A DNA stretch of 59,241 nucleotides, counting the filler, from Bipalium vagum (lineage: Eukaryota): assembly GCA_037834085.1 (NCBI GenBank). It is 3 parts of 3 records of this genome, joined end to end, with 100 filler letters (N's around TTAATTAATTAA, not from the genome) between each part and the next. Parts side by side here need not be neighbours in the genome. Positions count along the whole stretch, not along the records: positions 1 to 17,323 come from JBBMKC010071266.1; 2 more parts are not named here. One strand, 5' to 3'. The first letter of the stretch is position 1. Every line of letters starts with the position of its first letter. This document shows, piece after piece, positions 1 through 59,241 of the stretch. The notes below the pieces were generated by a model, which saw only the letters and a program-made list of their open reading frames with translations, was not told where the DNA came from and ran no database searches. The position numbers and the translations under genes are program-made.

Positions 1-98
1 TGGATTGTACTTTGAGGAATGATTGTGATTTTTTTTTGTTATTCTTGTAATTGAATATATTGAATAAAAACGCTAATTACTTTTGACTCAACCTATTA
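1..98 (+). mobile_element. mariner 3' end fragment
   Basis: GLYFEE* transposase end followed by a TIR-like aattacttttgactcaacctatta. Confidence 0.55.
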
Positions 99-492
99 GA
101 ATTGACATAAGAATATGTAGTAAAAAGAATATATTTATTATCGTGTATTAAAAATAGTGTTTTTACTTTTTTTTCTCATATTTAACCATTAAGCTTAAAC
201 TGAATTATTTATTAACTTTATTTTTTTAGCAGCTTTTTAAAATTTAAAGTAATAATAATTTTAAATATATATTTATAATATTAAAGATTTATGATATTTA
301 TTGTTTTGCAGATTTTAATGTAACATCCTATAAATAAAAAATGGGAATTTTTTAAAACTTAATTAACTTTAATATAATATACAAATTTTTAAAATGAATC
401 ATTTTAACTTATTAACCAAGTCAAGAATCTTTAAAATAATACATAGAAGTAAGATAAACATATTAGTATTCTTAAATTATTTACATTTTCAG

Positions 493-514
493 AAATGACT
501 ATCAAGATCGTATT
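493..514 (+). CDS. Candidate 5' coding exon of the pLGIC gene
   Basis: Acceptor ttttcag at 486-492. Either ATG495-MTIKI then donor GTATTG at 510 (phase 0), or NDYQDRI then donor GTAAAT at 515 (phase 0). Both join exon 2459 in frame. Confidence 0.4.
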
Positions 515-3500
515 GTAAATTTTTACAATAAAAACATACATTTAGGGAAAAACTTAGATCTATTAAATCTGACAGTTATGGATTAATGCTATTAATTCTG
601 CCAATCATATTATGCAACCAATAAAATCTGATAATCATATGACAAAAAATTATTTGATTAAATGATTCTTTGTTAAACCAATCTAGGAATATAAGATCAT
701 CTAAGAAAGCTTCCCTTTTATCTTTATCAGGGTGTTATTTTCTCTTTCCTAATGTTTTAGACTTTATTATTGTCTTTAATTATCTTATTTTAGGAAAATT
801 ACTGTGCAGTTAAGAAAATATAATAAACTCATTTTCAAGAAAAATATAAAATTTTATTTAACTATCGAATTTTTAAAGAGATATAATAGTAGAACTTCTG
901 AAGGTGGAATAAGTTTTAGCTAAATTACCAGTCGTTTAGGAAGAAATCTTTTCACTATTTTACGCAAGTGGAATGAGTAATGTAGCATCGTCAAACTGGT
1001 AGTGAACAAAATAGAAGTACCAACAACAGTTAAAATACCTTCATCTCCTAGCTGTTGGAGACAGATTTATGCCAACTACTAAAATTGACATAAATTTAAA
1101 AACGAACCTCAGGGAAAAGGTAGAAGATTGCGTAGTATTTGTGTGTGTTAATACTGTCCAGATTGATTGTTACTATTGACATTATATCATGAAGCCGCAA
1201 ACGTACCTGATATCAAGAAAGACAACGTTAAAGTCAAGAATGGAATTGCATCATCTTTTGTAATGAATCAAGATACTGTTTATGGCAAGGTAATGGATAC
1301 TTGAAGCCAACAACAAAAAGCTACAATTAGTTACACCTTGTTTATGAGATGGACTTCTATATCCTTTGGAATCCGATCACTCCTAGTATTTATCTAGTAT
1401 TTATTCAGTATTTATTGACTGCTCTTCGTTACATAGTTGATATTTTGAGATCCGTACTTCTTTCATTAATGAAAACAATTCCAGTCAGTATTTTTCAACA
1501 GTACAATAAACACTTCATATTGCCAGTATATCAGCGAAGTTTTAGCAAGAATCAGAAGTTGACTATATCTTGACCATTATATTTACCAGATATTTATCCT
1601 ACTGAACATATGTGGAATATCAGCAGTTGTCAATCACGTTGTTCTTTTGTAATGAATTAAACAATCACCTTCAATAAATATGGAACGACATGATTGATAA
1701 AGAAATAAATCTTTTAATTAATAATATGGGTTTTTAAAGTACTAAGATGATAATTACTTCGTTCAGAACAAGAAAATCATTAGACAAAATGACCATTAGA
1801 TCTGAAACATGATTCGGATGTTTAGGAGGTTTTTAGAGTTTTAGTATCATGTAATGGTGTTGGTTGTCATATCTAGTGAGGGTAGTATAGTTTTTTAATA
1901 AATGAAGGTACTGGAGTTATGAATGTAATGCATATATTATCAACTACTAAAAATTTATCATCATACAGAAGATGGTTGTGATAGTGATCGATAAGGATAG
2001 GTAGTCGATGGGAGAAAGTATGTATTTCAACAAGATTTATAAGACAAGGAACTCTCAAGCATGGTTTTATGAACTTAACCTATCATTGGTCACCTAATTT
2101 GTGACCTAGCAACCCTGAGTGAAATACGATCTATTGTTATTTATGATATATAGTTGTGGCAAAGGTCGAAGCAAAAAACATTCAGTACTATCAAGTCACT
2201 ACAGAATGCTCTCAAAAAGTGATAGTATTTTCGAATCGGAAAGAGGTAAAATGATCGGTTTCGGTCGAGGAGAAAAGCGGTTTCGACAGCTAATGGAGAT
2301 GATATCGAAAACTCTTATTTTGTAGACTTTCATATTGCTGTATCTAAATAAGCTTACTAACTCGTTTTATTTGTTTTATAAAAATTCCCGGTTTATCTCA
2401 AACATCCTGTATAACAATGAAATTTAAAATCTTTTAATTTTAATTATTATTAATTCAGACTCGGGTCTCCCTAAGATGTGTTTTTCTCAAAATATATAAC
2501 ATTGATACTGTAAATGAGCAATACTTTGCTGAAATATTTCTTCAAGCTAAATGGAGAGAACCTTTGCTGGACAACGAAGCAAATATAAAAGTACTTTTTG
2601 TGTCAATAAAATTAAAAATCAGTTAAATATTTATTTAAAATTTCTAAGAGTTCTTTGTTAAATAAAGTAAAATTTTCTTATTTGAAAAATATGGTTGGAT
2701 GATCATCTATTTATTCATAAAAATCAAATAAAGTTAAATGAAATTAAGAAATATTTTTTAAAAATTAAAAAACACTTCAATATTTCAAAATTAAATATAT
2801 TGGGTTGTTACACATGAAATCACCGATTTTTATCTTAATTTACAAAAAGCCATGATTTTGTCAAAAACTTATATATTTAGTACAAAATATTGTAATTAAC
2901 ACAACATTGCCAACGTGTGACAAGGTTATTTATTCAAAAAATGTAAAAATTTCCATTTCAGAATCTATGAAACATCGAAAAACCTTTTCGACCATAGGTT
3001 GATCAGCGAAGTTCTTTTGACAAGTAAATAATTCAATAATAATTATTGTAAAAATTAATTTACTTTACAAAGTATGTTTAAAAAGTTTTCTCAGTGACAG
3101 TAAATAGACTACTTCTTACATTTAGAACAATTTTATAATCACTAAAATATATAAAATTTGCCGATCCCAAAAATATATAGTTTTCATATATCTCTGTAAT
3201 TTGTCATTCAAAATTTAGCTGTTGTTTTAGATTTGAATTTATTTCTGCCAGATTTTAAAATATAATTTCTATGGACTTCTATTATTGCGTTCGATTTTGT
3301 TTCTTATTTAGAAAAACTTCTCGGGAAACACATCAAATGTTAACCAAAGCTTATAAAGATGATGTAATGACGGAAAGAAATAGATACAGATGTTGTGCAT
3401 TGTTTAAAGAAGAATTAATGACAAAGAACGGTTTTGACGCCCAAATGAGGTGATTACCGAAGAAAAGGTTCTTCAGGTGTGCTTGAAGACCGTCGTAAAG

Positions 3501-6500
3501 ATGTCAGAATGCTAGAAAACGAGATTGGAACGTAAAAGCAATGTGCACACAATATTGACTGAAAAAATTGGAAAAAAAACTTGCAGCACGTATTGTTCCC
3601 AAATTCCTCTCTGATGATGAACAGAAAAAACCTAGACAAAAATGTGAGGAATTTCTGGAAGCCTTCGAACAAGATTCATCTTATATTGAAAAATTGTCAC
3701 TGGTTTGTTTCGAGCCAGAAACCAAAAGATAAAACATGGAATATCGAGGGAAATTTTCACCAGAAAAAAAATTGCACACATGTCAAAGTTGAAAATCAAG
3801 TTCACGCTCATCACCTGTTTTGATATTAGAGTTAATTCACTAAATATTTGTTCCTAAAGGCCAAACTGTCGATCAATATGTTTACGCCGATGTTCTTACA
3901 TTATTTGAAAAATTACGAAAGAAAATACCAGATTTGTGATAATCAATAAGATCCCATATTCTACACGATAATCCAAGACATCCTGTGTCACTATTGATCA
4001 ACGATTTCTTGTCAAAGCGGCCAGTTACAGTTACCAAATTCTTATTAGATCTATCTACGCAATTTCTCTCTTTAAGAAAGTTGAAATGTGCCATGAAAGG
4101 GACTGTTCATGAGTTTAAGGAAGAAACAATTCAAAATCTAATATCCGTCACACCTGATGAATAGGAATGTTTTCTATCCCTAGTGAAAAGACAGATTCAA
4201 TGTATTAGTTGTAATGCTGATTATTTTGAAGATGACAAAGAATATTAATGTTTTAATAATCTGTTGTTAGTTTTTTTATTTAAGATAACTGACAAGACTT
4301 TTTGGACATTCCTTTCTGTTTATAAGGAATATAGTTTTCTGACTTTAATAAATGCAAGTTCTGACAAAATAGGAATTATTAAAACACAGATTTACAGAAA
4401 ATAGTGAAATAAGAAATATTAAGAAATAAAACTATATTTTAATGAAATTTCTCATTCAAACATTAAAAATTAAGCTATTGGTTTAAAAGATTTTGAAATG
4501 TAAAAATCCAGGTAAATAGAATTCAATCTTAAAAAAATATTTTCACAAATTGCTCAAAATGGCTTCTGGCATATGAAATAGATTAGAAATATAAGGCAAA
4601 TTTAATTAATGGCTTTTATATTTAATTGAGGAAATTTTTTAGAAAAAGTAATAGCTACTCTTTGATGGTCTCTCATTTTGATAGGTTGCATGAAGTCGAT
4701 TCATACATAGCCACATTTAAAATCATAGTAAATCATTGAACAAAAATTTTCTCATAATTTTCATATTTTATTTATATCTCAAATGTTAAATTCATTAAAA
4801 AACTAATTAATTTATATTTATTCATTATAATTCGAATCAAATTTTATAATAGTATCTTTAAAACGACCCAGATATCTCTTAAGCATTTGATTTGACAAGT
4901 TTCCCATATAATCCACGTATGATTGCTCAGTAATTTTAAATTAATACATAATATATATGATTTATGATATTTATATGATCTCTGATAATACTGTATTAGT
5001 GAACTATTTTAAATTGGTATAATTTCTAAACAAGATTTTCTTTTATTTTCAGTTTTTAATTGGTTGTAGTTGTAAATTTTAAATAAAAAATATATTTAGT
5101 AACCGTATATTTTATAACACAATTTCAGAGTAAAGATCTTCTAAAGTTTTGGAATCCAAAACTAAATGTTGAAAATCTGTTCAAGGAACAAAAAGATCTT
5201 GTTTCTTTTGAAGTTACCTATCCTGAAAATAACGGTGTTGCTTATTTAGTTCAAAAAAGGAGAATGAAAGCCATATTTCATGAGACATTAGAACTGATGC
5301 AATTTCCATTTGATTGTCAGGTATATAAAATAATTAATGGTCTACTACTAGTTTATTTCAGTTGCTTTTAATAGTAAATTTAAGTCTACCTTTTGTCTTT
5401 TTTTTTAACAAGTTTATTATGGATTAAGACAAAAACAATTGACATATCACAAACCGGTAGAATGCTTTCAACTGATATATCTGAAATAAGACTACTTTTA
5501 TCAATTTCTTTCATTAATCAGTTAGTAGAAATATAATAATAATGATTCGTTTAATTATATGGAAGTTGTCAAACACAAATTGTTGTCAAGACAACTGTCC
5601 CCAGGTTCTATTAATAATTATATTAATATTTCGTTCCGAAGTTTTCTATTAGGATCTATTTCGTTTGATTACCATTTTTTGTTTTTTTAGAATGGTAATT
5701 TTCTGTGATTTCGAAATATTTTTTTATATAAGGCTTTTCAATGATAGAATTATTTCTTATTAGATTTTCAAATGAACCTAAATTTAAAGGCGATAAAAAT
5801 CCTTCATCAATTTTGGAGTCACTCAGAAAATCTGATAATATTATAACTAAATAATTTTTAAAATACACGGTGTGTCATATAAGTAACCGAACTTTTGATT
5901 TAAATCATATACAGTCCCCATCAAAAGTCTGACCCCACCTTTAAAAAAATGTAAATTCCTATTGTACATTTGAAAAGACGCATTAATTCCAAAAAATGTA
6001 TATATTATGTACAACATGAATGAACATTGTAAAAAAAATTAATATTTTGTTATCTGTGACTGCCGCAATATGATTAGGCATTGACTCAATTAAATGTTTG
6101 CAATAGTCAGGCGAGATATCATTTCTTCACACTTGATTAATTTTAATTTTTAGGTTATTAATATATGTTGGATTGAGACTTGAGACTTTTTTCTTCAATT
6201 CGGACCAGCAGTTTTCAATTGGTCGGGATAATTTCCAGGCCATAGACAAAGTACCTCCATATTGTTAAGAGAGATAAATTCTTTTACGGCCTTGGCTGTA
6301 TGACAAGTGACCTCATCATGCTGAAAGATTTTACCAGTTTCAATTGGCAGAATGTGTTGGTTTAATATGTCGATGTACTCCGTAGATCTACTATTTGTAC
6401 CAGCAGGAACAAAACAAATTACCTACATCATCATATGACATTGATGACCAGACCATAACGAAAGGAGAATGTTTTACATTCTTGACAGTATATTTTGGAT

Positions 6501-9500
6501 CAAACCTTTTGCCGTCAGGTCTCCAGACGCGTATAACATTGGGAGAGAATAGCTGGATTTTATATTCGTCTGAAAAAATAACTCTGTGCCAATCTGTGGG
6601 CTCCCACTTCTTATATTTGTTACAAAAGAAAAGGCGGTTTTTAACATTCTTTAAAGAAAGTCTAGGCTTTATTACAGGCCTTCTGGAGTGCAACGAGAAT
6701 TCGTGTCTAAGCCGCCGAGAAATAGTACTCATGCTTACTGGTGCATCTGGAGGAAGTTGTGATCTAATTTCACTTATTGGTGCAAAAACTCAAGTACAGG
6801 ACAACTGATGAATCAATCTATCAGTTTGAACTGTTGTTACTTTTGGCCTTCCACATTGTTGTTTGTATTTGAATGATTTATCCAAGTCATATCGTTGAAT
6901 TGAACGTCGAACAATTCCCCTTGACACATTCATTCTCGTCGCAATTTGTCTCTGCGAATAATCTTCGTCGCGCAAAATCAAAATTTGAGCTCTTTTTCAG
7001 CATATAATTCAGCCATTATTTAAACAAAAGTATTTATTTGACAAGAATAATATTATATAATTATGCAAAATTAATGAAAAAACAATAAATTGATATAGGT
7101 CAGAGTTATATAAATACCTATATCTAAATTGATATCATACCAATGGATAAATAATGAAATCAATTCAATTTTTGAAGGTGGGCTCAGACTTTTGACGGGT
7201 TTCATTTGTTTAAACCAATTTTTAATTGAAAATTACATCATTCACCTTTGAAAATCATCAAAATTTATTTATTTTCGGATAACAGGTTTGAATTCTATTT
7301 GCATTTAAGTAAAGATATATATCATCCTTTTGTCATAGATTTACAATGGATCAAAGAGCGAATATTAAATTTTTTTTTAAATCGGGAAAAAAATTACGGA
7401 GACATGAATTGCTTCTAAAGGTTTTAGTGATGATTGATGTCTCGAGCACAGATTTATACATTGTTTACACGATTTTAAAATGGCCATGATGATTTAAATG
7501 ACGATGAAAAGCCCGGACGTTCAAATGCTGAAGGACGTCCAAAATTGGTGGGAAAAGTACGTTAAATCATTGCTTCTGGTGGTAAAAAGACTATGAGAAT
7601 GTTAGCAGAAGAATTAAATACAAGTGTCTTTACCATTTGGATAATTTAAAAGAAAGACTTTGGATAAAGAAAGGTTTGTGCTAAGTTTGTTACTCATGCA
7701 ATAAATGAAGACCAATAAACAACTCATATTAAATATTGCATAGATCTCCTCAACGCTGTTGAAAACAAGTCAGATTATATTGATTCAATTATAACTGGTG
7801 ATGAGAGGTGGGGTTGGACAAATCAGGCGTAAAAGTGGTAAATGGAAGTCATTGAGTGAGCCAAAACCTAAAAATTGCATTTTTCAAAAATTAAGATAAT
7901 GTTTATTACTTTTTATGATTCAAAAGATAGTCCATAATGAATTTGTTCCAAAAAATCAAACTGTTAAACTGTTAATGGGGAATAGTATTTAAATGCTTTA
8001 CATCGTTTTTGTATGGTAAGGCTAGGTCTACTGCAACTAAGAGGGTGAAGTAAAATAATGAGTGATAACACTAAATTTTATTAAACGGCAATAAATATTT
8101 TAAAACTCAATTTTAATCAATTCGTAACAATAAACAATTTTTAGTTCCACAAGAAATTTTATGAATTTTTCTGATTAACACTCTACGAACTCTTATCAAT
8201 TCATGGCAAATTGTTGAGACAGGTGCCTCTGATATCAGGATACTTCTTTACTTCATCAAGAGCTCTTATTTTCCCATTTAATATATAAAAGTGAATTTAA
8301 TATTTCTCAACATTAGGGAAATAATACCCTCAAACAGAAGAAAATATAACTTTTTTAAAAAAATACATTTTAATATTATTATATTAACATTATTCTAAAA
8401 AAATATTCTATTATTAATACAACTGTATTATTTCATTAGATAACATTAGAATTTAATTATTTATTTTAAACTAATAAAATAAATAAAAAATTAAAATAAA
8501 AGCATTAAATAATTAAGCTTTTCAAATTGAAATATCAAATGTATATAAATATTTTATCCAACAAATTCAAAATGATATAAAATATTATTTTCAAATGTTG
8601 TAGGTGTCCATCTTTTAATTTTTACGGCTTATGGTTTTCAAACCACAACAATTTTTCAATTTTTTTATTATGATTACCCAAAAATATTTATAAATATATG
8701 TATTTTCGTAAAGGCTAATCAAATCAATCAAACGAGATTTGTATTGAAATTGATATTAAATAAATGAGATATTCAAGAAAATATGTAATATTGAGAGTTC
8801 ATAAATTAGTTGTCATTGACAATGTAACGTGAAAATCGAGAAACCTTTAATAATATATTACACCAATTTTTAAAAATTTATTAATACAAATGATTCAAAC
8901 TAAAATTTAGTAGCATAACCATTTGAAGCGATAACAGCTGCACATCTACAAGGCATAGAGTCAACAAGTTTAATCAATTTTTTAAAGGAATTTTAATCCA
9001 ACTTTCCTGTAAATTTCTAAAAGAAATCTTGTTTTTTGGATATCTTTTTAACTCGGATGGTACGATCAAGCTCTTACCATAAATGCTCAATTGGATTAAG
9101 GTCTGGACTCTGACTAGGCCACTTCATAACAGGGATTTTGTTACGTTCTAGCATTTGTTTAATAACGTTGGATGTATGTTTGGGGTTGTTATCCTGCTGA
9201 AATATCCAGTCTTCTTTCATGGTTTCATATGCAAATGGAATCATTGTATTCTTAATTATGGTATCATATATTTGCATGTTCATGATGCCGTTTATTTGAA
9301 TAAGAGCTCCGACTTCATCTCTGGTAAACCAACCCCACACCATGACATTTACTTCACCGTGTTTAATAGTCGGAACCTGATATCTTACGTTAAATCTTTG
9401 GTTAAAAGATCGACGAACATATAGAATACCATCACTAGATAGCAAATTAAATTTGCTTTCGTCATTTCGGACCATCTTAGACCCATCTTGAATTGTTCCT

Positions 9501-12500
9501 TCTTTATGAAGGCGAGCAAATTCCAATCGGGCCATTTGATTTTCCTTCGATATAAAAGCTTTCTTTCTGGTACCCCTTGCAAATAGTCCAGCAGATTGTA
9601 GACGTCTTTTTACAATAGAAACACTGGTTTTATTTGATTCTTTGGAATGACTTTGATTAATTTCTGTGCCAATATCGACAGCAGTTTTTAGTGGATCTGC
9701 TTTTGAAGAATGAATAATGATGCGATCTTGATGAGCAGTTGTTTTCCTTGGTCTTCCAGATATTGGTGATTATCTGTCACTTAAGCCCAAAATCGCACGA
9801 AACACTTGCTTGTGTTCTTCCTCTTTTAACTGCCATAACAACTCGTTTCTTAATATCATTACTATTTTTTGCTCTCACCATGATTGAAACTAAATAGTTT
9901 TAGACATTATTTTAAGAAAATAGTTTATAATCTTACTATAAATTGATTATAATTGATTATAAATAAAATGACAACTAATTTTTGAGCACTTGTTTTTAAT
10001 GGTTTATGGTTTTTTATTATTTAAAATTTTATAAATTTTAAATATTTTTTAGAGTTTATTTCTTTGCATATGTAGGAAGATTTTTAACAACAAAAATTTA
10101 ACATAATTATCTAGTAACAGTTACATTTACTTATGAAAACTTAAAATTCGTGTGTCAACTAACTTTTGAGCGCTAGTGTATATAATACATAATTTATAAG
10201 TGTACAATATATAAAACAAAATTTCTAAAGCTAAAAAACGCATCAAAATAATGAATATTAAAAAAATTTTTTTTGAAGAAATCTATACTTTTTATAATTA
10301 ATTAGGATTTATCAATTACAGTCTCTACTGAATTATCATCTGAAGAAGTAATTCTTTCGGAAAACGAAGAAGACATTAGTAAAATTAATTCTGGAAATGT
10401 TATGGATTCTCAAGAATGGATCATGTACAATCATGTGGAGGTAAACTTTTATGTTACTTTATCAAGGCAGTTGGTAAAAATATTCATGTTTGAAAATTTT
10501 ACTTATATTTATTATAAATTTTTGTAATAGTTATTGTATTGATTAAGGTGGAATTGAAAGATCTTGTTAATGACTGCAATATCGGGCCAAAGTCGAGAAA
10601 AGCCATCACTTTTACATGTCGAGCAAGTCGTCGATTTGGATATTTTATAGTCAATTATTTCATGATTAGCTCCATGTTCTTTATATTAACCTTTTGTAGT
10701 TTTGCAGTGTCTGAAAATGTATTTGGTCGATTGCAGTTGAGTATGTACACTTTATTGACAAGTGTTACTTTCAAAGTAGCTGTAACCAATACTCTTCCGA
10801 AGGTTCCTTACTTAACATATTTGGTACGAAATGATTTTTTATCATTAATATTATTATTATTTAATATTATCATAATACATTTGTGGAGACTCCCAATATT
10901 TCTCTATAAAGTGCATATAAAGTAAGATACAAAGAATGTAGGATACCAAACTATATCCTTGGATGCAAATGATTGACAATATGTTTTTTCAATATCATTG
11001 AGATCTTTGAATTTCCTTCATTTCAAGAAGTGGACATTGATCAAATTAGCTTGAAATCTGATAGCACTAGTTCTGAACTATATACTGGATACATATGGTT
11101 TCAATGTCGGGACTAAAACATTATCTTACTAAAGAATGACTCTTTTTCCATTGATTAATTCTTGATACAGTTGATGCTTAACAACGTACATTCTATCGAT
11201 TTGTTTATAATATATACTACGGCAATAATAGCCTACGAAATTACCTTGAAATAAATTAATCTTCCATAGTTCAACTAAACGAATAACATTACCTTTTTAA
11301 TGAAGTTGCATCTTTTTGGGATTTTTATTTCTGAATTCATTGATTTGTCATATCTAGATTCTGGTAGAAACTCGACTTTTTGCCACATAATTATTTTTAG
11401 GAAAAGAATATCATGAGAATCTTGCAATAGTTGACTGCAATTATCTAATCGTCTATATTTTATTGTCAAAATTTCATAGCTACATTTTATGTTTAAAGTA
11501 TATATGATTTTATTTAAGTAGTAATTTATTTGTTTAAATATTGAAATATTGACTAAGTTTTTGAATTTCAATAAATTAATTTTGTGATTAAGATGACTTT
11601 ACATAATTTGAGATAAGTCCACCTCTGACCGAATGCCAAATATGCAATTTTGCCCACTCCTTACGGCTTTGACGTTACTTAAAATATAGTAAATGTTTTC
11701 TTAACGCAACATATCGTTTTAAAGAAAAACTGCCTAAACTTTTTTGTGCCCAAAGTTTACTAATTGTTCTTGCAGTTTGCTCATAAAATTACCGTAGATA
11801 CTCGAATATAAGTCGAGGTAAAAATATGTCTGGGTAGTTTCGTCTTTCGTACATTTATAAAATAACAAGGAAAAAATGTCAATCTTTTGATACTTTATTG
11901 CAAAGTATTCGTAATAATATTTATATATTTTTATTTACAAACATGGCATGATAGGTAACATTTATTCAAAACCACAAAATTCGGAATCCGAGTATGATTG
12001 AAGAAGTTACAATGCCTGCTCATTAGTCATATGGTCTGAATAGAAGTCGTCATCACCCGATTCGTCATAATCTTCGGCAGCGGTGGTGTAATCTATCCAG
12101 AGTATGTCGTCTTCAGTTCCATCCATCTTGTTTGATATCCCGGTCTAAAACTGTTATGACTCTTATATAAGTCGACCCCATTTTTTTCATTAAATTTTAT
12201 AGAAAAAAACCTCGACTTATATTCGAGTATCTACGTTAATGAGAAATGGAGCTTAAACTGGAAACTCGGCTCCAGAGCGATAACCTCTTAATGCATTGTT
12301 TATCTCTTGGACAGAATTGACTAACTCTTAGTTTACCTTCAACGGTTCCTTGGTAATTCAAGTTCTTAACCAACTTTTGATAACCTCGTTTTGATACATC
12401 GAGATTAAATGTTTTCTTCATTATCTTAATAACTTCACGCCAGGTTTTACTAGCACAACGAAGTGCTACAAATGGTATTCTACTTTCAATCGAGCTAAAT

Positions 12501-15500
12501 TTAACCGGTAGTTCTAAAAAAAACTAAAATTAATTTAAAATTTAAATAAAACCATCAATATGAAATCTATATTAATTCATTTAAACAGTTCTAATTTTAA
12601 GGATATATAATTATATAAAATTAATTAAAGGTGAACAGACTTAAATAACGTTCGGTATACATTTCAACACTGTATGTTCTTTGTTTAAGTTCTTGAGAAT
12701 TTTTGGCATTACAATTCTTACTTTAAACACTTTGTTTAAATACTACCAAAAATATTCAATTGACCTTAGCTATTTCAGTACCTTTTTTGTGTAGTGAGAT
12801 ATTTTTCCTAGATCACATTAAGTTTTTAAAATAAGAAATTCTGGATAATAATAATAATAATAATAATAATATATATAATAATAATAATATATAATTATAA
12901 TAATAATAATATGTAATAATAATAATATATAATAATAATAATATATAATAATAATAATATATAATAATAATATATAATAATAATATATAAATATAATGTT
13001 TAAATGTAGAGCAATCAAATGATGTTTTAAATTTTCCATGTAGAATATGATAAAACAGGTATTCATTAATTTAAGGAATTAGATAAATAATCTTTTATAT
13101 TATTTCTTTATATTAATCTTTAGAAATTAAGTATATTTTAAAGAATTATAAAAATGATCGTCAAGGTAATTAATTTTTCATTAATTTTTTATGATTATAA
13201 TAAAATAAATTATTAAAAATATAAAAATTATTATACTTAAAATAATAATTTTTCATTATTTTTTATTAAATTAATTAAAATTATAAATTTGCTTATTATA
13301 TTAAGTAAATTTTAAAAATTGCAAATTTTTCATTTTTCTGGGGTGTTCGTTGCATATATAATTTTAAATTTGTTAAATGAAAAAACTGTGTTTTTGTATT
13401 TTATATTGGTTTATGCAGAAATACAGGGTCTTTCAAAAGAAGCTTTTCTACTTTAAGTCACTATTTCTCCGCACATAAAAATTAAAAAGCCAAGTAATTT
13501 TATTAATACCTTTATTTAAATACAGATATTACAAAAATTTATATTTTAAATATGATTTCATTAAAATGACCACCTCTGGCCTTACAAGTTTGGGCTATTT
13601 TATGGAATTTTGCATAACTTTTTGACATAAGTAAATTGAGAGCATAGCGATTTGTTCCGAAATTTTGTCTTTGAGTTGTGTAATAGTTTTTGGTTAATTA
13701 ATATAAAATTTATCTTTTAGATATCCCCATAAGAACTAGTCTGGAGCCATCAAATCGGGAGATCTGGGAGGCCAATCAACATCACCGAAACGTGAGATCA
13801 CACCAGATGGAAAAGTTTCGTGTAATAATGCAATTGTTTTCCTATTTGTATGGGATGTGGCACCATCTTGCTGAAAGTAAATATTCTCCACATTAAAATC
13901 ATTCAGATAAGGCTTAAGGAATGTTTCTATCATGTGTCGATATTTCTCTCCCGTTACTGTAACCTGCAGCCTTTTCGAAAGAGTATGGATTAATTACACA
14001 TCTTGCCCATATTCCACGCCATACAGTAACTTTCGACTAAAGCAACCCTATGTTTCTTCATTCAAAACATAGGGTTGCTTTGTTGCCCAAATTCGACAGT
14101 TTTGTTTATTAAAACACCTTCACTCAAATGAAAATGACTTTCATCAGTCATAATGATTTTTTTCCAAAAATGAGGATCCGCAATTGATCTTTCTAACAGC
14201 CAATTACAATAATTCAGGCGACTTTGATGGTTTGATTCTTTAAGCTTCTGAACTACGGTAAGCTTATAGGCTTTTATATACAAATCTTCAAACATTATCT
14301 GCGACAAACGAGGTTATGAGAGGTTTAATTCCTGTGCTCTATGACTGATTGAGATGCATTTATTGTCTTCAAATGCTTCCTCGTGTACGTGCAATATTTT
14401 CAGGTTTCCGCGCAGATTTTGATCTATCTGCTACCGAGCCAAATGCTTGAAAAGCATTAACCAGACTGTAAATTGTTGGTTTTGATTGACATTTGTTTAT
14501 CCAAAATTTTGCATTTTATTTTTTAATGGTTACTGAAATTGAACTACCGCTTTGATAAAATATTTTGACAATTTTTGTCCGTTATTGCATATTATAACGA
14601 CCCATATTTAATTTTCAAATGTTTAGTTTGAATAATGTTAAATATTAATTTATTTAAACCAAAACTACTTAGTATTTAATATGTTAAAAGTAGTAACGCT
14701 TCCTTTGGAAGAACGTGTATATAGAAAAATATATAAAATTCCATTCCAAATTATATATAATCCCATAAAATTTATTGACTAACATAATAATCAAAGTAAA
14801 AATTATGTATTATTTTAAAATTACACATTTCATTAATTTTGAATCCAATTTTAATTATGAATAATGTTTAATATGTTTTGTAACATTAAATTCTACATTT
14901 TAATGGTAAAGTCAATAATACATTTGATTTCTAAAAGTTATGGTTTTCTAAAATAAATTAAAAATAAGCTATACCCTAATTATTTGAAAATGCATTTAAA
15001 TATAATAAAACTTTAGAACCTTTAAAAGAAAAAGAGAATTATATAAAAATTTTAAGTAATTTCAATGCATAACCATAATTCCGAAAGATTGTGACGTTAT
15101 GTTTATAAGATGAAATTAAATGGAAATGGAAAATTAACTTTTAATATATTACAAACAGGAAATGCTTTATATTTTTCGGAAGCTTGAATTTTTTCAGTTT
15201 ACTATGAGCTTTAAAGAAACCAGAATTATGACTTTTATTTAGAAATTTACAGATGTATGAAATTTATATATTATTATTTATTTAATAGTTCCTTTAACAT
15301 TTAATGTCGCACCAAAAATTTTACTTGTTTCATAACTTTTATCCGTTTATAAATATTACTATTAATAATAATGTTATATAACGTTTAGGATCAAGCAATG
15401 ATTTCTAATATACTCATGATCATGTTTATCTGTTTTTGGCATTCTTCAATATCAACTCTTTATTTGAACTCAATGCAGACTCCAAATATTACTACTCAAC

Positions 15501-16954
15501 AGATATGGAAAATTGAAATAGTTCTTATTCCATCATTCTTGACGTTTTACAGCATTGGAATTTTGGTTTTTGTCTTGGTTATTTATTTCGATGTAAGCTC
15601 GTTTATTAATATCACTTCAAAAATAATATCCTAAAATTTTATTTTTATAAAATGTACTTTTAATTTACATCGTTTCACTTCTTTTTTGACATTGTAAAGT
15701 TCAAAAAATACATTCTTTTGGACAGTCATTTCTTTTCATGAATATTATGCATGAATATTATTTTATTATTATTTTTATTTTAGTGTATAACTAAATTCTG
15801 AAATTGTTTTATTGATATTCGACTGAAAAATTTTACTAAAAATTCTTTTTCACATTTTGTTTCATTTTTATTTAATGAAATTGAACAATCTTCATCAATG
15901 CTTTTTAAAAGTAAATTTTCCTGTTCTCATGTTAATTTTTTCATTACAGCTGTCTCTTCTTTTTTTCAAAAGTTCTTTCTTTCAGATACTTCTTGATTAT
16001 TTGAAGTACCCTGGTCTTCTTGATATTAATTATCTTTGAAATCTTTGATATGGTTAGAGTCAATAATTTTTTTTTCTTTATTCATTACTTGTTTCTCTAT
16101 TCTTTGAAGCCACTGGGTTAGCTAATTACCTTAATTTTTAAATAACTGAAGTATTTTTAAAGTATAAATAAACAAATTACCTACTTTAAATAAATTTCAA
16201 ATAAATCTTTACAATGTGAAAATAGAGATTATTTACATCGGTTTTTAATCAGTTGAAAATTAAAATAATTTAACAATTTTAGAAATATTTTAAAAATCAG
16301 TAAATATAAGTATTTTATTATGAATTGCAATATGCGGAATCTCAAAAAGCGTAATTGGTGCACTGCGGAATCAAACAGCTCAGATTCGAAGATGAGGGAC
16401 TTATGTGATAAAATCAATTGATAATAAAGAAATCACTTTTATACGCAATAAAAAAAATTCTTTTCTTGATATTATTATAACGTGAGATGAGAAATGGATA
16501 TTGCTTGAAAATCAATTACAATCTTTTCAGTGATTGTGTCGTGTTAAATGTTCTCAAAAATTTCCGAAATAATTATCACAACCGTAAAAGATTATGGTGA
16601 CCGTTTAGTGGTCTATCACCAGTCTCGTTCATCAAAATTTAATAAATTAGGGTGAGACCATTACTGTCAACAGATAAATTTAAAAATAGATGTAGTTTCG
16701 AAGATTTTTAGTTCATTGAAAAGATCTTAAATCAGTAAATAAATCTCAAAATTAGCTAAGAATAAAATTGTTCTGATATTAAACGTGTTGTGTTACCAAA
16801 ATCATTTTAGAAAAGTTACAATTATCTATTTTTAAACACTTTAATATATTTATTAGAATACTTTTAGGCTGGTAGTCGAAGAAGAAAGATGCAATCTAAA
16901 GATTTAAACTTTCAAAGTAGACTAAATGGACATTTCAATGGTACTGTAAGTTAA
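495..16954 (+). CDS. Cys-less pentameric ligand-gated ion channel subunit (Neur_chan_LBD + 4 TM), spliced gene, about 346 aa; 5' end uncertain
   Basis: GT-AG exons 2459-2590, 5129-5320, 10306-10440, 10548-10823, 15389-15592 and 16868-16954 join in frame (all phase 0; 341 aa + stop). Motifs: IDT..E..F.AEIFLQAKWREP, WNPKLNVEN (loop A), LELMQFPFDCQDL (Pro-loop), QEW, pre-M1 RR, M2 RLQLSMYTLLTSVTFK, LPKVPYLTYLD. Candidate first exon at 493-509 or 493-514. Confidence 0.9.
850..2411 (+). mobile_element. Decayed Tc1/mariner fragments (probably two elements)
   Basis: Eroded PD..PTEHMW motif at about 1575-1620, a second WxPNxxDL-like motif at about 2087, and TIR-like aaacatcctgTA at about 2400-2411. 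Confidence 0.45.
2459..2590 (+). CDS. pLGIC exon (beta1-beta2)
   Basis: ttcag|...|gtactt; TRVSLRCVFLKIYNIDTVNEQYFAEIFLQAKWREPLLDNEANIK. Confidence 0.9.
2801..3030 (-). mobile_element. mariner 3' fragment
   Basis: TIR-like tgggttgttacacatgaaatcaccg; minus strand reads LVTRWQCCV (mariner C-terminus). Confidence 0.55.
3271..4248 (+). mobile_element. Decayed mariner transposase
   Basis: N-terminal YCVRFCF..KTSRETHQMLTKAY HTH, LHDN and C-terminal DYFED; many frameshifts and stops. Confidence 0.75.
5129..5320 (+). CDS. pLGIC exon (loop A to Pro-loop)
   Basis: ttcag|...|gtatat; SKDLLKFWNPKLNVENLF...KRRMKAIFHETLELMQFPFDCQ. Confidence 0.92.
5866..8010 (+). mobile_element. Decayed mariner element interrupted by a Tc1 insertion
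   Basis: TA-CACGGTGTGTC TIR at 5866; transposase remnant from ATG 7346 (MDQRANIKF, CAKFVTH, IITGDE); 3' truncated. Confidence 0.7.
5912..7203 (-). mobile_element. Tc1 (DD34E-type) element, non-functional
   Basis: Imperfect TIRs CAGTCCCCATCAAAAGTCTGACCCCACCTT / AAGGTGGGCTCAGACTTTTGACGGG; ORF pieces with GRPKVTT, VIFSDE, VMVW and PIENCW. Confidence 0.9.
8795..10178 (-). mobile_element. Tc1 DD34E element with IR/DR-type ends, non-functional
   Basis: ORF 9074-9535 with DESKFNL and FQQDNNPKH-34aa-E (WPSQSPDLNPIEHLW); terminus TA-CACTAGCGCTCAAAAGTTAGTTGACAC at 10178; inner repeat copies at 9969-9989 and 8795-8815. Confidence 0.9.
10306..10440 (+). CDS. pLGIC exon (loops B/F)
   Basis: ttag|...|gtaaac; DLSITVSTELSSEEVIL...MDSQEWIMYNHVE. 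Confidence 0.9.
10548..10823 (+). CDS. pLGIC exon (loop C, M1, M2, M2-M3 loop)
   Basis: Lies within ORF 10539-10925; taag|...|gtacga; ITFTCRASRRFGYFIVNYF...RLQLSMYTLLTSVTFKVAVTNTLPKVPYLTYL. Confidence 0.92.
10930..12520 (-). mobile_element. Heavily decayed Tc1-like remnant hosting a pogo insertion
   Basis: Minus strand reads EWAKLHIWH..W.Y (Tc1 pre-catalytic segment) at about 11610-11660; transposase-like sequence on both sides of the insert. Confidence 0.4.
11792..12236 (-). mobile_element. Non-autonomous pogo-family deletion derivative (445 bp)
   Basis: 28-bp TIR CCGTAGATACTCGAATATAAGTCGAGGT (only the terminal base mismatched), TA on both sides; internal GISNKMDGTEDDILW acidic transposase tail. 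Confidence 0.9.
12846..12997. repeat. Degenerate (AAT)n microsatellite with AT interruptions
   Basis: Read directly from the sequence. Confidence 0.9.
13424..14717 (-). mobile_element. DD41D (rosa-type) Tc1/mariner element, non-functional
   Basis: Imperfect TA-flanked TIRs; IMTDESHFHL; FQQDGA...WPPRSPDLMAPD with 41 residues between the Asp residues. Confidence 0.88.
15389..15592 (+). CDS. pLGIC exon (M3, short loop, M4)
   Basis: tttag|...|gtaagc; DQAMISNILMIMFICFWH...IEIVLIPSFLTFYSIGILVFVLVIYFD; two hydrophobic helices. Confidence 0.9.
16868..16954 (+). CDS. pLGIC terminal exon
   Basis: ttttag|AGSRRRKMQSKDLNFQSRLNGHFNGTVS*; AATAAA at about 17075. Confidence 0.75.
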   Translation, partial: AGSRRRKMQSKDLNFQSRLNGHFNGTVS

Positions 16955-17251
16955 AGCTTTTAAACAAAATTTCACAATCCACTGATTATTGTTTTCTTTA
17001 AATTATCACAAATGTTTAATCTTATTCTCAATTTTTTCTTGAAAATATATATAGTTTATTTATTTATTTATTCAAATAAAATGAAAATCCGGATAATGAA
17101 TAGATATTTTTATTAAAACCTCAGTCAATATTGTTTGACCTATTTCATAAAGAACCTCTTACCTATGTCGAATTTTTATCATGATTTCTTTCTCCTTTTT
17201 GATCTACGTCTTTTAATTTATTTTATTTTTTATTTTCGTTCATTGTAAATA

Positions 17252-17323
17252 CAGTCAAACCCGTTTAATATCACGTCGTTTAATAACACACTTCGCATTA
17301 TATCATTTTATATTTTAGTACCA
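17252..17323. mobile_element. Tigger/pogo-like terminus running into the gap
   Basis: TA-CAGTCAAACCCGTTTAATATCAC with subterminal repeat gtttaataacac. Confidence 0.5.
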
Positions 17324-17423
17324 NNNNNNNNNNNNNNNNNNNNNNNNNNNNNNNNNNNNNNNNNNNNTTAATTAATTAANNNNNNNNNNNNNNNNNNNNN
17401 NNNNNNNNNNNNNNNNNNNNNNN
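17324..17423. other. Artificial scaffold gap: N44-TTAATTAATTAA-N44
   Basis: Exactly 100 nt with a six-frame stop linker; identical copy at 42937. Confidence 0.97.
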
Positions 17424-18529
17424 AAAAGTATTAAACCAATTTCGTTATCTCAGTTTATTTAATTAATCGAACACAACCTTAAGCAACCTTCAACCGTTGA
17501 GACCTAAGCTAAATCTAAGCTCCACTTTTAACATCACTTTATCCACCTAACTTAGGATCTTAACATATACAATACTTATTTTTAAATATTAGAAATCAGT
17601 AACGAATCATACTTGGTCAAGAAATGGCATATTAAGTTTCAGTGTTAATTTTGTATAAAAAAGTATATTTTTGAAATTTTTGACTGATTTTATATGTTTT
17701 CTGTAGCATGGGTTGAAGAAAGCAAGCTTAAGGTTTCTGTAATTTAGTAGATACGCATCAACATTCTGACCATGCTTTAATGAATAAAATAGTAGTCAAT
17801 CCACATGACGATGCTGATGGTACCTCCATGATGATACTAATTCCCATTGAGCAATGAAAAAAATTTGGTAGCAGAAATTATGTAAAAAACATTAATAAAA
17901 ACATTGTAACTTGAAGACAAATCTCAGAAAGTCTGTTGATGGATTCTCGATTATCAAATAACAATTATCGCAAGTGTAATATCATATGTTAATCTTTAGG
18001 TGGATCTAAAAATAACCAAGATTGTACAAAAATGTTTTACACTAACCTGACTTTTTTATTATAAAACATGACAAAATTTATGTATTTCTGTAATTCTTAT
18101 TGCAAACCAGGAAGATTTTTTAATAAAAACAATTTATAGTATGGTTGATAAATTAGATTTATTAAATATAAAGTTAATTTATATAAAGTTTAATGTTAAA
18201 AAAATTATAAAATTTAAATATGTAAATAAGTTGATTTATCAATATTTATGGTAATTATATTGATTCTAGATATTTAAATGATTTTAATATTGGTTATTTA
18301 ATAATTAAAAGTGAAATTGATTAATTAATATTGAAAATTAAGATAAAATCTTTCAGTTATTTTCCAATGACATGATATAATTTGATATAATAATAATTTC
18401 AAATTTAATTATATTTTATATATATTAATAAAATCATAAAATTTTAAAGACTGAATTAAATTTAACGTTGTTTGTTTATTTATATAATTATAAATATTCA
18501 CATTATAATATATATTGTAAACATATAAT

Positions 18530-18711
18530 ATGACAAGTGGCAATGCTACTTCTGATGAAACAAGGATAATTTATCACATAGATGAAGAAGAAACACCTTA
18601 CTTAATCAAATTATTTATATCACCAGATAAAGTCACTTTAGGGGATTTTAAAAATGCTCTCAACAGACCTCATTATAAATTTTTCTTTAAATCAATGGAT
18701 GATGATTTCGG
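18530..18711 (+). CDS. dvl-2: dvl exon 1 (DIX)
   Basis: [25 protein letters not shown]...SMDDDFG; donor gtaagg, phase 2. Confidence 0.95.
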
Positions 18712-21700
18712 GTAAGGTTTTAGTCGTTATAAATTTCTGTGTAAAAGTTCTTCGTAAATTTTACGTAATTTTAATTTTAATGGTTAAAAGATTATGTATT
18801 GATTCATTTTTCAATAAAGCGTTGTTAAAGAAGAAATAACGGACGATGATACTCGATTGCCATGTTTCAAGGGGCGAGTCATATCATGGGTATTGATTTC
18901 TCATTGATTTCTTCATTTGATTAAGAAAATTGAATAAAAGTAGTCATAACATTTACTCATATATTCAGTTGGTAACGGCCGAGGGTAGTACGGTGTCAGA
19001 TAATGCTGAATCCAATGGGATGTTGGACAAAACCGAGTCCCGCATGATTTCCTTTCAGTGAGTTCAATTTTTTTTAAAAGATAATTTATTGATTGATCTT
19101 AAAACTGTTTTATCTCTAACAATCAAAATAATAAAAGTCGACAATAAATAATTTTGCCACAGAAATTGATTTCATCTAACAATAATCGATTTTGTTCTTT
19201 TCTGTTGTCAAAGATTTCTTTCGAACAGTATAACATTTCAATCAAAATCATTGATTTTCAATTAGCAAAACTTTCAAAAAATAATTTTGAGCTTTTATCT
19301 GTAGCGATTATTTTCCAAAGTAAACCTCGCCAAAGTAAAATAAGATTTTTTTCTGTCAAAGTACTAATATTGATTTTTCTTTGAAGAATATTTTTTTCAA
19401 ATTGAACTGGGTTTTGTGATAATTTTAAATCGTTTCCTAAATGAATTTAATTTCGGAACTGTTCAGATCAAATTAAGTCTAAACTTTAAAAGAGTAAGAT
19501 CTACAATAAATGATTTTTTTACTGTGTCCCTTGTCATTAGACATGTTGAAATGATAGAATCAAAATCTTTCGTAATAAAAATCAATTTCTTAAAACTTTT
19601 ACTGACTAAAGTCGTTTGTCCTTGATTTCAAAATATCGATTTTTAGAAGAGCCATATTTTCAGTTTTAGAACGAAATTATCGTCTTTTCTTTTTGATTAA
19701 CTGTCCAAAAATAGGACTTGCGAATTCTCAAAGGTTTCAAATTAACTTTGAAGTTCAAAACAAATCTGTATTTACAAGTAAAAATTAGGACCTCATTTAT
19801 CGATTTAAATCGTTTCTTTGAAACTTTTAAGACACTTTTAAAAAACAGTTGCACTTAGAATTATGCAAAACGGAGTTGAATAAAATAAAATTAATTTTTT
19901 CAAAAATTATTGATTTTTTTCTTTAATTTAAAACTTTCAATATTTGTAAAGTTTATCATTAATATCAAGATTTGACGTAATACGATTGAATTTGCATTAA
20001 AGTTTTTATAAAATATTGTTTAACATAATTTTTAAAATATCGATTTTTATTGGAAGCTTTTTTTCTAAGGTTTTAGATCAAAATTTGAGCCTTTTTAGAC
20101 TTGATTGTTAGTTAAAACTAAGAGCAAATCGGTTTCGATTCAGAAATTTCCCACACGTTTATAATGATCATTTCGAGGATTTGAATATATTTGATCTTTC
20201 TGTACCAAAGTGATAATGTTTCTGAATTAAGCTCATTGGTCAATAATTCCAAGGCATTATTTTGAATTTTTTTCATTTGAATAAAATCGATTTTTGTGAT
20301 CTTGGTTTTAATTTAAAGATTCTTTTCATAAATACAGCACATCAATATGCATACGCCCAGACTCTTCTTGAAAACCATCGATTTTTCTAGGAAAGAATGT
20401 CAATCATTCAAACTTATACAAGATATTTTTTATATTTACAAAATCGATTTAAAAAAAATAGAAGATTTAAAAAATGATTTTGTTCTTTTTAATGTTTTTA
20501 TATTTTTAGAGTTTAACATTGACATAATAATCTTATAAGAAAAGTCGATTTTAAATGTTTACTGAAAAATCGATTTTTTATCCGAGTGATCTGCTTTAGT
20601 CTTCAACACAAACAATGTCTTTTATTCGTATTAATAAATTATCTAAATCAAATAAACAGATTTGTAAAAGTTTAGGTTTCGGTGCTTAAATTCAGAGTGA
20701 TTTTATTTACGGTAATTGGAAAATGAGGTTTTGTGAAAACTATAGATTATCAATGTTTTTAAATCCTATCTGTCAGAGACATTTAAGATATCTCATAAAC
20801 GAAATTTAATATTGATTTATATAGAATTATCAAACAAATAATAATGACAGTAAGTCGATTTCCTTTAAAATTTAACGATTTATTTTGATTTTCAGAAAAT
20901 AATTATTTAAAATAGAATCACTTTATTTTTCTAAACGATTGACTTTTTATTCGTATTGATTAATTTTTTAAAAGAGCATGCATATTTATTATATAGCAGA
21001 CAGTGGTTAAGGATAATTGATTTTCCAGTGAAGAATAATGTTTTATCATGAACTCCTTTTTCTGATGGATTAAAACTATTTTTATGTATTAAAAAATTTC
21101 AGTACGAAATTAATCAAAAATCAATTTAATTAAAATTAAAGAATTTCATCAGTAATTAATTTTCTGTTTTCACCTTTTAGTGCAAACATTTTAAGTGTAA
21201 GAAATAACATTTCTCCTCGGACTTATTATTTTGTGAAATATTTAAGTCATTATCTTTGAGGAATTTCAATAACAAATTTTGTTAAATCGAATCGCTGATC
21301 ACCAAGTAAATGAGATTCTTCAAAAGGTATTTTTAAAATTATTAGTGTCTGAACTTTTCCAATCACAGTCTCATTAAAAATCGATTGTCAATTTTTTTTC
21401 TTAAAATTCATCAATTACTCAATATCAATTATAAATAACAATATTTATCAATATTGTCTCTTACCTAAGTGGGCCTTTTATGTGTTTCTTAAGACATGTA
21501 TACTTTTAGATTATTGCTTAATATTTTTATTGATTACTTTGGTTATTATTGTTATCAATTCTTTTCCATTTCACGAATTTGAATATATTAAAGTTGCACA
21601 GTTTTCAAAAATTTCGATTAAAATAATAATAAAACCCGATTTAAAATATTTATAAATTTCGGTTGAGATAAATCAAAAGTAATTGAAAATTTTTTGACTA

Positions 21701-22418
21701 TTGATCGTCTATGTCAATATCTGAAAAAAAATGACTATCAAGATAAACGTTTATCGATTTTTATTAGAAAAAGTTTTATAGGGAAAAAAAATTTGAGATC
21801 CAGTGATTGAAAATGTGAATCGATTAAATTGATTAAAATCAAAAACAGTGCATTATAACATTAACTATTCGTCCTGGAACTTTTTGGAATGCAAAATGTT
21901 GCATTTGTTGATTTTGACAAAAGTTTATCTAATATGTCTCGCATTGTTACATCTGGCACCTTTACTCATTGGTAAAAGTTGATTTTTGATTTAGAGATTC
22001 ACACTTTTCGAATTTAAACAACAAAGTCAGCGGAGGAACAACGACGGGAGAAAGTGATACGATTTGTGATACTTGCACCGATACCGACTCGGTGTACAGT
22101 GCTGCTCAAGGTACTGATATTGGAAAACAAGGAACAAATAAGTTAAATAAACTGTTTTTTTATAGATAGGATTGGACCACTCAGGAGTTTCCATGACTAC
22201 AAACAAGGTGAACAAAATTATTGACTTTTTCTATAATTTGAAAAATATAATAACCATAATGCTAAATAATTAAAACTTTACATTTTATGAAAGTAATAAA
22301 TTATCGGTTTTCCGTCCGACATCGATAATATTTATGAAAATTATTAATTTAATTTTAAAATCATTATTTTATATTTCTTTTAGAGGAAAAGCTTTGATTT
22401 TGTATAATCAAATAAATA

Positions 22419-22466
<48 letters not shown>

Positions 22467-25400
22467 TCAAATAATTGATATACATCGAGTATATATCAAT
22501 TTTTAAAATCAATATCATTAAACTTAATTATTATTGATTAATAAATTAATTATTATAGATTTGTATGAATTGTAATAATATTATTATTACCAAATATCAA
22601 TTCAGCTTGTGAACAAAAATTAATTTTCCAATTAACCAATTATTTATTGGTGTATTTTGAAAATGATAACACTGTCTATTTTTTTTAACCCGATTCCAAT
22701 TCCGATTTTTCATGGGAATTCTCACCAAATTTCTAATATGCGGCAAACGCTTGATATTGCGACTCTGTTTTCTAACGTTTCCACTGATTGTGGAACATGG
22801 AAATACAATTTCGATAATCATTTCCATCGTATGAGTGTTACAGTGGAAATTTTAAACGAATTTTCGTTAAAGAAATTAATATATTCTCCATCGAGGAGAG
22901 ATTGAAAAACTTAAGTAATAATAATTATAAAAATATTTTTTTTCTTATTTTACCATTTTCCATACAAAGATCATCAAATATCGAATCACAAATATAGATC
23001 TTCTAACAATGTTTTGAAGAATGTTTTTCAAGGAAGTGAATTTTGAGAACTCGAAATAATTAATTTTAAAATTCTATTTGGTACTACATTCTTCCATTGA
23101 TATCACAATCAATATTATCAAGAAAAGTAACTTGTACTTTACTACTATTAGCTCATATGATACTTTAATGATAATAATAATTATAATAATTATAACAATA
23201 AAATAATAGTAATAATAATAATTATTAATAAATAATTGTCATTTTCAAAAATCAATGCTAGCCAAGAATTACTCATTAATATTTATTACGTCACACAACA
23301 ATCCATGATATATAAAAGCTGCATCTTATCCAACGAAATTAGCGGGCATAAATCACGTGTGTGAGAGCCTGTATCTGTCTGTCTGTCTGCCGGTCTGTAT
23401 ATATATTTTTATGTAAATGTGTGTGTGATTGAATATATCCCAATATTCAAGAGACGTCAAACTTGATTGATTTTTTATAATTCTTTTCTTTAATGATTTT
23501 ATAAATTTAACCTTTTTCAGCCTCGATTGATAATTTTCGTGTTTTTTAATAGAAATTAATCAATAAGTGTGATAATACTAACATTAACTATTCTACTATA
23601 GATTTAAGGAATATTTAATTCAATAACCAACTTTTCTTAAAATCAATAAGATTCTTCTACTATAGACATAATATATTTTCAATTGATAATTATTTAAAAT
23701 TCATTTTAAGAAATCAATTTTATATATGGTGTGCTTTGACCATTTAATGTTTAAGAGCTGTTAATTATTGGACATTTTTGATGAATAAAAAAGGAAGTAG
23801 TAAAAACAAAACAAAATTGATGATATCACGAGAATATTTTTGAGTAAATATTAATAATTGAGTTTCATCTGAGATTCTTAAAGTTTTAATGGGCAGCAAT
23901 TTTCAAATTGATTACCAATAAATTTTTCAAAAATGTCAAATAACAGTAGATATATTTAATTTATTGTATCAAGCTATATCTTGCTGCACTTGAGTTATTG
24001 ATATTTTTCCTTCACAAAGTCTATTGATCGGTATTAATTTAATATTCATTAAATCGTCTAAATATGACTTGAAAACATCGTTAGTAAAATATGTTTCCTG
24101 CATTCTTCAAACAGAGAGTCTCGGTGAAGAAATATCGATTTTATAATTAGCACAGAAAAATAATAGAATTGTTTTTAATATTAATAATAATAAATAAATA
24201 ATAGAAGATGATAGAAGAAAAATAATTATCTAAATACATTTTTCAAAAAAATCAATATCTTAGAGTGAGGTTTAATTGTCGGAAAACTTTCCAAGAAACA
24301 ATTCTCCCGTTTACTTCTTTTTGAGTTCCTCGCTTGATGTGATTATTGAGGTGAAATATTAATATTTAGAGATAATTGTAAAAATTTAAGAAAAAAATCA
24401 ATTTGAAAAATTGATTTTGTTATTAAAATTCATTAAATTACTTAAAAAAATTATTTTTTAAATCCCTTTTGTAATTGCTTTAAAATTATAAAAAGCAATT
24501 CATTTATAACTCTCGGTACAGGTCAGTGAGATGAATACATTTTAAATTTTTAGATATGAAATTTTCATAAATGTATATATATTTATTATAAAAAATAATA
24601 AATTTGCAAAATAGTTTCACTAAATCGATTCTTAATATTTGAAAAAGATAATCCTAGGTTTCTATTTAGTATAAAAATTCAATAAATACTTCAAAAATTT
24701 TAAGAATTAAAATATATTTTGAAAGTATTATAATTGACTTGTCTACTTAATATCTTATAAAATAGCACGAATTATTTTTTAGACTTTAGTTTCGAAAACA
24801 TTTTAATTTTAAAAATTCGTTCAAAATTGATTTTGATATATAAAATATTGATGTTGATCTTTGCTGCATTATTAATTGTTAAAATGATGAGAAATAACAA
24901 AATCAAACAAATTTATTATCTTTGATACCTTTCTATTTTTAAAATTTATTTATTGGGTTAAAATATTGATTAATTTTTCATAAAATTTTAAGACTACGAA
25001 AAACAATAAATTCGATTATATAATTAATTTGGTTTGAAATTATTATTATTCATTATTAGTATGAGAAATATTATCGATTTAATTGATTAAATTATCTGGA
25101 AATACCAATATATGATATAAACTGAATTTTTACATTACAAAAAGAATAAATTTAGAAAATAATATAAATTAATAAATAATTCGTTAAATATCAATAATAA
25201 AACTTAGTACAATCAATTTAATATATATCTTATATAATATAAATCTTGAAAATTTCAAATAATAATCAATCAATGATCAATGATTATTTCATTTATTGTG
25301 ATAAAGACACTGAAAATTTTAAATTATTGATCTTTGGACAATCCCATTCCTTATCTTTCTATTTCTCTATTTCTTGTAATTTTGAATCAGTACTATATAT

Positions 25401-28400
25401 CCTAAAAAAGTAAATTTGTCATGCTTTGAACCGAGAAGATCGGTCAATCAAGTTCAAATAACTTGCGACTCTTAAATTTTCATTTTAAAAACACATGCCA
25501 CTTATTTTTCAGTCGAAAAATGAATCAATGGAAGTACAACAGTTGACGAGAATATAAGCGAAACGAACATTCTTCATTTTTGTGCTCGTGTGTCTGTATT
25601 AAATGGAATTGCCATTTCTATTATTAACCCAGGCCACTGTTGTGTGTATGCATGTGTCCTTATTTTTGGGTGTGTCCGTGGATATTTTTTCTTTTCTCAA
25701 AAAACATGTTCTCCTCCCGTTGTCATTATCGGTGCACCAATTCATGTTTTTTCTCGTTAATTATCTAAAAATATGTGTCAGTAGCAAAAAATATACCTTG
25801 ACTTGAAATTAACGTCAAATAAACATCCCTCACAATCACATTTCCTACAACAGACAGGAGAAATTTTGAAGACATTGTTGTGTGGGAAAAATTCCGATCC
25901 CTGCCCATTTTTTCGAGCTGTGTATAGTTATTGAGAGAAAAATAAGAGATAGAAAGAGAAAAACGAAAGACGACAGGTTCACAATTTCACTTTCCCCCCA
26001 ATTTGGTCGTCATATCACAGGATAATGTGCACTGTTCATTAACTGGCCTTTAACACGATCAATTTAACACATTTAGTGCAATTTATTTCATAAACAGACT
26101 GTGTAACTACTGCCACCAGTATAGTGGACAGGTGGGTGAGGGGTAGGAACGGGGTTTTCCCAAAGAAGCCAAAAACGACAGAGGCTGCTAAACGCCGTGA
26201 TTGCAATTATCATTATTTGAGGCAGAAAAGGGTGTAAATCAAAAAATATTATTCTCTTTATGGTTGCGCGAAGAGTGAGGGAAGGGATCAAAGAGAAATG
26301 TAATAATTGACATTCACTCCGATATTTTCTCTCTTCTGGTGCAATATAAATTCGACCATCTCAACTGTGCAAGCAATGAAAAAATCACTTAATACAGTAC
26401 ATTGGCATGTTGGCCCAATGGTGGTTGTATTGAGAAATATAATCTCCACAGGAGAGAGATACAGTGGATTCCATGTGTGAATGACATCTCTAGTGGTTCA
26501 GTGAGCTTTACGAAACTTCTTAATGAACTGATGATTTTCTGCCTTTGTTCGCATTAATTAATGGTTCTGTGATTTCGATTCATTAATTCCATTTTCAGTG
26601 CAGTGGTGCAGTGTAGTGTATATTTCACTTTCTTTTCCCTTCATTTAACCAATGAGCCTTTACTGAATATGATAGAAACTCCAATTATACGTCTAAAAGA
26701 AAAAGTTTACAAATCACCATCGTATCGATGGTGTATTAGACTTGGACGGTGGAATGTGTTTAGGTTTCAATTTTCCTGTCATTAAAAAGACTTCAAACTT
26801 TATAGATATAGTTTTTAGTTAGTAATCAGTAAATTATTCAAGCACAGATTTATAATAAGAGTATTTGTTATTCGATTAATTTAAAATCAATTTTTTTAAA
26901 AGTACACCCAGAGGACAGAATAAAAGTACAAATGTAAAATTGTTGATTGAAATTAGTAAGGAGAATCGATTAATTTCGATTAAGTGATTGTCAATTTTAT
27001 TAAAAATCGATTAAAAAATAATTAAAATATTGAAGTTGAAATAATTTTTTAAACAAATAAAGCGAAAGTAAAAGAAGTAAATGATAAAAATAATAAAAAT
27101 TTATAATAATAATTAAGAATAAAATTTTAATTTATAAACTTAATAACAATAAATTATAATAATAATAACAATTATTATTATTATTTATTATTAATATTAT
27201 TATCATTCAGTTTTATATCAAAATTAAATATTTGATAAAAATATGAAAATAAAAGATTTTTAATCATTTTTATGAGTTCAATTGGATATAGTAATCTTTT
27301 TCGGAAATTAATGAATTTTTTATTCTCACGTGATTGATTTTTTCTAAAAATAGAACATGATTGGCTTTTTATTATTTCGCATGTTTTATCTTCAAACTGA
27401 AAACAGTCATTGTTAAACTAAAATTTGAAACGTAGAAATGAAGAAATGAAGAAATAATAATTTTGATATTATGATATTAAGAATTATTATTATTATTATT
27501 ATGTTTTTATATTAATAATCATCACAGATTATTAATCATTTATTTCAAAAATTATCACACATGACCTGTGTTATTAGTTTAATTGAAAAATGAATCTTTA
27601 ATTAGTTTTTGTTCGCCTTCGTCATGATTGTTTTATGTTAATATAATCTATATATGGAGAGTAAAAGGGAAAAATATTTCTGGTTATAGCAAATCGGCAA
27701 TTTGTGATTTTATTTATATTATTAATTAATTTATTATTTATTAAGAGTTATTATTTGATTATTTTTGAAGATTATTGAATTTGTCCAGACTGAAATTGTG
27801 ACGATTATAAAATTTTTGATTATTTTATTAATTTGTTTCAATTAGTTTTTTATCAACTTTCATTTCTGTTAAAATCATTCAGGGTTTTTAAAATAGAAAT
27901 AATAATATTGATTTAATTCTAATTATTGTTTTAAAAAATAATAATGATTATAATAATATTATTATAAAATATAACAAATAATATTATTTTATAAAATAAT
28001 AATGATTATCATAATATTTTTATAAAATCATATATTCAATATAATAAATATAAATTATATAATTGAGAATTATAAAATACAGGGTTTAACACGCCATTTA
28101 GCTTTCTTAACATTACATTTCGTTATTTAAAAATTTGATTTCGTTTTTATAACATTAGATTTGTAATTTTAATATTTTGTTTAGTTTTTTTTAACATAAG
28201 ATTTGTCTAACAAAAAACACCAAGATTTTTAGTTAAATTCAAGATAATCAATTTCCATCAATAATTATCAGCTTCTGCATACATTTAGGGATAAAAGAAA
28301 ACACATTGCGATAAAATCCAACAGTCTTCACTCGTTATGAGAAGAGACGAATCGTCAATAACCCTAAAAAGTTGGTCCTCACTTTGTGGTCTTGATTGTC

Positions 28401-31400
28401 TTACTGTGTGTTTCCATTTTGAAAACATATTTTCGATAGGATTTAAAAAAAGCGAGTAAGGTGGAAGGAATAATAGTTGAATATTTTCCAAATTAAATTT
28501 ATCCCTAATTATTTGTGATTTATGGAAGTGAACATTGTCCATAATCAATAGGGCTTTAGAAATGTGATAATTATCAAAAATGTGATATTAGTAACTTGAA
28601 ATAGCTTTAACAAAATTAGAAGCAAACTTAGACGGCATTAGCCAAAAAACTTTTCATTATTTCAAAAATACTCCTAACAATCTTAATCGATTAAAAGAAA
28701 GTTATCAGTCGATATTTTATTTCAGCCGGTCGAGTTGCCGCTCATATTAATAGAGTCAATACAAATACACCAAATGGCCCGAATCCAATTTACGAAACAA
28801 ATTCATCTATGATGAGCTCAGATCTTGAATCAACGAGTTTTTTTGATTCCGAAGATGAATCAAGCAGGTAAATCAATTTGAATTTTTTCACTTAAACAAC
28901 CAATAATTTATTAAAAAATCTTGTTCGTGCAAGTTTTATTTTATTTTCATATTATAATTTTAAAATTAATTGCTTTATTTATCCATTAGCAGTTCAAATT
29001 ATGTAATAGTATTTCTAAACAACATCGTTAGTGACAATTCCAACCGCACATTATTGATCTTTGCAGACAAAATTTTAAACAGTCTAAACTTTTATACTTA
29101 TACTTAAAATAAATTAATTTCGACTGTCTGTAATTTTCAAATTGTGCTTTTTCATTTAATCTTGTGATCTTAAAAATTATTAAATTTAAAAAATCAATAA
29201 TTTAGTAAAATTGTAAAACTAGTGTGAGGTAGTTTTGTTTTTAATTAATCGGATTTCAGTGCACTGTGTTTATTGATTTCTTAAAAAATATTTTATTAAT
29301 TTAAGAGATTATTATAAATTCTATTTAATTTATAATATAATAATATAACAAATGACTTTTTACTGAAAAATTAATTTATTAATTTTAAATCAATTTTCGA
29401 TAATATATCTTTTTCTATGCCAATATTAGGTTGTGTCCTATGAAATGTCAGATTCGAATTGTTAATTTTTACAAACGTTATTACAATCATTTAAAGTAAA
29501 GCTGCAGAATTTGCATTTTGAAATCATTATTAAAATATGGTATTTTCATTTTTTTTTGAAAGATCAGATAAATTTTCTAAAAAGACCAGGAAGTAAACAC
29601 AAACGGAGAAAAAAATAAATTCGCTAAATTTACTTAAACGAACGGAAATTACAACACAGTTTCGGAAGCTGTTGAGAGCGTTAATTTGACTTTCAGCAAA
29701 GATACATGTAATGATGGTACCATTTGGTTTTTCTGGAAGGTGACGAAAATCGACCAAACACAGAACACGGTTGGCCTAGAAGAGTTACTGAAAATGCTGA
29801 TCTACTGGCGGAGGAGGGATTAAATTAGAATTCAATTGTTTTTGCCAAAACATTAATTGTTAATTCCAATACAATTGCAGGAAATTTGAAAGCAGTTGAT
29901 ATTAATGAGGTTAAAAGGGTTTAGCATTGCAAATCTTTATTTTTATTAAATGAAAGGGTCTCGTTTTTAAGTTGATGATAACATATTATGAAAAATGGGT
30001 GTTCTACAATATCCGAAGATATTTTACAAAATGGATAAAGGTTAATCAACATCCTTCCCCTTACTTAAAATTTATTCTGATGTCCAAAAAATAATTTTGA
30101 AACATTCTGTTGGTCCATTGTTGTTATCATAAATTTTTCACTGCTATATCTTGGTAAGATTATCACAACAGAAAAGTACTGCTTTGAGCTACAAATAATG
30201 TACCAAAAATAAAGCTATAAACAGCCTTCAATAATTTGTATCACCTACTGAATCTCACAGATCTGGTACCAACGAATTACCATTTTTTTAAGAATCTAAT
30301 TAATGTTTTGGCCAAGAAAATCTTTGAGAAGCGGGTTGGTATCAAATTATCATCTTCGAATTCATCACTTTTGGAAAACCAGATTTTTATACAAATGATA
30401 TTTAGAATCTGGTAATTTATTAACACAAATGTTTTGAATGCAATGGTGACGTTATTTGATTAAATAAATTTCTTATAGTTGTTTCATTGATTTCTCTATT
30501 TATCATGTAATCGGATATTTAATTTGACACAACCTAATACATTTTCAATTAAGTTTGCATATGTTATAGTTATTACATTAACTATGTTGTTAAATCCATA
30601 GATATATCTAATAATATAAGTCCTATTTTATTGAAAATACCAAACTTTTATTCTTTACAATTTTAACTTATTTCGATTATATTCGTATTTTAAATTCACA
30701 CTTTTAGAATGATTTTGAAACCATATAAATATTATTTTGATAAATTTTATTGGTTTTTTCCAAGAAAATCAATATTTAAAAAATTTGTAAGTCTAGTGCA
30801 TTTTCAGATTTTATTGATCCGAACTCATTATCAAGTTTTATATATTATTTTAAAAATATTTTATTTATTATTTAAAACGTTTATTATATAATTTATTTTT
30901 ATTAAAGTTTGATTTTTTTCTTAATTAAAATTATTTACATAAATTTATTATGATATAAATTTAAATAATATATTTAAATTATTTTATATATTATTTTCAT
31001 TGAATTAATTATTAATTTTTAACAATGTTCGATAATAGCTTAAAGATTTAACGGATATAGCCTTTTCAATAATTATTATTGATAATATAATGAGCTGTTT
31101 TTAATTTTTCATGTTTGACAAAATCTGCTATATTTTCTTTTTAAAATTAAGAACTGCGTTATTAGATAACCTTTTTTGGAATAAAATCTTGTTAGGTTAG
31201 ATCAAAGAATATTCAATAAACTGTGATTCTCATTATCTCATGGACTACCAAAAAACTGGAATTTACAGTAAATATTTTAATAGATTAATAAAGTGGAAAA
31301 TAATTCAGGTAAATTAATGAAACTTAATGTCACCATATTGATTTGTGATATCTAAAAAAACTGAAAATTAATCAATTCAATTTCTTTATTGTTTCCTGAG

Positions 31401-34400
31401 GATGTTCTTAAGAATCTTTTGAAACCATCATTTAAAATTTACTATAAGGCACACATTGGCTGTAATATTTCATTAAATCGATATTGAGTTGACCATAAAC
31501 CATTTTAAACATTTACAGCTAATAAAAGTAAGATTTATTATTTTTCTTAAGTCCTGAAGTTAAAGAACCTCTTCTGTTAATGATATTTGTTTATATTTAT
31601 TGACAATTTTCTATTCCAACTAAATTGAAATTCACCGATTTTTACTTGTAAAAAATCGGAAAATGTTTGTTTTTTATTAATAGACTGTGTTTATTGAAAT
31701 TCAGTAAAGTTCAATGAATGAATATTACAGGTATTCAGACAAGAAAAATATCTTTTTCGGACAGCTTTCTGCATGCAAAATATTGAAGAATTTATTTTTT
31801 GTAAAATTAACACGTGTTGGAAAAATTTCGCCTTTCGTTTCCGTGAATTTTTCTCATCTAAAAATCTTGAAATATTTTTTTCGTGTTTTTTCCCATGTGA
31901 AATCGATTTCTTTTATCTAAATTTCCAAAATCATAAGTGTTTTTTCTTTAATACAGATGTCATGTAGATAAGTAATTCTTAAATTTTTATTGTCACTGTC
32001 ATTTTTTGTTATTATCTACTTTTTATAAAATTCCTCCAATGAAGTCTCTGATTATAACAGAAATCAATAATTAAAATTTTTTAACACTGGAATTCAATAT
32101 TTCTCATCTTTTGTCACCACGAATTAAATCATTATAAATCTTGTCAAATAGAACATGTCAAATAAGGTTAGGATAGATTTTGGCAGATTACCAAGTTTCT
32201 TTGACATTTTTTCGAATTATAAGGTTACGAACAAAATTAATTTCTTAACTGAATTTTTATCAGTTAGAATTTATGTAGTTTGACTTTGTAACTCTAACAA
32301 ATATTATGATAATTTTTATAGGATTTTTCCAAAAATCCAATAAATGAAAAAAACTTTTAATTTTTAAAGTCATTTGAAATTCCTATGGTCAGAAAATAGA
32401 GTTTAGCTCAATTAGGAATGGTGGAAAAGTTTGATTAAATAGGTTCCACAAGATTTCCACGGAAACCAGAAATAAAATGATTTGTAAGTTTGTTTGATGC
32501 TGCGTTTTCGTCAAAAATGTAATCAGTTTTTGAATCGGTGTCACTTGTGATGAAAAATAGATCAGATTTGACAATCGTAAACGTTCAGCTCAGTAACTGG
32601 ACAAAGATGAACCACCGAAAAAAATCTTAGGACAATAGCCCAGATAAATCAGTAGATAAACTCATATCTACTGATTTCATGACGCTAAATCGTACAATGC
32701 AAAATTGACTTCAAAACTTCAGGAATCGGAATTTGAACTTCTTAATCACCTTCCTTCACAACCATTTCTTGGGGATTTCGAATAATTCAATTCAGACCAT
32801 ATTGAAAAACTGGTATACAAGGAATTCATTGACTCTGCTCCACCAGGGGTTTTTATGACCAGCCTGAACAACTTCTGCTTAAATGCTTAAATTGTATAGA
32901 CAATATGGGTGTATACATTGACGAAGAACATAATTCCTTGTATTTGTAATTTGTCAATGAACTTATTATTTTCTTTTAAAATTTTCATATTTGACAATAA
33001 TCTGAGGCTCGAAACATAATTTCAATAGTCAGATGTTTCAAAAATATGAATAAATTATAATTAATAATATTATTATGTATACAAATAATACATTGTTTTA
33101 AAGTACCTTCAAAATTTATTTTATTAAAAAAAAGTGATAAACATTTATCAGTCGCCCTTGTTATGGATAACTTTGTGCCATCTTGCATGCAGTTAAGGAA
33201 TTCCAGAAATTCCTAAAGCCATTGTCATATGGTATCCACTGATTGAAAGTGTGTGTCACACAAGGTATGCTGCATTGACCTAAAAATTGATAACCAGTTG
33301 TTTCAATGCCTGGTGAATACACAGGATGCGCCAAGATTTCCCAACCAAGCTTCATTATTGTGTCTTTTGTCCTTGAAACTATACGTGGCTTAGTGTTATC
33401 ATGTAACAGTATCACAGGTCGTTTTCCATTCCCACTAAACGGCCTTTTAACTCAAAATGTTGACTCAACCGGATTGGTCTTTGAAGGGATCGACTTTCCA
33501 TACGAACGATTATAGACTCTGTCTATTAAGAAGAGAAAGAAATGTTGCCATTCTTTGATTTTTATTGGATTGTGTGAGTTCATGTGAGATCCATTTTCCT
33601 TCTTTCGGGATCTTACTCGACTCATGTAGTTGAATAAAAAGTGTTTGCTGAGTGACTCCGAATTGATTAGCATGTCCAAAGATTGAAATATTAAAACATC
33701 TGTCTTAGTTAAATTGCAAATTTAGATTATTTATTTGCACACCTAACATACCTAACTAACGTATAAAAATAAAATCTTTCACTTTGTAAAATTTTCACCT
33801 TTATCAAGAAGGATACCATTCTAATATACATTTAATAAGTATTATTTTTAGAAATAAAGTTTTAATATGAATTGATTTTTCTCGCTTACTTATTAAATCA
33901 CAATGCCAAATGGTTTGAAAATATCCAATATCCGGTCTTAGTGCTATCGGTTTTTTTGTTGATTAAATAATCTGGAAGGAAGATCTTTACGTTTATGAAT
34001 CAGTAATAAAGAAGACAATAATATTTTAAAATTTTCTTTGTTTAAATGTGTGCACTTTTTCATAGATTCTCAACAACAACAGGAACGACAATGTCTTCGC
34101 GTTATGGTCGTCAGAAGCAACAAAGACGTCGAAGAAGACCACCGGCCATAAGCCGAGTTTGTTTCTTAAAGAGTTGTAATTGGTCGATGAGCTAAATGCT
34201 TCTCATCGTTTAGGCATCATCATTCAGTAGCATCACCGATTCCACAATGTCACTGAATATCGTTACAGTTCGATTGAATATGGACACAGTCAAATTCTTG
34301 GGTATCAGTATTGTTGGTCAGTCCAATAAAGGTGGTGATGGTGGCATTTATGTTGGTTCAATAATGAAAGGAGGTGCTGTTGCTCAAGATGGGCGGTATC

Positions 34401-37179
34401 TTTTTTTTTCATTCTTTTACCTTTTAACTGTATTATCGATTTAGTATTGAACCAGGTGACATGATTCTGGAGGTAAATGATATCAGTTTTGAAGATATGA
34501 GCAATGACGACGCAGTGCGCACTTTAAGAGAACAAGTTCAAAAACCCGGGTAGTAATTGATTAACAATTATATTTTAATCTGTATTTACTGTCGATTGAT
34601 TTTACAGACCAATCAATTTAGTGGTGGCCAAGTGTTGGGATCCAAATCCGAAAGGATATTTTACAATTCCTCGACAAGAGCCCGTCCGACCAATCGATCC
34701 TCGTGCTTGGGTTCTGCACACCAATGCCATGACTGCAGGAGCCAACGAACCGCCACCGTCATCAAATGGAATCCATCCGCCTGGATCGAACTTGGTTGCG
34801 CCCAGTATGCAGAGTTTGCTGTCGGGGGGCACCATGCTTGCCGGAACGAGTGCCGCGACATTTAATGCCGCAGCCTTTGGATATATGCCACAACCACCGA
34901 ACATGAATCAGAACATCGCTGCTGCCAGCGGCAATGTCGCCGGAATACAGGGAGCACCGATGGGTTACTTTGCATATCCTCTTGGAATGCCAGGACAGTT
35001 TTCACAGGTTCAATTTTTAATATTGAACATATGAGAAAATATCGATTTAATTTTTTATCGATTTTTAAAATTCTGTCTAACTAGCATAGAAAATGATTTT
35101 CTACTGAGGTTTGTCAGTTTTTCTTTCAATATGAAACAAAAATTCAAAAATGTATTGATTTTATTGTTTTTATAAGGAATATTTTTATGAAATCCATAAT
35201 TATTTTTATTACATCAAAAATTGGAATTTTAACACAAATTTGATTATTTAGCCACGAAATTTTGGTATTTTATTTCTTTTAGTATTTAAGTACTTAATTA
35301 AATTATCGATTTAATTACAGTTCTATTCAATTTATAAATAAATAATATTTAAAATGAAAATGTTTTATTTGTGTTTATTTTTGTAATTTATTAATAAAAT
35401 ATATTTATATTTAAATAAATATATTTATAATTATTATAATTTTATTATTGATATTATTATAATTTTTAAAATTAATATTTTATTTTGATGGTTAATAAGG
35501 ATTTTGAATTTAAATTATTATTATTATTATTATTAAATTATTTTAATTATTGATTTTTTTCAAATTTTTAAATAATTTTAATTTTTATTATTATTTAATA
35601 TTTTTCAATATTTATAAGGAGTGTAATTAGGTCGTCGGAATTTTTAAATTCTAAAATCATATTTATGTTGTAATATTTAAAATAATAAATATTGATAATA
35701 ATAATTGAAATAATTATAAATACTCTATTTTAAATGCTTTATTATAACATGTTTCGTTAAGTTTAAATTTTTTTATACATTACAATCACTATCAATAGAA
35801 CTTTGTAGTGATTTACCAGTTTTGTCAAATTCAAAATTATCAAAAGGGAATATTATTATTAGGCGTTGTCGGAAAGTCTTCGGTATTTGCATTATGGAAG
35901 ATGTTAATAATTTTTTTGTATGTATGAGTGCAATAAACAGTCAATGTAACTTTTTTATATTGTACGAAAATGTCATTTTTCTTATGTAAAATTTTAATAC
36001 AGTGCATTCTTGAAAATGAAAAATCTAAATGAACACTTTAGACATTGCACTTTATTACTTTACAAAAAAAATTTAATTCAATCAATAATTATTGTAATAT
36101 GCTTGTTAACTCTGTATGTATGTTAACTCTGATTTGCTTGTGAAGGGCACGGGAAGTATTGTCACGACATCCAGCTCACTGCCAGAATCAGAGCGTTACC
36201 AAGACGAATTACATCTCACAAAAAACACCGATGTAGGAACGATATTGCGAGTTCTGTCGCAACCTGATTCGGGATTGGATATCAGAGATCGATTGTGGTT
36301 GAAGATCACACTCCCTAACGCTTTTATCGGTACGAATTGATAAAATAAATCGAAAAATTCCAAATCGATTTCGGTTCCAGGTTCCAATCTCGTTGATTGG
36401 TTGTATAAGCACTTAGAAGGATTCTCTGATCGCAAGGAAGCCCGTAAATATGCGGCAAATCTGCTCAAATTCGGTTATATCAGACACACCGTCAACAAAG
36501 TGACGTTTTCAGAACAGTGCTACTACGTTCTTGGTAGTTCGACGTTAAGTAATTTATTTTTCACTGGAAAATCGATAATTGATATGGGTTTCTCCTTTCT
36601 TTTTATTCGATTTTTGTAGATATCAGTCGTCTGAGTCTAGATCAAGTTGAAAGCGTGTCAGAGGTCGGTGTCAATGGACCCCACCATTTGGCTGCACTGC
36701 CACCTCCAAACTTCTGTTCCACCAAACAACCGATATCATCGTCCTGTGTCGTCAATCAACCCGCTTTGAACATGAATGCACAACTCTGTGCCGCTCCTCC
36801 ATCAGAAACATTGCCCAACAGTGTTAATGTCACTACGGCAACTGCCAGCTCCAATAGCCAATATAGTGTTGTTGGTCCGCTACCGTGCTCGCAGCCATCG
36901 CAGCATTTGTCGTCGGCTGCAGCATCGGTGACGGGTATCAAAAAATCTGGCAGTTGTAACAGTTTATCGGGTACCAGTTCCAGTTCGTCTTCATCGTCCA
37001 GTAGCAATAGAAGCAACACGAGAATCAATGGTAACGCTTCATCGATTAATAATATGATCTCAAAAAATCCGCCTCCTAAGCCACCACCAAGAACGGTAGC
37101 TATAGCTCCCACTAACAATACAGCCAATACAATTGCTTCAGGATTTCAAAATCGCGGTCAGTCATCCGTCAACCAATGA
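18530..37179 (+). CDS. dvl-2: Dishevelled (DIX-PDZ-DEP), planarian dvl-2-like, 13 exons, 776 aa
   Basis: Exons 18530-18711, 18820-18889, 18969-19057, 21995-22110, 22166-22207, 28726-28867, 34066-34156, 34214-34395, 34445-34549, 34608-35007, 36146-36329, 36381-36548 and 36620-37179 sum to 2331 nt with consistent phases and GT-AG ends. DIX ([24 protein letters not shown]), basic region, PDZ (FLGISIVG) and DEP ([12 protein letters not shown]) are all present. Dvl identity is secure; the paralog number comes from recalled similarity to planarian dvl-2. Confidence 0.96.
18820..18889 (+). CDS. dvl-2: dvl exon 2 (DIX)
   Basis: [23 protein letters not shown]; aag|...|gtattg. Confidence 0.95.
18969..19057 (+). 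CDS. dvl-2: dvl exon 3
   Basis: [11 protein letters not shown]...SRMISF; cag|...|gtgagt. Confidence 0.92.
21995..22110 (+). CDS. dvl-2: dvl exon 4
   Basis: [14 protein letters not shown]...[10 protein letters not shown]; tag|...|gtactg; phases 2/1 fit. Confidence 0.88.
22166..22207 (+). CDS. dvl-2: dvl exon 5 (42 nt)
   Basis: [14 protein letters not shown]; tag|...|gtgaac; phase 1/1. Confidence 0.8.
22410..22466. repeat. (AAAT)n(AAT)n microsatellite
   Basis: Read directly from the sequence. Confidence 0.9.
25400..26790. promoter_or_regulatory. Candidate intronic enhancer in dvl intron 5
   Basis: GC-elevated, non-repetitive island with no convincing ORF; CTTTGAA 25424, ATCAAAG 26287, TGTGGGAA 25881 and E-boxes. 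Confidence 0.35.
28080..28590 (-). mobile_element. IS630-like Tc1 DD34E 3' fragment in dvl intron 5
   Basis: ORF 28285-28548: IMDNVHFHK...[20 protein letters not shown]; TA-CAGGG terminus at about 28080. Confidence 0.8.
28726..28867 (+). CDS. dvl-2: dvl exon 6
   Basis: Contains conserved [18 protein letters not shown]; cag|...|gtaaat. Confidence 0.93.
29426..30537. mobile_element. Decayed mariner element in dvl intron 6
   Basis: TA-flanked TIRs TTAGGTTGTGTC...GACACAACCTAA. Confidence 0.75.
32330..32930 (+). mobile_element. mariner transposase fragment
   Basis: Eroded WVP motif, VTCDEK*I and a C-terminal G.YID-like motif. Confidence 0.6.
33110..33748 (-). mobile_element. Internally deleted mariner
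   Basis: ILLHDNTKP...[13 protein letters not shown]; TIR-like ttatttgcacacctaa at about 33731-33747. Confidence 0.75.
34066..34156 (+). CDS. dvl-2: dvl exon 7 (basic region)
   Basis: [30 protein letters not shown]. Confidence 0.93.
34214..34395 (+). CDS. dvl-2: dvl exon 8 (PDZ)
   Basis: [23 protein letters not shown]...[11 protein letters not shown]...GGAVAQDGR. Confidence 0.96.
34445..34549 (+). CDS. dvl-2: dvl exon 9 (PDZ)
   Basis: [29 protein letters not shown]. Confidence 0.96.
34608..35007 (+). CDS. dvl-2: dvl exon 10
   Basis: [38 protein letters not shown] followed by a low-complexity insert. Confidence 0.93.
36146..36329 (+). CDS. dvl-2: dvl exon 11 (DEP)
   Basis: SSSLPESER...[23 protein letters not shown]. 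Confidence 0.94.
36381..36548 (+). CDS. dvl-2: dvl exon 12 (DEP)
   Basis: [24 protein letters not shown]...[16 protein letters not shown]. Confidence 0.95.
36620..37179 (+). CDS. dvl-2: dvl exon 13 (Ser/Pro/Asn-rich tail, stop)
   Basis: tag| is in frame with ORF 36655-37179; TGA at 37177. Confidence 0.9.
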
Positions 37180-40100
37180 TAATCAGGTACCAATTGTCAT
37201 TGATTAATCAATAATATAAAAAAAATTACTGATTAATTGTGATTATTATTTTTATTCATTTATTATAATTATTGATTATTATAATAATTGATAATTATTA
37301 TTATAAATAATGGCAATGATAATAAAGATTTTTCTTATTATTTTATTATTGAAATTGATTTAAATCTTCATTATTCATGGTCTATTTATTTGAAAAAAAT
37401 ATTATCATAGAAAATTATTGACAATAATGTTGATTTCTCATCAATTAAAATATCATTATTAATAATTTTTATATTAATGTGAAGAGTGAAAAGTAAAAAT
37501 TATCTTTTACAGAACAATTCGTTTTCAACCAAAGATCTTTTTTCTATGAGTATTTTTCTCAAAGAACAACAGTTATGAAATTTTTCTCGAAAGTTTATGG
37601 TTTAGGTTTATTTTTCTTTGTTTTTTACTTTTCTTTTTTCACATCAACGATAGAATCAAATCTCCATTTCCTCTCTAGATCCATTTCATTATACTCCAAT
37701 AGTAATAAAAAGTAATATGAATAAAATTTTTTAAAAATAGAAAATTATATAATTAAAATTTTTAAAAAAATTCCTGATCATATATTATGATGAGAGTTGG
37801 GTGAAAAATAAAGAAAAGTAAAAATCTATTAATCGAACTATTTTTTATTTTAAATATTATATTATTTGCTAATCAATTATCGATAATTTTTATAATTTTC
37901 CAGCAATTGATGATGATTCTCGTCTATAATCACAAACACACACGTATATATTCATAGATTTACTACTCAAGATATCCAGCTGCAAGTAACTGCGCCAATT
38001 GTGTGACTGTGCCCCAACATGAGTTTTATGAAATTTAATTTCACATGTGATGTGGGAAAATGCCAAAAAACATCTTGAAAAAAGTGTAAACTTTGATACC
38101 GATTTCTTGTTCACAAGTATCATGCAAAAATTATTATCATCAATAATATAATTATTATTGATTATTTTATTTGTATTAAATATTTATTATTATTATTAAT
38201 ATTATTATTTTATTATTATTATTGATAATTATCATTATTATTATTTATCGATATTATTGATTTTCAATATTATTGATAGATTTATTGATATTATTAAATC
38301 AATTATTTATTGATCGGTAAAATTTTTGTGATGACAATAAGTTTCAATTTTTGTCAGTTTCGACTACTTTCTTACAGACACCTGGTTATTTGTGGGGATA
38401 TATTGGTTGTGTTATAATTGAACTATTATTATTATTTATTACTAGTATATTATTATTATTATGATAATCAAACTACAAATTTTAAAATGAGAAGGGAGAG
38501 CGAAAAACCTAATGGAGATGATGGGTTGTTTTTTGTGAGTATATATAAATATTGGAATCAGTGTTGCAAAAAAATAATGATGCTGCCGTCATCGTCATCT
38601 CATCGTCACGATCATCGAATTTATCTTCATTCATTTTTGCGGTGAAATGAATTTGATAAATTAAACACAAATGGTGTGCGAGAGTGTGTGTACTCCTCAG
38701 TCTGTGTGTTGGTGAGTATGATGAGGTGTGTGTACACGCACGTGACAATGGTGGACGTGTGAGACACTATCTGATTGTTGTGCATTGTTGTAATAGTTGG
38801 TTTGCCAGATTTTGCATTATACAGTTACATAGTTCTCTTTTCTTTTTTCTATTTGTCCATACTTTTAGACTTTCACACAAAACATTCTTGACTCTCTTTC
38901 TATATATCATGTTTTTTTCGCATGTCTAGCATTTTATATGGGAGATTTATTGTAATTTCTTTTCAAACCGATCTAATTGATAATTAAGTGTCGGTAAAAT
39001 ATATTTTTAAGTTTTTCACAGATTTCGTCAACACCAATAAAAAAATCATACGAAAATTATTGTAATTATTGATTATTTTTTCTTGCTGATTATTAATTAT
39101 TATTTATCGATTATTACTATTATTATTTATTATTATTATTGATTATCATTTCTATTATTAGTTATTGGTAATTAATTACGGTCCGATACCCCAAAATTTT
39201 ATATATGCAATGTAAAATGAATGTAATAATAATAATTGGTCGTTCTATTTTTAGACATCAGTATTTGATATTATTTAAACTATTATAAGTGTTATTAATT
39301 TTTATAATGGAAGAAAGTATTTTTTTCTTAATGGTAAAGTTCTAAATAAATAAAGATTTTAGAGGATAGTTAAATAATATTCTTAATAAAGCAATCATTG
39401 AAATTTAAGACATCCAGAACTTGGAAATTATTATGAATAATGGAAATAAATTGTAGCACCAGCAATAACGATAAATAATGTTAATTGATTTATCAAGGGT
39501 AGAGTTAATCGAAAATAAATTATTTGTTTTGCGTTGTGGTGTTATCATATTTAGAAAAACTAAAGAGAGTAAAATCTTAAGGTCATAATAAACTCAATCC
39601 AAAAGAAAAATGGAACATAAAACTATTTTTCCTCTAAATTGAGAAAATTCGTTATATTCTCATCGTAAGAATTAGAAATGTTTTCCTACCTATTTTATGA
39701 AAGAAAGTTTTCATTTTATAGATTTTGTAAAATTGACTATTTGTTTCAATTAAAAAAAAGTTTCCAAAGCATAGAAAGCATTACCCGCTACATCACAGTG
39801 ATACAAAGATAAAAACGAGTTAGCGTGCTTAGGTAAATATCAAAATAGATAAAATGGTTCTTTGAAGGTCTTAGATAATAATTTAAATAAATCTATTACC
39901 ACTAAGATTATACAAAAGTATATTTGATATACCAAATGACCGAAGTGGCGTTAAATTTAAAATATCTGATATCCTTAAGTTTTTGCTTAAATAAAGGAAG
40001 GATGATATAAGTATTAATGTTTTAGAGGTTCTGCGGTCGGATACCTATCTTAATAATTTGAGTTAAACGGGTGTTGTGAGTTCTTGAATTGTCATAAGAC

Positions 40101-42099
40101 CTGAATATACATTTTTTTGAGATCCACGGCTTTATTATAATTACTTTATATCACTAAGATAAATCTTCGTGTTTACATTTTGATCTTTCTAAAAAAAAGT
40201 CATCATGTGGTCTTCACAGGAAATTGTCATTAATACGCACGAGGAATGCATTTTTCTTCAACAGATCACAGTCACATCTTTGATGATCCATCTATTATTT
40301 TGAAGAGCAGTCTTAGCATCGACATAAAATAGTTCAAGAATATTCTTGGATTTCATTCTATCAGAACATCTGGGGTACTTGTAGTGTGGATCCTGTGAAA
40401 TAGATCTTCGTAATGATGATTCTTAGATTTAATTTTGAAGCTACGTGTCTGACCGATTGAGACATACTGTTACACAAGCTTCTCCAGCCTTTTGATAAAG
40501 TCGATGTCAAAAGAGAGATTGATAGTAAATCTTTTAATACATGTTGGCAATGTCATACATTTTTGAATTTAACAGGTTCAAAATTAAAATTTTTCATTTT
40601 TGCCTGTTTTTCACGAAGAGCAACATTTACGAAAGCCTTGTATTCGAACTCGCTATAATACCTAAAAACGTATTTATAATTTAAAATTTACTCAATATAT
40701 CTATTATATAAACAACTCAGTTCCAGAATTAGTATTTAAAATTTATTGCAAATATTTTCTTCCCATTTAAAAGGCGCACCATGTATATCCATTTTAAGCA
40801 ACTATCAATAGGTCGTTAATTTATTTCATGATTAAACAACAATTTTAAAAATTTTGATGATAAAGATCTTTGAAATTTTTGATAATACTGGGGTCCCTCG
40901 GTTGATTATGAGAAAACGGTCTCAGCTATAAAAAAATTAATAGTTTGTTATTAGTTTGGTAATGTAATAATGATGATGTTATTACTAGACATAATTACCA
41001 TCCGATTTAAGCAATAAACACCTAAAAGATATTGGCTTAGAACTGATTATGTATCTATCTATTAAAATTATGATATAAATAAATATTGTATCATTTTCAT
41101 AATTCTTAGACAGGTATGACAACATTTTTTCTTGCCTTTAAAATATTACATATCCGACATTGTCGAAATTAATTTGCAGGTCAGATCTTTCTTCTCGTTT
41201 TCAAGAAAATGAAAATTACGTGTTTTTAAATTATTTTTATGTATAACTAATTTTTCTTTAATCTAGTTTTGATTATTGAATATAAGATTTGTTACTATTA
41301 TACCATATTTAAGTAACTTTTGATCATCTATCATTAACTCTTCACTAAACGATGTTGTGCTCGTAATCCTATTGTTCTTATTCAAAGTTAAACTTAAAGT
41401 CAATCAAAACGCCTCCAATAATACCTTATCGGCACCCAAAAAACCTTCATTTTAAATTTAACAACAGCCTGATGCAAAAAAAATTTTGCTCTTCTACTCG
41501 TAAATCACCAAAATATTTATCCAATATTCACTAAAAACAAAATGGCTTCAATGTCAAGTAATGAACGCAACGATAAAAATGAAATGCATGACTAAAGTAA
41601 TAATAATTGAACACAAAAAAGAATAATAATCTAATTAAATAGTTTTATAGAATAAAACAAGAAGAAAATAACAAAAAAAAGAATTCGAAAGCTTACAAAA
41701 TAAAATGATCTCCCCAGTAGTGATAAGGAGTCCCCGGGTCGTCCTCTAGGTCCTTTGTAGATCACCTAGGGATTTCCAAACTTGATGGGTCCCCTTGGTA
41801 ATTCTTTTTGCGATAGCATATCCACAAAAAATTATTACGGGAATCCTTGAGATATCCTGGATTTCTCGGAAAAATTGCGTCAACTCACGTAAATCGTATC
41901 CTTATGAAAATCTTTTTTGGGAAAATTTCTGGGAATAGCCGTTTCTTTATATAGTTTTATAGATTGTGCTACTATTATGAATCTCTATTATTCGAGACCC
42001 TAACTTAGCAGATTTATGAAATAATCTGTATCCAGAAAGAAGAAAACTGAAACAATACTACACAAAGGATATTTAGTCAACATTATTTACAATAAAAAA

Positions 42100-42780
42100 A
42101 TACTTTTTGTCTTCTCTTTAACAACAATATGCATTCAGCAAGCATATCTTTGTTCAAGCATTTGCCAAATCGCTTTTCTATTGATTATATATCTTTGTGC
42201 ATCCTTTTCCATATTCATCGGAAAAATATCTAAACATCTTTCATATTGCTCATTGTGTATAAATAACACGTGCATTTAGTGGTCCCAATTGAGCAGTCCA
42301 GAGCATGAAAGCGAGAAATTAACAAATTGTCTTTTCAGTCTTCCTTCACATTCGACAGCGTGTCTAGCAACATAGCAAAAGTTAGTTCCAGCTTCATGGT
42401 CTTTACATTTCACTGTTATAGAAAAAGCATCAACTTCCATAAAAAGTCTAATTTCGATCCAGTGATAACTCCATTCGTTGCTTTTGCTACTGATTTCTTT
42501 ATTATTTTGGATATATTTAAAGCAATCGCTGTCCTTCTCCAATGTTTTAATAAATTTCTAAAAAAATACCTAGTTTTACATTTAGGAAAGGAATTGAAAT
42601 CTTGTTAATATTTACTGAAAGGCATGTCTTAAATGTTACACGTGCAAATCAGGTATGATTTGGATCAAAATAAAGCCCACTTTCTCTGGAATCGAACATA
42701 CGGGTTTATTGTGTTTCCTGACTTTAGTTTCGTTATAAAATTTAAAACTTTACTTCACACATTATGAGCCAGCTATGGGA
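42100..42780 (-). mobile_element. Chapaev-3-like (CMC) transposase remnant
   Basis: Minus strand gives IPFLNVKLGI...KFIKTLEKDSDCFKYI and SDEYG..HKDI..IEKRFG...MLAEC, matching recalled LPPLHIKLG and SDExGERFHQDI...MLADYCW motifs. Confidence 0.6.
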
Positions 42781-42863
42781 ATAATAGCTTGCATTATTTT
42801 CTGAATCGAAGACCGATTCTCTTTAATCTTAGAATATGCAATTGGAATGGTTGGGAGTATGTG

Positions 42864-42867
<4 letters not shown>

Positions 42868-42936
<69 letters not shown>
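42868..42936. repeat. (ATT)n microsatellite ending at an assembly gap
   Basis: Read directly from the sequence. Confidence 0.95.
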
Positions 42937-43036
42937 NNNNNNNNNNNNNNNNNNNNNNNNNNNNNNNNNNNNNNNNNNNNTTAATTAATTAANNNNNNNN
43001 NNNNNNNNNNNNNNNNNNNNNNNNNNNNNNNNNNNN
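42937..43036. other. Artificial scaffold gap: N44-TTAATTAATTAA-N44
   Basis: Same structure as 17324-17423. Confidence 0.97.
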
Positions 43037-45391
43037 AATAAGAAATAAATAATGATAATTTTTTATTTTCTTATATCTTATATGAAAATGATTGCAATTT
43101 TTTATTACTAAAATAAATAAAAATAATCAATATTTATTTTCTGAAAATTTAAAAAATTGAAACAACACAATATTAAAATCAATTAGCAATGAGGAATTTG
43201 AGATAATATATAAAATAAAAATAATTAAATATTTATGGTATATATGAGATAATAAATCAAGATTAAAATAAATTATTTATACTTGGTTATCGAAATGTTA
43301 TAGGCAATATTACAATAAAAATGATTTCTTCAATATTTTATAATCTAAATAAAAGAATATTATTAATTTCTATTTTTAAATTCCATATTGAATTAATGAA
43401 AACCGTTTCGCAAAAAATATTTCCAAAAAACCAGTGAAATTTACATATTCTTAAAAAATACAAAAATATATATATATATCAATATTAATGAACATGTTAA
43501 ATATTATAATAAAAAAATGGAGATGTTTTTTTTTCATATACATATATATGTATATTTTACAACAGTCTCGAATTCTAATATTAAAACAAATAAATTCAAA
43601 ATAAAAAATAAATTTATATGAATTTAATTTCATTACTGATCACAGACTTTAATTGCTTATGTGTAATTTCCTTTTCAGTCGAGACCTTCGTAAAAATTAT
43701 TCGGATTTCATATTAATTCTAATTAATATTTTCGTAAAAAATGCATGTATTCAGAATAATAAGTTCATAAAATTTAATTATCCTTTCAATATTAACAAAT
43801 CCTCTTATTTATATTGAGAAACAATAAACCAGTGGGAAGTTAAAAAAAGATTAAATAAATGATAATGATAATAACAAAATAATATAAATATATTTTTATT
43901 CCGATATGTGCCTAAGGTACCTTTACCTTGTTAGATCAAATGACCCATATCAATGTGCCTTTTCGTATGAAGACTAATTTTCAATTCATTTTAATTATAT
44001 AAGTAAATATTGGAAATAATTAGAGCAGATAAAGTGACGTGTATGAATTTGACAATTACAGATTTATAAGTGTTCTTGTCTCTGTCAAGTATATTAAAAG
44101 ATTTGTTTAGCCATAAAAAGTTGATATCTAGACAAGGAGAAAATATCTGCAATATTATATTTTGATATTAACGAAATATTTTAATACTTTTTCTCATATC
44201 CCATTTTCATTTTACCATTCTCGGAAATTAATAAATTTATAATAAATTAATAATAAATGAAATTTAGTTCAAATTCATTAGAAAATATTTTATTCATCTA
44301 AAAAATTAATGATAATCAATTTTATTATATTAATTATTATTTTTAATCGATTTTTTAATTGTTTCAAGCCAGTTTAAATCATTATTTGTTTTTCAATATT
44401 TTATGGGACAAAAGCCTAATGTTGTCTAGCAAGACTGTCAAGTTGTTTTTATTTACCGAATTCAGTTGCTTAATGACAAGAAACTTTACCACGTTTACAA
44501 ATGGTTACAGTAAACATTTTTCTCTAATTTACTGACAAAGTTTCCATAAAGATGTAAGGCATAATACCAGTGCCGAATCAACTCGCAGATAAAAATGTTT
44601 TTATACTGAATATGTGGTCGTTTACAATAAGTGTCTATCTTATTTAATTCAGCCACTTGTTAATTTAGGATATTAAAATAAACCTTCGAAAATTTCTTAT
44701 ATATTGGAGGTTTGTTAAAAGCTATAGTAAAATTAAAACTATAAGGGTAACCAGAAATTAAAATGAATTAAATCTTCCGTAATAAATTAAAAGTATGCCA
44801 AAAATATTGATTGTTAAATTATGAGAAGTATTTATTTGCGCATAATGTTGGATGAATGTTAAGCTTTAAATATTAAAATCGATATTTTAAACAAAATCAA
44901 ACCAAATAATCGAAATAAAAGCACTGAGTTGATTTAAACAATAAATAATTATTTCGTACTGAATCAGTTCGAGAAATAAATCGAATGAACAATTAAAACA
45001 ACCAAAAGTAGGATAAAATAAAATTATTAAATTCTTATGCTTTGCGTTTTTTAAGTTATATTTTTTATCAAATTATTTTTACAATTTACAATAAAAAAAC
45101 GTTATTCAAGGAATTAAAGAAATTGAAAATACAAATGGGAACCCTACTTTCACGGACTCTGTGTAAAAAATCGATTTTCCGTCTATTTAAAGTAAATAAC
45201 ACAAAAAGAAAATGTAATTAATAAAAAGATAAACATTATTTGATCCTGAAATATTGGATCATATATTCCAACTTTTACAATTTTTTTTCGATTATTTAAT
45301 AAATGAAAGGAAGACTGTTAATTAGTGATCGACTTTTGTTCTGTTTTAAACCCTAAGTCTCTTTTACAACATATATTCTTCTGTTTTGCTA

Positions 45392-45653
45392 TCATCTTTT
45401 ATGGTGTGCTGTTATTTGTATTCTTCTTTTATATAACCAATACTTTTCTCTTGAGTATCTCTTGAAATTCGTGTATGAAAACAATGTCGTTTTTAATCTT
45501 TGAGAAATTTTTGAAATTTTTGAATATTTTGCTTTCTTTTTTCTATTATTCTTTTTTCTTTTCCAATACGTAAACAGCTTTTCTTTTCCCTTTTCGTGTT
45601 CCAACACTATTTTATTTACAATTAATCTAAAATGTAAATATGTTATGTTTAAT

Positions 45654-45693
<40 letters not shown>

Positions 45694-45929
45694 ATTTTTA
45701 TGCTTTATATTTTTTATTTCTAATTAATCATATATTATAAAATTGTATTAATAATGAAAGAAAAGAGAAATTTTTTATTTTACACGGAATTTTTCTTGTA
45801 AAAAATAAAGTAGAATAACAATCTACTTTTCATACTTTACATATTCAGTCCAAATGGATAAATGGATGAGACATTGATATAAATTCCTTATTGTCTTTTG
45901 TACATAAATGTTTTTGATTTTGGCACTCT
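45392..45929 (-). CDS. Two candidate 3' exons of an unidentified gene
   Basis: 45929-45836 (tag|SAKIKNIYVQKTIRNLYQCLIHLSIWTEYV|gtatg, phase 2) joins 45626-45392 (ttttag|LIVNKIVLEHEK...HHKR*) in frame; no recognisable domain. Confidence 0.3.
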
Positions 45930-46499
45930 CTACACATGTAATGAAATAAAATATTAAATAACGTTAATTATCTGATTATGGACACAGAAGCTTATCAATT
46001 TAAGAGTTTTATATTGCCAATATATCAATTTAGCTTTATAAAAATAACTCTAAGACTGCGATAATCATTTTTTCTATTAATTTTTTTATTCCTCCAATAA
46101 AAGTTTGAAAATAACAAAAAAATTATTTGTAAAAACTGTCTTAAATTTTCTCAACAATATCAATAAAATATTTCCTTAGCTTAAACAGTAATATTTGTAG
46201 TTAAAAATTATTTATTTTTCATAATGAGAAAGTATTATATATAAATTATTAACTTTATATCAGATTTATGAATTTGTTCTTTCAATCTTACAGGATAAAT
46301 GACTGAAATTAAATTGGTAAATAATTTTTTAAAAAGATTTTCAAAAAATTTGATGTATATACTTAAATTTAATAATTAAATTTGTATGTATATAAATTTA
46401 AATCAAAGTTATTAAACTCAAATCGCTTTAAGCTATTATTATAAATTGTTAATGTAGACTTCATTAAATATTAACATTAAGACTGAAAGTATGTATACA

Positions 46500-47075
46500 A
46501 AATAATTTCATCAGTGACAGCGCATGTTGTTAAATCACATGAAATGTTGATTTCTGAGATTTCGTGTGGCATCCACTTTTCAACCTTCTGAATTTTTCCT
46601 AATCTATGTAACTGTTTGCTAACATTTGCTAGGTCAACCCCAAGCTGTTTCACCAGTTCTTCTTATGCTTGGGTAGTATTTACTTAGAGTAGTTCTTCCA
46701 ATATTTCAGGATGTAATATTCATGGAGGACTGGTTCGTAGTAGATTGCTTACATCAACACCAATATTTAAATGTACTCTATAAAACAGCCTTCTCTCAGA
46801 GAACAGAACTTAAGGATTGAGTTGCTGTAAAAGTACTTTTTCCTTGCCGAAATTCATATCTGATACAATGTCGATAGTATATACTTTCGTCAATCATTTC
46901 TAAATCAGAAATTTAATGATATTCTATAACAATTAAAGTGAAATATTTATGTTTTTCATAAATATACAATATAAATTATCGAAATTTAAATTAAAAGGGT
47001 GTTTTAGTCATTTGTTGATTTTTTAAAAAATCAATAATTAGAAACATTGTTTAATACTTATGCATAAACCTAATA
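46500..47075 (-). mobile_element. mariner 5' fragment
   Basis: TIR TTAGGTTTATGCATAAGT near 47073; KVEKWMPHEIS motif. Confidence 0.65.
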
Positions 47076-48223
47076 ATTAACTTTGGTTATTTAATAAAGA
47101 TAAAATATTCCATATTATTTTATTTCAAAGACTGATTGGTCCAAACACAAATATTCATTTCCAAAATTTATAAACTATTTTATAAAAAATTATTTATCAT
47201 AATTATCTTGTCTAAATAATATGAAAATTTGTCATTTTAAATATGTGATCATAGATATATTGATCTTTTATTTAGGTCAAAATCAGCGTCATAATCGAAA
47301 TTTTTCGTTGTTCATATATTAAGAAATGGTTAAGGAGACATTAGTTCCAGCAAATGATGTGGGGAAATAAAAACTAATATAATACTCTCCACAACCGGGT
47401 ACAAATCTCTGATCACATTATACTCAAAATGAACACCAGAAAGGGTATTCATTTACCAGAACGAATCTGAAGACTTTACAAAAATATGAAATAAAAAATG
47501 TTCCACAAATGTTAATATAAAGTAGCCAAATATAGTTTCCAAAGATAAGATTAAAAGATTTAGAATATTTTAGAAGTGGTCGTTTTTTTATAATAATTAG
47601 TAAAACGTTCTTACCGAAAAATTAGTTCAGATTGTTTTTATAAATATAATTTAAATTCAAAAATAATTTCAAACGTTGAAAAATTATTATTTAAACCATT
47701 TTTTGAAATCTGATCTGTTATAATAATATACTCAAATATTTCAAAGATATCAGAATTATAAATAATGTGAAATGTTCTTTATATTATTAAAAAATATATT
47801 ATTTGAAATATATTATCAAGAAATATTTTATATTATTTTTATTTTCAAAACTGAAAAATCAAAGCATTTTTATTTCCAGAGGTCTTCATAATAGTAATAA
47901 TCGTTTTAAAGAAATAAATCTAGCCATGTTTCATCATTTAATCCCATGTATAGTCGTGGCCATAATTCATCGACCACCTTCAAATTATGAAATGGTTTAA
48001 AAAATTCATTTCGTTAAAAAAGATTTATTATGAAAACATGTGCAAGCTACCAGTTTTTGCATAATTCGTAGTATACACATGACATCGCTAATATTTAGTG
48101 TGTTAACCCTTTTTCGCTAATACTGCAGCCAACCTGTTCGCCATAAAATCAATCAATTTTGACCAATAGTTCATAGAAATTTCATTAACAAAACAAGTTT
48201 AATTATTTCAATTAAATTTAGGT

Positions 48224-49440
48224 ATGACGTAGAATGAGACTTTTTGCTTTAGAGCTTTCCAGCAGTTCTCTGTGATTGAATGCGCAGAAATCAATGGCAA
48301 CAGAGCAGCTGCAAGAAAGTTCAACGTTGGAGAATCAAGTGTTTGAGAATGGAGGAAAACAAAAGAATTGCTTAAATTAACAAAAGCAACAAAAATAGGA
48401 AGAAGAGGAAGAGAAGCATTTTGGTCACAGATAGAAGAAGCTCTGAAAAGTGGATATTAGAACTTAGAAAAGATGGTAGACAAGTCTCTACAACATCTAT
48501 TAAATTAAAAGCAAGATCAATAGCAGAAGAATACGACATATCGAATTTTAAAGGAAGTAGCCGATGATGTAACATATTTATGCATAGAAATCAGTTTTCT
48601 ATCAGATCAGTCACCTCGGTTACACAAACTATGCCTACAGATTGGAAAAATAAGTTCGAATTATTCTATTTATATTTAAAAGATAAAAACCAAGGCGTTA
48701 ATGAACAACAAATAGGAAATATGGACGAAGTTCCTATGTGTTTTGATATGTCAGGAAACTATGAACAATTGAGCAGAAAGGTATAGAAAATGTCAAAATA
48801 AACATCGCGGGTGCTAAGAAATGTAACTTTACGGTTGTGCTAACTGTCACTACTGACGGTGGGAAACTATCTCCCATGGTAATATTTAAAAGAAAAACTA
48901 TACCGAAAGAGAAATTTCCAAAGGGTATCATTGTTAAAACAAATGAAAAAGGTTGGATGGATACTCAAATGTGTAAAGTATGGTCAGAAGAGGTTTGACG
49001 AAAGAGACCTGCATCATTCTTCGAACCCAAATCTATTCTAATTTTTGATTCTGCTCCTTCGCATTTAACCGAAACCTCAAAAAAGACGATAAGAGATATT
49101 CAACAACTGTTGTAATTCCTGTTGGATTAACAAAAATATTGCAGCCATTGGATATATCAGTCAATAAAAGTTTTAAATCAAAAGTTAGAAATAAATGTGA
49201 ACGTTGGATGATTAGTGGATTCCATACATTCACAAAAGGTGGTAAATGCGGAGAGCATCATATTCTACTGTTTGTAAATGGATAAACAAGGCATGAGAAT
49301 CAATTACTCCATGCTGCATTGTTAACGGATTTTAAAAAGCTAGCATTGTGGACAGTATTGATAAATTGAATGACTTCTCTGATTCAAAGCCTGATGAGTT
49401 AGCAGATGAAGAAGAGGAAGATTTACCCAAATTACTAAAG
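48224..49440 (+). mobile_element. Decayed pogo (POGK-like) transposase
   Basis: Brinker-like NRAAARKFNV, CENPB-HTH region, IGNMDEVP, GGKLSPMVIFK, ILIFDSAPSH, LQPLDISVNKSFK and an acidic tail; several stops and frameshifts. Confidence 0.88.
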
Positions 49441-51769
49441 GATTTTTTGGACATCTCGCGATAGATCTGTAGAGTTTCATGGTCATGGAACCAGAACATT
49501 AATCTTATTACTAATAAGCCAAACCTTATTGATGAGTACCTGATGGTACGGTGTTCTATCCTTTTAGAAATAATCAGAATTTTTAATATTTTCTTCTAGA
49601 ATCGTTTTATAGACAGTTACATTGATGGTTTAATTTGGAGAAAGAAACCAGAGTCTACAGGAATAGGAGTAAATTAATGACAGGGTGGCCGATGCGTTAT
49701 GGCCACGATTGTATAATTAATAAATATTTTTATTGTTTTAAGAATACAAGTAAAGACTTAACTTTAACATTATGGGGAATTTATCCAATGGACAAATCTA
49801 AAGATTTAATCAACTTTTGAGAAATTTATTAATGTCACCAAAGAAAAACGTTAGAGTCTTATCTCTTTCTCTGGTGAGTTGGCAGAAATAACCGAAGACG
49901 ATCCGGACAGAATTTATTTATTATTATCATTGCAATAATGATTAATATTTGTAATATTAATTTGAGATTTTATCTCCATTATAAACAAATCTACAAAGCT
50001 TAATCTCTAACATAATCTCAAATTACTTATGGTCTTTGCAGCCATTTAGAAAAAACAAAAAAGGGAAATAATAAAATTTATTTGTCAATAGATTTTTTTT
50101 CAATTTGCAGATTTTCGTTAAATAATATTTTTTGCAGTGTTTCTTAAGCACTGATGACAAAATCAAAAGAAAAATAAATTATTAAAATATAACTGCTTCT
50201 TTTACTATCACATCATGAAAACCTTACAAATTATATATAATATTATCTAAAATAATTTTATTAAAATTAATGAAATATTTCATAATAGATTCTTGATTTC
50301 TCCTCACTGATCAATCTATCGAGAATGAAAGGATTCGACAATTTTATTTCAATCTAACACTCTAAATAACCATAATGCTAATAATTTTAGAATATTCACT
50401 CTAAAAATTGAAGAGTATGATTTTATGGTTGAGGAACAAGTGAAAATCAAATGGTGAAATACCTGGTCAGTGAGATGGGTGGAGTAAGATAATGTTATCA
50501 TGTCTTTGAGTATACTGTGATCTTGTGGACCGTATTACTCAACTTAAATTGATTAGTTTTTATTGATACCGTTCATCAAATATGGGTTCGGAACGCTTAC
50601 GCCGGTCATAGTGGAAAATATCCGTTTGCTCTTACCAATACTCTTTCTATTTTTCATCATTTTGTATCAGTCATATACTTGCAAACGCTTACAAAAAAAA
50701 TATCTGTCAACATTCTTTGAACTATTTCTTCAAGGGATCTTCACCTTCAAAACTCTATTGTTGGTCTGAACGTTCTTTGTCTTGTACCTTGTAATTATCG
50801 ATCTTAATCGGTTAAACAATTCTCTTTACAAACCCTATGTTCGCGGTTTTAACAATAACCTACAGATTTGTGTTGCTGATTTCCTTATATTGAAGAAAAA
50901 TAATACTACTTCCTACAAATGATCTTTTTTCGGAATATAATTTTGCATTTCGAAGGAAAAAGAACTCCAGTTAATCAATTATAAAATAATCAATATCCAT
51001 TTTAACAGACACACTCAAATAATAACTTTTAGGTTTATTTTCATTGGCAAATATTAGGTGTACCGGAAAGTAATGAAGATTTTTTTAAATCCATTTTTTA
51101 TCATATATGATAAAATTAATCTTATTGTTTAAATATTGTATTTTGTTTAGATATGTATTGGTAGTCAAGAATTGTATTATAAAATAACATATTACAAAAC
51201 AATGGGAAATCATTTCTGCACCTCATATTTATCATGATTGAATATCAAAATAAACTGTCCATCACAAAGATTTATTTATTCAAGATAAATTTATTTCAAT
51301 CGAATGAGCAAATTTAATTTAATATAATTAGAGATATAAAATGAGTTAGTTTCATATAAAAGAAAATTCCATTTTTCGGTTCAGTTTAATAAGGACTGGT
51401 TCTGTTTGGGACATAAAATAATGATTTCGTCAATTAAGAGAAAAATGATATTTAAGAATTTAAAATATTTTCAAAGTTGCAGTTTTAATTTAAAAAAACC
51501 ATATGGATTTATTATTCTGCGTTAATGAAGAACGGAAATTGGGAATTAGAAGGATAAAGATAATCAAAGACTTAATGAAAGAAAGCAAAGAAGATTTGAT
51601 TGAATCTTCAATGAAACTTTTTAACTCAGCCATGTCAACCAAATTGCAGTCATTTATATATAGGGGGAGGGCTGTGAACAAAAATTTGGAAAGTAATAAC
51701 AATCGAAATATTTATTTTTTGTTTTATTTCATAAATAATTATTTCACAACAAAATAATGAAAACAGTTG

Positions 51770-52550
51770 GAATATTTTATTTCATGTTGCGTCCAAAGGC
51801 TTTGAGGTAGAATAACAAATTAGACTTCATTATGTATTAAGAATTTTTTTGCAAGTTCGGGAAGGATTTGAGAAAATCATTTTTAATTTTTATTAGTTAT
51901 TCATGTAATTATTACTATATCATTGCTTTTAGTAATATTTTTACTGAAATATTATTTTGACAATATTTGCAGTAAGCAAAGGAGAAGGCAGTCTATTCTG
52001 TCTTTTCTCTTTCATAACATCGTTTACTTGACACAAATAATTTATAAATAGGTGCTTATCGATTCTCTGGTTTAACTGGATCATTTCTCCATTCCTCCAA
52101 ATAGATATCATGGTTTTCTTAAGATATAAATCTTATTTGATTCTGGTCGCTGCTGTACAATTATTCCTTCCTATGTTTAAGATCGTTTACAAACACTAGT
52201 TATCATCTTCCGTGATTATTCGATGAAAAAATCGTTCTCTCTCCACACGTAATGATTGGTGATTACAAGATTTTTATATACAATTTTTAAATTACTTTTT
52301 TTGATTTTTTGTTCCGTAGATATGGTATTCAAGTTTTGTTTGAATTCACAAATTTGATATGAGATGGCAGAAAATTTTCTTTGGATTGTTGTTTACCCTT
52401 TGAGACTAATCTCTGCATTTTTGGTAAGCGTCTTGTTTGACGAATGTAATTTTTGGTAATGAATTGATTATCATCAAAATCGGATGGCCTAACACTATGT
52501 GGAGTGTATTGAAGGTTTTTCGTACTCATATTTTTTATTAGTTGAGACAT
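51770..52550 (-). mobile_element. Decayed mariner
   Basis: VRPSDFDD and FFHRIITEDD on the minus strand. Confidence 0.55.
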
Positions 52551-53658
52551 TTAAAAATTTAGTTTAATATTTATTTGTTTATTGTTTTATTATTTATGAT
52601 TATCAGTAGGAGAAAAGGAAAAGAATACTGGATATCATTGTTATTATTATCTACCATATTTTATGGCATTCAGCCAACCGGATAATTAATAAAAAAGAAA
52701 AAATTGGATTTTTTATAAATATTTTTTAATTTGTTCAAATTCTTTAAATATTAATGCAATTATTTTATCCATTCAATCATGTCTAATTTAGATATTTCGG
52801 CTCTTTTCAAAAGAATTTTTTATTATTTATTTTATTAATTACTATGATAAATAAATAAATTAATACGTTTGAGTGTAATAGAAAATAACCGAAATTTGAT
52901 TAATAAAAAGAAAAAAATCTTAGGTAATTTTAAGACTATAAATCGTGAAATTAAATTTTTTTGTTTTATAAAATTTAATAACATATTTAATATTTTATTA
53001 TTTATTTTGAAAAATATTTTGTATGAAGAAATATTAAAATATAATTTATATTTCCAATACTTTTGTTTTAATTTAAAAAAAATAAAAATAAAAATACAAT
53101 TTTGAATTTTCATTAAATTATTTTATTAAAGAAACAAAGTGCTTAATTGATAATGGGAAAGAAACCGAGTCAAAAGTTTACATTCCTACTACTCGTTTAG
53201 TTGAATATATTAACAAACAATATTAGCAAAATGTTCGAATGAAAAACCAATCAGTTCTCCCGATCCATTACTGAGATGGTGTCTATTGTGGACTTTTTAT
53301 TTACTTTTTCGTGTATAAATGTATTACCAGTTGGCGTTTGCTTTTATTTTCTGAGCGATCCATGTATGGATGCTTTTTTTTTAAATATATTTAGACATTT
53401 TAGACATTTCTTGTTTAAATGAATCAATCTCCCAAAACATAATTTAGCTCCTTAGTAATACCTGGAGTTCTCATTTGATCCAAAATATATTAATTTTTAA
53501 AATCTATTCTATGAAGTTCCATATCTCAAATAACAAAATTTATAAATTATGTTTATTATTATTATATTATATTTTACATAGATTTTAAAAATATTATATT
53601 AAAACAGAGAATATAAAACTAAAATATTGAAACATGGAGGAATTATAACACTATTATA

Positions 53659-54313
53659 CTTACTCAATACCATAAAACCCGTTTTGTTTATTTTAGAAAA
53701 GAATTTTTAATTCTAGTTTATTTAATTGATGTAATATTGATTATTAAAGATGGCGCGATCTATTGATAAGAAAATATTATTCGTAATGCACTATGAGAGG
53801 ATTCTCACAAAAATCGATATAGAACAGCCACAGTACGAAAAAATTGCATTCAATGCACTCCATGCATTTAATGTTAACAAAATATTAATGACCATTGAAC
53901 TTGTAACAAAATGCAGTCTAGTCAGAATGTGACCGTTCAAATGGACAATGCTCACCTAAACATTGGAAAGAATAATATTGAACTCTTCAATGAATTCGGA
54001 GCTAGTCTTGTTTCCAGCATAACCACTATTAACCAACTATCACATTCTCTAGATTTAAATGCAAACCAAATAGGTTATTTCATGTCTCAATAAGCGATTT
54101 CTTAGGAATAAACGTAAAACTATTGACGAATTGTGGTTTTCATTACAATAGAATTTCTGGTCAACTAAACCTATCCGGATAGTAACGGAAATTATAAAGC
54201 AGAAAGGTTTAAATATTAATGTAACACATTCATTTTAAAAAACTTTGTTAATGTTATTTGGCTTTTTTATTATAATTAATTTTAACAAACGGGTTTTTTG
54301 GACATGGAGTAAG
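53659..54313 (+). mobile_element. TA-flanked element with a DD39D (plant-mariner)-like transposase remnant
   Basis: Imperfect TIRs CTTACTC(A/C)AT..CCA.AAAACCCGTTT; ORF 53911-54093 VQMDNA...QLSHSLDLNANQIGYF. Confidence 0.6.
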
Positions 54314-55096
54314 TATTTTAACAACTTAACAATTTTATGGGAAAAGAACTATGCAAAACTCTATATTATAGAATAATTTATTATTTTCACATTTATAAAA
54401 TTTGTAATACAACTTTTTTTAAAATTTCTTTAAAAATAATTTTTTATAAAATAAAATAACTTTTAAAAATGGAAATTGAAAATTATCAATATTACAGAAA
54501 AAGTGCATATGTTACATTCATAAACATTGTATAAAAAATTTCTATATTTATTTTTTATTATCAAAAAAGAAATACTTTCGAATTATAATAGCGACAGAAT
54601 TTCGTAGGTAATGTTCATAGATGTAAAGCACAGTTGAAAGAACTTGTTTATTTTACTTCCAATGTACCAACATTGTTTATAAACTTCAATAGATATTAAA
54701 ATTTCAAATTAATACTTAAAAAATTATCATTATTGTTATTATTTATATCTAGCACATTTAACATTGTGAATAAATTATTAATTAAAACAAATATCCATGT
54801 TTTAGATTGGCAATGTAAGAATACTTGAATAATTTCTCAATTTCAGACATTTTTTTTATTAAATTCCAGTTACACAAATATCCTTTATTTTAGTTAATTG
54901 TGAAAATTATTAATTAATATTTAATAAATCCTGTGAATGTTTATTTTAAGATTATTATATGAGAATGAATTCTAAAGTTCCGGAATGATACTAACATTTT
55001 CACAAATGAAGGTAGAAATTTAAAAAATGATTTTATCTATTCAATATACTTCTCAGTGTTTTAATACAGAATTAAACTCAATTGATTATACATGTA

Positions 55097-55770
55097 CGCG
55101 GGTGAATCATAAAGAAAAGATACAAAGCATTTAATTTTTTTCATAGATAAGCAGTAAAACCATTTCACGTTTTAACTTGTTTGCTAAAATAAAATACGAA
55201 ATATTGATCGTAGAAATATTGATTAAAAGAATATTTTTATATCAATTTTAGATTTAAAAAACATTATGTCTGTTAAAAAATTGCACCAAAAATGAAAGAG
55301 CTGTTATTCGTTTTTTTGCATGCAGAAAGTGTTTCTTCAGCTGATATTCACCTTAGAATGCTTATCCAATATGAAGTTAATTGTTTTAACCGACAAAACG
55401 TAAATAAGTTGGTAAACAAATTCATAAATTGACGAACAAGCCTTAAGGATGAAGATCGGTCCGGAAGACCTGAAACAGTTGATAACATTGAACGAGCTGA
55501 AGAAATGATCAGAAAAAACAGGTGACTTACAGGTGCTGAAATTTGTTCTGAACTAGAAAGAGGAATTACGAGGAAAACATTTCCACAATGATGATGCAGT
55601 GAAAACAGCGATGCAAGATTTCTTAAAAACAAAAGACAAGACCTTGTTTATTAAAGAAATGCAGAAGTTAGTTGACAGATGGAAAAAGTGCATCGAAAAA
55701 AGTGGTGATTATGTTGAAAAGTAATTATCTGTATATATTATAATCTTTGAAAAAAATACCATAAAGCTCG
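55097..55770 (+). mobile_element. Internally deleted mariner
   Basis: RAVIRF/ADIH N-terminus joined at about 55555 to C-terminal KLVDRWKKCIEKSGDYVEK*; TA-CG...CG-TA ends. Confidence 0.75.
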
Positions 55771-55809
55771 TATATAAAAACATATTTGTTTAAGCTAATC
55801 ATTTTAGAA

Positions 55810-56240
55810 AACTGAAACTGGAATGATTTGAATACCGCATGAGATTCTTTACCAAACTTGGATGGGGAACAGAGGATATCATCTAATCTTTAAAAAAAGA
55901 TTATCCGGATGATGGTCCAAATAAAACAAAAATTTATTAATGGGTAATCAGGAAGACCTAGAGGCGAACATCAACAACAGTGACAGAGGAAATTGTAGTC
56001 GGATCGATGGTTGAAGAGAATAGGCATATATCGGTCTATTTTATAGACAATTCTTAGAACATATCATATGGGTCAACTCATTTCATTTTAAAAGATTGTA
56101 TAGACTTGTGCAAGTTTTTTATCTGATGTGTGCGTGAAGAATACAGAATGCAAAGATCAGACAAGGCGAATCCGTCTATCTTTAGATTTGATGATGACCC
56201 CGAGGATTTTTACAGCAAACTAGTAACTGGTAATGGAACA
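55810..56240 (+). mobile_element. mariner 5' transposase fragment
   Basis: EENRHIS, CKF..*V and FYSKLVTG motifs. Confidence 0.55.
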
Positions 56241-58147
56241 GATTTAACGATGTTAATAATAATAATAATAATATCCATGACAACACTTGATATTTTTAAT
56301 TTAAATATTGTTTCGTTTTGTTGTTCATTTATAACCTTTGTGTTCTTGTACTAGTTTGAAAACGCCCCTGAGTAAAGCGTTAGTGAGAATTAAAGAAATG
56401 ATTTTGAGAATTCTAAGTTGACCACAGGTGTTTAAAGGACCATGATTATTTTTGATTTCTGGTCATTCTGGTTAAAAATGTTCCTGTTTTTTCAATTATA
56501 AACAACGAAAATAGTTCTTATGAAATCTGGACAGCTCTTAGTTTTAAGTAAATTAAATGGCACATTAAAGTTGATAAAACATATTAGACAAAAGTTCTGA
56601 ATAAACTCTTTCAATGGATTCCTTCCTTCTCGTTTTATCTTTTAGCTGCCATGTAATGTAATTAGTGTAATGTGAAAAGTCATTATTAAATTAATAAGCA
56701 TTAAAATGATTATTTTTAATCTCAACAACAGAATACTAAATGTTCCGTTAATTCTTTTGGGCTGAACGACAGATGCTGCAGAACATCTCAAACAAGATCC
56801 ACCAATTTCTGAAAAGTTACAAAAGAAGTGGAGATATAGGTTGTCACAACGAAGCAACAAATCTACAATTTACTAAATCCGGATGCTTCTGTTGCAAAAA
56901 ATTGTTTCATTTATCCATTGCGGGTAATATAAACATTGGAATCAAATGTACTGTTAGGTGATAAAACTTTAAGTATATAGATTATCTTGTAATCCACCCA
57001 TACGGATAACAAACTTTTTATTATGCAAATCAGATTTTGACATTTTTTGAGCAAGCTCAACGATGAAAGCTATAATAAGAAATCTGGTTTTCGATATTTA
57101 TTATGGAACATGAACTTTTTGACTACGTTCCATAAATAACTTACAAATGTTGATTTGTTGAATTAAATGAATTTCCTTCACTTTATGTGGAACCAAAATA
57201 ACTATCAAGCTTTTTGGAAAATCTCAGGTTTTTCAACTCCTGGTGAACTGCAAAAAGTTAGTCCGCTTTAATTATTATTATTATTTGGTCCTCACTAATT
57301 CTCATTGGCCTACCGGAGTCTTCAAATTTTATCTTGAAAGATAAAATATCGGAGTGCGATGGATTATGAAAGATTAAATACCAAAAACGAATTTTTTAAA
57401 CGAACTAAATCTGGAAAGTATATATGTTCTGTTATTGTATTTTTTAGGTAAGAAGGCACTTAGTTTTCGATAAGCTTCTCAAGATCTTTGGCTTTATTTG
57501 AAGTAAAATACAAAATGTCCTTAAAATGATATTTTTGATATTTCATTTTCAAAAAATATTATAATAATGTTAATCTTTACTACAACAGAAGGGTAACATT
57601 TATAGTTTATTGCACTGGTTAACAATCATAGGATTACTTTCTATAATGTTGTTGATTCTTCGTTGATACCTAGTGTCCTAACTTCCAAAAACTTACAAAA
57701 TAATAAAAAATATTAGTTAAGCAACACATTATTATTACATTTATTATTATTTTTTTATTTATTATTTTTCTACCCTTTAAATGAAGTCTAATTTAGGCTG
57801 GAGCCTAATAATGTCCCAATTTGTTTAACTCTTTAATTTGAGAATAAACTCTCATGCATACAAAAAAACCATAAATGTCTTCCAGGACAACCTGATAGTT
57901 TACTTACAATTTAAATTAATATATTTTAAATTTTAAAAAACTTTAAAATATTTTTTTCATACACCTGAAAAGTATTTACTTCGGAAAAACATTGATCAAA
58001 TTTTAATTAAAATAAATTTAAATTAAATTAAATTTAAAATTTAAAAATTGTGTATTTCTTATCAATACTTTGAGTAATATCGAAAAAATTTAGTAAAAAT
58101 AAAAGAAACCGAACAAATTAAAAAAGAAAGATATTTTTTTCACTCAC

Positions 58148-58234
58148 TCTGAATCTTTATAGTTACAGAGTCGTTGAAATTGAATTTCACAATGTCCGCC
58201 CATTTTTCTGAAACTCTGTATTTCCATACCACAC
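58148..58234 (-). CDS. Candidate isolated 87-nt exon
   Basis: ttttcaaatag|...|gtgagt, GC-elevated against AT-rich flanks, open in two frames. Confidence 0.35.
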
Positions 58235-58657
58235 CTATTTGAAAATAAATAAAATAAAATCAATCAAAAACGACTTATTCATTTACTATTTTTCTTTTAA
58301 TTATAATTTCTCCCATATATATGAAAAAATATCAAAATAATAAAAATTTAATATTTTATTATTCATTCAAATTTAAACAAACAGTTTACTGTTTTCCTCA
58401 TATCCAATTTCTTGAAAATAATAAACAATTATTTGTTGGAGAAATTTTCAATTATTAAAAATAATTGTTATAAGACAGTAAGATATCCTCTTTATGAAAG
58501 TGTGTTGTAATTATTTGAAGCATTTGTTTACGATGGTTTTCGGAACAACAATTATTTTGAGTCTGTTTACAAAGAAATATGATATAAATATTAAAATAGT
58601 ACAATGTATTGATCGATTGTCTAATGACAATAATGAAAATAAATCAATTTTTATTGT

Positions 58658-58664
58658 AATAATA

Positions 58665-58705
<41 letters not shown>
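58658..58705. repeat. (AAT)n microsatellite
   Basis: Read directly from the sequence. Confidence 0.9.
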
Positions 58706-59241
58706 TTTTCATTTTTATGATTATTATTATCAAAATGTTTTACATAATATTAATAAAAAAATATTATATTGTTATTTAATTTTTTAAGAAACAGATTAGC
58801 AAGCAAAGTTGTTATAGTTTTCTCTTTTATTTTATCATAATAAATAAAAAATGATATATTGAATTAAAATAAATCGATAATATTTTCTAAATTTAGTTTG
58901 AAAAATTTTTATAATATTAATTTTAAATAATATCAATATTATATTATTTATAAAAAGGAAGTAAAAATATATTTTAATTATTTGCTTAAATTTTAATTTT
59001 AAAAAAAGTAAATGAGATTAGATCAATGAGTATGTCCTAACCACGTCCAGAAATTAATATACGCACAGAAATATATATATTAGTATATATTTAAAAAAAC
59101 CGGCTGTAATCAGTACCAATAAGTTGTGTTATGTGAAAGTTATATAATATGAAAAACCCATAATTTTAGGTATTTAATATAATGTAAATCTGAATCCTTG
59201 ACTTTCTTATCAACAGAAGTAATAAGTGAAACTTTAATAAT

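Follow-up and report, generated by a model that had tools for sequence, protein, structure and literature searches.

The window, a stretch of 59,241 nucleotides from the flatworm Bipalium vagum, carries on its JBBMKC010071266.1 part six phase-0 exons (2459–16954, + strand) that encode a minimal pLGIC subunit. AG/GT borders at canonical splice sites were present on all exons from E2 to E7, and phase 0 was kept throughout. The exons were searched singly, with P0001, a natural relative of 358 aa, used as the full-length proxy. The following features were assigned:

495..509, + strand: candidate first coding exon, M-T-I-K-I (speculative); ATG, then a GTATTG donor, phase 0
2459..2590, + strand: E2, beta1–beta2 of the ligand-binding domain; 70% identity to P0001 residues 15–57
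3259..4161, + strand: decayed mariner-type transposase remnant in intron 2; Mos1 HTH_48 at 3259–3450, E = 2e-6
5129..5320, + strand: E3, beta3–beta6 and the Pro-loop; AG/GT, phase 0, P0001 alignment
6391..6981, − strand: Tc1-type transposase remnant in intron 3; HTH_Tnp_Tc3_2, E = 6e-8, and HTH motifs
9074..9535, − strand: Tc1-type transposase remnant (DDE_3) in intron 3; PF13358, E = 1e-10
10306..10440, + strand: E4, beta7–beta9; AG/GT, phase 0, P0001 alignment
10548..10823, + strand: E5, beta10, pre-M1 RASRR, M1, M2 and the M2–M3 loop; 68% identity to P0001 residues 166–258
10620–10634, + strand: pre-M1 RASRR cluster (E5)
10638–10709, + strand: M1 (E5)
10728–10784, + strand: M2 with Leu 9' (E5)
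15389..15592, + strand: E6, M3, the M3–M4 loop and M4; AG/GT, phase 0, P0001 alignment
15389–15460, + strand: M3 (E6)
15485–15493, + strand: NIT sequon in the 19-residue M3–M4 loop (E6)
15518–15589, + strand: M4 (E6)
16868..16954, + strand: E7, post-M4 tail; matches P0001 residues 327–345 and the family post-M4 motif
16877–16912, + strand: clade motif RRR-x-M-xx-KD-xx-F (E7)
16937, + strand: NGT sequon (E7)
16952–16954, + strand: stop codon (E7)

The window exons were collinear with residues 15–345 of P0001 at 40–70% identity, so the exon chain is not a product of chance, and the alignment contained neither a frameshift nor a stop. Judged by its sequence, the gene is apparently intact. The genome contains 18 or more exons paralogous to E2 with the same 5' border, and the E6 donor after ..YFD was kept in all six paralogs examined. 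The last exon, E7, reads RRRKMQSKDLNF; a tblastx comparison among paralogs revealed no conserved last exon, and E7 was validated through external relatives. The mariner-type remnant of intron 2, the frames of which are broken further downstream, forms no part of the channel gene product.

Of the window product, only approximately 14 N-terminal residues were not seen. In P0001 the part corresponding to the candidate first coding exon is a hydrophilic N-terminus of 14 residues. The M-T-I-K-I start proposed in the earlier note does have an ATG (at 495, not at 493 as given there) and a phase-0 donor, but it showed no conservation in the upstream regions of the paralogs. Searches for the first exon by tblastx and blastn, using sequence upstream of 15 paralogs as well as the N-terminal peptide of P0001, gave low-complexity matches only. 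Within positions 1–2458 no ATG exon combining a signal-peptide-like core with a phase-0 donor was present; E2 lies only 2.4 kb from the start of the contig.

The fold of the product was assigned with the help of relatives. A profile of E5 (the exon and six paralogs) matched the transmembrane domains of GABA-A beta3 and GlyR in the PDB (E = 6e-10), in register with M1–M2–M3 of GABA-A beta3. The family profile matched GlyR alpha1 with E = 2.8e-62 across the ligand-binding and transmembrane domains, M4 aligning with the GlyR M4. PF02931, the ligand-binding beta-sandwich domain, was weak on single window exons (E = 0.11) and reached 35 bits on P0001, above the cut-off of 26 bits. A weak DUF7060 match on E2 (E = 0.13) was dropped, being absent from full-length relatives. 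The AF2 model of P0001, an alignment-based monomer, had a pLDDT of 92.8 (42 with single-sequence input) and resembled GABA-A and GlyR structures in Foldseek (E = 1e-21, TM 0.68–0.75). It placed beta-strands across residues 14–193, the window exons aligning to residues 15–190, and M4 and the tail formed one continuous helix. All four transmembrane helices, M1–M4, were delimited in the window, the pore helix M2 having Thr 6' and Leu 9'.

The Pro-loop FPFD lies at 5303–5314 in E3, between beta6 and beta7. In the register with GlyR alpha1 taken from the family profile alignment, the first Cys-loop cysteine position is occupied by Glu (5282–5284, E3) and the second by Leu (10309–10311, E4). The disulfide-forming Cys pair 13 residues apart, which strictly marks a Cys-loop receptor, is therefore absent from the window gene, in agreement with the loss of the disulfide described earlier, and no conserved Cys pair was found in the family's ligand-binding domain. 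The family signature F-x-E-x-LEL-xx-FPFD-x-QDL-S/T occurred in nearly all of the best 150 matches; in the window it reads F-H-E-T-L-E-L-M-Q-FPFD-C-Q / D-L-S across the E3/E4 junction, with the flanking cysteines absent. The window gene also displays the combination that we define here as the clade feature, a 19-aa M3–M4 loop with the post-M4 motif and a charged tail. Hence its predicted product is a pLGIC fold devoid of the Cys-loop disulfide, with a minimal M3–M4 loop and a conserved basic helical post-M4 tail, and the gene is a member of the known, uncharacterised metazoan "Cys-less" pLGIC clade. The clade was represented in flatworms, molluscs, annelids, nemerteans, brachiopods, cnidarians, amphioxus and sea urchins. 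Among named proteins, those of Schistosoma, Opisthorchis and Fasciola stood closest to P0001 (41–43% identity).

The "Cys-less" Pro-loop receptor clade was described by Jaiteh, Taly & Henin 2016 (PMC4795631) and the schistosome Cys-less LGICs by Johnson et al. 2023 (PMC9874803). In both papers the ligand-binding domain is taken to be extracellular, and neither mentions signal peptides, the short M3–M4 loop or the conserved post-M4 tail. No feature sets the window gene apart from the published clade: a polar residue stands in for the first Cys-loop cysteine and a hydrophobic one for the second, FPxD is kept, the pre-M2 region lacks a PAR or GEK motif, and the published taxa (flatworms, molluscs, annelids, Branchiostoma, sea urchin, a cnidarian) agree with ours. 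Only our reading of the topology differs from the published one.

Among solved structures the closest are the anionic receptors GlyR alpha1/alpha3, GABA-A beta3 and GluCl, with the same fold and register. They share with the window family the basic pre-M1 cluster, Arg 0', Thr 6', Leu 9' and the LPK-x-x-Y M2–M3 loop. Unlike them, the family lacks the Cys-loop disulfide and the signal peptide, and its loop-B aromatics are replaced; the M3–M4 loop has 19 aa in the window against ~100 aa with basic flanks in the receptors, and the charged post-M4 tail has 28–144+ aa against ~4 aa. The prokaryotic channels GLIC and ELIC resemble the family in their Cys-less Pro-loop, minimal M3–M4 loop and subunits of ~320–360 aa, and the compact flatworm forms in the absence of the N-terminal alpha-helix. 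GLIC and ELIC possess signal peptides and periplasmic domains. In contrast to the window family they keep the positive charges of the M3–M4 loop and have no post-M4 tail, and in sequence the family is closer to the eukaryotic anionic receptors.

The earlier note, the listed features of which were all confirmed in sequence, had proposed that the ligand-binding domain of this channel is cytosolic, arguing from the missing signal peptide, the distribution of sequons, the basic clusters and the lost disulfide. SP-like N-termini, expected in the pLGIC superfamily along with an extracellular (or periplasmic) ligand-binding domain, were lacking in the clade as a whole. By a crude hydrophobicity heuristic, SP-like cores were scored in 1 of 34 family members and in 82 of 108 canonical database pLGICs (3% vs 76%; Fisher p = 5e-15). 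The N-termini were hydrophilic in 49/49 full-length representatives, many of them gene predictions, with a median h-region score of 1.09 compared to 2.79 for nine canonical pLGIC ORFs of the same genome. A signal-peptide exon lying outside the window, a caveat raised at the outset, was sought in the relatives and none was found. A mitochondrial presequence was rejected as a general explanation since many N-termini are acidic. A fifth helix, either N-terminal or post-M4, was likewise discarded, as a hydropathy scan of ~70 proteins detected none in the flanks and the tail is highly charged. The scan returned three ambiguous internal segments among the ~70 proteins, the flanks scanned amounting to three TM-lengths.

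The remaining arguments were of unequal value. The M3–M4 loop had a median of 16 aa and 2 K/R in the family versus 98–104 aa with 5–7 K/R in its flanks in the controls. The post-M4 tail, which in the controls was measured from the M2–M3 landmark, had a median length of 50 aa (minimum 18) in the family and 4 aa in the controls, with 5 and 0–1 K/R, respectively, among its first 15 residues. The RRRK cluster noted after M4 (16877) turned out to belong to a clade-wide motif, RRR-x-M-xx-KD-xx-Y/F, followed by a long tail; family tails contained 19.5% K+R and 14% D+E. An excess of K+R on the ligand-domain side was seen in 48/49 members, and these traits extended over Cnidaria, Spiralia, echinoderms and amphioxus. 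The other basic clusters, RASRR (10620) and two Lys around the M2–M3 loop, are present but do not discriminate: the charge difference across M1 was negative in 48/49 members and also in 9/9 canonical controls, GABA-A beta3 is also basic before M1 (RLKRN; the note itself had cautioned that canonical pLGICs carry a pre-M1 Arg) and between M2 and M3 (LPKIPY), and GlyR alpha1 has basic residues after M4 as well.

The sequon argument fared no better, although its observations stood. The ligand-domain exons of the window contain 15 Asn and no N-x-S/T, a weak item because the chance probability of this is ~0.1; across the family, sequons in this domain were only mildly depleted. Nor were sequons enriched in the M3–M4 loops of the family, with 9 counted where 7.3 were expected (p = 0.28). 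Efficient glycosylation needs a minimum distance of ~12–14 residues from a membrane helix, and the NIT of the window, 8–10 residues from either helix, is too close. The NGT sequon acknowledged near the C-terminus is indeed there. Altogether, two of the four arguments, sequons and pre-M1/M2–M3 basic residues, do not discriminate, whereas the case for a cytosolic ligand-binding domain was strengthened clade-wide.

The main alternative is canonical topology, an ordinary Cys-less pLGIC with an extracellular domain, either with a signal sequence that was missed in an unannotated or off-contig 5' exon or with an N-terminal domain that crosses the membrane by an unconventional route; the long post-M4 tail would then be extracellular. 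We regard this as possible but rather doubtful. The first exon was found neither in positions 1–2458 nor by comparison of paralogs, on a contig starting so close to E2, and in Schistosoma rodhaini one gene model is hydrophobic over a stretch close to the N-terminus; however, four uninterrupted ORFs from short, transcript-like Logan contigs, bounded by in-frame stops upstream of the ATG, begin with hydrophilic residues, and the frequencies of SP-like cores differ as given above. The literature treats the domain of the clade as extracellular (PMC4795631, PMC9874803, 10.64898/2026.05.05.723003), and the basic residues shared with canonical receptors and the absence of sequon enrichment in the M3–M4 loops suit such an orientation. 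Against it, the domain may be preceded by extensions of up to ~630 acidic or low-complexity residues, and in one member by a WW domain (E = 1.7e-10) within one single ORF; the charged post-M4 tail is conserved and the basic residues of the M3–M4 loop are lost. Canonical topology would also need an N-terminal domain exceeding 200 residues to be translocated in folded form without a signal peptide. From what we know of N-tail translocation, we are aware of no such case.

It is improbable that the window copy, one of 20 or more paralogs in this genome, is silent or decaying and that its features carry no functional weight for the locus: the introns of 2–5 kb are filled with transposon remnants, some of the many paralogs lie on tiny contigs and the first exon escaped the searches, but the six exons are open, in phase and canonically spliced, FPFD and Leu 9' are intact, as is the post-M4 motif, and the P0001 alignment is undisturbed.

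Inverted topology, N-in/C-in with a cytosolic ligand-binding domain, is in our opinion the best-supported reading and a fairly probable one. Since the clade lacks signal peptides and carries a charged domain after the last membrane helix, the cytosol is the most likely side for its ligand-binding domain. With no signal peptide, this domain of ~190 residues would be synthesised and folded in the cytosol, after which M1 would insert as an N-in signal anchor, as suggested by its N-flank being ~3 charges more positive than its C-flank. Such insertion would leave the ligand-binding domain, the M2–M3 loop and the post-M4 helix on the cytosolic side, and only the tiny M1–M2 and M3–M4 loops would be exposed to the cell exterior or to the lumen of an organelle. 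In canonical receptors a charged cytoplasmic domain lies between M3 and M4; here it would in effect have been shifted behind M4. Gating of such a pentamer would fall to a ligand or ion in the cytosol, and the membrane across which it conducts would be either the plasma membrane or that of an organelle; a classical transmitter is unlikely as the ligand, since the loop-B aromatics of canonical receptors are missing.

As far as sequence comparison can indicate, the topology argument holds for the entire Cys-less clade, and this extension is new. We incline slightly to the view that in the whole of this ancient animal clade (Cnidaria to amphioxus) the channels are inserted the opposite way up from all pLGICs characterised so far, with both the ligand-binding domain and the post-M4 helix in the cytosol. 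On this reading, the loss of the disulfide, the loss of the signal peptide and the relocation of the charged domain would be one coordinated change, and the clade would consist of intracellular-ligand-gated pentameric channels.

To our knowledge, all pLGICs studied, whether bacterial like GLIC or human like the GABA-A receptors, detect their ligands outside the membrane, and a cytosolic ligand-binding domain is without an earlier proposal in the superfamily. If the inverted topology is true, many invertebrate phyla, parasitic flatworms included, have put a classic neurotransmitter-receptor fold to a second use, for sensing signals in the cytosol or as a channel of an organelle, and the inversion would account for the loss of the Cys-loop disulfide in the clade. 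Assays would then shift from bath-applied transmitters to inside-out patches and cytosolic ligands. The value of these channels as externally accessible drug targets would also be affected, the proteins of parasitic flatworms having been proposed as targets.

The gene lies within positions 1–17,323, which are one entire contig (C71266; GC content 21–36%) of a 440 Mb assembly comprising 272,664 contigs. Six open pieces with canonical AG/GT borders, phase 0 throughout, were found on the + strand. The exons were searched singly, with no spliced protein built, and P0001, a 358-residue database relative, served as the full-length stand-in; exon-by-exon alignment with it was collinear and gapless at 40–70% identity. 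Remnants of decayed Tc1 and mariner transposases lie in the introns on both strands, and the Pfam domains Mos1 HTH_48, HTH_Tnp_Tc3_2, and DDE_3 were confirmed among them.

Exons and intronic transposase fragments of the gene
2459–2590, + strand, exon E2 (P0001 residues 15–57)
3259–4161, + strand, decayed Tc1/mariner transposase fragment, intron
5129–5320, + strand, exon E3 (P0001 residues 60–120)
6391–6981, − strand, decayed Tc1/mariner transposase fragment, intron
9074–9535, − strand, decayed Tc1/mariner transposase fragment, intron
10,306–10,440, + strand, exon E4 (P0001 residues 121–165)
10,548–10,823, + strand, exon E5 (P0001 residues 166–258)
15,389–15,592, + strand, exon E6 (P0001 residues 259–326)
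16,868–16,954, + strand, exon E7 (P0001 residues 327–345)

Two more stretches, 13,736–14,307 (−) and about 7313–7990 (+), were transposase-like by eye with no Pfam match, and the poly-Tyr/Ile low-complexity open frame at 12,818–13,066 (−) derives from an AT-rich microsatellite and is no gene. Directly 3′ of the E5 donor (about 10,831–10,896) lies a dispersed or minisatellite repeat of ~40–65 bases, with copies 78–93% identical on at least nine other contigs; C160324 carries it in tandem.

Since E2–E7 span P0001 from residue 15, just ~14 N-terminal residues are unaccounted for. The first exon proposed in the earlier note (ATG at 495, M-T-I-K-I, donor GTATTG) is a possible real start; no conserved first exon was found among the paralogs, and in 1–2458 no exon starting with ATG combines a phase-0 donor with a signal-peptide-like core. 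E7 reads RRRKMQSKDLNF and carries the conserved post-M4 motif described below, which validates the exon and places the gene in its clade.

Judged by its sequence, the predicted product is a pLGIC that lacks the Cys-loop disulfide. Scored singly, the exons fell under the Pfam thresholds; full-length relatives reached or neared the cut-offs for the ligand-binding and transmembrane domains. A profile built from E5 together with six paralogs matched the GABA-A β3 and GlyR transmembrane domains in register (E = 6e-10), and the family profile (91 members) matched GlyR α1 from β1 to M4 (E = 2.8e-62). The alignment-based AlphaFold model of P0001, a confident one (pLDDT 92.8, pTM 0.87), comprises a β-sandwich, M1, M2, M3, and then M4 plus tail as a single continuous 68-residue helix, its top structural matches being GABA-A and glycine receptors (E = 1e-21, TM 0.68–0.75). 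The suspected loss of the disulfide was borne out, as Glu and Leu replace the Cys-loop cysteines on either side of FPFD in the GlyR α1 register, and no conserved cysteine pair was found across the family ligand-binding domain. M2 retains Arg 0′, Thr 6′, and Leu 9′, and the pre-M2 residues depart from both the anionic PAR and the cationic GEK pattern. In the family profile alignment, non-aromatic residues stand where GlyR has its loop-B aromatics.

At least 20 Cys-less paralogs with identical exon borders are present in the genome (contigs include C116045, C139370, C256022, C27618, C196021, C15027, C204955, C245518, and C195876), some compact (introns ~70 bp) and others spread over >5 kb, with the phase-0 borders conserved; in the C234494 paralog exons 2 and 3 form a single open frame. 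In contrast to these intron-rich genes, a set of canonical pLGIC genes in the genome is intronless. These intact anionic-type genes (L081–L093) have ORFs of 433–500 aa, clear signal peptides, and the PAR motif (contigs C245452, C242292, C109930, C62808, C66038, C97517, C210192, C148956, C195463, C186740, C137557, C156910, and C203181). The canonical channel genes have their best named relatives in flatworms (Protopolystoma, Dicrocoelium, tapeworms, and schistosomes among them), which marks the organism as a platyhelminth.

The E5 profile, run in an exhaustive HMMER search, yielded 127 cluster representatives at E ≤ 1e-10; all those inspected lacked the flanking cysteines and shared the loop signature F-x-E-x-LEL-xx-FPFD-x-QDL-S/T. 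Named members include flatworms (Fasciola, Schistosoma, Opisthorchis, Macrostomum, Cichlidogyrus) as well as Tubulanus, Owenia, Lottia, Patella, Gigantopelta, Lingula, Hydractinia, Branchiostoma, and sea urchins. Five predicted proteins of 1400–2700 aa (P0004, P0009, P0022, P0059, P0075) hold 3–19 M1–M3 copies each and are probably tandem gene arrays fused by gene prediction. Jaiteh et al. (2016, PMC4795631) described this family as the metazoan “Cys-less” clade, and the schistosome Cys-less channels of Johnson et al. (2023, PMC9874803) belong to it. The gene is a new member of an already known clade, a placement we hold to be secure with hardly any doubt. Both papers, like later ones naming the clade, take the domain to be extracellular without raising signal peptides or topology. 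Two planarian homologs, which may belong to this exact family, are reported to be expressed in mechanosensory neurons, and their RNAi to lead to seizure-like movement (PMC9874803).

The apparent lack of a signal peptide, noticed earlier for this gene, holds family-wide: a signal-peptide-like core occurred in 3% of the family versus 76% of 108 canonical flatworm/spiralian pLGICs (Fisher p = 5e-15). As these controls were drawn from the same kind of database, annotation error does not account for the difference. By a crude score (best 9-residue Kyte–Doolittle mean within the first 35–40 residues), the family median was 1.09 versus 2.79 for nine intronless canonical ORFs of the same genome, whose signal peptides are obvious by eye. 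Among 49 full-length representatives, the segment ahead of β1 is hydrophilic, 10–250 residues long, and often acidic or low-complexity, reaching about 630 residues in longer members. Four family ORFs, uninterrupted on short Logan contigs, have in-frame stops upstream of the ATG, so their hydrophilic N-termini are complete. In P0096 (metagenome contig, locus L096, 272–1867), the channel is preceded, within a single uninterrupted ORF, by a WW domain (E = 1.7e-10), which is an interaction module of the cytosol.

Many members (for example P0065, P0079, and P0108) carry an amphipathic helix-like motif, L-xx-L-xxx-I/L-xx-N-T, 20–35 residues ahead of β1, which may correspond to the canonical α1 helix or serve in assembly; it is missing from P0001, the gene studied here, and other compact flatworm forms. 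N-terminal extensions of 300–630 residues or ~550-residue Ser/Asp-rich C-terminal tails occur among P0108, P0112, P0104, P0035, P0045, and P0067; P0112 begins M-A-C-C, a possible palmitoylation site, and the P0104 tail matches DUF4706 (E = 8.5e-7).

The charge argument of the earlier note stood in part. The M3–M4 loop has a median length of 16 aa in the family versus 98–104 aa in canonical controls, with 2 versus 5–7 K/R in the loop or its flanks, whereas the post-M4 tail has a median of 50 aa (minimum 18) versus 4 aa, with 5 versus 0–1 K/R within its first 15 residues. The tail starts with a motif, roughly RRR-x-M-xx-KD-xx-Y/F, conserved from cnidarians to amphioxus, and K+R is greater on the ligand-domain side in 48/49 family members versus 3/9 controls. 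The pre-M1 and M2–M3 clusters are also canonical (GABA-A β3 RLKRN, LPKIPY), and GlyR α1 too has basic residues right after M4; basic residues at these three places are therefore non-discriminating. In 48/49 family members, and likewise in 9/9 canonical receptors, the N-flank of M1 carries more positive charge than the C-flank. Because canonical receptors share this bias, M1 deprived of a signal peptide should, under the positive-inside and charge-difference rules, insert N-in by default.

The sequon argument fell: family M3–M4 loops showed no enrichment (9 observed, 7.3 expected, p = 0.28). Sequons in the family ligand-binding domain were mildly depleted (41 observed, 50.6 expected, p = 0.08), and their absence among the 15 Asn of this gene's domain is a ~1-in-10 chance event. 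Glycosylation needs a distance of roughly 12–14 residues from a helix. The NIT in the M3–M4 loop lies 8–10 residues from each helix, too near, so the suggested PNGase test could read negative even with inverted topology.

The inverted topology already put forward is the best-supported mechanism, and on sequence grounds we lean towards it. Without a signal peptide, the ligand-binding domain would fold in the cytosol and M1 would then insert N-in, leaving the ligand-binding domain, the M2–M3 loop, and the post-M4 helix all cytosolic; a reducing compartment would make the disulfide dispensable, and the charged cytoplasmic domain would be placed after M4, not between M3 and M4. The alternative, a canonical topology whose targeting signal escaped recognition, seems doubtful to us; it draws support from one S. 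rodhaini gene model with a hydrophobic stretch near its N-terminus, a stretch lacking in its orthologs. Public sequencing runs queried for the contig sequence gave one non-RNA run (probably the assembly source) and no RNA run; that this gene copy is silent seems very improbable. No proposal of an inverted pLGIC was found in the literature searched; the inverted-topology reading of the whole family seems to be new and lends itself to direct testing.

Follow-up and report, generated by a model that had tools for sequence, protein, structure and literature searches.

Animal Cys-loop receptors carry a disulfide and usually a large M3-M4 domain, whereas GLIC and ELIC, which are bacterial, exported by a signal peptide and end shortly past M4, lack both. 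[quoted passage not shown] Bioinformatic descriptions of a eukaryotic Cys-less class were given by Jaiteh, Taly and Henin 2016 (PMC4795631) and again by Johnson et al. 2023 (PMC9874803), who included planarian homologues that are expressed in mechanosensory neurons and have RNAi phenotypes. Smp_336620, Smp_334630 and Smp_135040 form a schistosome clade of Cys-less LGICs (PMC4795631, PMC9874803). The nematode secondary Cys-less subunits, for example Dirofilaria immitis Q70GM3 and C. elegans lgc-34, are nested in the anionic Cys-loop clade; they retain the cysteine pair of loop C, and their YPFE motif is shifted (PMC4795631, PMC9874803). With the class known since 2016/2023, the gene described here is a further member, found in a window (the whole stretch of DNA that was analysed) of 59,241 nucleotides from the flatworm Bipalium vagum.

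Both the window gene and the described Cys-less Pro-loop receptors (PMC4795631; PMC9874803) have a polar residue for Cys1, a hydrophobic one for Cys15, a retained FPxD, a short M3-M4 loop, no conserved second cysteine pair and a spiralian range, whereas the window gene is part of an additional expansion, specific to its lineage, that comprises about 19 loci. The schistosome members are reported to have Glu at M2 -2', whereas the pre-M2 segment here reads S-E-N-V-F-G-R, neither PAR nor GEK, with Gly at -1', Phe at -2' and the closest acidic residue, Glu, at about -5'; an acidic residue at -1' or -2', which is a reported feature of the schistosome clade and not a class-wide definition, is absent. 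The nematode subunits also lack the first Cys-loop pair, but their anionic-clade placement, loop-C pair and YPFE motif have no counterpart in the window gene. Within the anionic Cys-loop branch, GABA-A beta3 and glycine receptor (GlyR) alpha give the best matches, in sequence for exon 4 and in both sequence and fold for P0001, an independent relative of 358 aa, with a common 0' Arg, 9' Leu and M2-M3 motif LPK(V/I)(S/P)Y. Unlike these receptors, the Cys-less family has no C-x13-C, signal peptide, PAR or long basic M3-M4 domain, forms a separate clade and has a long post-M4 tail that is helical in the model of P0001. With GLIC and ELIC the window gene has in common the Cys-less loop (polar, then hydrophobic), the short M3-M4 and the absence of an N-terminal helix; it differs in being eukaryotic and intron-bearing and in its polybasic C-terminal tail.

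Exon structure and domain architecture

Six exons on the plus strand, all GT-AG and in phase 0, join into 341 codons without a stop. The earlier note had proposed that six such exons rebuild a stop-free pLGIC, and we found every exon in its place, with AG at the acceptor and GT at the donor. The elements of the gene are as follows.

2459-2590, plus strand: exon 1, 44 codons; beta1-beta2 of the ligand-binding domain, motifs IDT..E and WREP.LD; AG acceptor at 2457-2458, GT donor at 2591
2591-5128: intron 1, with a decayed Mos1-type mariner fragment on the plus strand at about 3259-4161 (HTH_48, E = 2e-6)
5129-5320, plus strand: exon 2, 64 codons; WNP.L motif, beta strands, Pro-loop positions 1-13 (5282-5320)
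5321-10305: intron 2 (5 kb), with a decayed Tc1-like transposase on the minus strand at 6391-6981 and 9074-9535 (HTH_Tnp_Tc3_2, DDE_3)
10306-10440, plus strand: exon 3, 45 codons; loop positions 14-15, D-L (10306-10311), beta7-beta8, conserved SQEW
10548-10823, plus strand: exon 4, 92 codons; beta9-beta10 hairpin, pre-M1 Arg cluster, M1 (10641-10709), M2 (10728-10790, with 0' Arg and 9' Leu), M2-M3 loop LPKVPYLTYL
10824-15388: intron 4, with a very AT-rich low-complexity tract at 12818-13066 and mariner-like ORF remnants on the minus strand at 13736-14307
15389-15592, plus strand: exon 5, 68 codons; M3 (15389-15463), M3-M4 loop (15464-15517), M4 (15518-15589)
16868-16954, plus strand: exon 6, 28 codons (16868-16951) and TAA (16952-16954); post-M4 polybasic tail AGSRRRK...

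Exon 3 is read in frame 0 and exon 4 in frame 2, and a 107-nt intron between them is therefore required. The Tc1-like pieces of intron 2 are highly repetitive in the genome (contig depth 400-4000 vs 20-45 over unique sequence), and the mariner-like remnants of intron 4 gave no Pfam match at E <= 0.01.

The two ends of the gene are less well defined than its core. At the 3' end, exon 6 fits the family motif AGSRRR.M..KD and may either stop at the TAA at 16952 or be spliced at 16945/16946, where a second possible ending, the donor GTAAGT (ACT/GTAAGT), would lead to an unseen exon; the short flanks of paralogous exon 5 copies contained no exon resembling exon 6. At the 5' end, the model has no start codon and an intron just upstream of beta1 is conserved in all paralogues examined, so that the model must lack one or more short exons at its 5' end. 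A scan of positions 1-2458 for phase-0 mini-exons of the form ATG...GT did not find a Met-bearing first exon; it left two candidates.

1069-1119: first-exon candidate, 17 aa, donor AAG/GTAGAA
2143-2184: first-exon candidate, 14 aa, donor TCA/GTACTA

The upstream regions of paralogues supported neither of them, and no support came from a search with the P0001 N-terminus in the 10 kb upstream of the likely orthologue of P0001. The description of the channel as intact therefore applies between beta1 and the post-M4 tail, the core of the gene, and does not extend to the initiator exon.

The six exons tile residues 15-345 of P0001 with neither gap nor overlap at 58% identity (190/328 identical positions). 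Exon 1 corresponds to residues 15-57 (30/43 identical), exon 2 to residues 58/60-120 (36/61 identical over 60-120), exon 3 to 121-165, exon 4 to 166-258 (68% identity), exon 5 to 259-326 and exon 6 to 327-345. The same genome contains about 19 paralogous loci, and each exon has open paralogues in it at E = 1e-9 to 1e-40, including 19 open copies of exon 1, 19 of exon 2 and five of exon 5; the six close paralogues of exon 4 show 62-79% identity. A spliced transcript contig from a close relative, L033, which is 94% identical in the exon 4 region to the paralogue on C118433, joins exons 2-6 at the same positions. By these alignments, the matches of the exons are far above chance.

Full-length analyses were done on P0001 as a proxy, while the window exons were searched singly. 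In the proposed check against PF02931 and PF02932, single exons gave nothing above the cut-offs of Pfam, with no PF02931 match, but P0001 passed PF02931 (35.2 bits, cut-off 26), as did five other relatives. PF02932 stayed below its cut-off of 28.1 bits with exon 4 (13.2 bits), with P0001 (24.6 bits) and even in full-length relatives. In a phmmer search of the PDB, exon 4 alone matched M1-M2 of GABA-A beta3 (E = 4e-8), and exon 2 had no match. The sequence of P0001 matches GABA-A beta3 and GlyR at E = 1e-16 and GLIC at E = 2e-12. Its AF2 model (pLDDT 91.3, pTM 0.86) retrieved GABA-A beta3 and GlyR with Foldseek (E = 1e-21, TM 0.67-0.72 over about 322 columns), and the modelled fold, available through this proxy only, is that of a whole pLGIC subunit.

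Our best reading of positions 2459-16954 is a protein-coding gene for such a subunit, present as its conserved core between beta1 and the post-M4 tail, with a probability of roughly 0.8 for identity and general mechanism together, orientation excluded. By homology, five subunits would assemble round a pore lined by M2, whose 0' Arg and 9' Leu are retained. A site in the beta-sandwich domain would, when occupied, be coupled to the pore via the FPFD loop and the M2-M3 loop LPKVPYLTYL.

The Pro-loop and the placement of the gene

Across the junction of exons 2 and 3 (marked by the slash) the loop sequence is E-TLELMQFPFDCQ/D-L, beginning with the Glu codon at 5282-5284; the exon 2 part ends at 5320, and position 15 is two codons past the splice junction. 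As the earlier note had read it, position 1 is Glu, position 15 is Leu and a single cysteine occupies position 12, and the M3-M4 loop, put there at about 20 aa, measures about 18 aa (15464-15517). The FPFD motif lies at 5303-5314, and the family alignment A1 shows no variation at P116 or D118. Position 1 is Glu in 13 of 13 distinct translated paralogous copies, exon 3 starts with DLS in the paralogues and in the transcript contig L033 of a close relative, and the loop signature recurs in about 90 homologues in databases. Flatworms, annelids, molluscs, nemerteans and rotifers all have homologues with the Glu...Leu loop. The window loop is an exact match to E-x-[LM]-E-L-x-x-[FY]-P-x-D-x-Q-[DE]-L, the signature of the family, and all family-invariant residues are retained. 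The canonical C-x13-C disulfide loop was found neither in the window gene nor in the paralogues or homologues examined.

A conserved second cysteine pair, that of loop C, is absent. Exon 4 contains two cysteines (10575-10577 and 10617-10619) that are coincidentally spaced C-x13-C, and a replacement disulfide in the beta9-beta10 hairpin was considered and rejected, the spacing not being conserved: the first cysteine is missing in one paralogue, L006, as it is across most of the wider family, and in the model the two residues sit at non-facing positions of the hairpin.

In a tree in which exon 4 alone was placed, and from which nicotinic-type and bacterial sequences were left out, this exon is sister to P0001 (support 99) inside a clade of 27 rows, all Cys-less (99). 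The 13 canonical Cys-loop rows, including genes of the same genome, lie across a branch with support of 100, and exon 4 does not nest among them. [quoted passage not shown] Two of its qualifiers need adjustment. The label prokaryote-like fits the Cys-less loop and the short M3-M4, but among solved structures GABA-A beta3 and GlyR come closest in sequence and fold, by a slight margin over GLIC. The class is also not entirely uncharacterised functionally, given the expression and RNAi data from planarians (PMC9874803).

Predicted membrane orientation of the Cys-less family

None of the 62 family members has a signal-peptide-like stretch, whereas nine of the ten Cys-loop genes of the same genome do. 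The N-terminal extensions of the family are hydrophilic and 8-917 aa long, and in three family transcripts in-frame stops upstream of the Met indicate that the N-termini are complete. Lys and Arg residues number 9.1 on the side of the ligand-binding domain vs 1.9 on the other side, a bias found in 49/49 members (related, non-independent sequences), as compared with 5.3 and 7.3, respectively, in the Cys-loop controls. The density of N-glycosylation sequons is 0.34 per 100 residues for the ligand-binding domains of the family and 1.54 for its M3-M4 loops, against 1.05 in the extracellular domains of the controls. The window exons follow this pattern, with five K/R before M1, five after M4 and one in each opposite loop. 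The acidic/polar M3-M4 loop of about 18 aa has one K/R and an N-I-T sequon at 15485-15493, and the tail of at least 28 aa begins its basic run with RRRK. Control M3-M4 loops measure 75-115 aa and control tails 0-10 aa; the long basic M3-M4 domain and short C-terminus of canonical receptors are absent here. Basic residues at pre-M1 and in the M2-M3 loop are present in canonical receptors as well.

Because the family has no signal peptide, a polybasic post-M4 tail, a reversed charge bias and sequons shifted to M3-M4, its ligand-binding domain probably faces the cytoplasm. This argument is statistical and draws on related, non-independent sequences. The subunit would insert N-in/C-in, with the ligand-binding domain and the polybasic tail cytoplasmic and the M3-M4 loop outside or lumenal. 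A cytoplasmic ligand-binding domain would make the disulfide dispensable and would imply gating by an intracellular ligand or ion. We extend this, with slightly less confidence, to the broader proposal that the whole eukaryotic Cys-less family, with its hydrophilic N-terminus, its polybasic helix immediately behind M4 and its acidic M3-M4 loop bearing sequons, may be inside-out: N-in/C-in, with the disulfide lost owing to a reducing compartment and gating by intracellular ligands or ions, whether the channel is in the plasma membrane or in an organelle. Within the searchable literature, an inside-out orientation of Cys-less pLGICs is not stated, and PMC4795631 and PMC9874803 do not discuss the signal-peptide absence, the polybasic tail or the reversed charge bias. 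In ten long family members, Pfam returned only the two channel domains, with no fused domains to serve as orientation markers.

The same family in the classical orientation, with an extracellular beta-sandwich, gating by a transmitter or other chemical from outside, as in GLIC, ELIC or GABA-A receptors, and an N-terminal domain translocated with no cleavable signal peptide, is a less probable reading. The fold and the coupling motifs are canonical, the orientation is that of all characterised pLGICs, and the basic residues common to the controls are compatible with it. Planarian homologues also act in sensory neurons (PMC9874803). It would nevertheless have to accommodate the uniform lack of signal peptides ahead of hydrophilic extensions, the three transcripts with complete N-termini, the conservation of the polybasic post-M4 stretch, the charge reversal, the depletion of sequons in the ligand-binding domain with enrichment in the M3-M4 loop, and the missing disulfide.

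Integrity, origin and significance of the gene

It is improbable that the locus is a recently inactivated or never-expressed paralogue in a large lineage-specific expansion, whose frames have yet to decay. The missing initiator exon, the many paralogues and the introns swollen by transposon debris would fit such a pseudogene, as would the outcome of a run search, in which no RNA run contained the exons: the one run that did, X1, is genomic, with contigs that span the introns over 5050-10950 and no exon-exon joints. Against it, 341 codons are free of stops and frameshifts at about 27% GC, where base composition gives an estimate of one stop about every 12 codons, and 10/10 splice sites inside the model are GT-AG. 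Compared with every paralogue, the window gene has saturated synonymous sites (pS 0.56-0.94) and a far lower pN (0.16-0.35), and the family-invariant residues persist; on this substitution pattern, the gene is under purifying selection.

We rejected a canonical Cys-loop receptor whose cysteines are missing because of alternative splicing or a faulty exon model, and found nothing in its favour. The Glu of position 1 is internal to exon 2, at a distance of 13 codons from its donor, E...(D/E)L is present in every paralogue, in L033 and in every homologue, and the genome's own canonical Cys-loop genes are set apart in the tree as a clade with support of 100. Since the approximately 19 paralogous loci and the homologues share the loop and the related transcript has the same junctions, the absence of the loop cysteines is, on the comparative evidence, no splicing artefact. 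Bacterial contamination or recent horizontal transfer of a GLIC/ELIC-type gene is likewise rejected: the Cys-less loop and short M3-M4 resemble GLIC and ELIC, and RefSeq labels relatives 'proton-gated ion channel-like', but the gene has five spliceosomal introns (three with eukaryotic Tc1/mariner remnants) at positions common to about 19 paralogues, its unique-sequence depth is that of the host genome, and its nearest relatives are animal proteins.

Trees of pLGICs already use the Cys-less family as an outgroup, and, since vertebrates do not have it, the family has been put forward as a target for anthelmintics. The value added here is at the family level, namely the lack of a signal peptide, the polybasic post-M4 helix and a charge bias opposite to that of Cys-loop receptors of the same genome. 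Standard annotation ignores the signal-peptide, tail and charge features of this family. If the ligand-binding domain is indeed cytoplasmic, this would explain how the Cys-less branch dispenses with the disulfide and why screens with external ligands may not de-orphanise these channels, and an intracellularly gated class would join a superfamily that is seen as one of cell-surface receptors.

Exon structure of the channel gene

The Cys-less pentameric ligand-gated channel (pLGIC) gene lies on contig C71266 (GC ~27%), part of an assembly of 440.8 Mb in 272,664 contigs. The earlier note had proposed six phase-0 exons, and all six were found open, AG/GT-bounded and on the plus strand.

Exons of the channel gene (all phase 0, bounded by AG and GT)
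2459-2590, + strand: E1, 44 codons
5129-5320, + strand: E2, 64 codons
10306-10440, + strand: E3, 45 codons
10548-10823, + strand: E4, 92 codons
15389-15592, + strand: E5, 68 codons
16868-16951, then TAA, + strand: E6, 28 codons

The 107-nt intron between E3 and E4 is needed, since these exons are in different frames. The signature loop reads exactly as first reported, with Glu and TLELMQFPFDCQ at the end of E2 followed by Asp-Leu at the start of E3, and the M3-M4 loop has ~18 residues. The description of the gene as intact held for the six open exons, but the model lacks an initiator exon and its 3' end can be read in two ways. In every paralogue an intron lies 2-3 codons before beta1, and P0001, an independent relative, has 14-15 residues upstream of beta1; a short initiator exon is therefore missing from the model. 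There are two candidates for it within 1-2458, with the evidence favouring neither over the other. E6 finishes either with the TAA at 16952 or by splicing from the GTAAGT at 16946, a consensus donor. At 16943-16954 the stop codon of E6 overlaps this donor (ACT/GTAAGT TAA), so the C-terminal tail may run on in an exon past the contig's remaining 369 bases; tails across the Cys-less family range from 9 to 149 aa.

Two E4 cysteines in the beta9-beta10 hairpin (10575-10577 and 10617-10619) have C-x13-C spacing by coincidence (DC-NIGPKSRKAITFT-C). They probably do not form a replacement disulfide, as the first is absent from one paralogue and from most of the wider family.

Decayed Tc1/mariner transposase fragments (HTH_48, HTH_Tnp_Tc3_2, DDE_3) fill the long introns.

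Transposase fragments in the introns
3259-4161, + strand
6391-6981, - strand
9074-9535, - strand
13736-14307, - strand

Contig depth reaches 400-4000 over 5838-7800 and 8596-10170, compared with 20-45 for unique sequence, which identifies the intron fragments as high-copy repeats in the genome. The extremely AT-rich low-complexity tract at 12818-13066 (GC ~17%), with a poly-Tyr/Ile ORF on the minus strand, is intronic simple sequence and not a gene.

Evidence for the gene and for its Cys-less loop

The window exons were searched one at a time, and full-length analyses were performed on database relatives. E4 alone aligned with M1-M2 of GABA-A beta3 (E = 4e-8), and the alignment keeps the 0' arginine and 9' leucine in register. 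Among 1.84 billion representative proteins, E4 retrieved 261 relatives, with P0001 (358 aa, 68% identity) at the top. E1-E6 tile this protein at residues 15-57, 58/60-120, 121-165, 166-258, 259-326 and 327-345, with 190 of 328 residues identical and no gap or overlap at the junctions. E1 and E2 each have ~19 open copies in the same genome, and E4 has six close ones (62-79% identity). Comparison of the window exons with paralogues gave saturated synonymous sites (pS 0.56-0.94) and pN of 0.16-0.35, indicating purifying selection on the lineage.

A close relative's transcript contig, L033 (Logan, SRR21676451; 1,064 nt), joins E2-E6 at exactly the window junction positions, and its product is 94% identical to the C118433 paralogue in the exon-4 region. 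It is spliced only from E2 to E6; L033:1-90 is intron sequence left unspliced before E2, reflecting either RNA whose processing was incomplete or the end of an assembly, so the contig is uninformative on the first exon. Among the sequencing runs searched for the window exons no RNA run was found, the sole match (X1) being genomic. The observation of a Cys-less channel gene is confirmed; the gene is apparently intact and, judging from its sequence, probably functional.

Single window exons score below Pfam cut-offs, whereas full-length relatives pass PF02931 (P0001, 35.2 bits; cut-off 26) and fall just under the cut-off for PF02932. The AlphaFold2 model of P0001, built from a 55-sequence family alignment (pLDDT 91.3, pTM 0.86), matched whole GABA-A beta3 and glycine-receptor subunits (E = 1e-21, TM 0.67-0.72). 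Sequence matches of P0001 to GABA-A beta3 (1e-16), GlyR (4e-13) and GLIC (2e-12) place the family about equidistant from the anionic Cys-loop branch and GLIC. The maximum-likelihood tree, in which exon 4 alone represented the window gene, places this exon as the sister of P0001 (99*) in a group of flatworm sequences (Fasciola, Macrostomum). The surrounding clade of 27 rows contains signature-bearing proteins only (99*), and a 100* branch separates it from 13 canonical Cys-loop rows, ten of them from the same genome. Nesting inside a canonical clade, which the earlier note had named as refuting its reading, is thus not seen. Its interpretation as a Cys-less channel is supported, with the Pfam scores, missing start, 3' end and lack of a matching RNA run as caveats.

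Glu occupies loop position 1 in 13/13 distinct paralogous E2 copies translated, and Asp-Leu opens each of the three paralogous E3 copies whose alignment starts at residue 1. About 90 database relatives have E-x-[LM]-E-L-x-x-[FY]-P-x-D-x-Q-[DE]-L as their common signature. Named relatives belong to Macrostomum, Fasciola, Fasciolopsis, Owenia, Littorina, Gigantopelta, Tubulanus, Rotaria and Pinctada; a feature-based search added Xenacoelomorpha and diatoms. Loop position 1 sits 13 codons inside exon 2, so alternative splicing is unable to restore a cysteine there. Together, the paralogues, the relatives and this position mark the Cys-less loop as a trait of the family and rule out a modelling artefact.

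That such metazoan channels had been recognised bioinformatically is borne out by two papers. Jaiteh et al. 2016 (PMC4795631) reported the Cys-less clade from protists and from invertebrates, chiefly Lophotrochozoa, with the cysteines replaced by a polar, then a hydrophobic residue. Eight schistosome members were described by Johnson et al. 2023 (PMC9874803), who also reported expression in mechanosensory neurons and seizure-like RNAi phenotypes for planarian homologues. The window gene is therefore a further member of a known orphan family, which later literature uses only as an outgroup or catalogue entry.

Two distant matches each have five Pro-loop motifs, ~350 residues apart, in one polypeptide: P0065 (Prorocentrum cordatum / Polarella glacialis, 2697 aa) and P0055 (2451 aa), which is encoded by a single ORF of a JGI contig of 7.7 kb. 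P0016 (1160 aa) has three repeats and P0007 (Pinctada) two; Pfam confirms ligand-binding and TMD domains in these proteins. The five-motif chains suggest natural single-chain 'pentamers' of Cys-less subunits in dinoflagellate-like organisms, while multi-repeat models derived from genomes may be tandem genes fused by gene callers.

Predicted membrane orientation of the Cys-less family

Unlike the members of the intron-rich Cys-less family, this genome's canonical Cys-loop receptor genes of anionic type each consist of one intronless ORF, 419-482 aa long (L043-L052, on contigs C148956, C245452, C109930, C97517, C156910, C66038, C186740, C210192, C195463 and C242292). The Cys-loop is retained in all ten, a signal-peptide-like N-terminus occurs in nine, and the PAR motif is present in all nine aligned. 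Several are closely similar, and the set seems to have arisen by expansion of intronless copies, which may be retroposed. These ten genes, with the loop C-x-M-x-L-x-x-[FY]-P-[ML]-D-x-Q-x-C, served as controls.

Cys-less family compared with Cys-loop controls
Signal-peptide-like stretch, first 40 residues: family 0/62; controls 9/10
K+R, domain side (pre-M1, M2-M3, first 15 aa after M4): family mean 9.1; controls mean 5.3
K+R, opposite side (M1-M2, M3-M4): family mean 1.9; controls mean 7.3
M3-M4 loop: family median 12 aa, acidic or Ser/Thr-rich; controls 75-115 aa
Tail after M4: family median 47 aa, motif e.g. AGSRRR.M..KD; controls 0-10 aa
N-glycosylation sequons per 100 residues, beta-sandwich domain: family 0.34; controls 1.05

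K+R was higher on the domain side in all 49 family members scored. The family's N-terminal extensions are hydrophilic (8-917 aa), and three are complete, given in-frame stops upstream of Met in the transcripts; more distant Cys-less eukaryotic matches likewise have acidic, signal-less N-termini. In the P0001 model the tail prolongs the M4 helix to residue 357. Family sequons are denser in the M3-M4 loop (1.54 per 100 residues) than in the domain (Fisher p = 1e-5 and 1e-4 for the sequon comparisons, overstated because rows are related). The window exons follow suit: five K/R precede M1, five follow M4 and each opposite loop has one, and the M3-M4 loop carries an NIT sequon.

Two principles are established: the positive-inside rule, and that a large N-terminal domain is hard to translocate without a signal peptide. 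Combined with both, the family features predict an N-in/C-in topology with the ligand-binding domain in the cytoplasm, to which we assign a probability of roughly 0.55-0.6. No statement of such an inside-out orientation was found in the searchable literature, although one may exist elsewhere. If this orientation is true, a cytoplasmic ligand-binding domain would make the disulfide dispensable.
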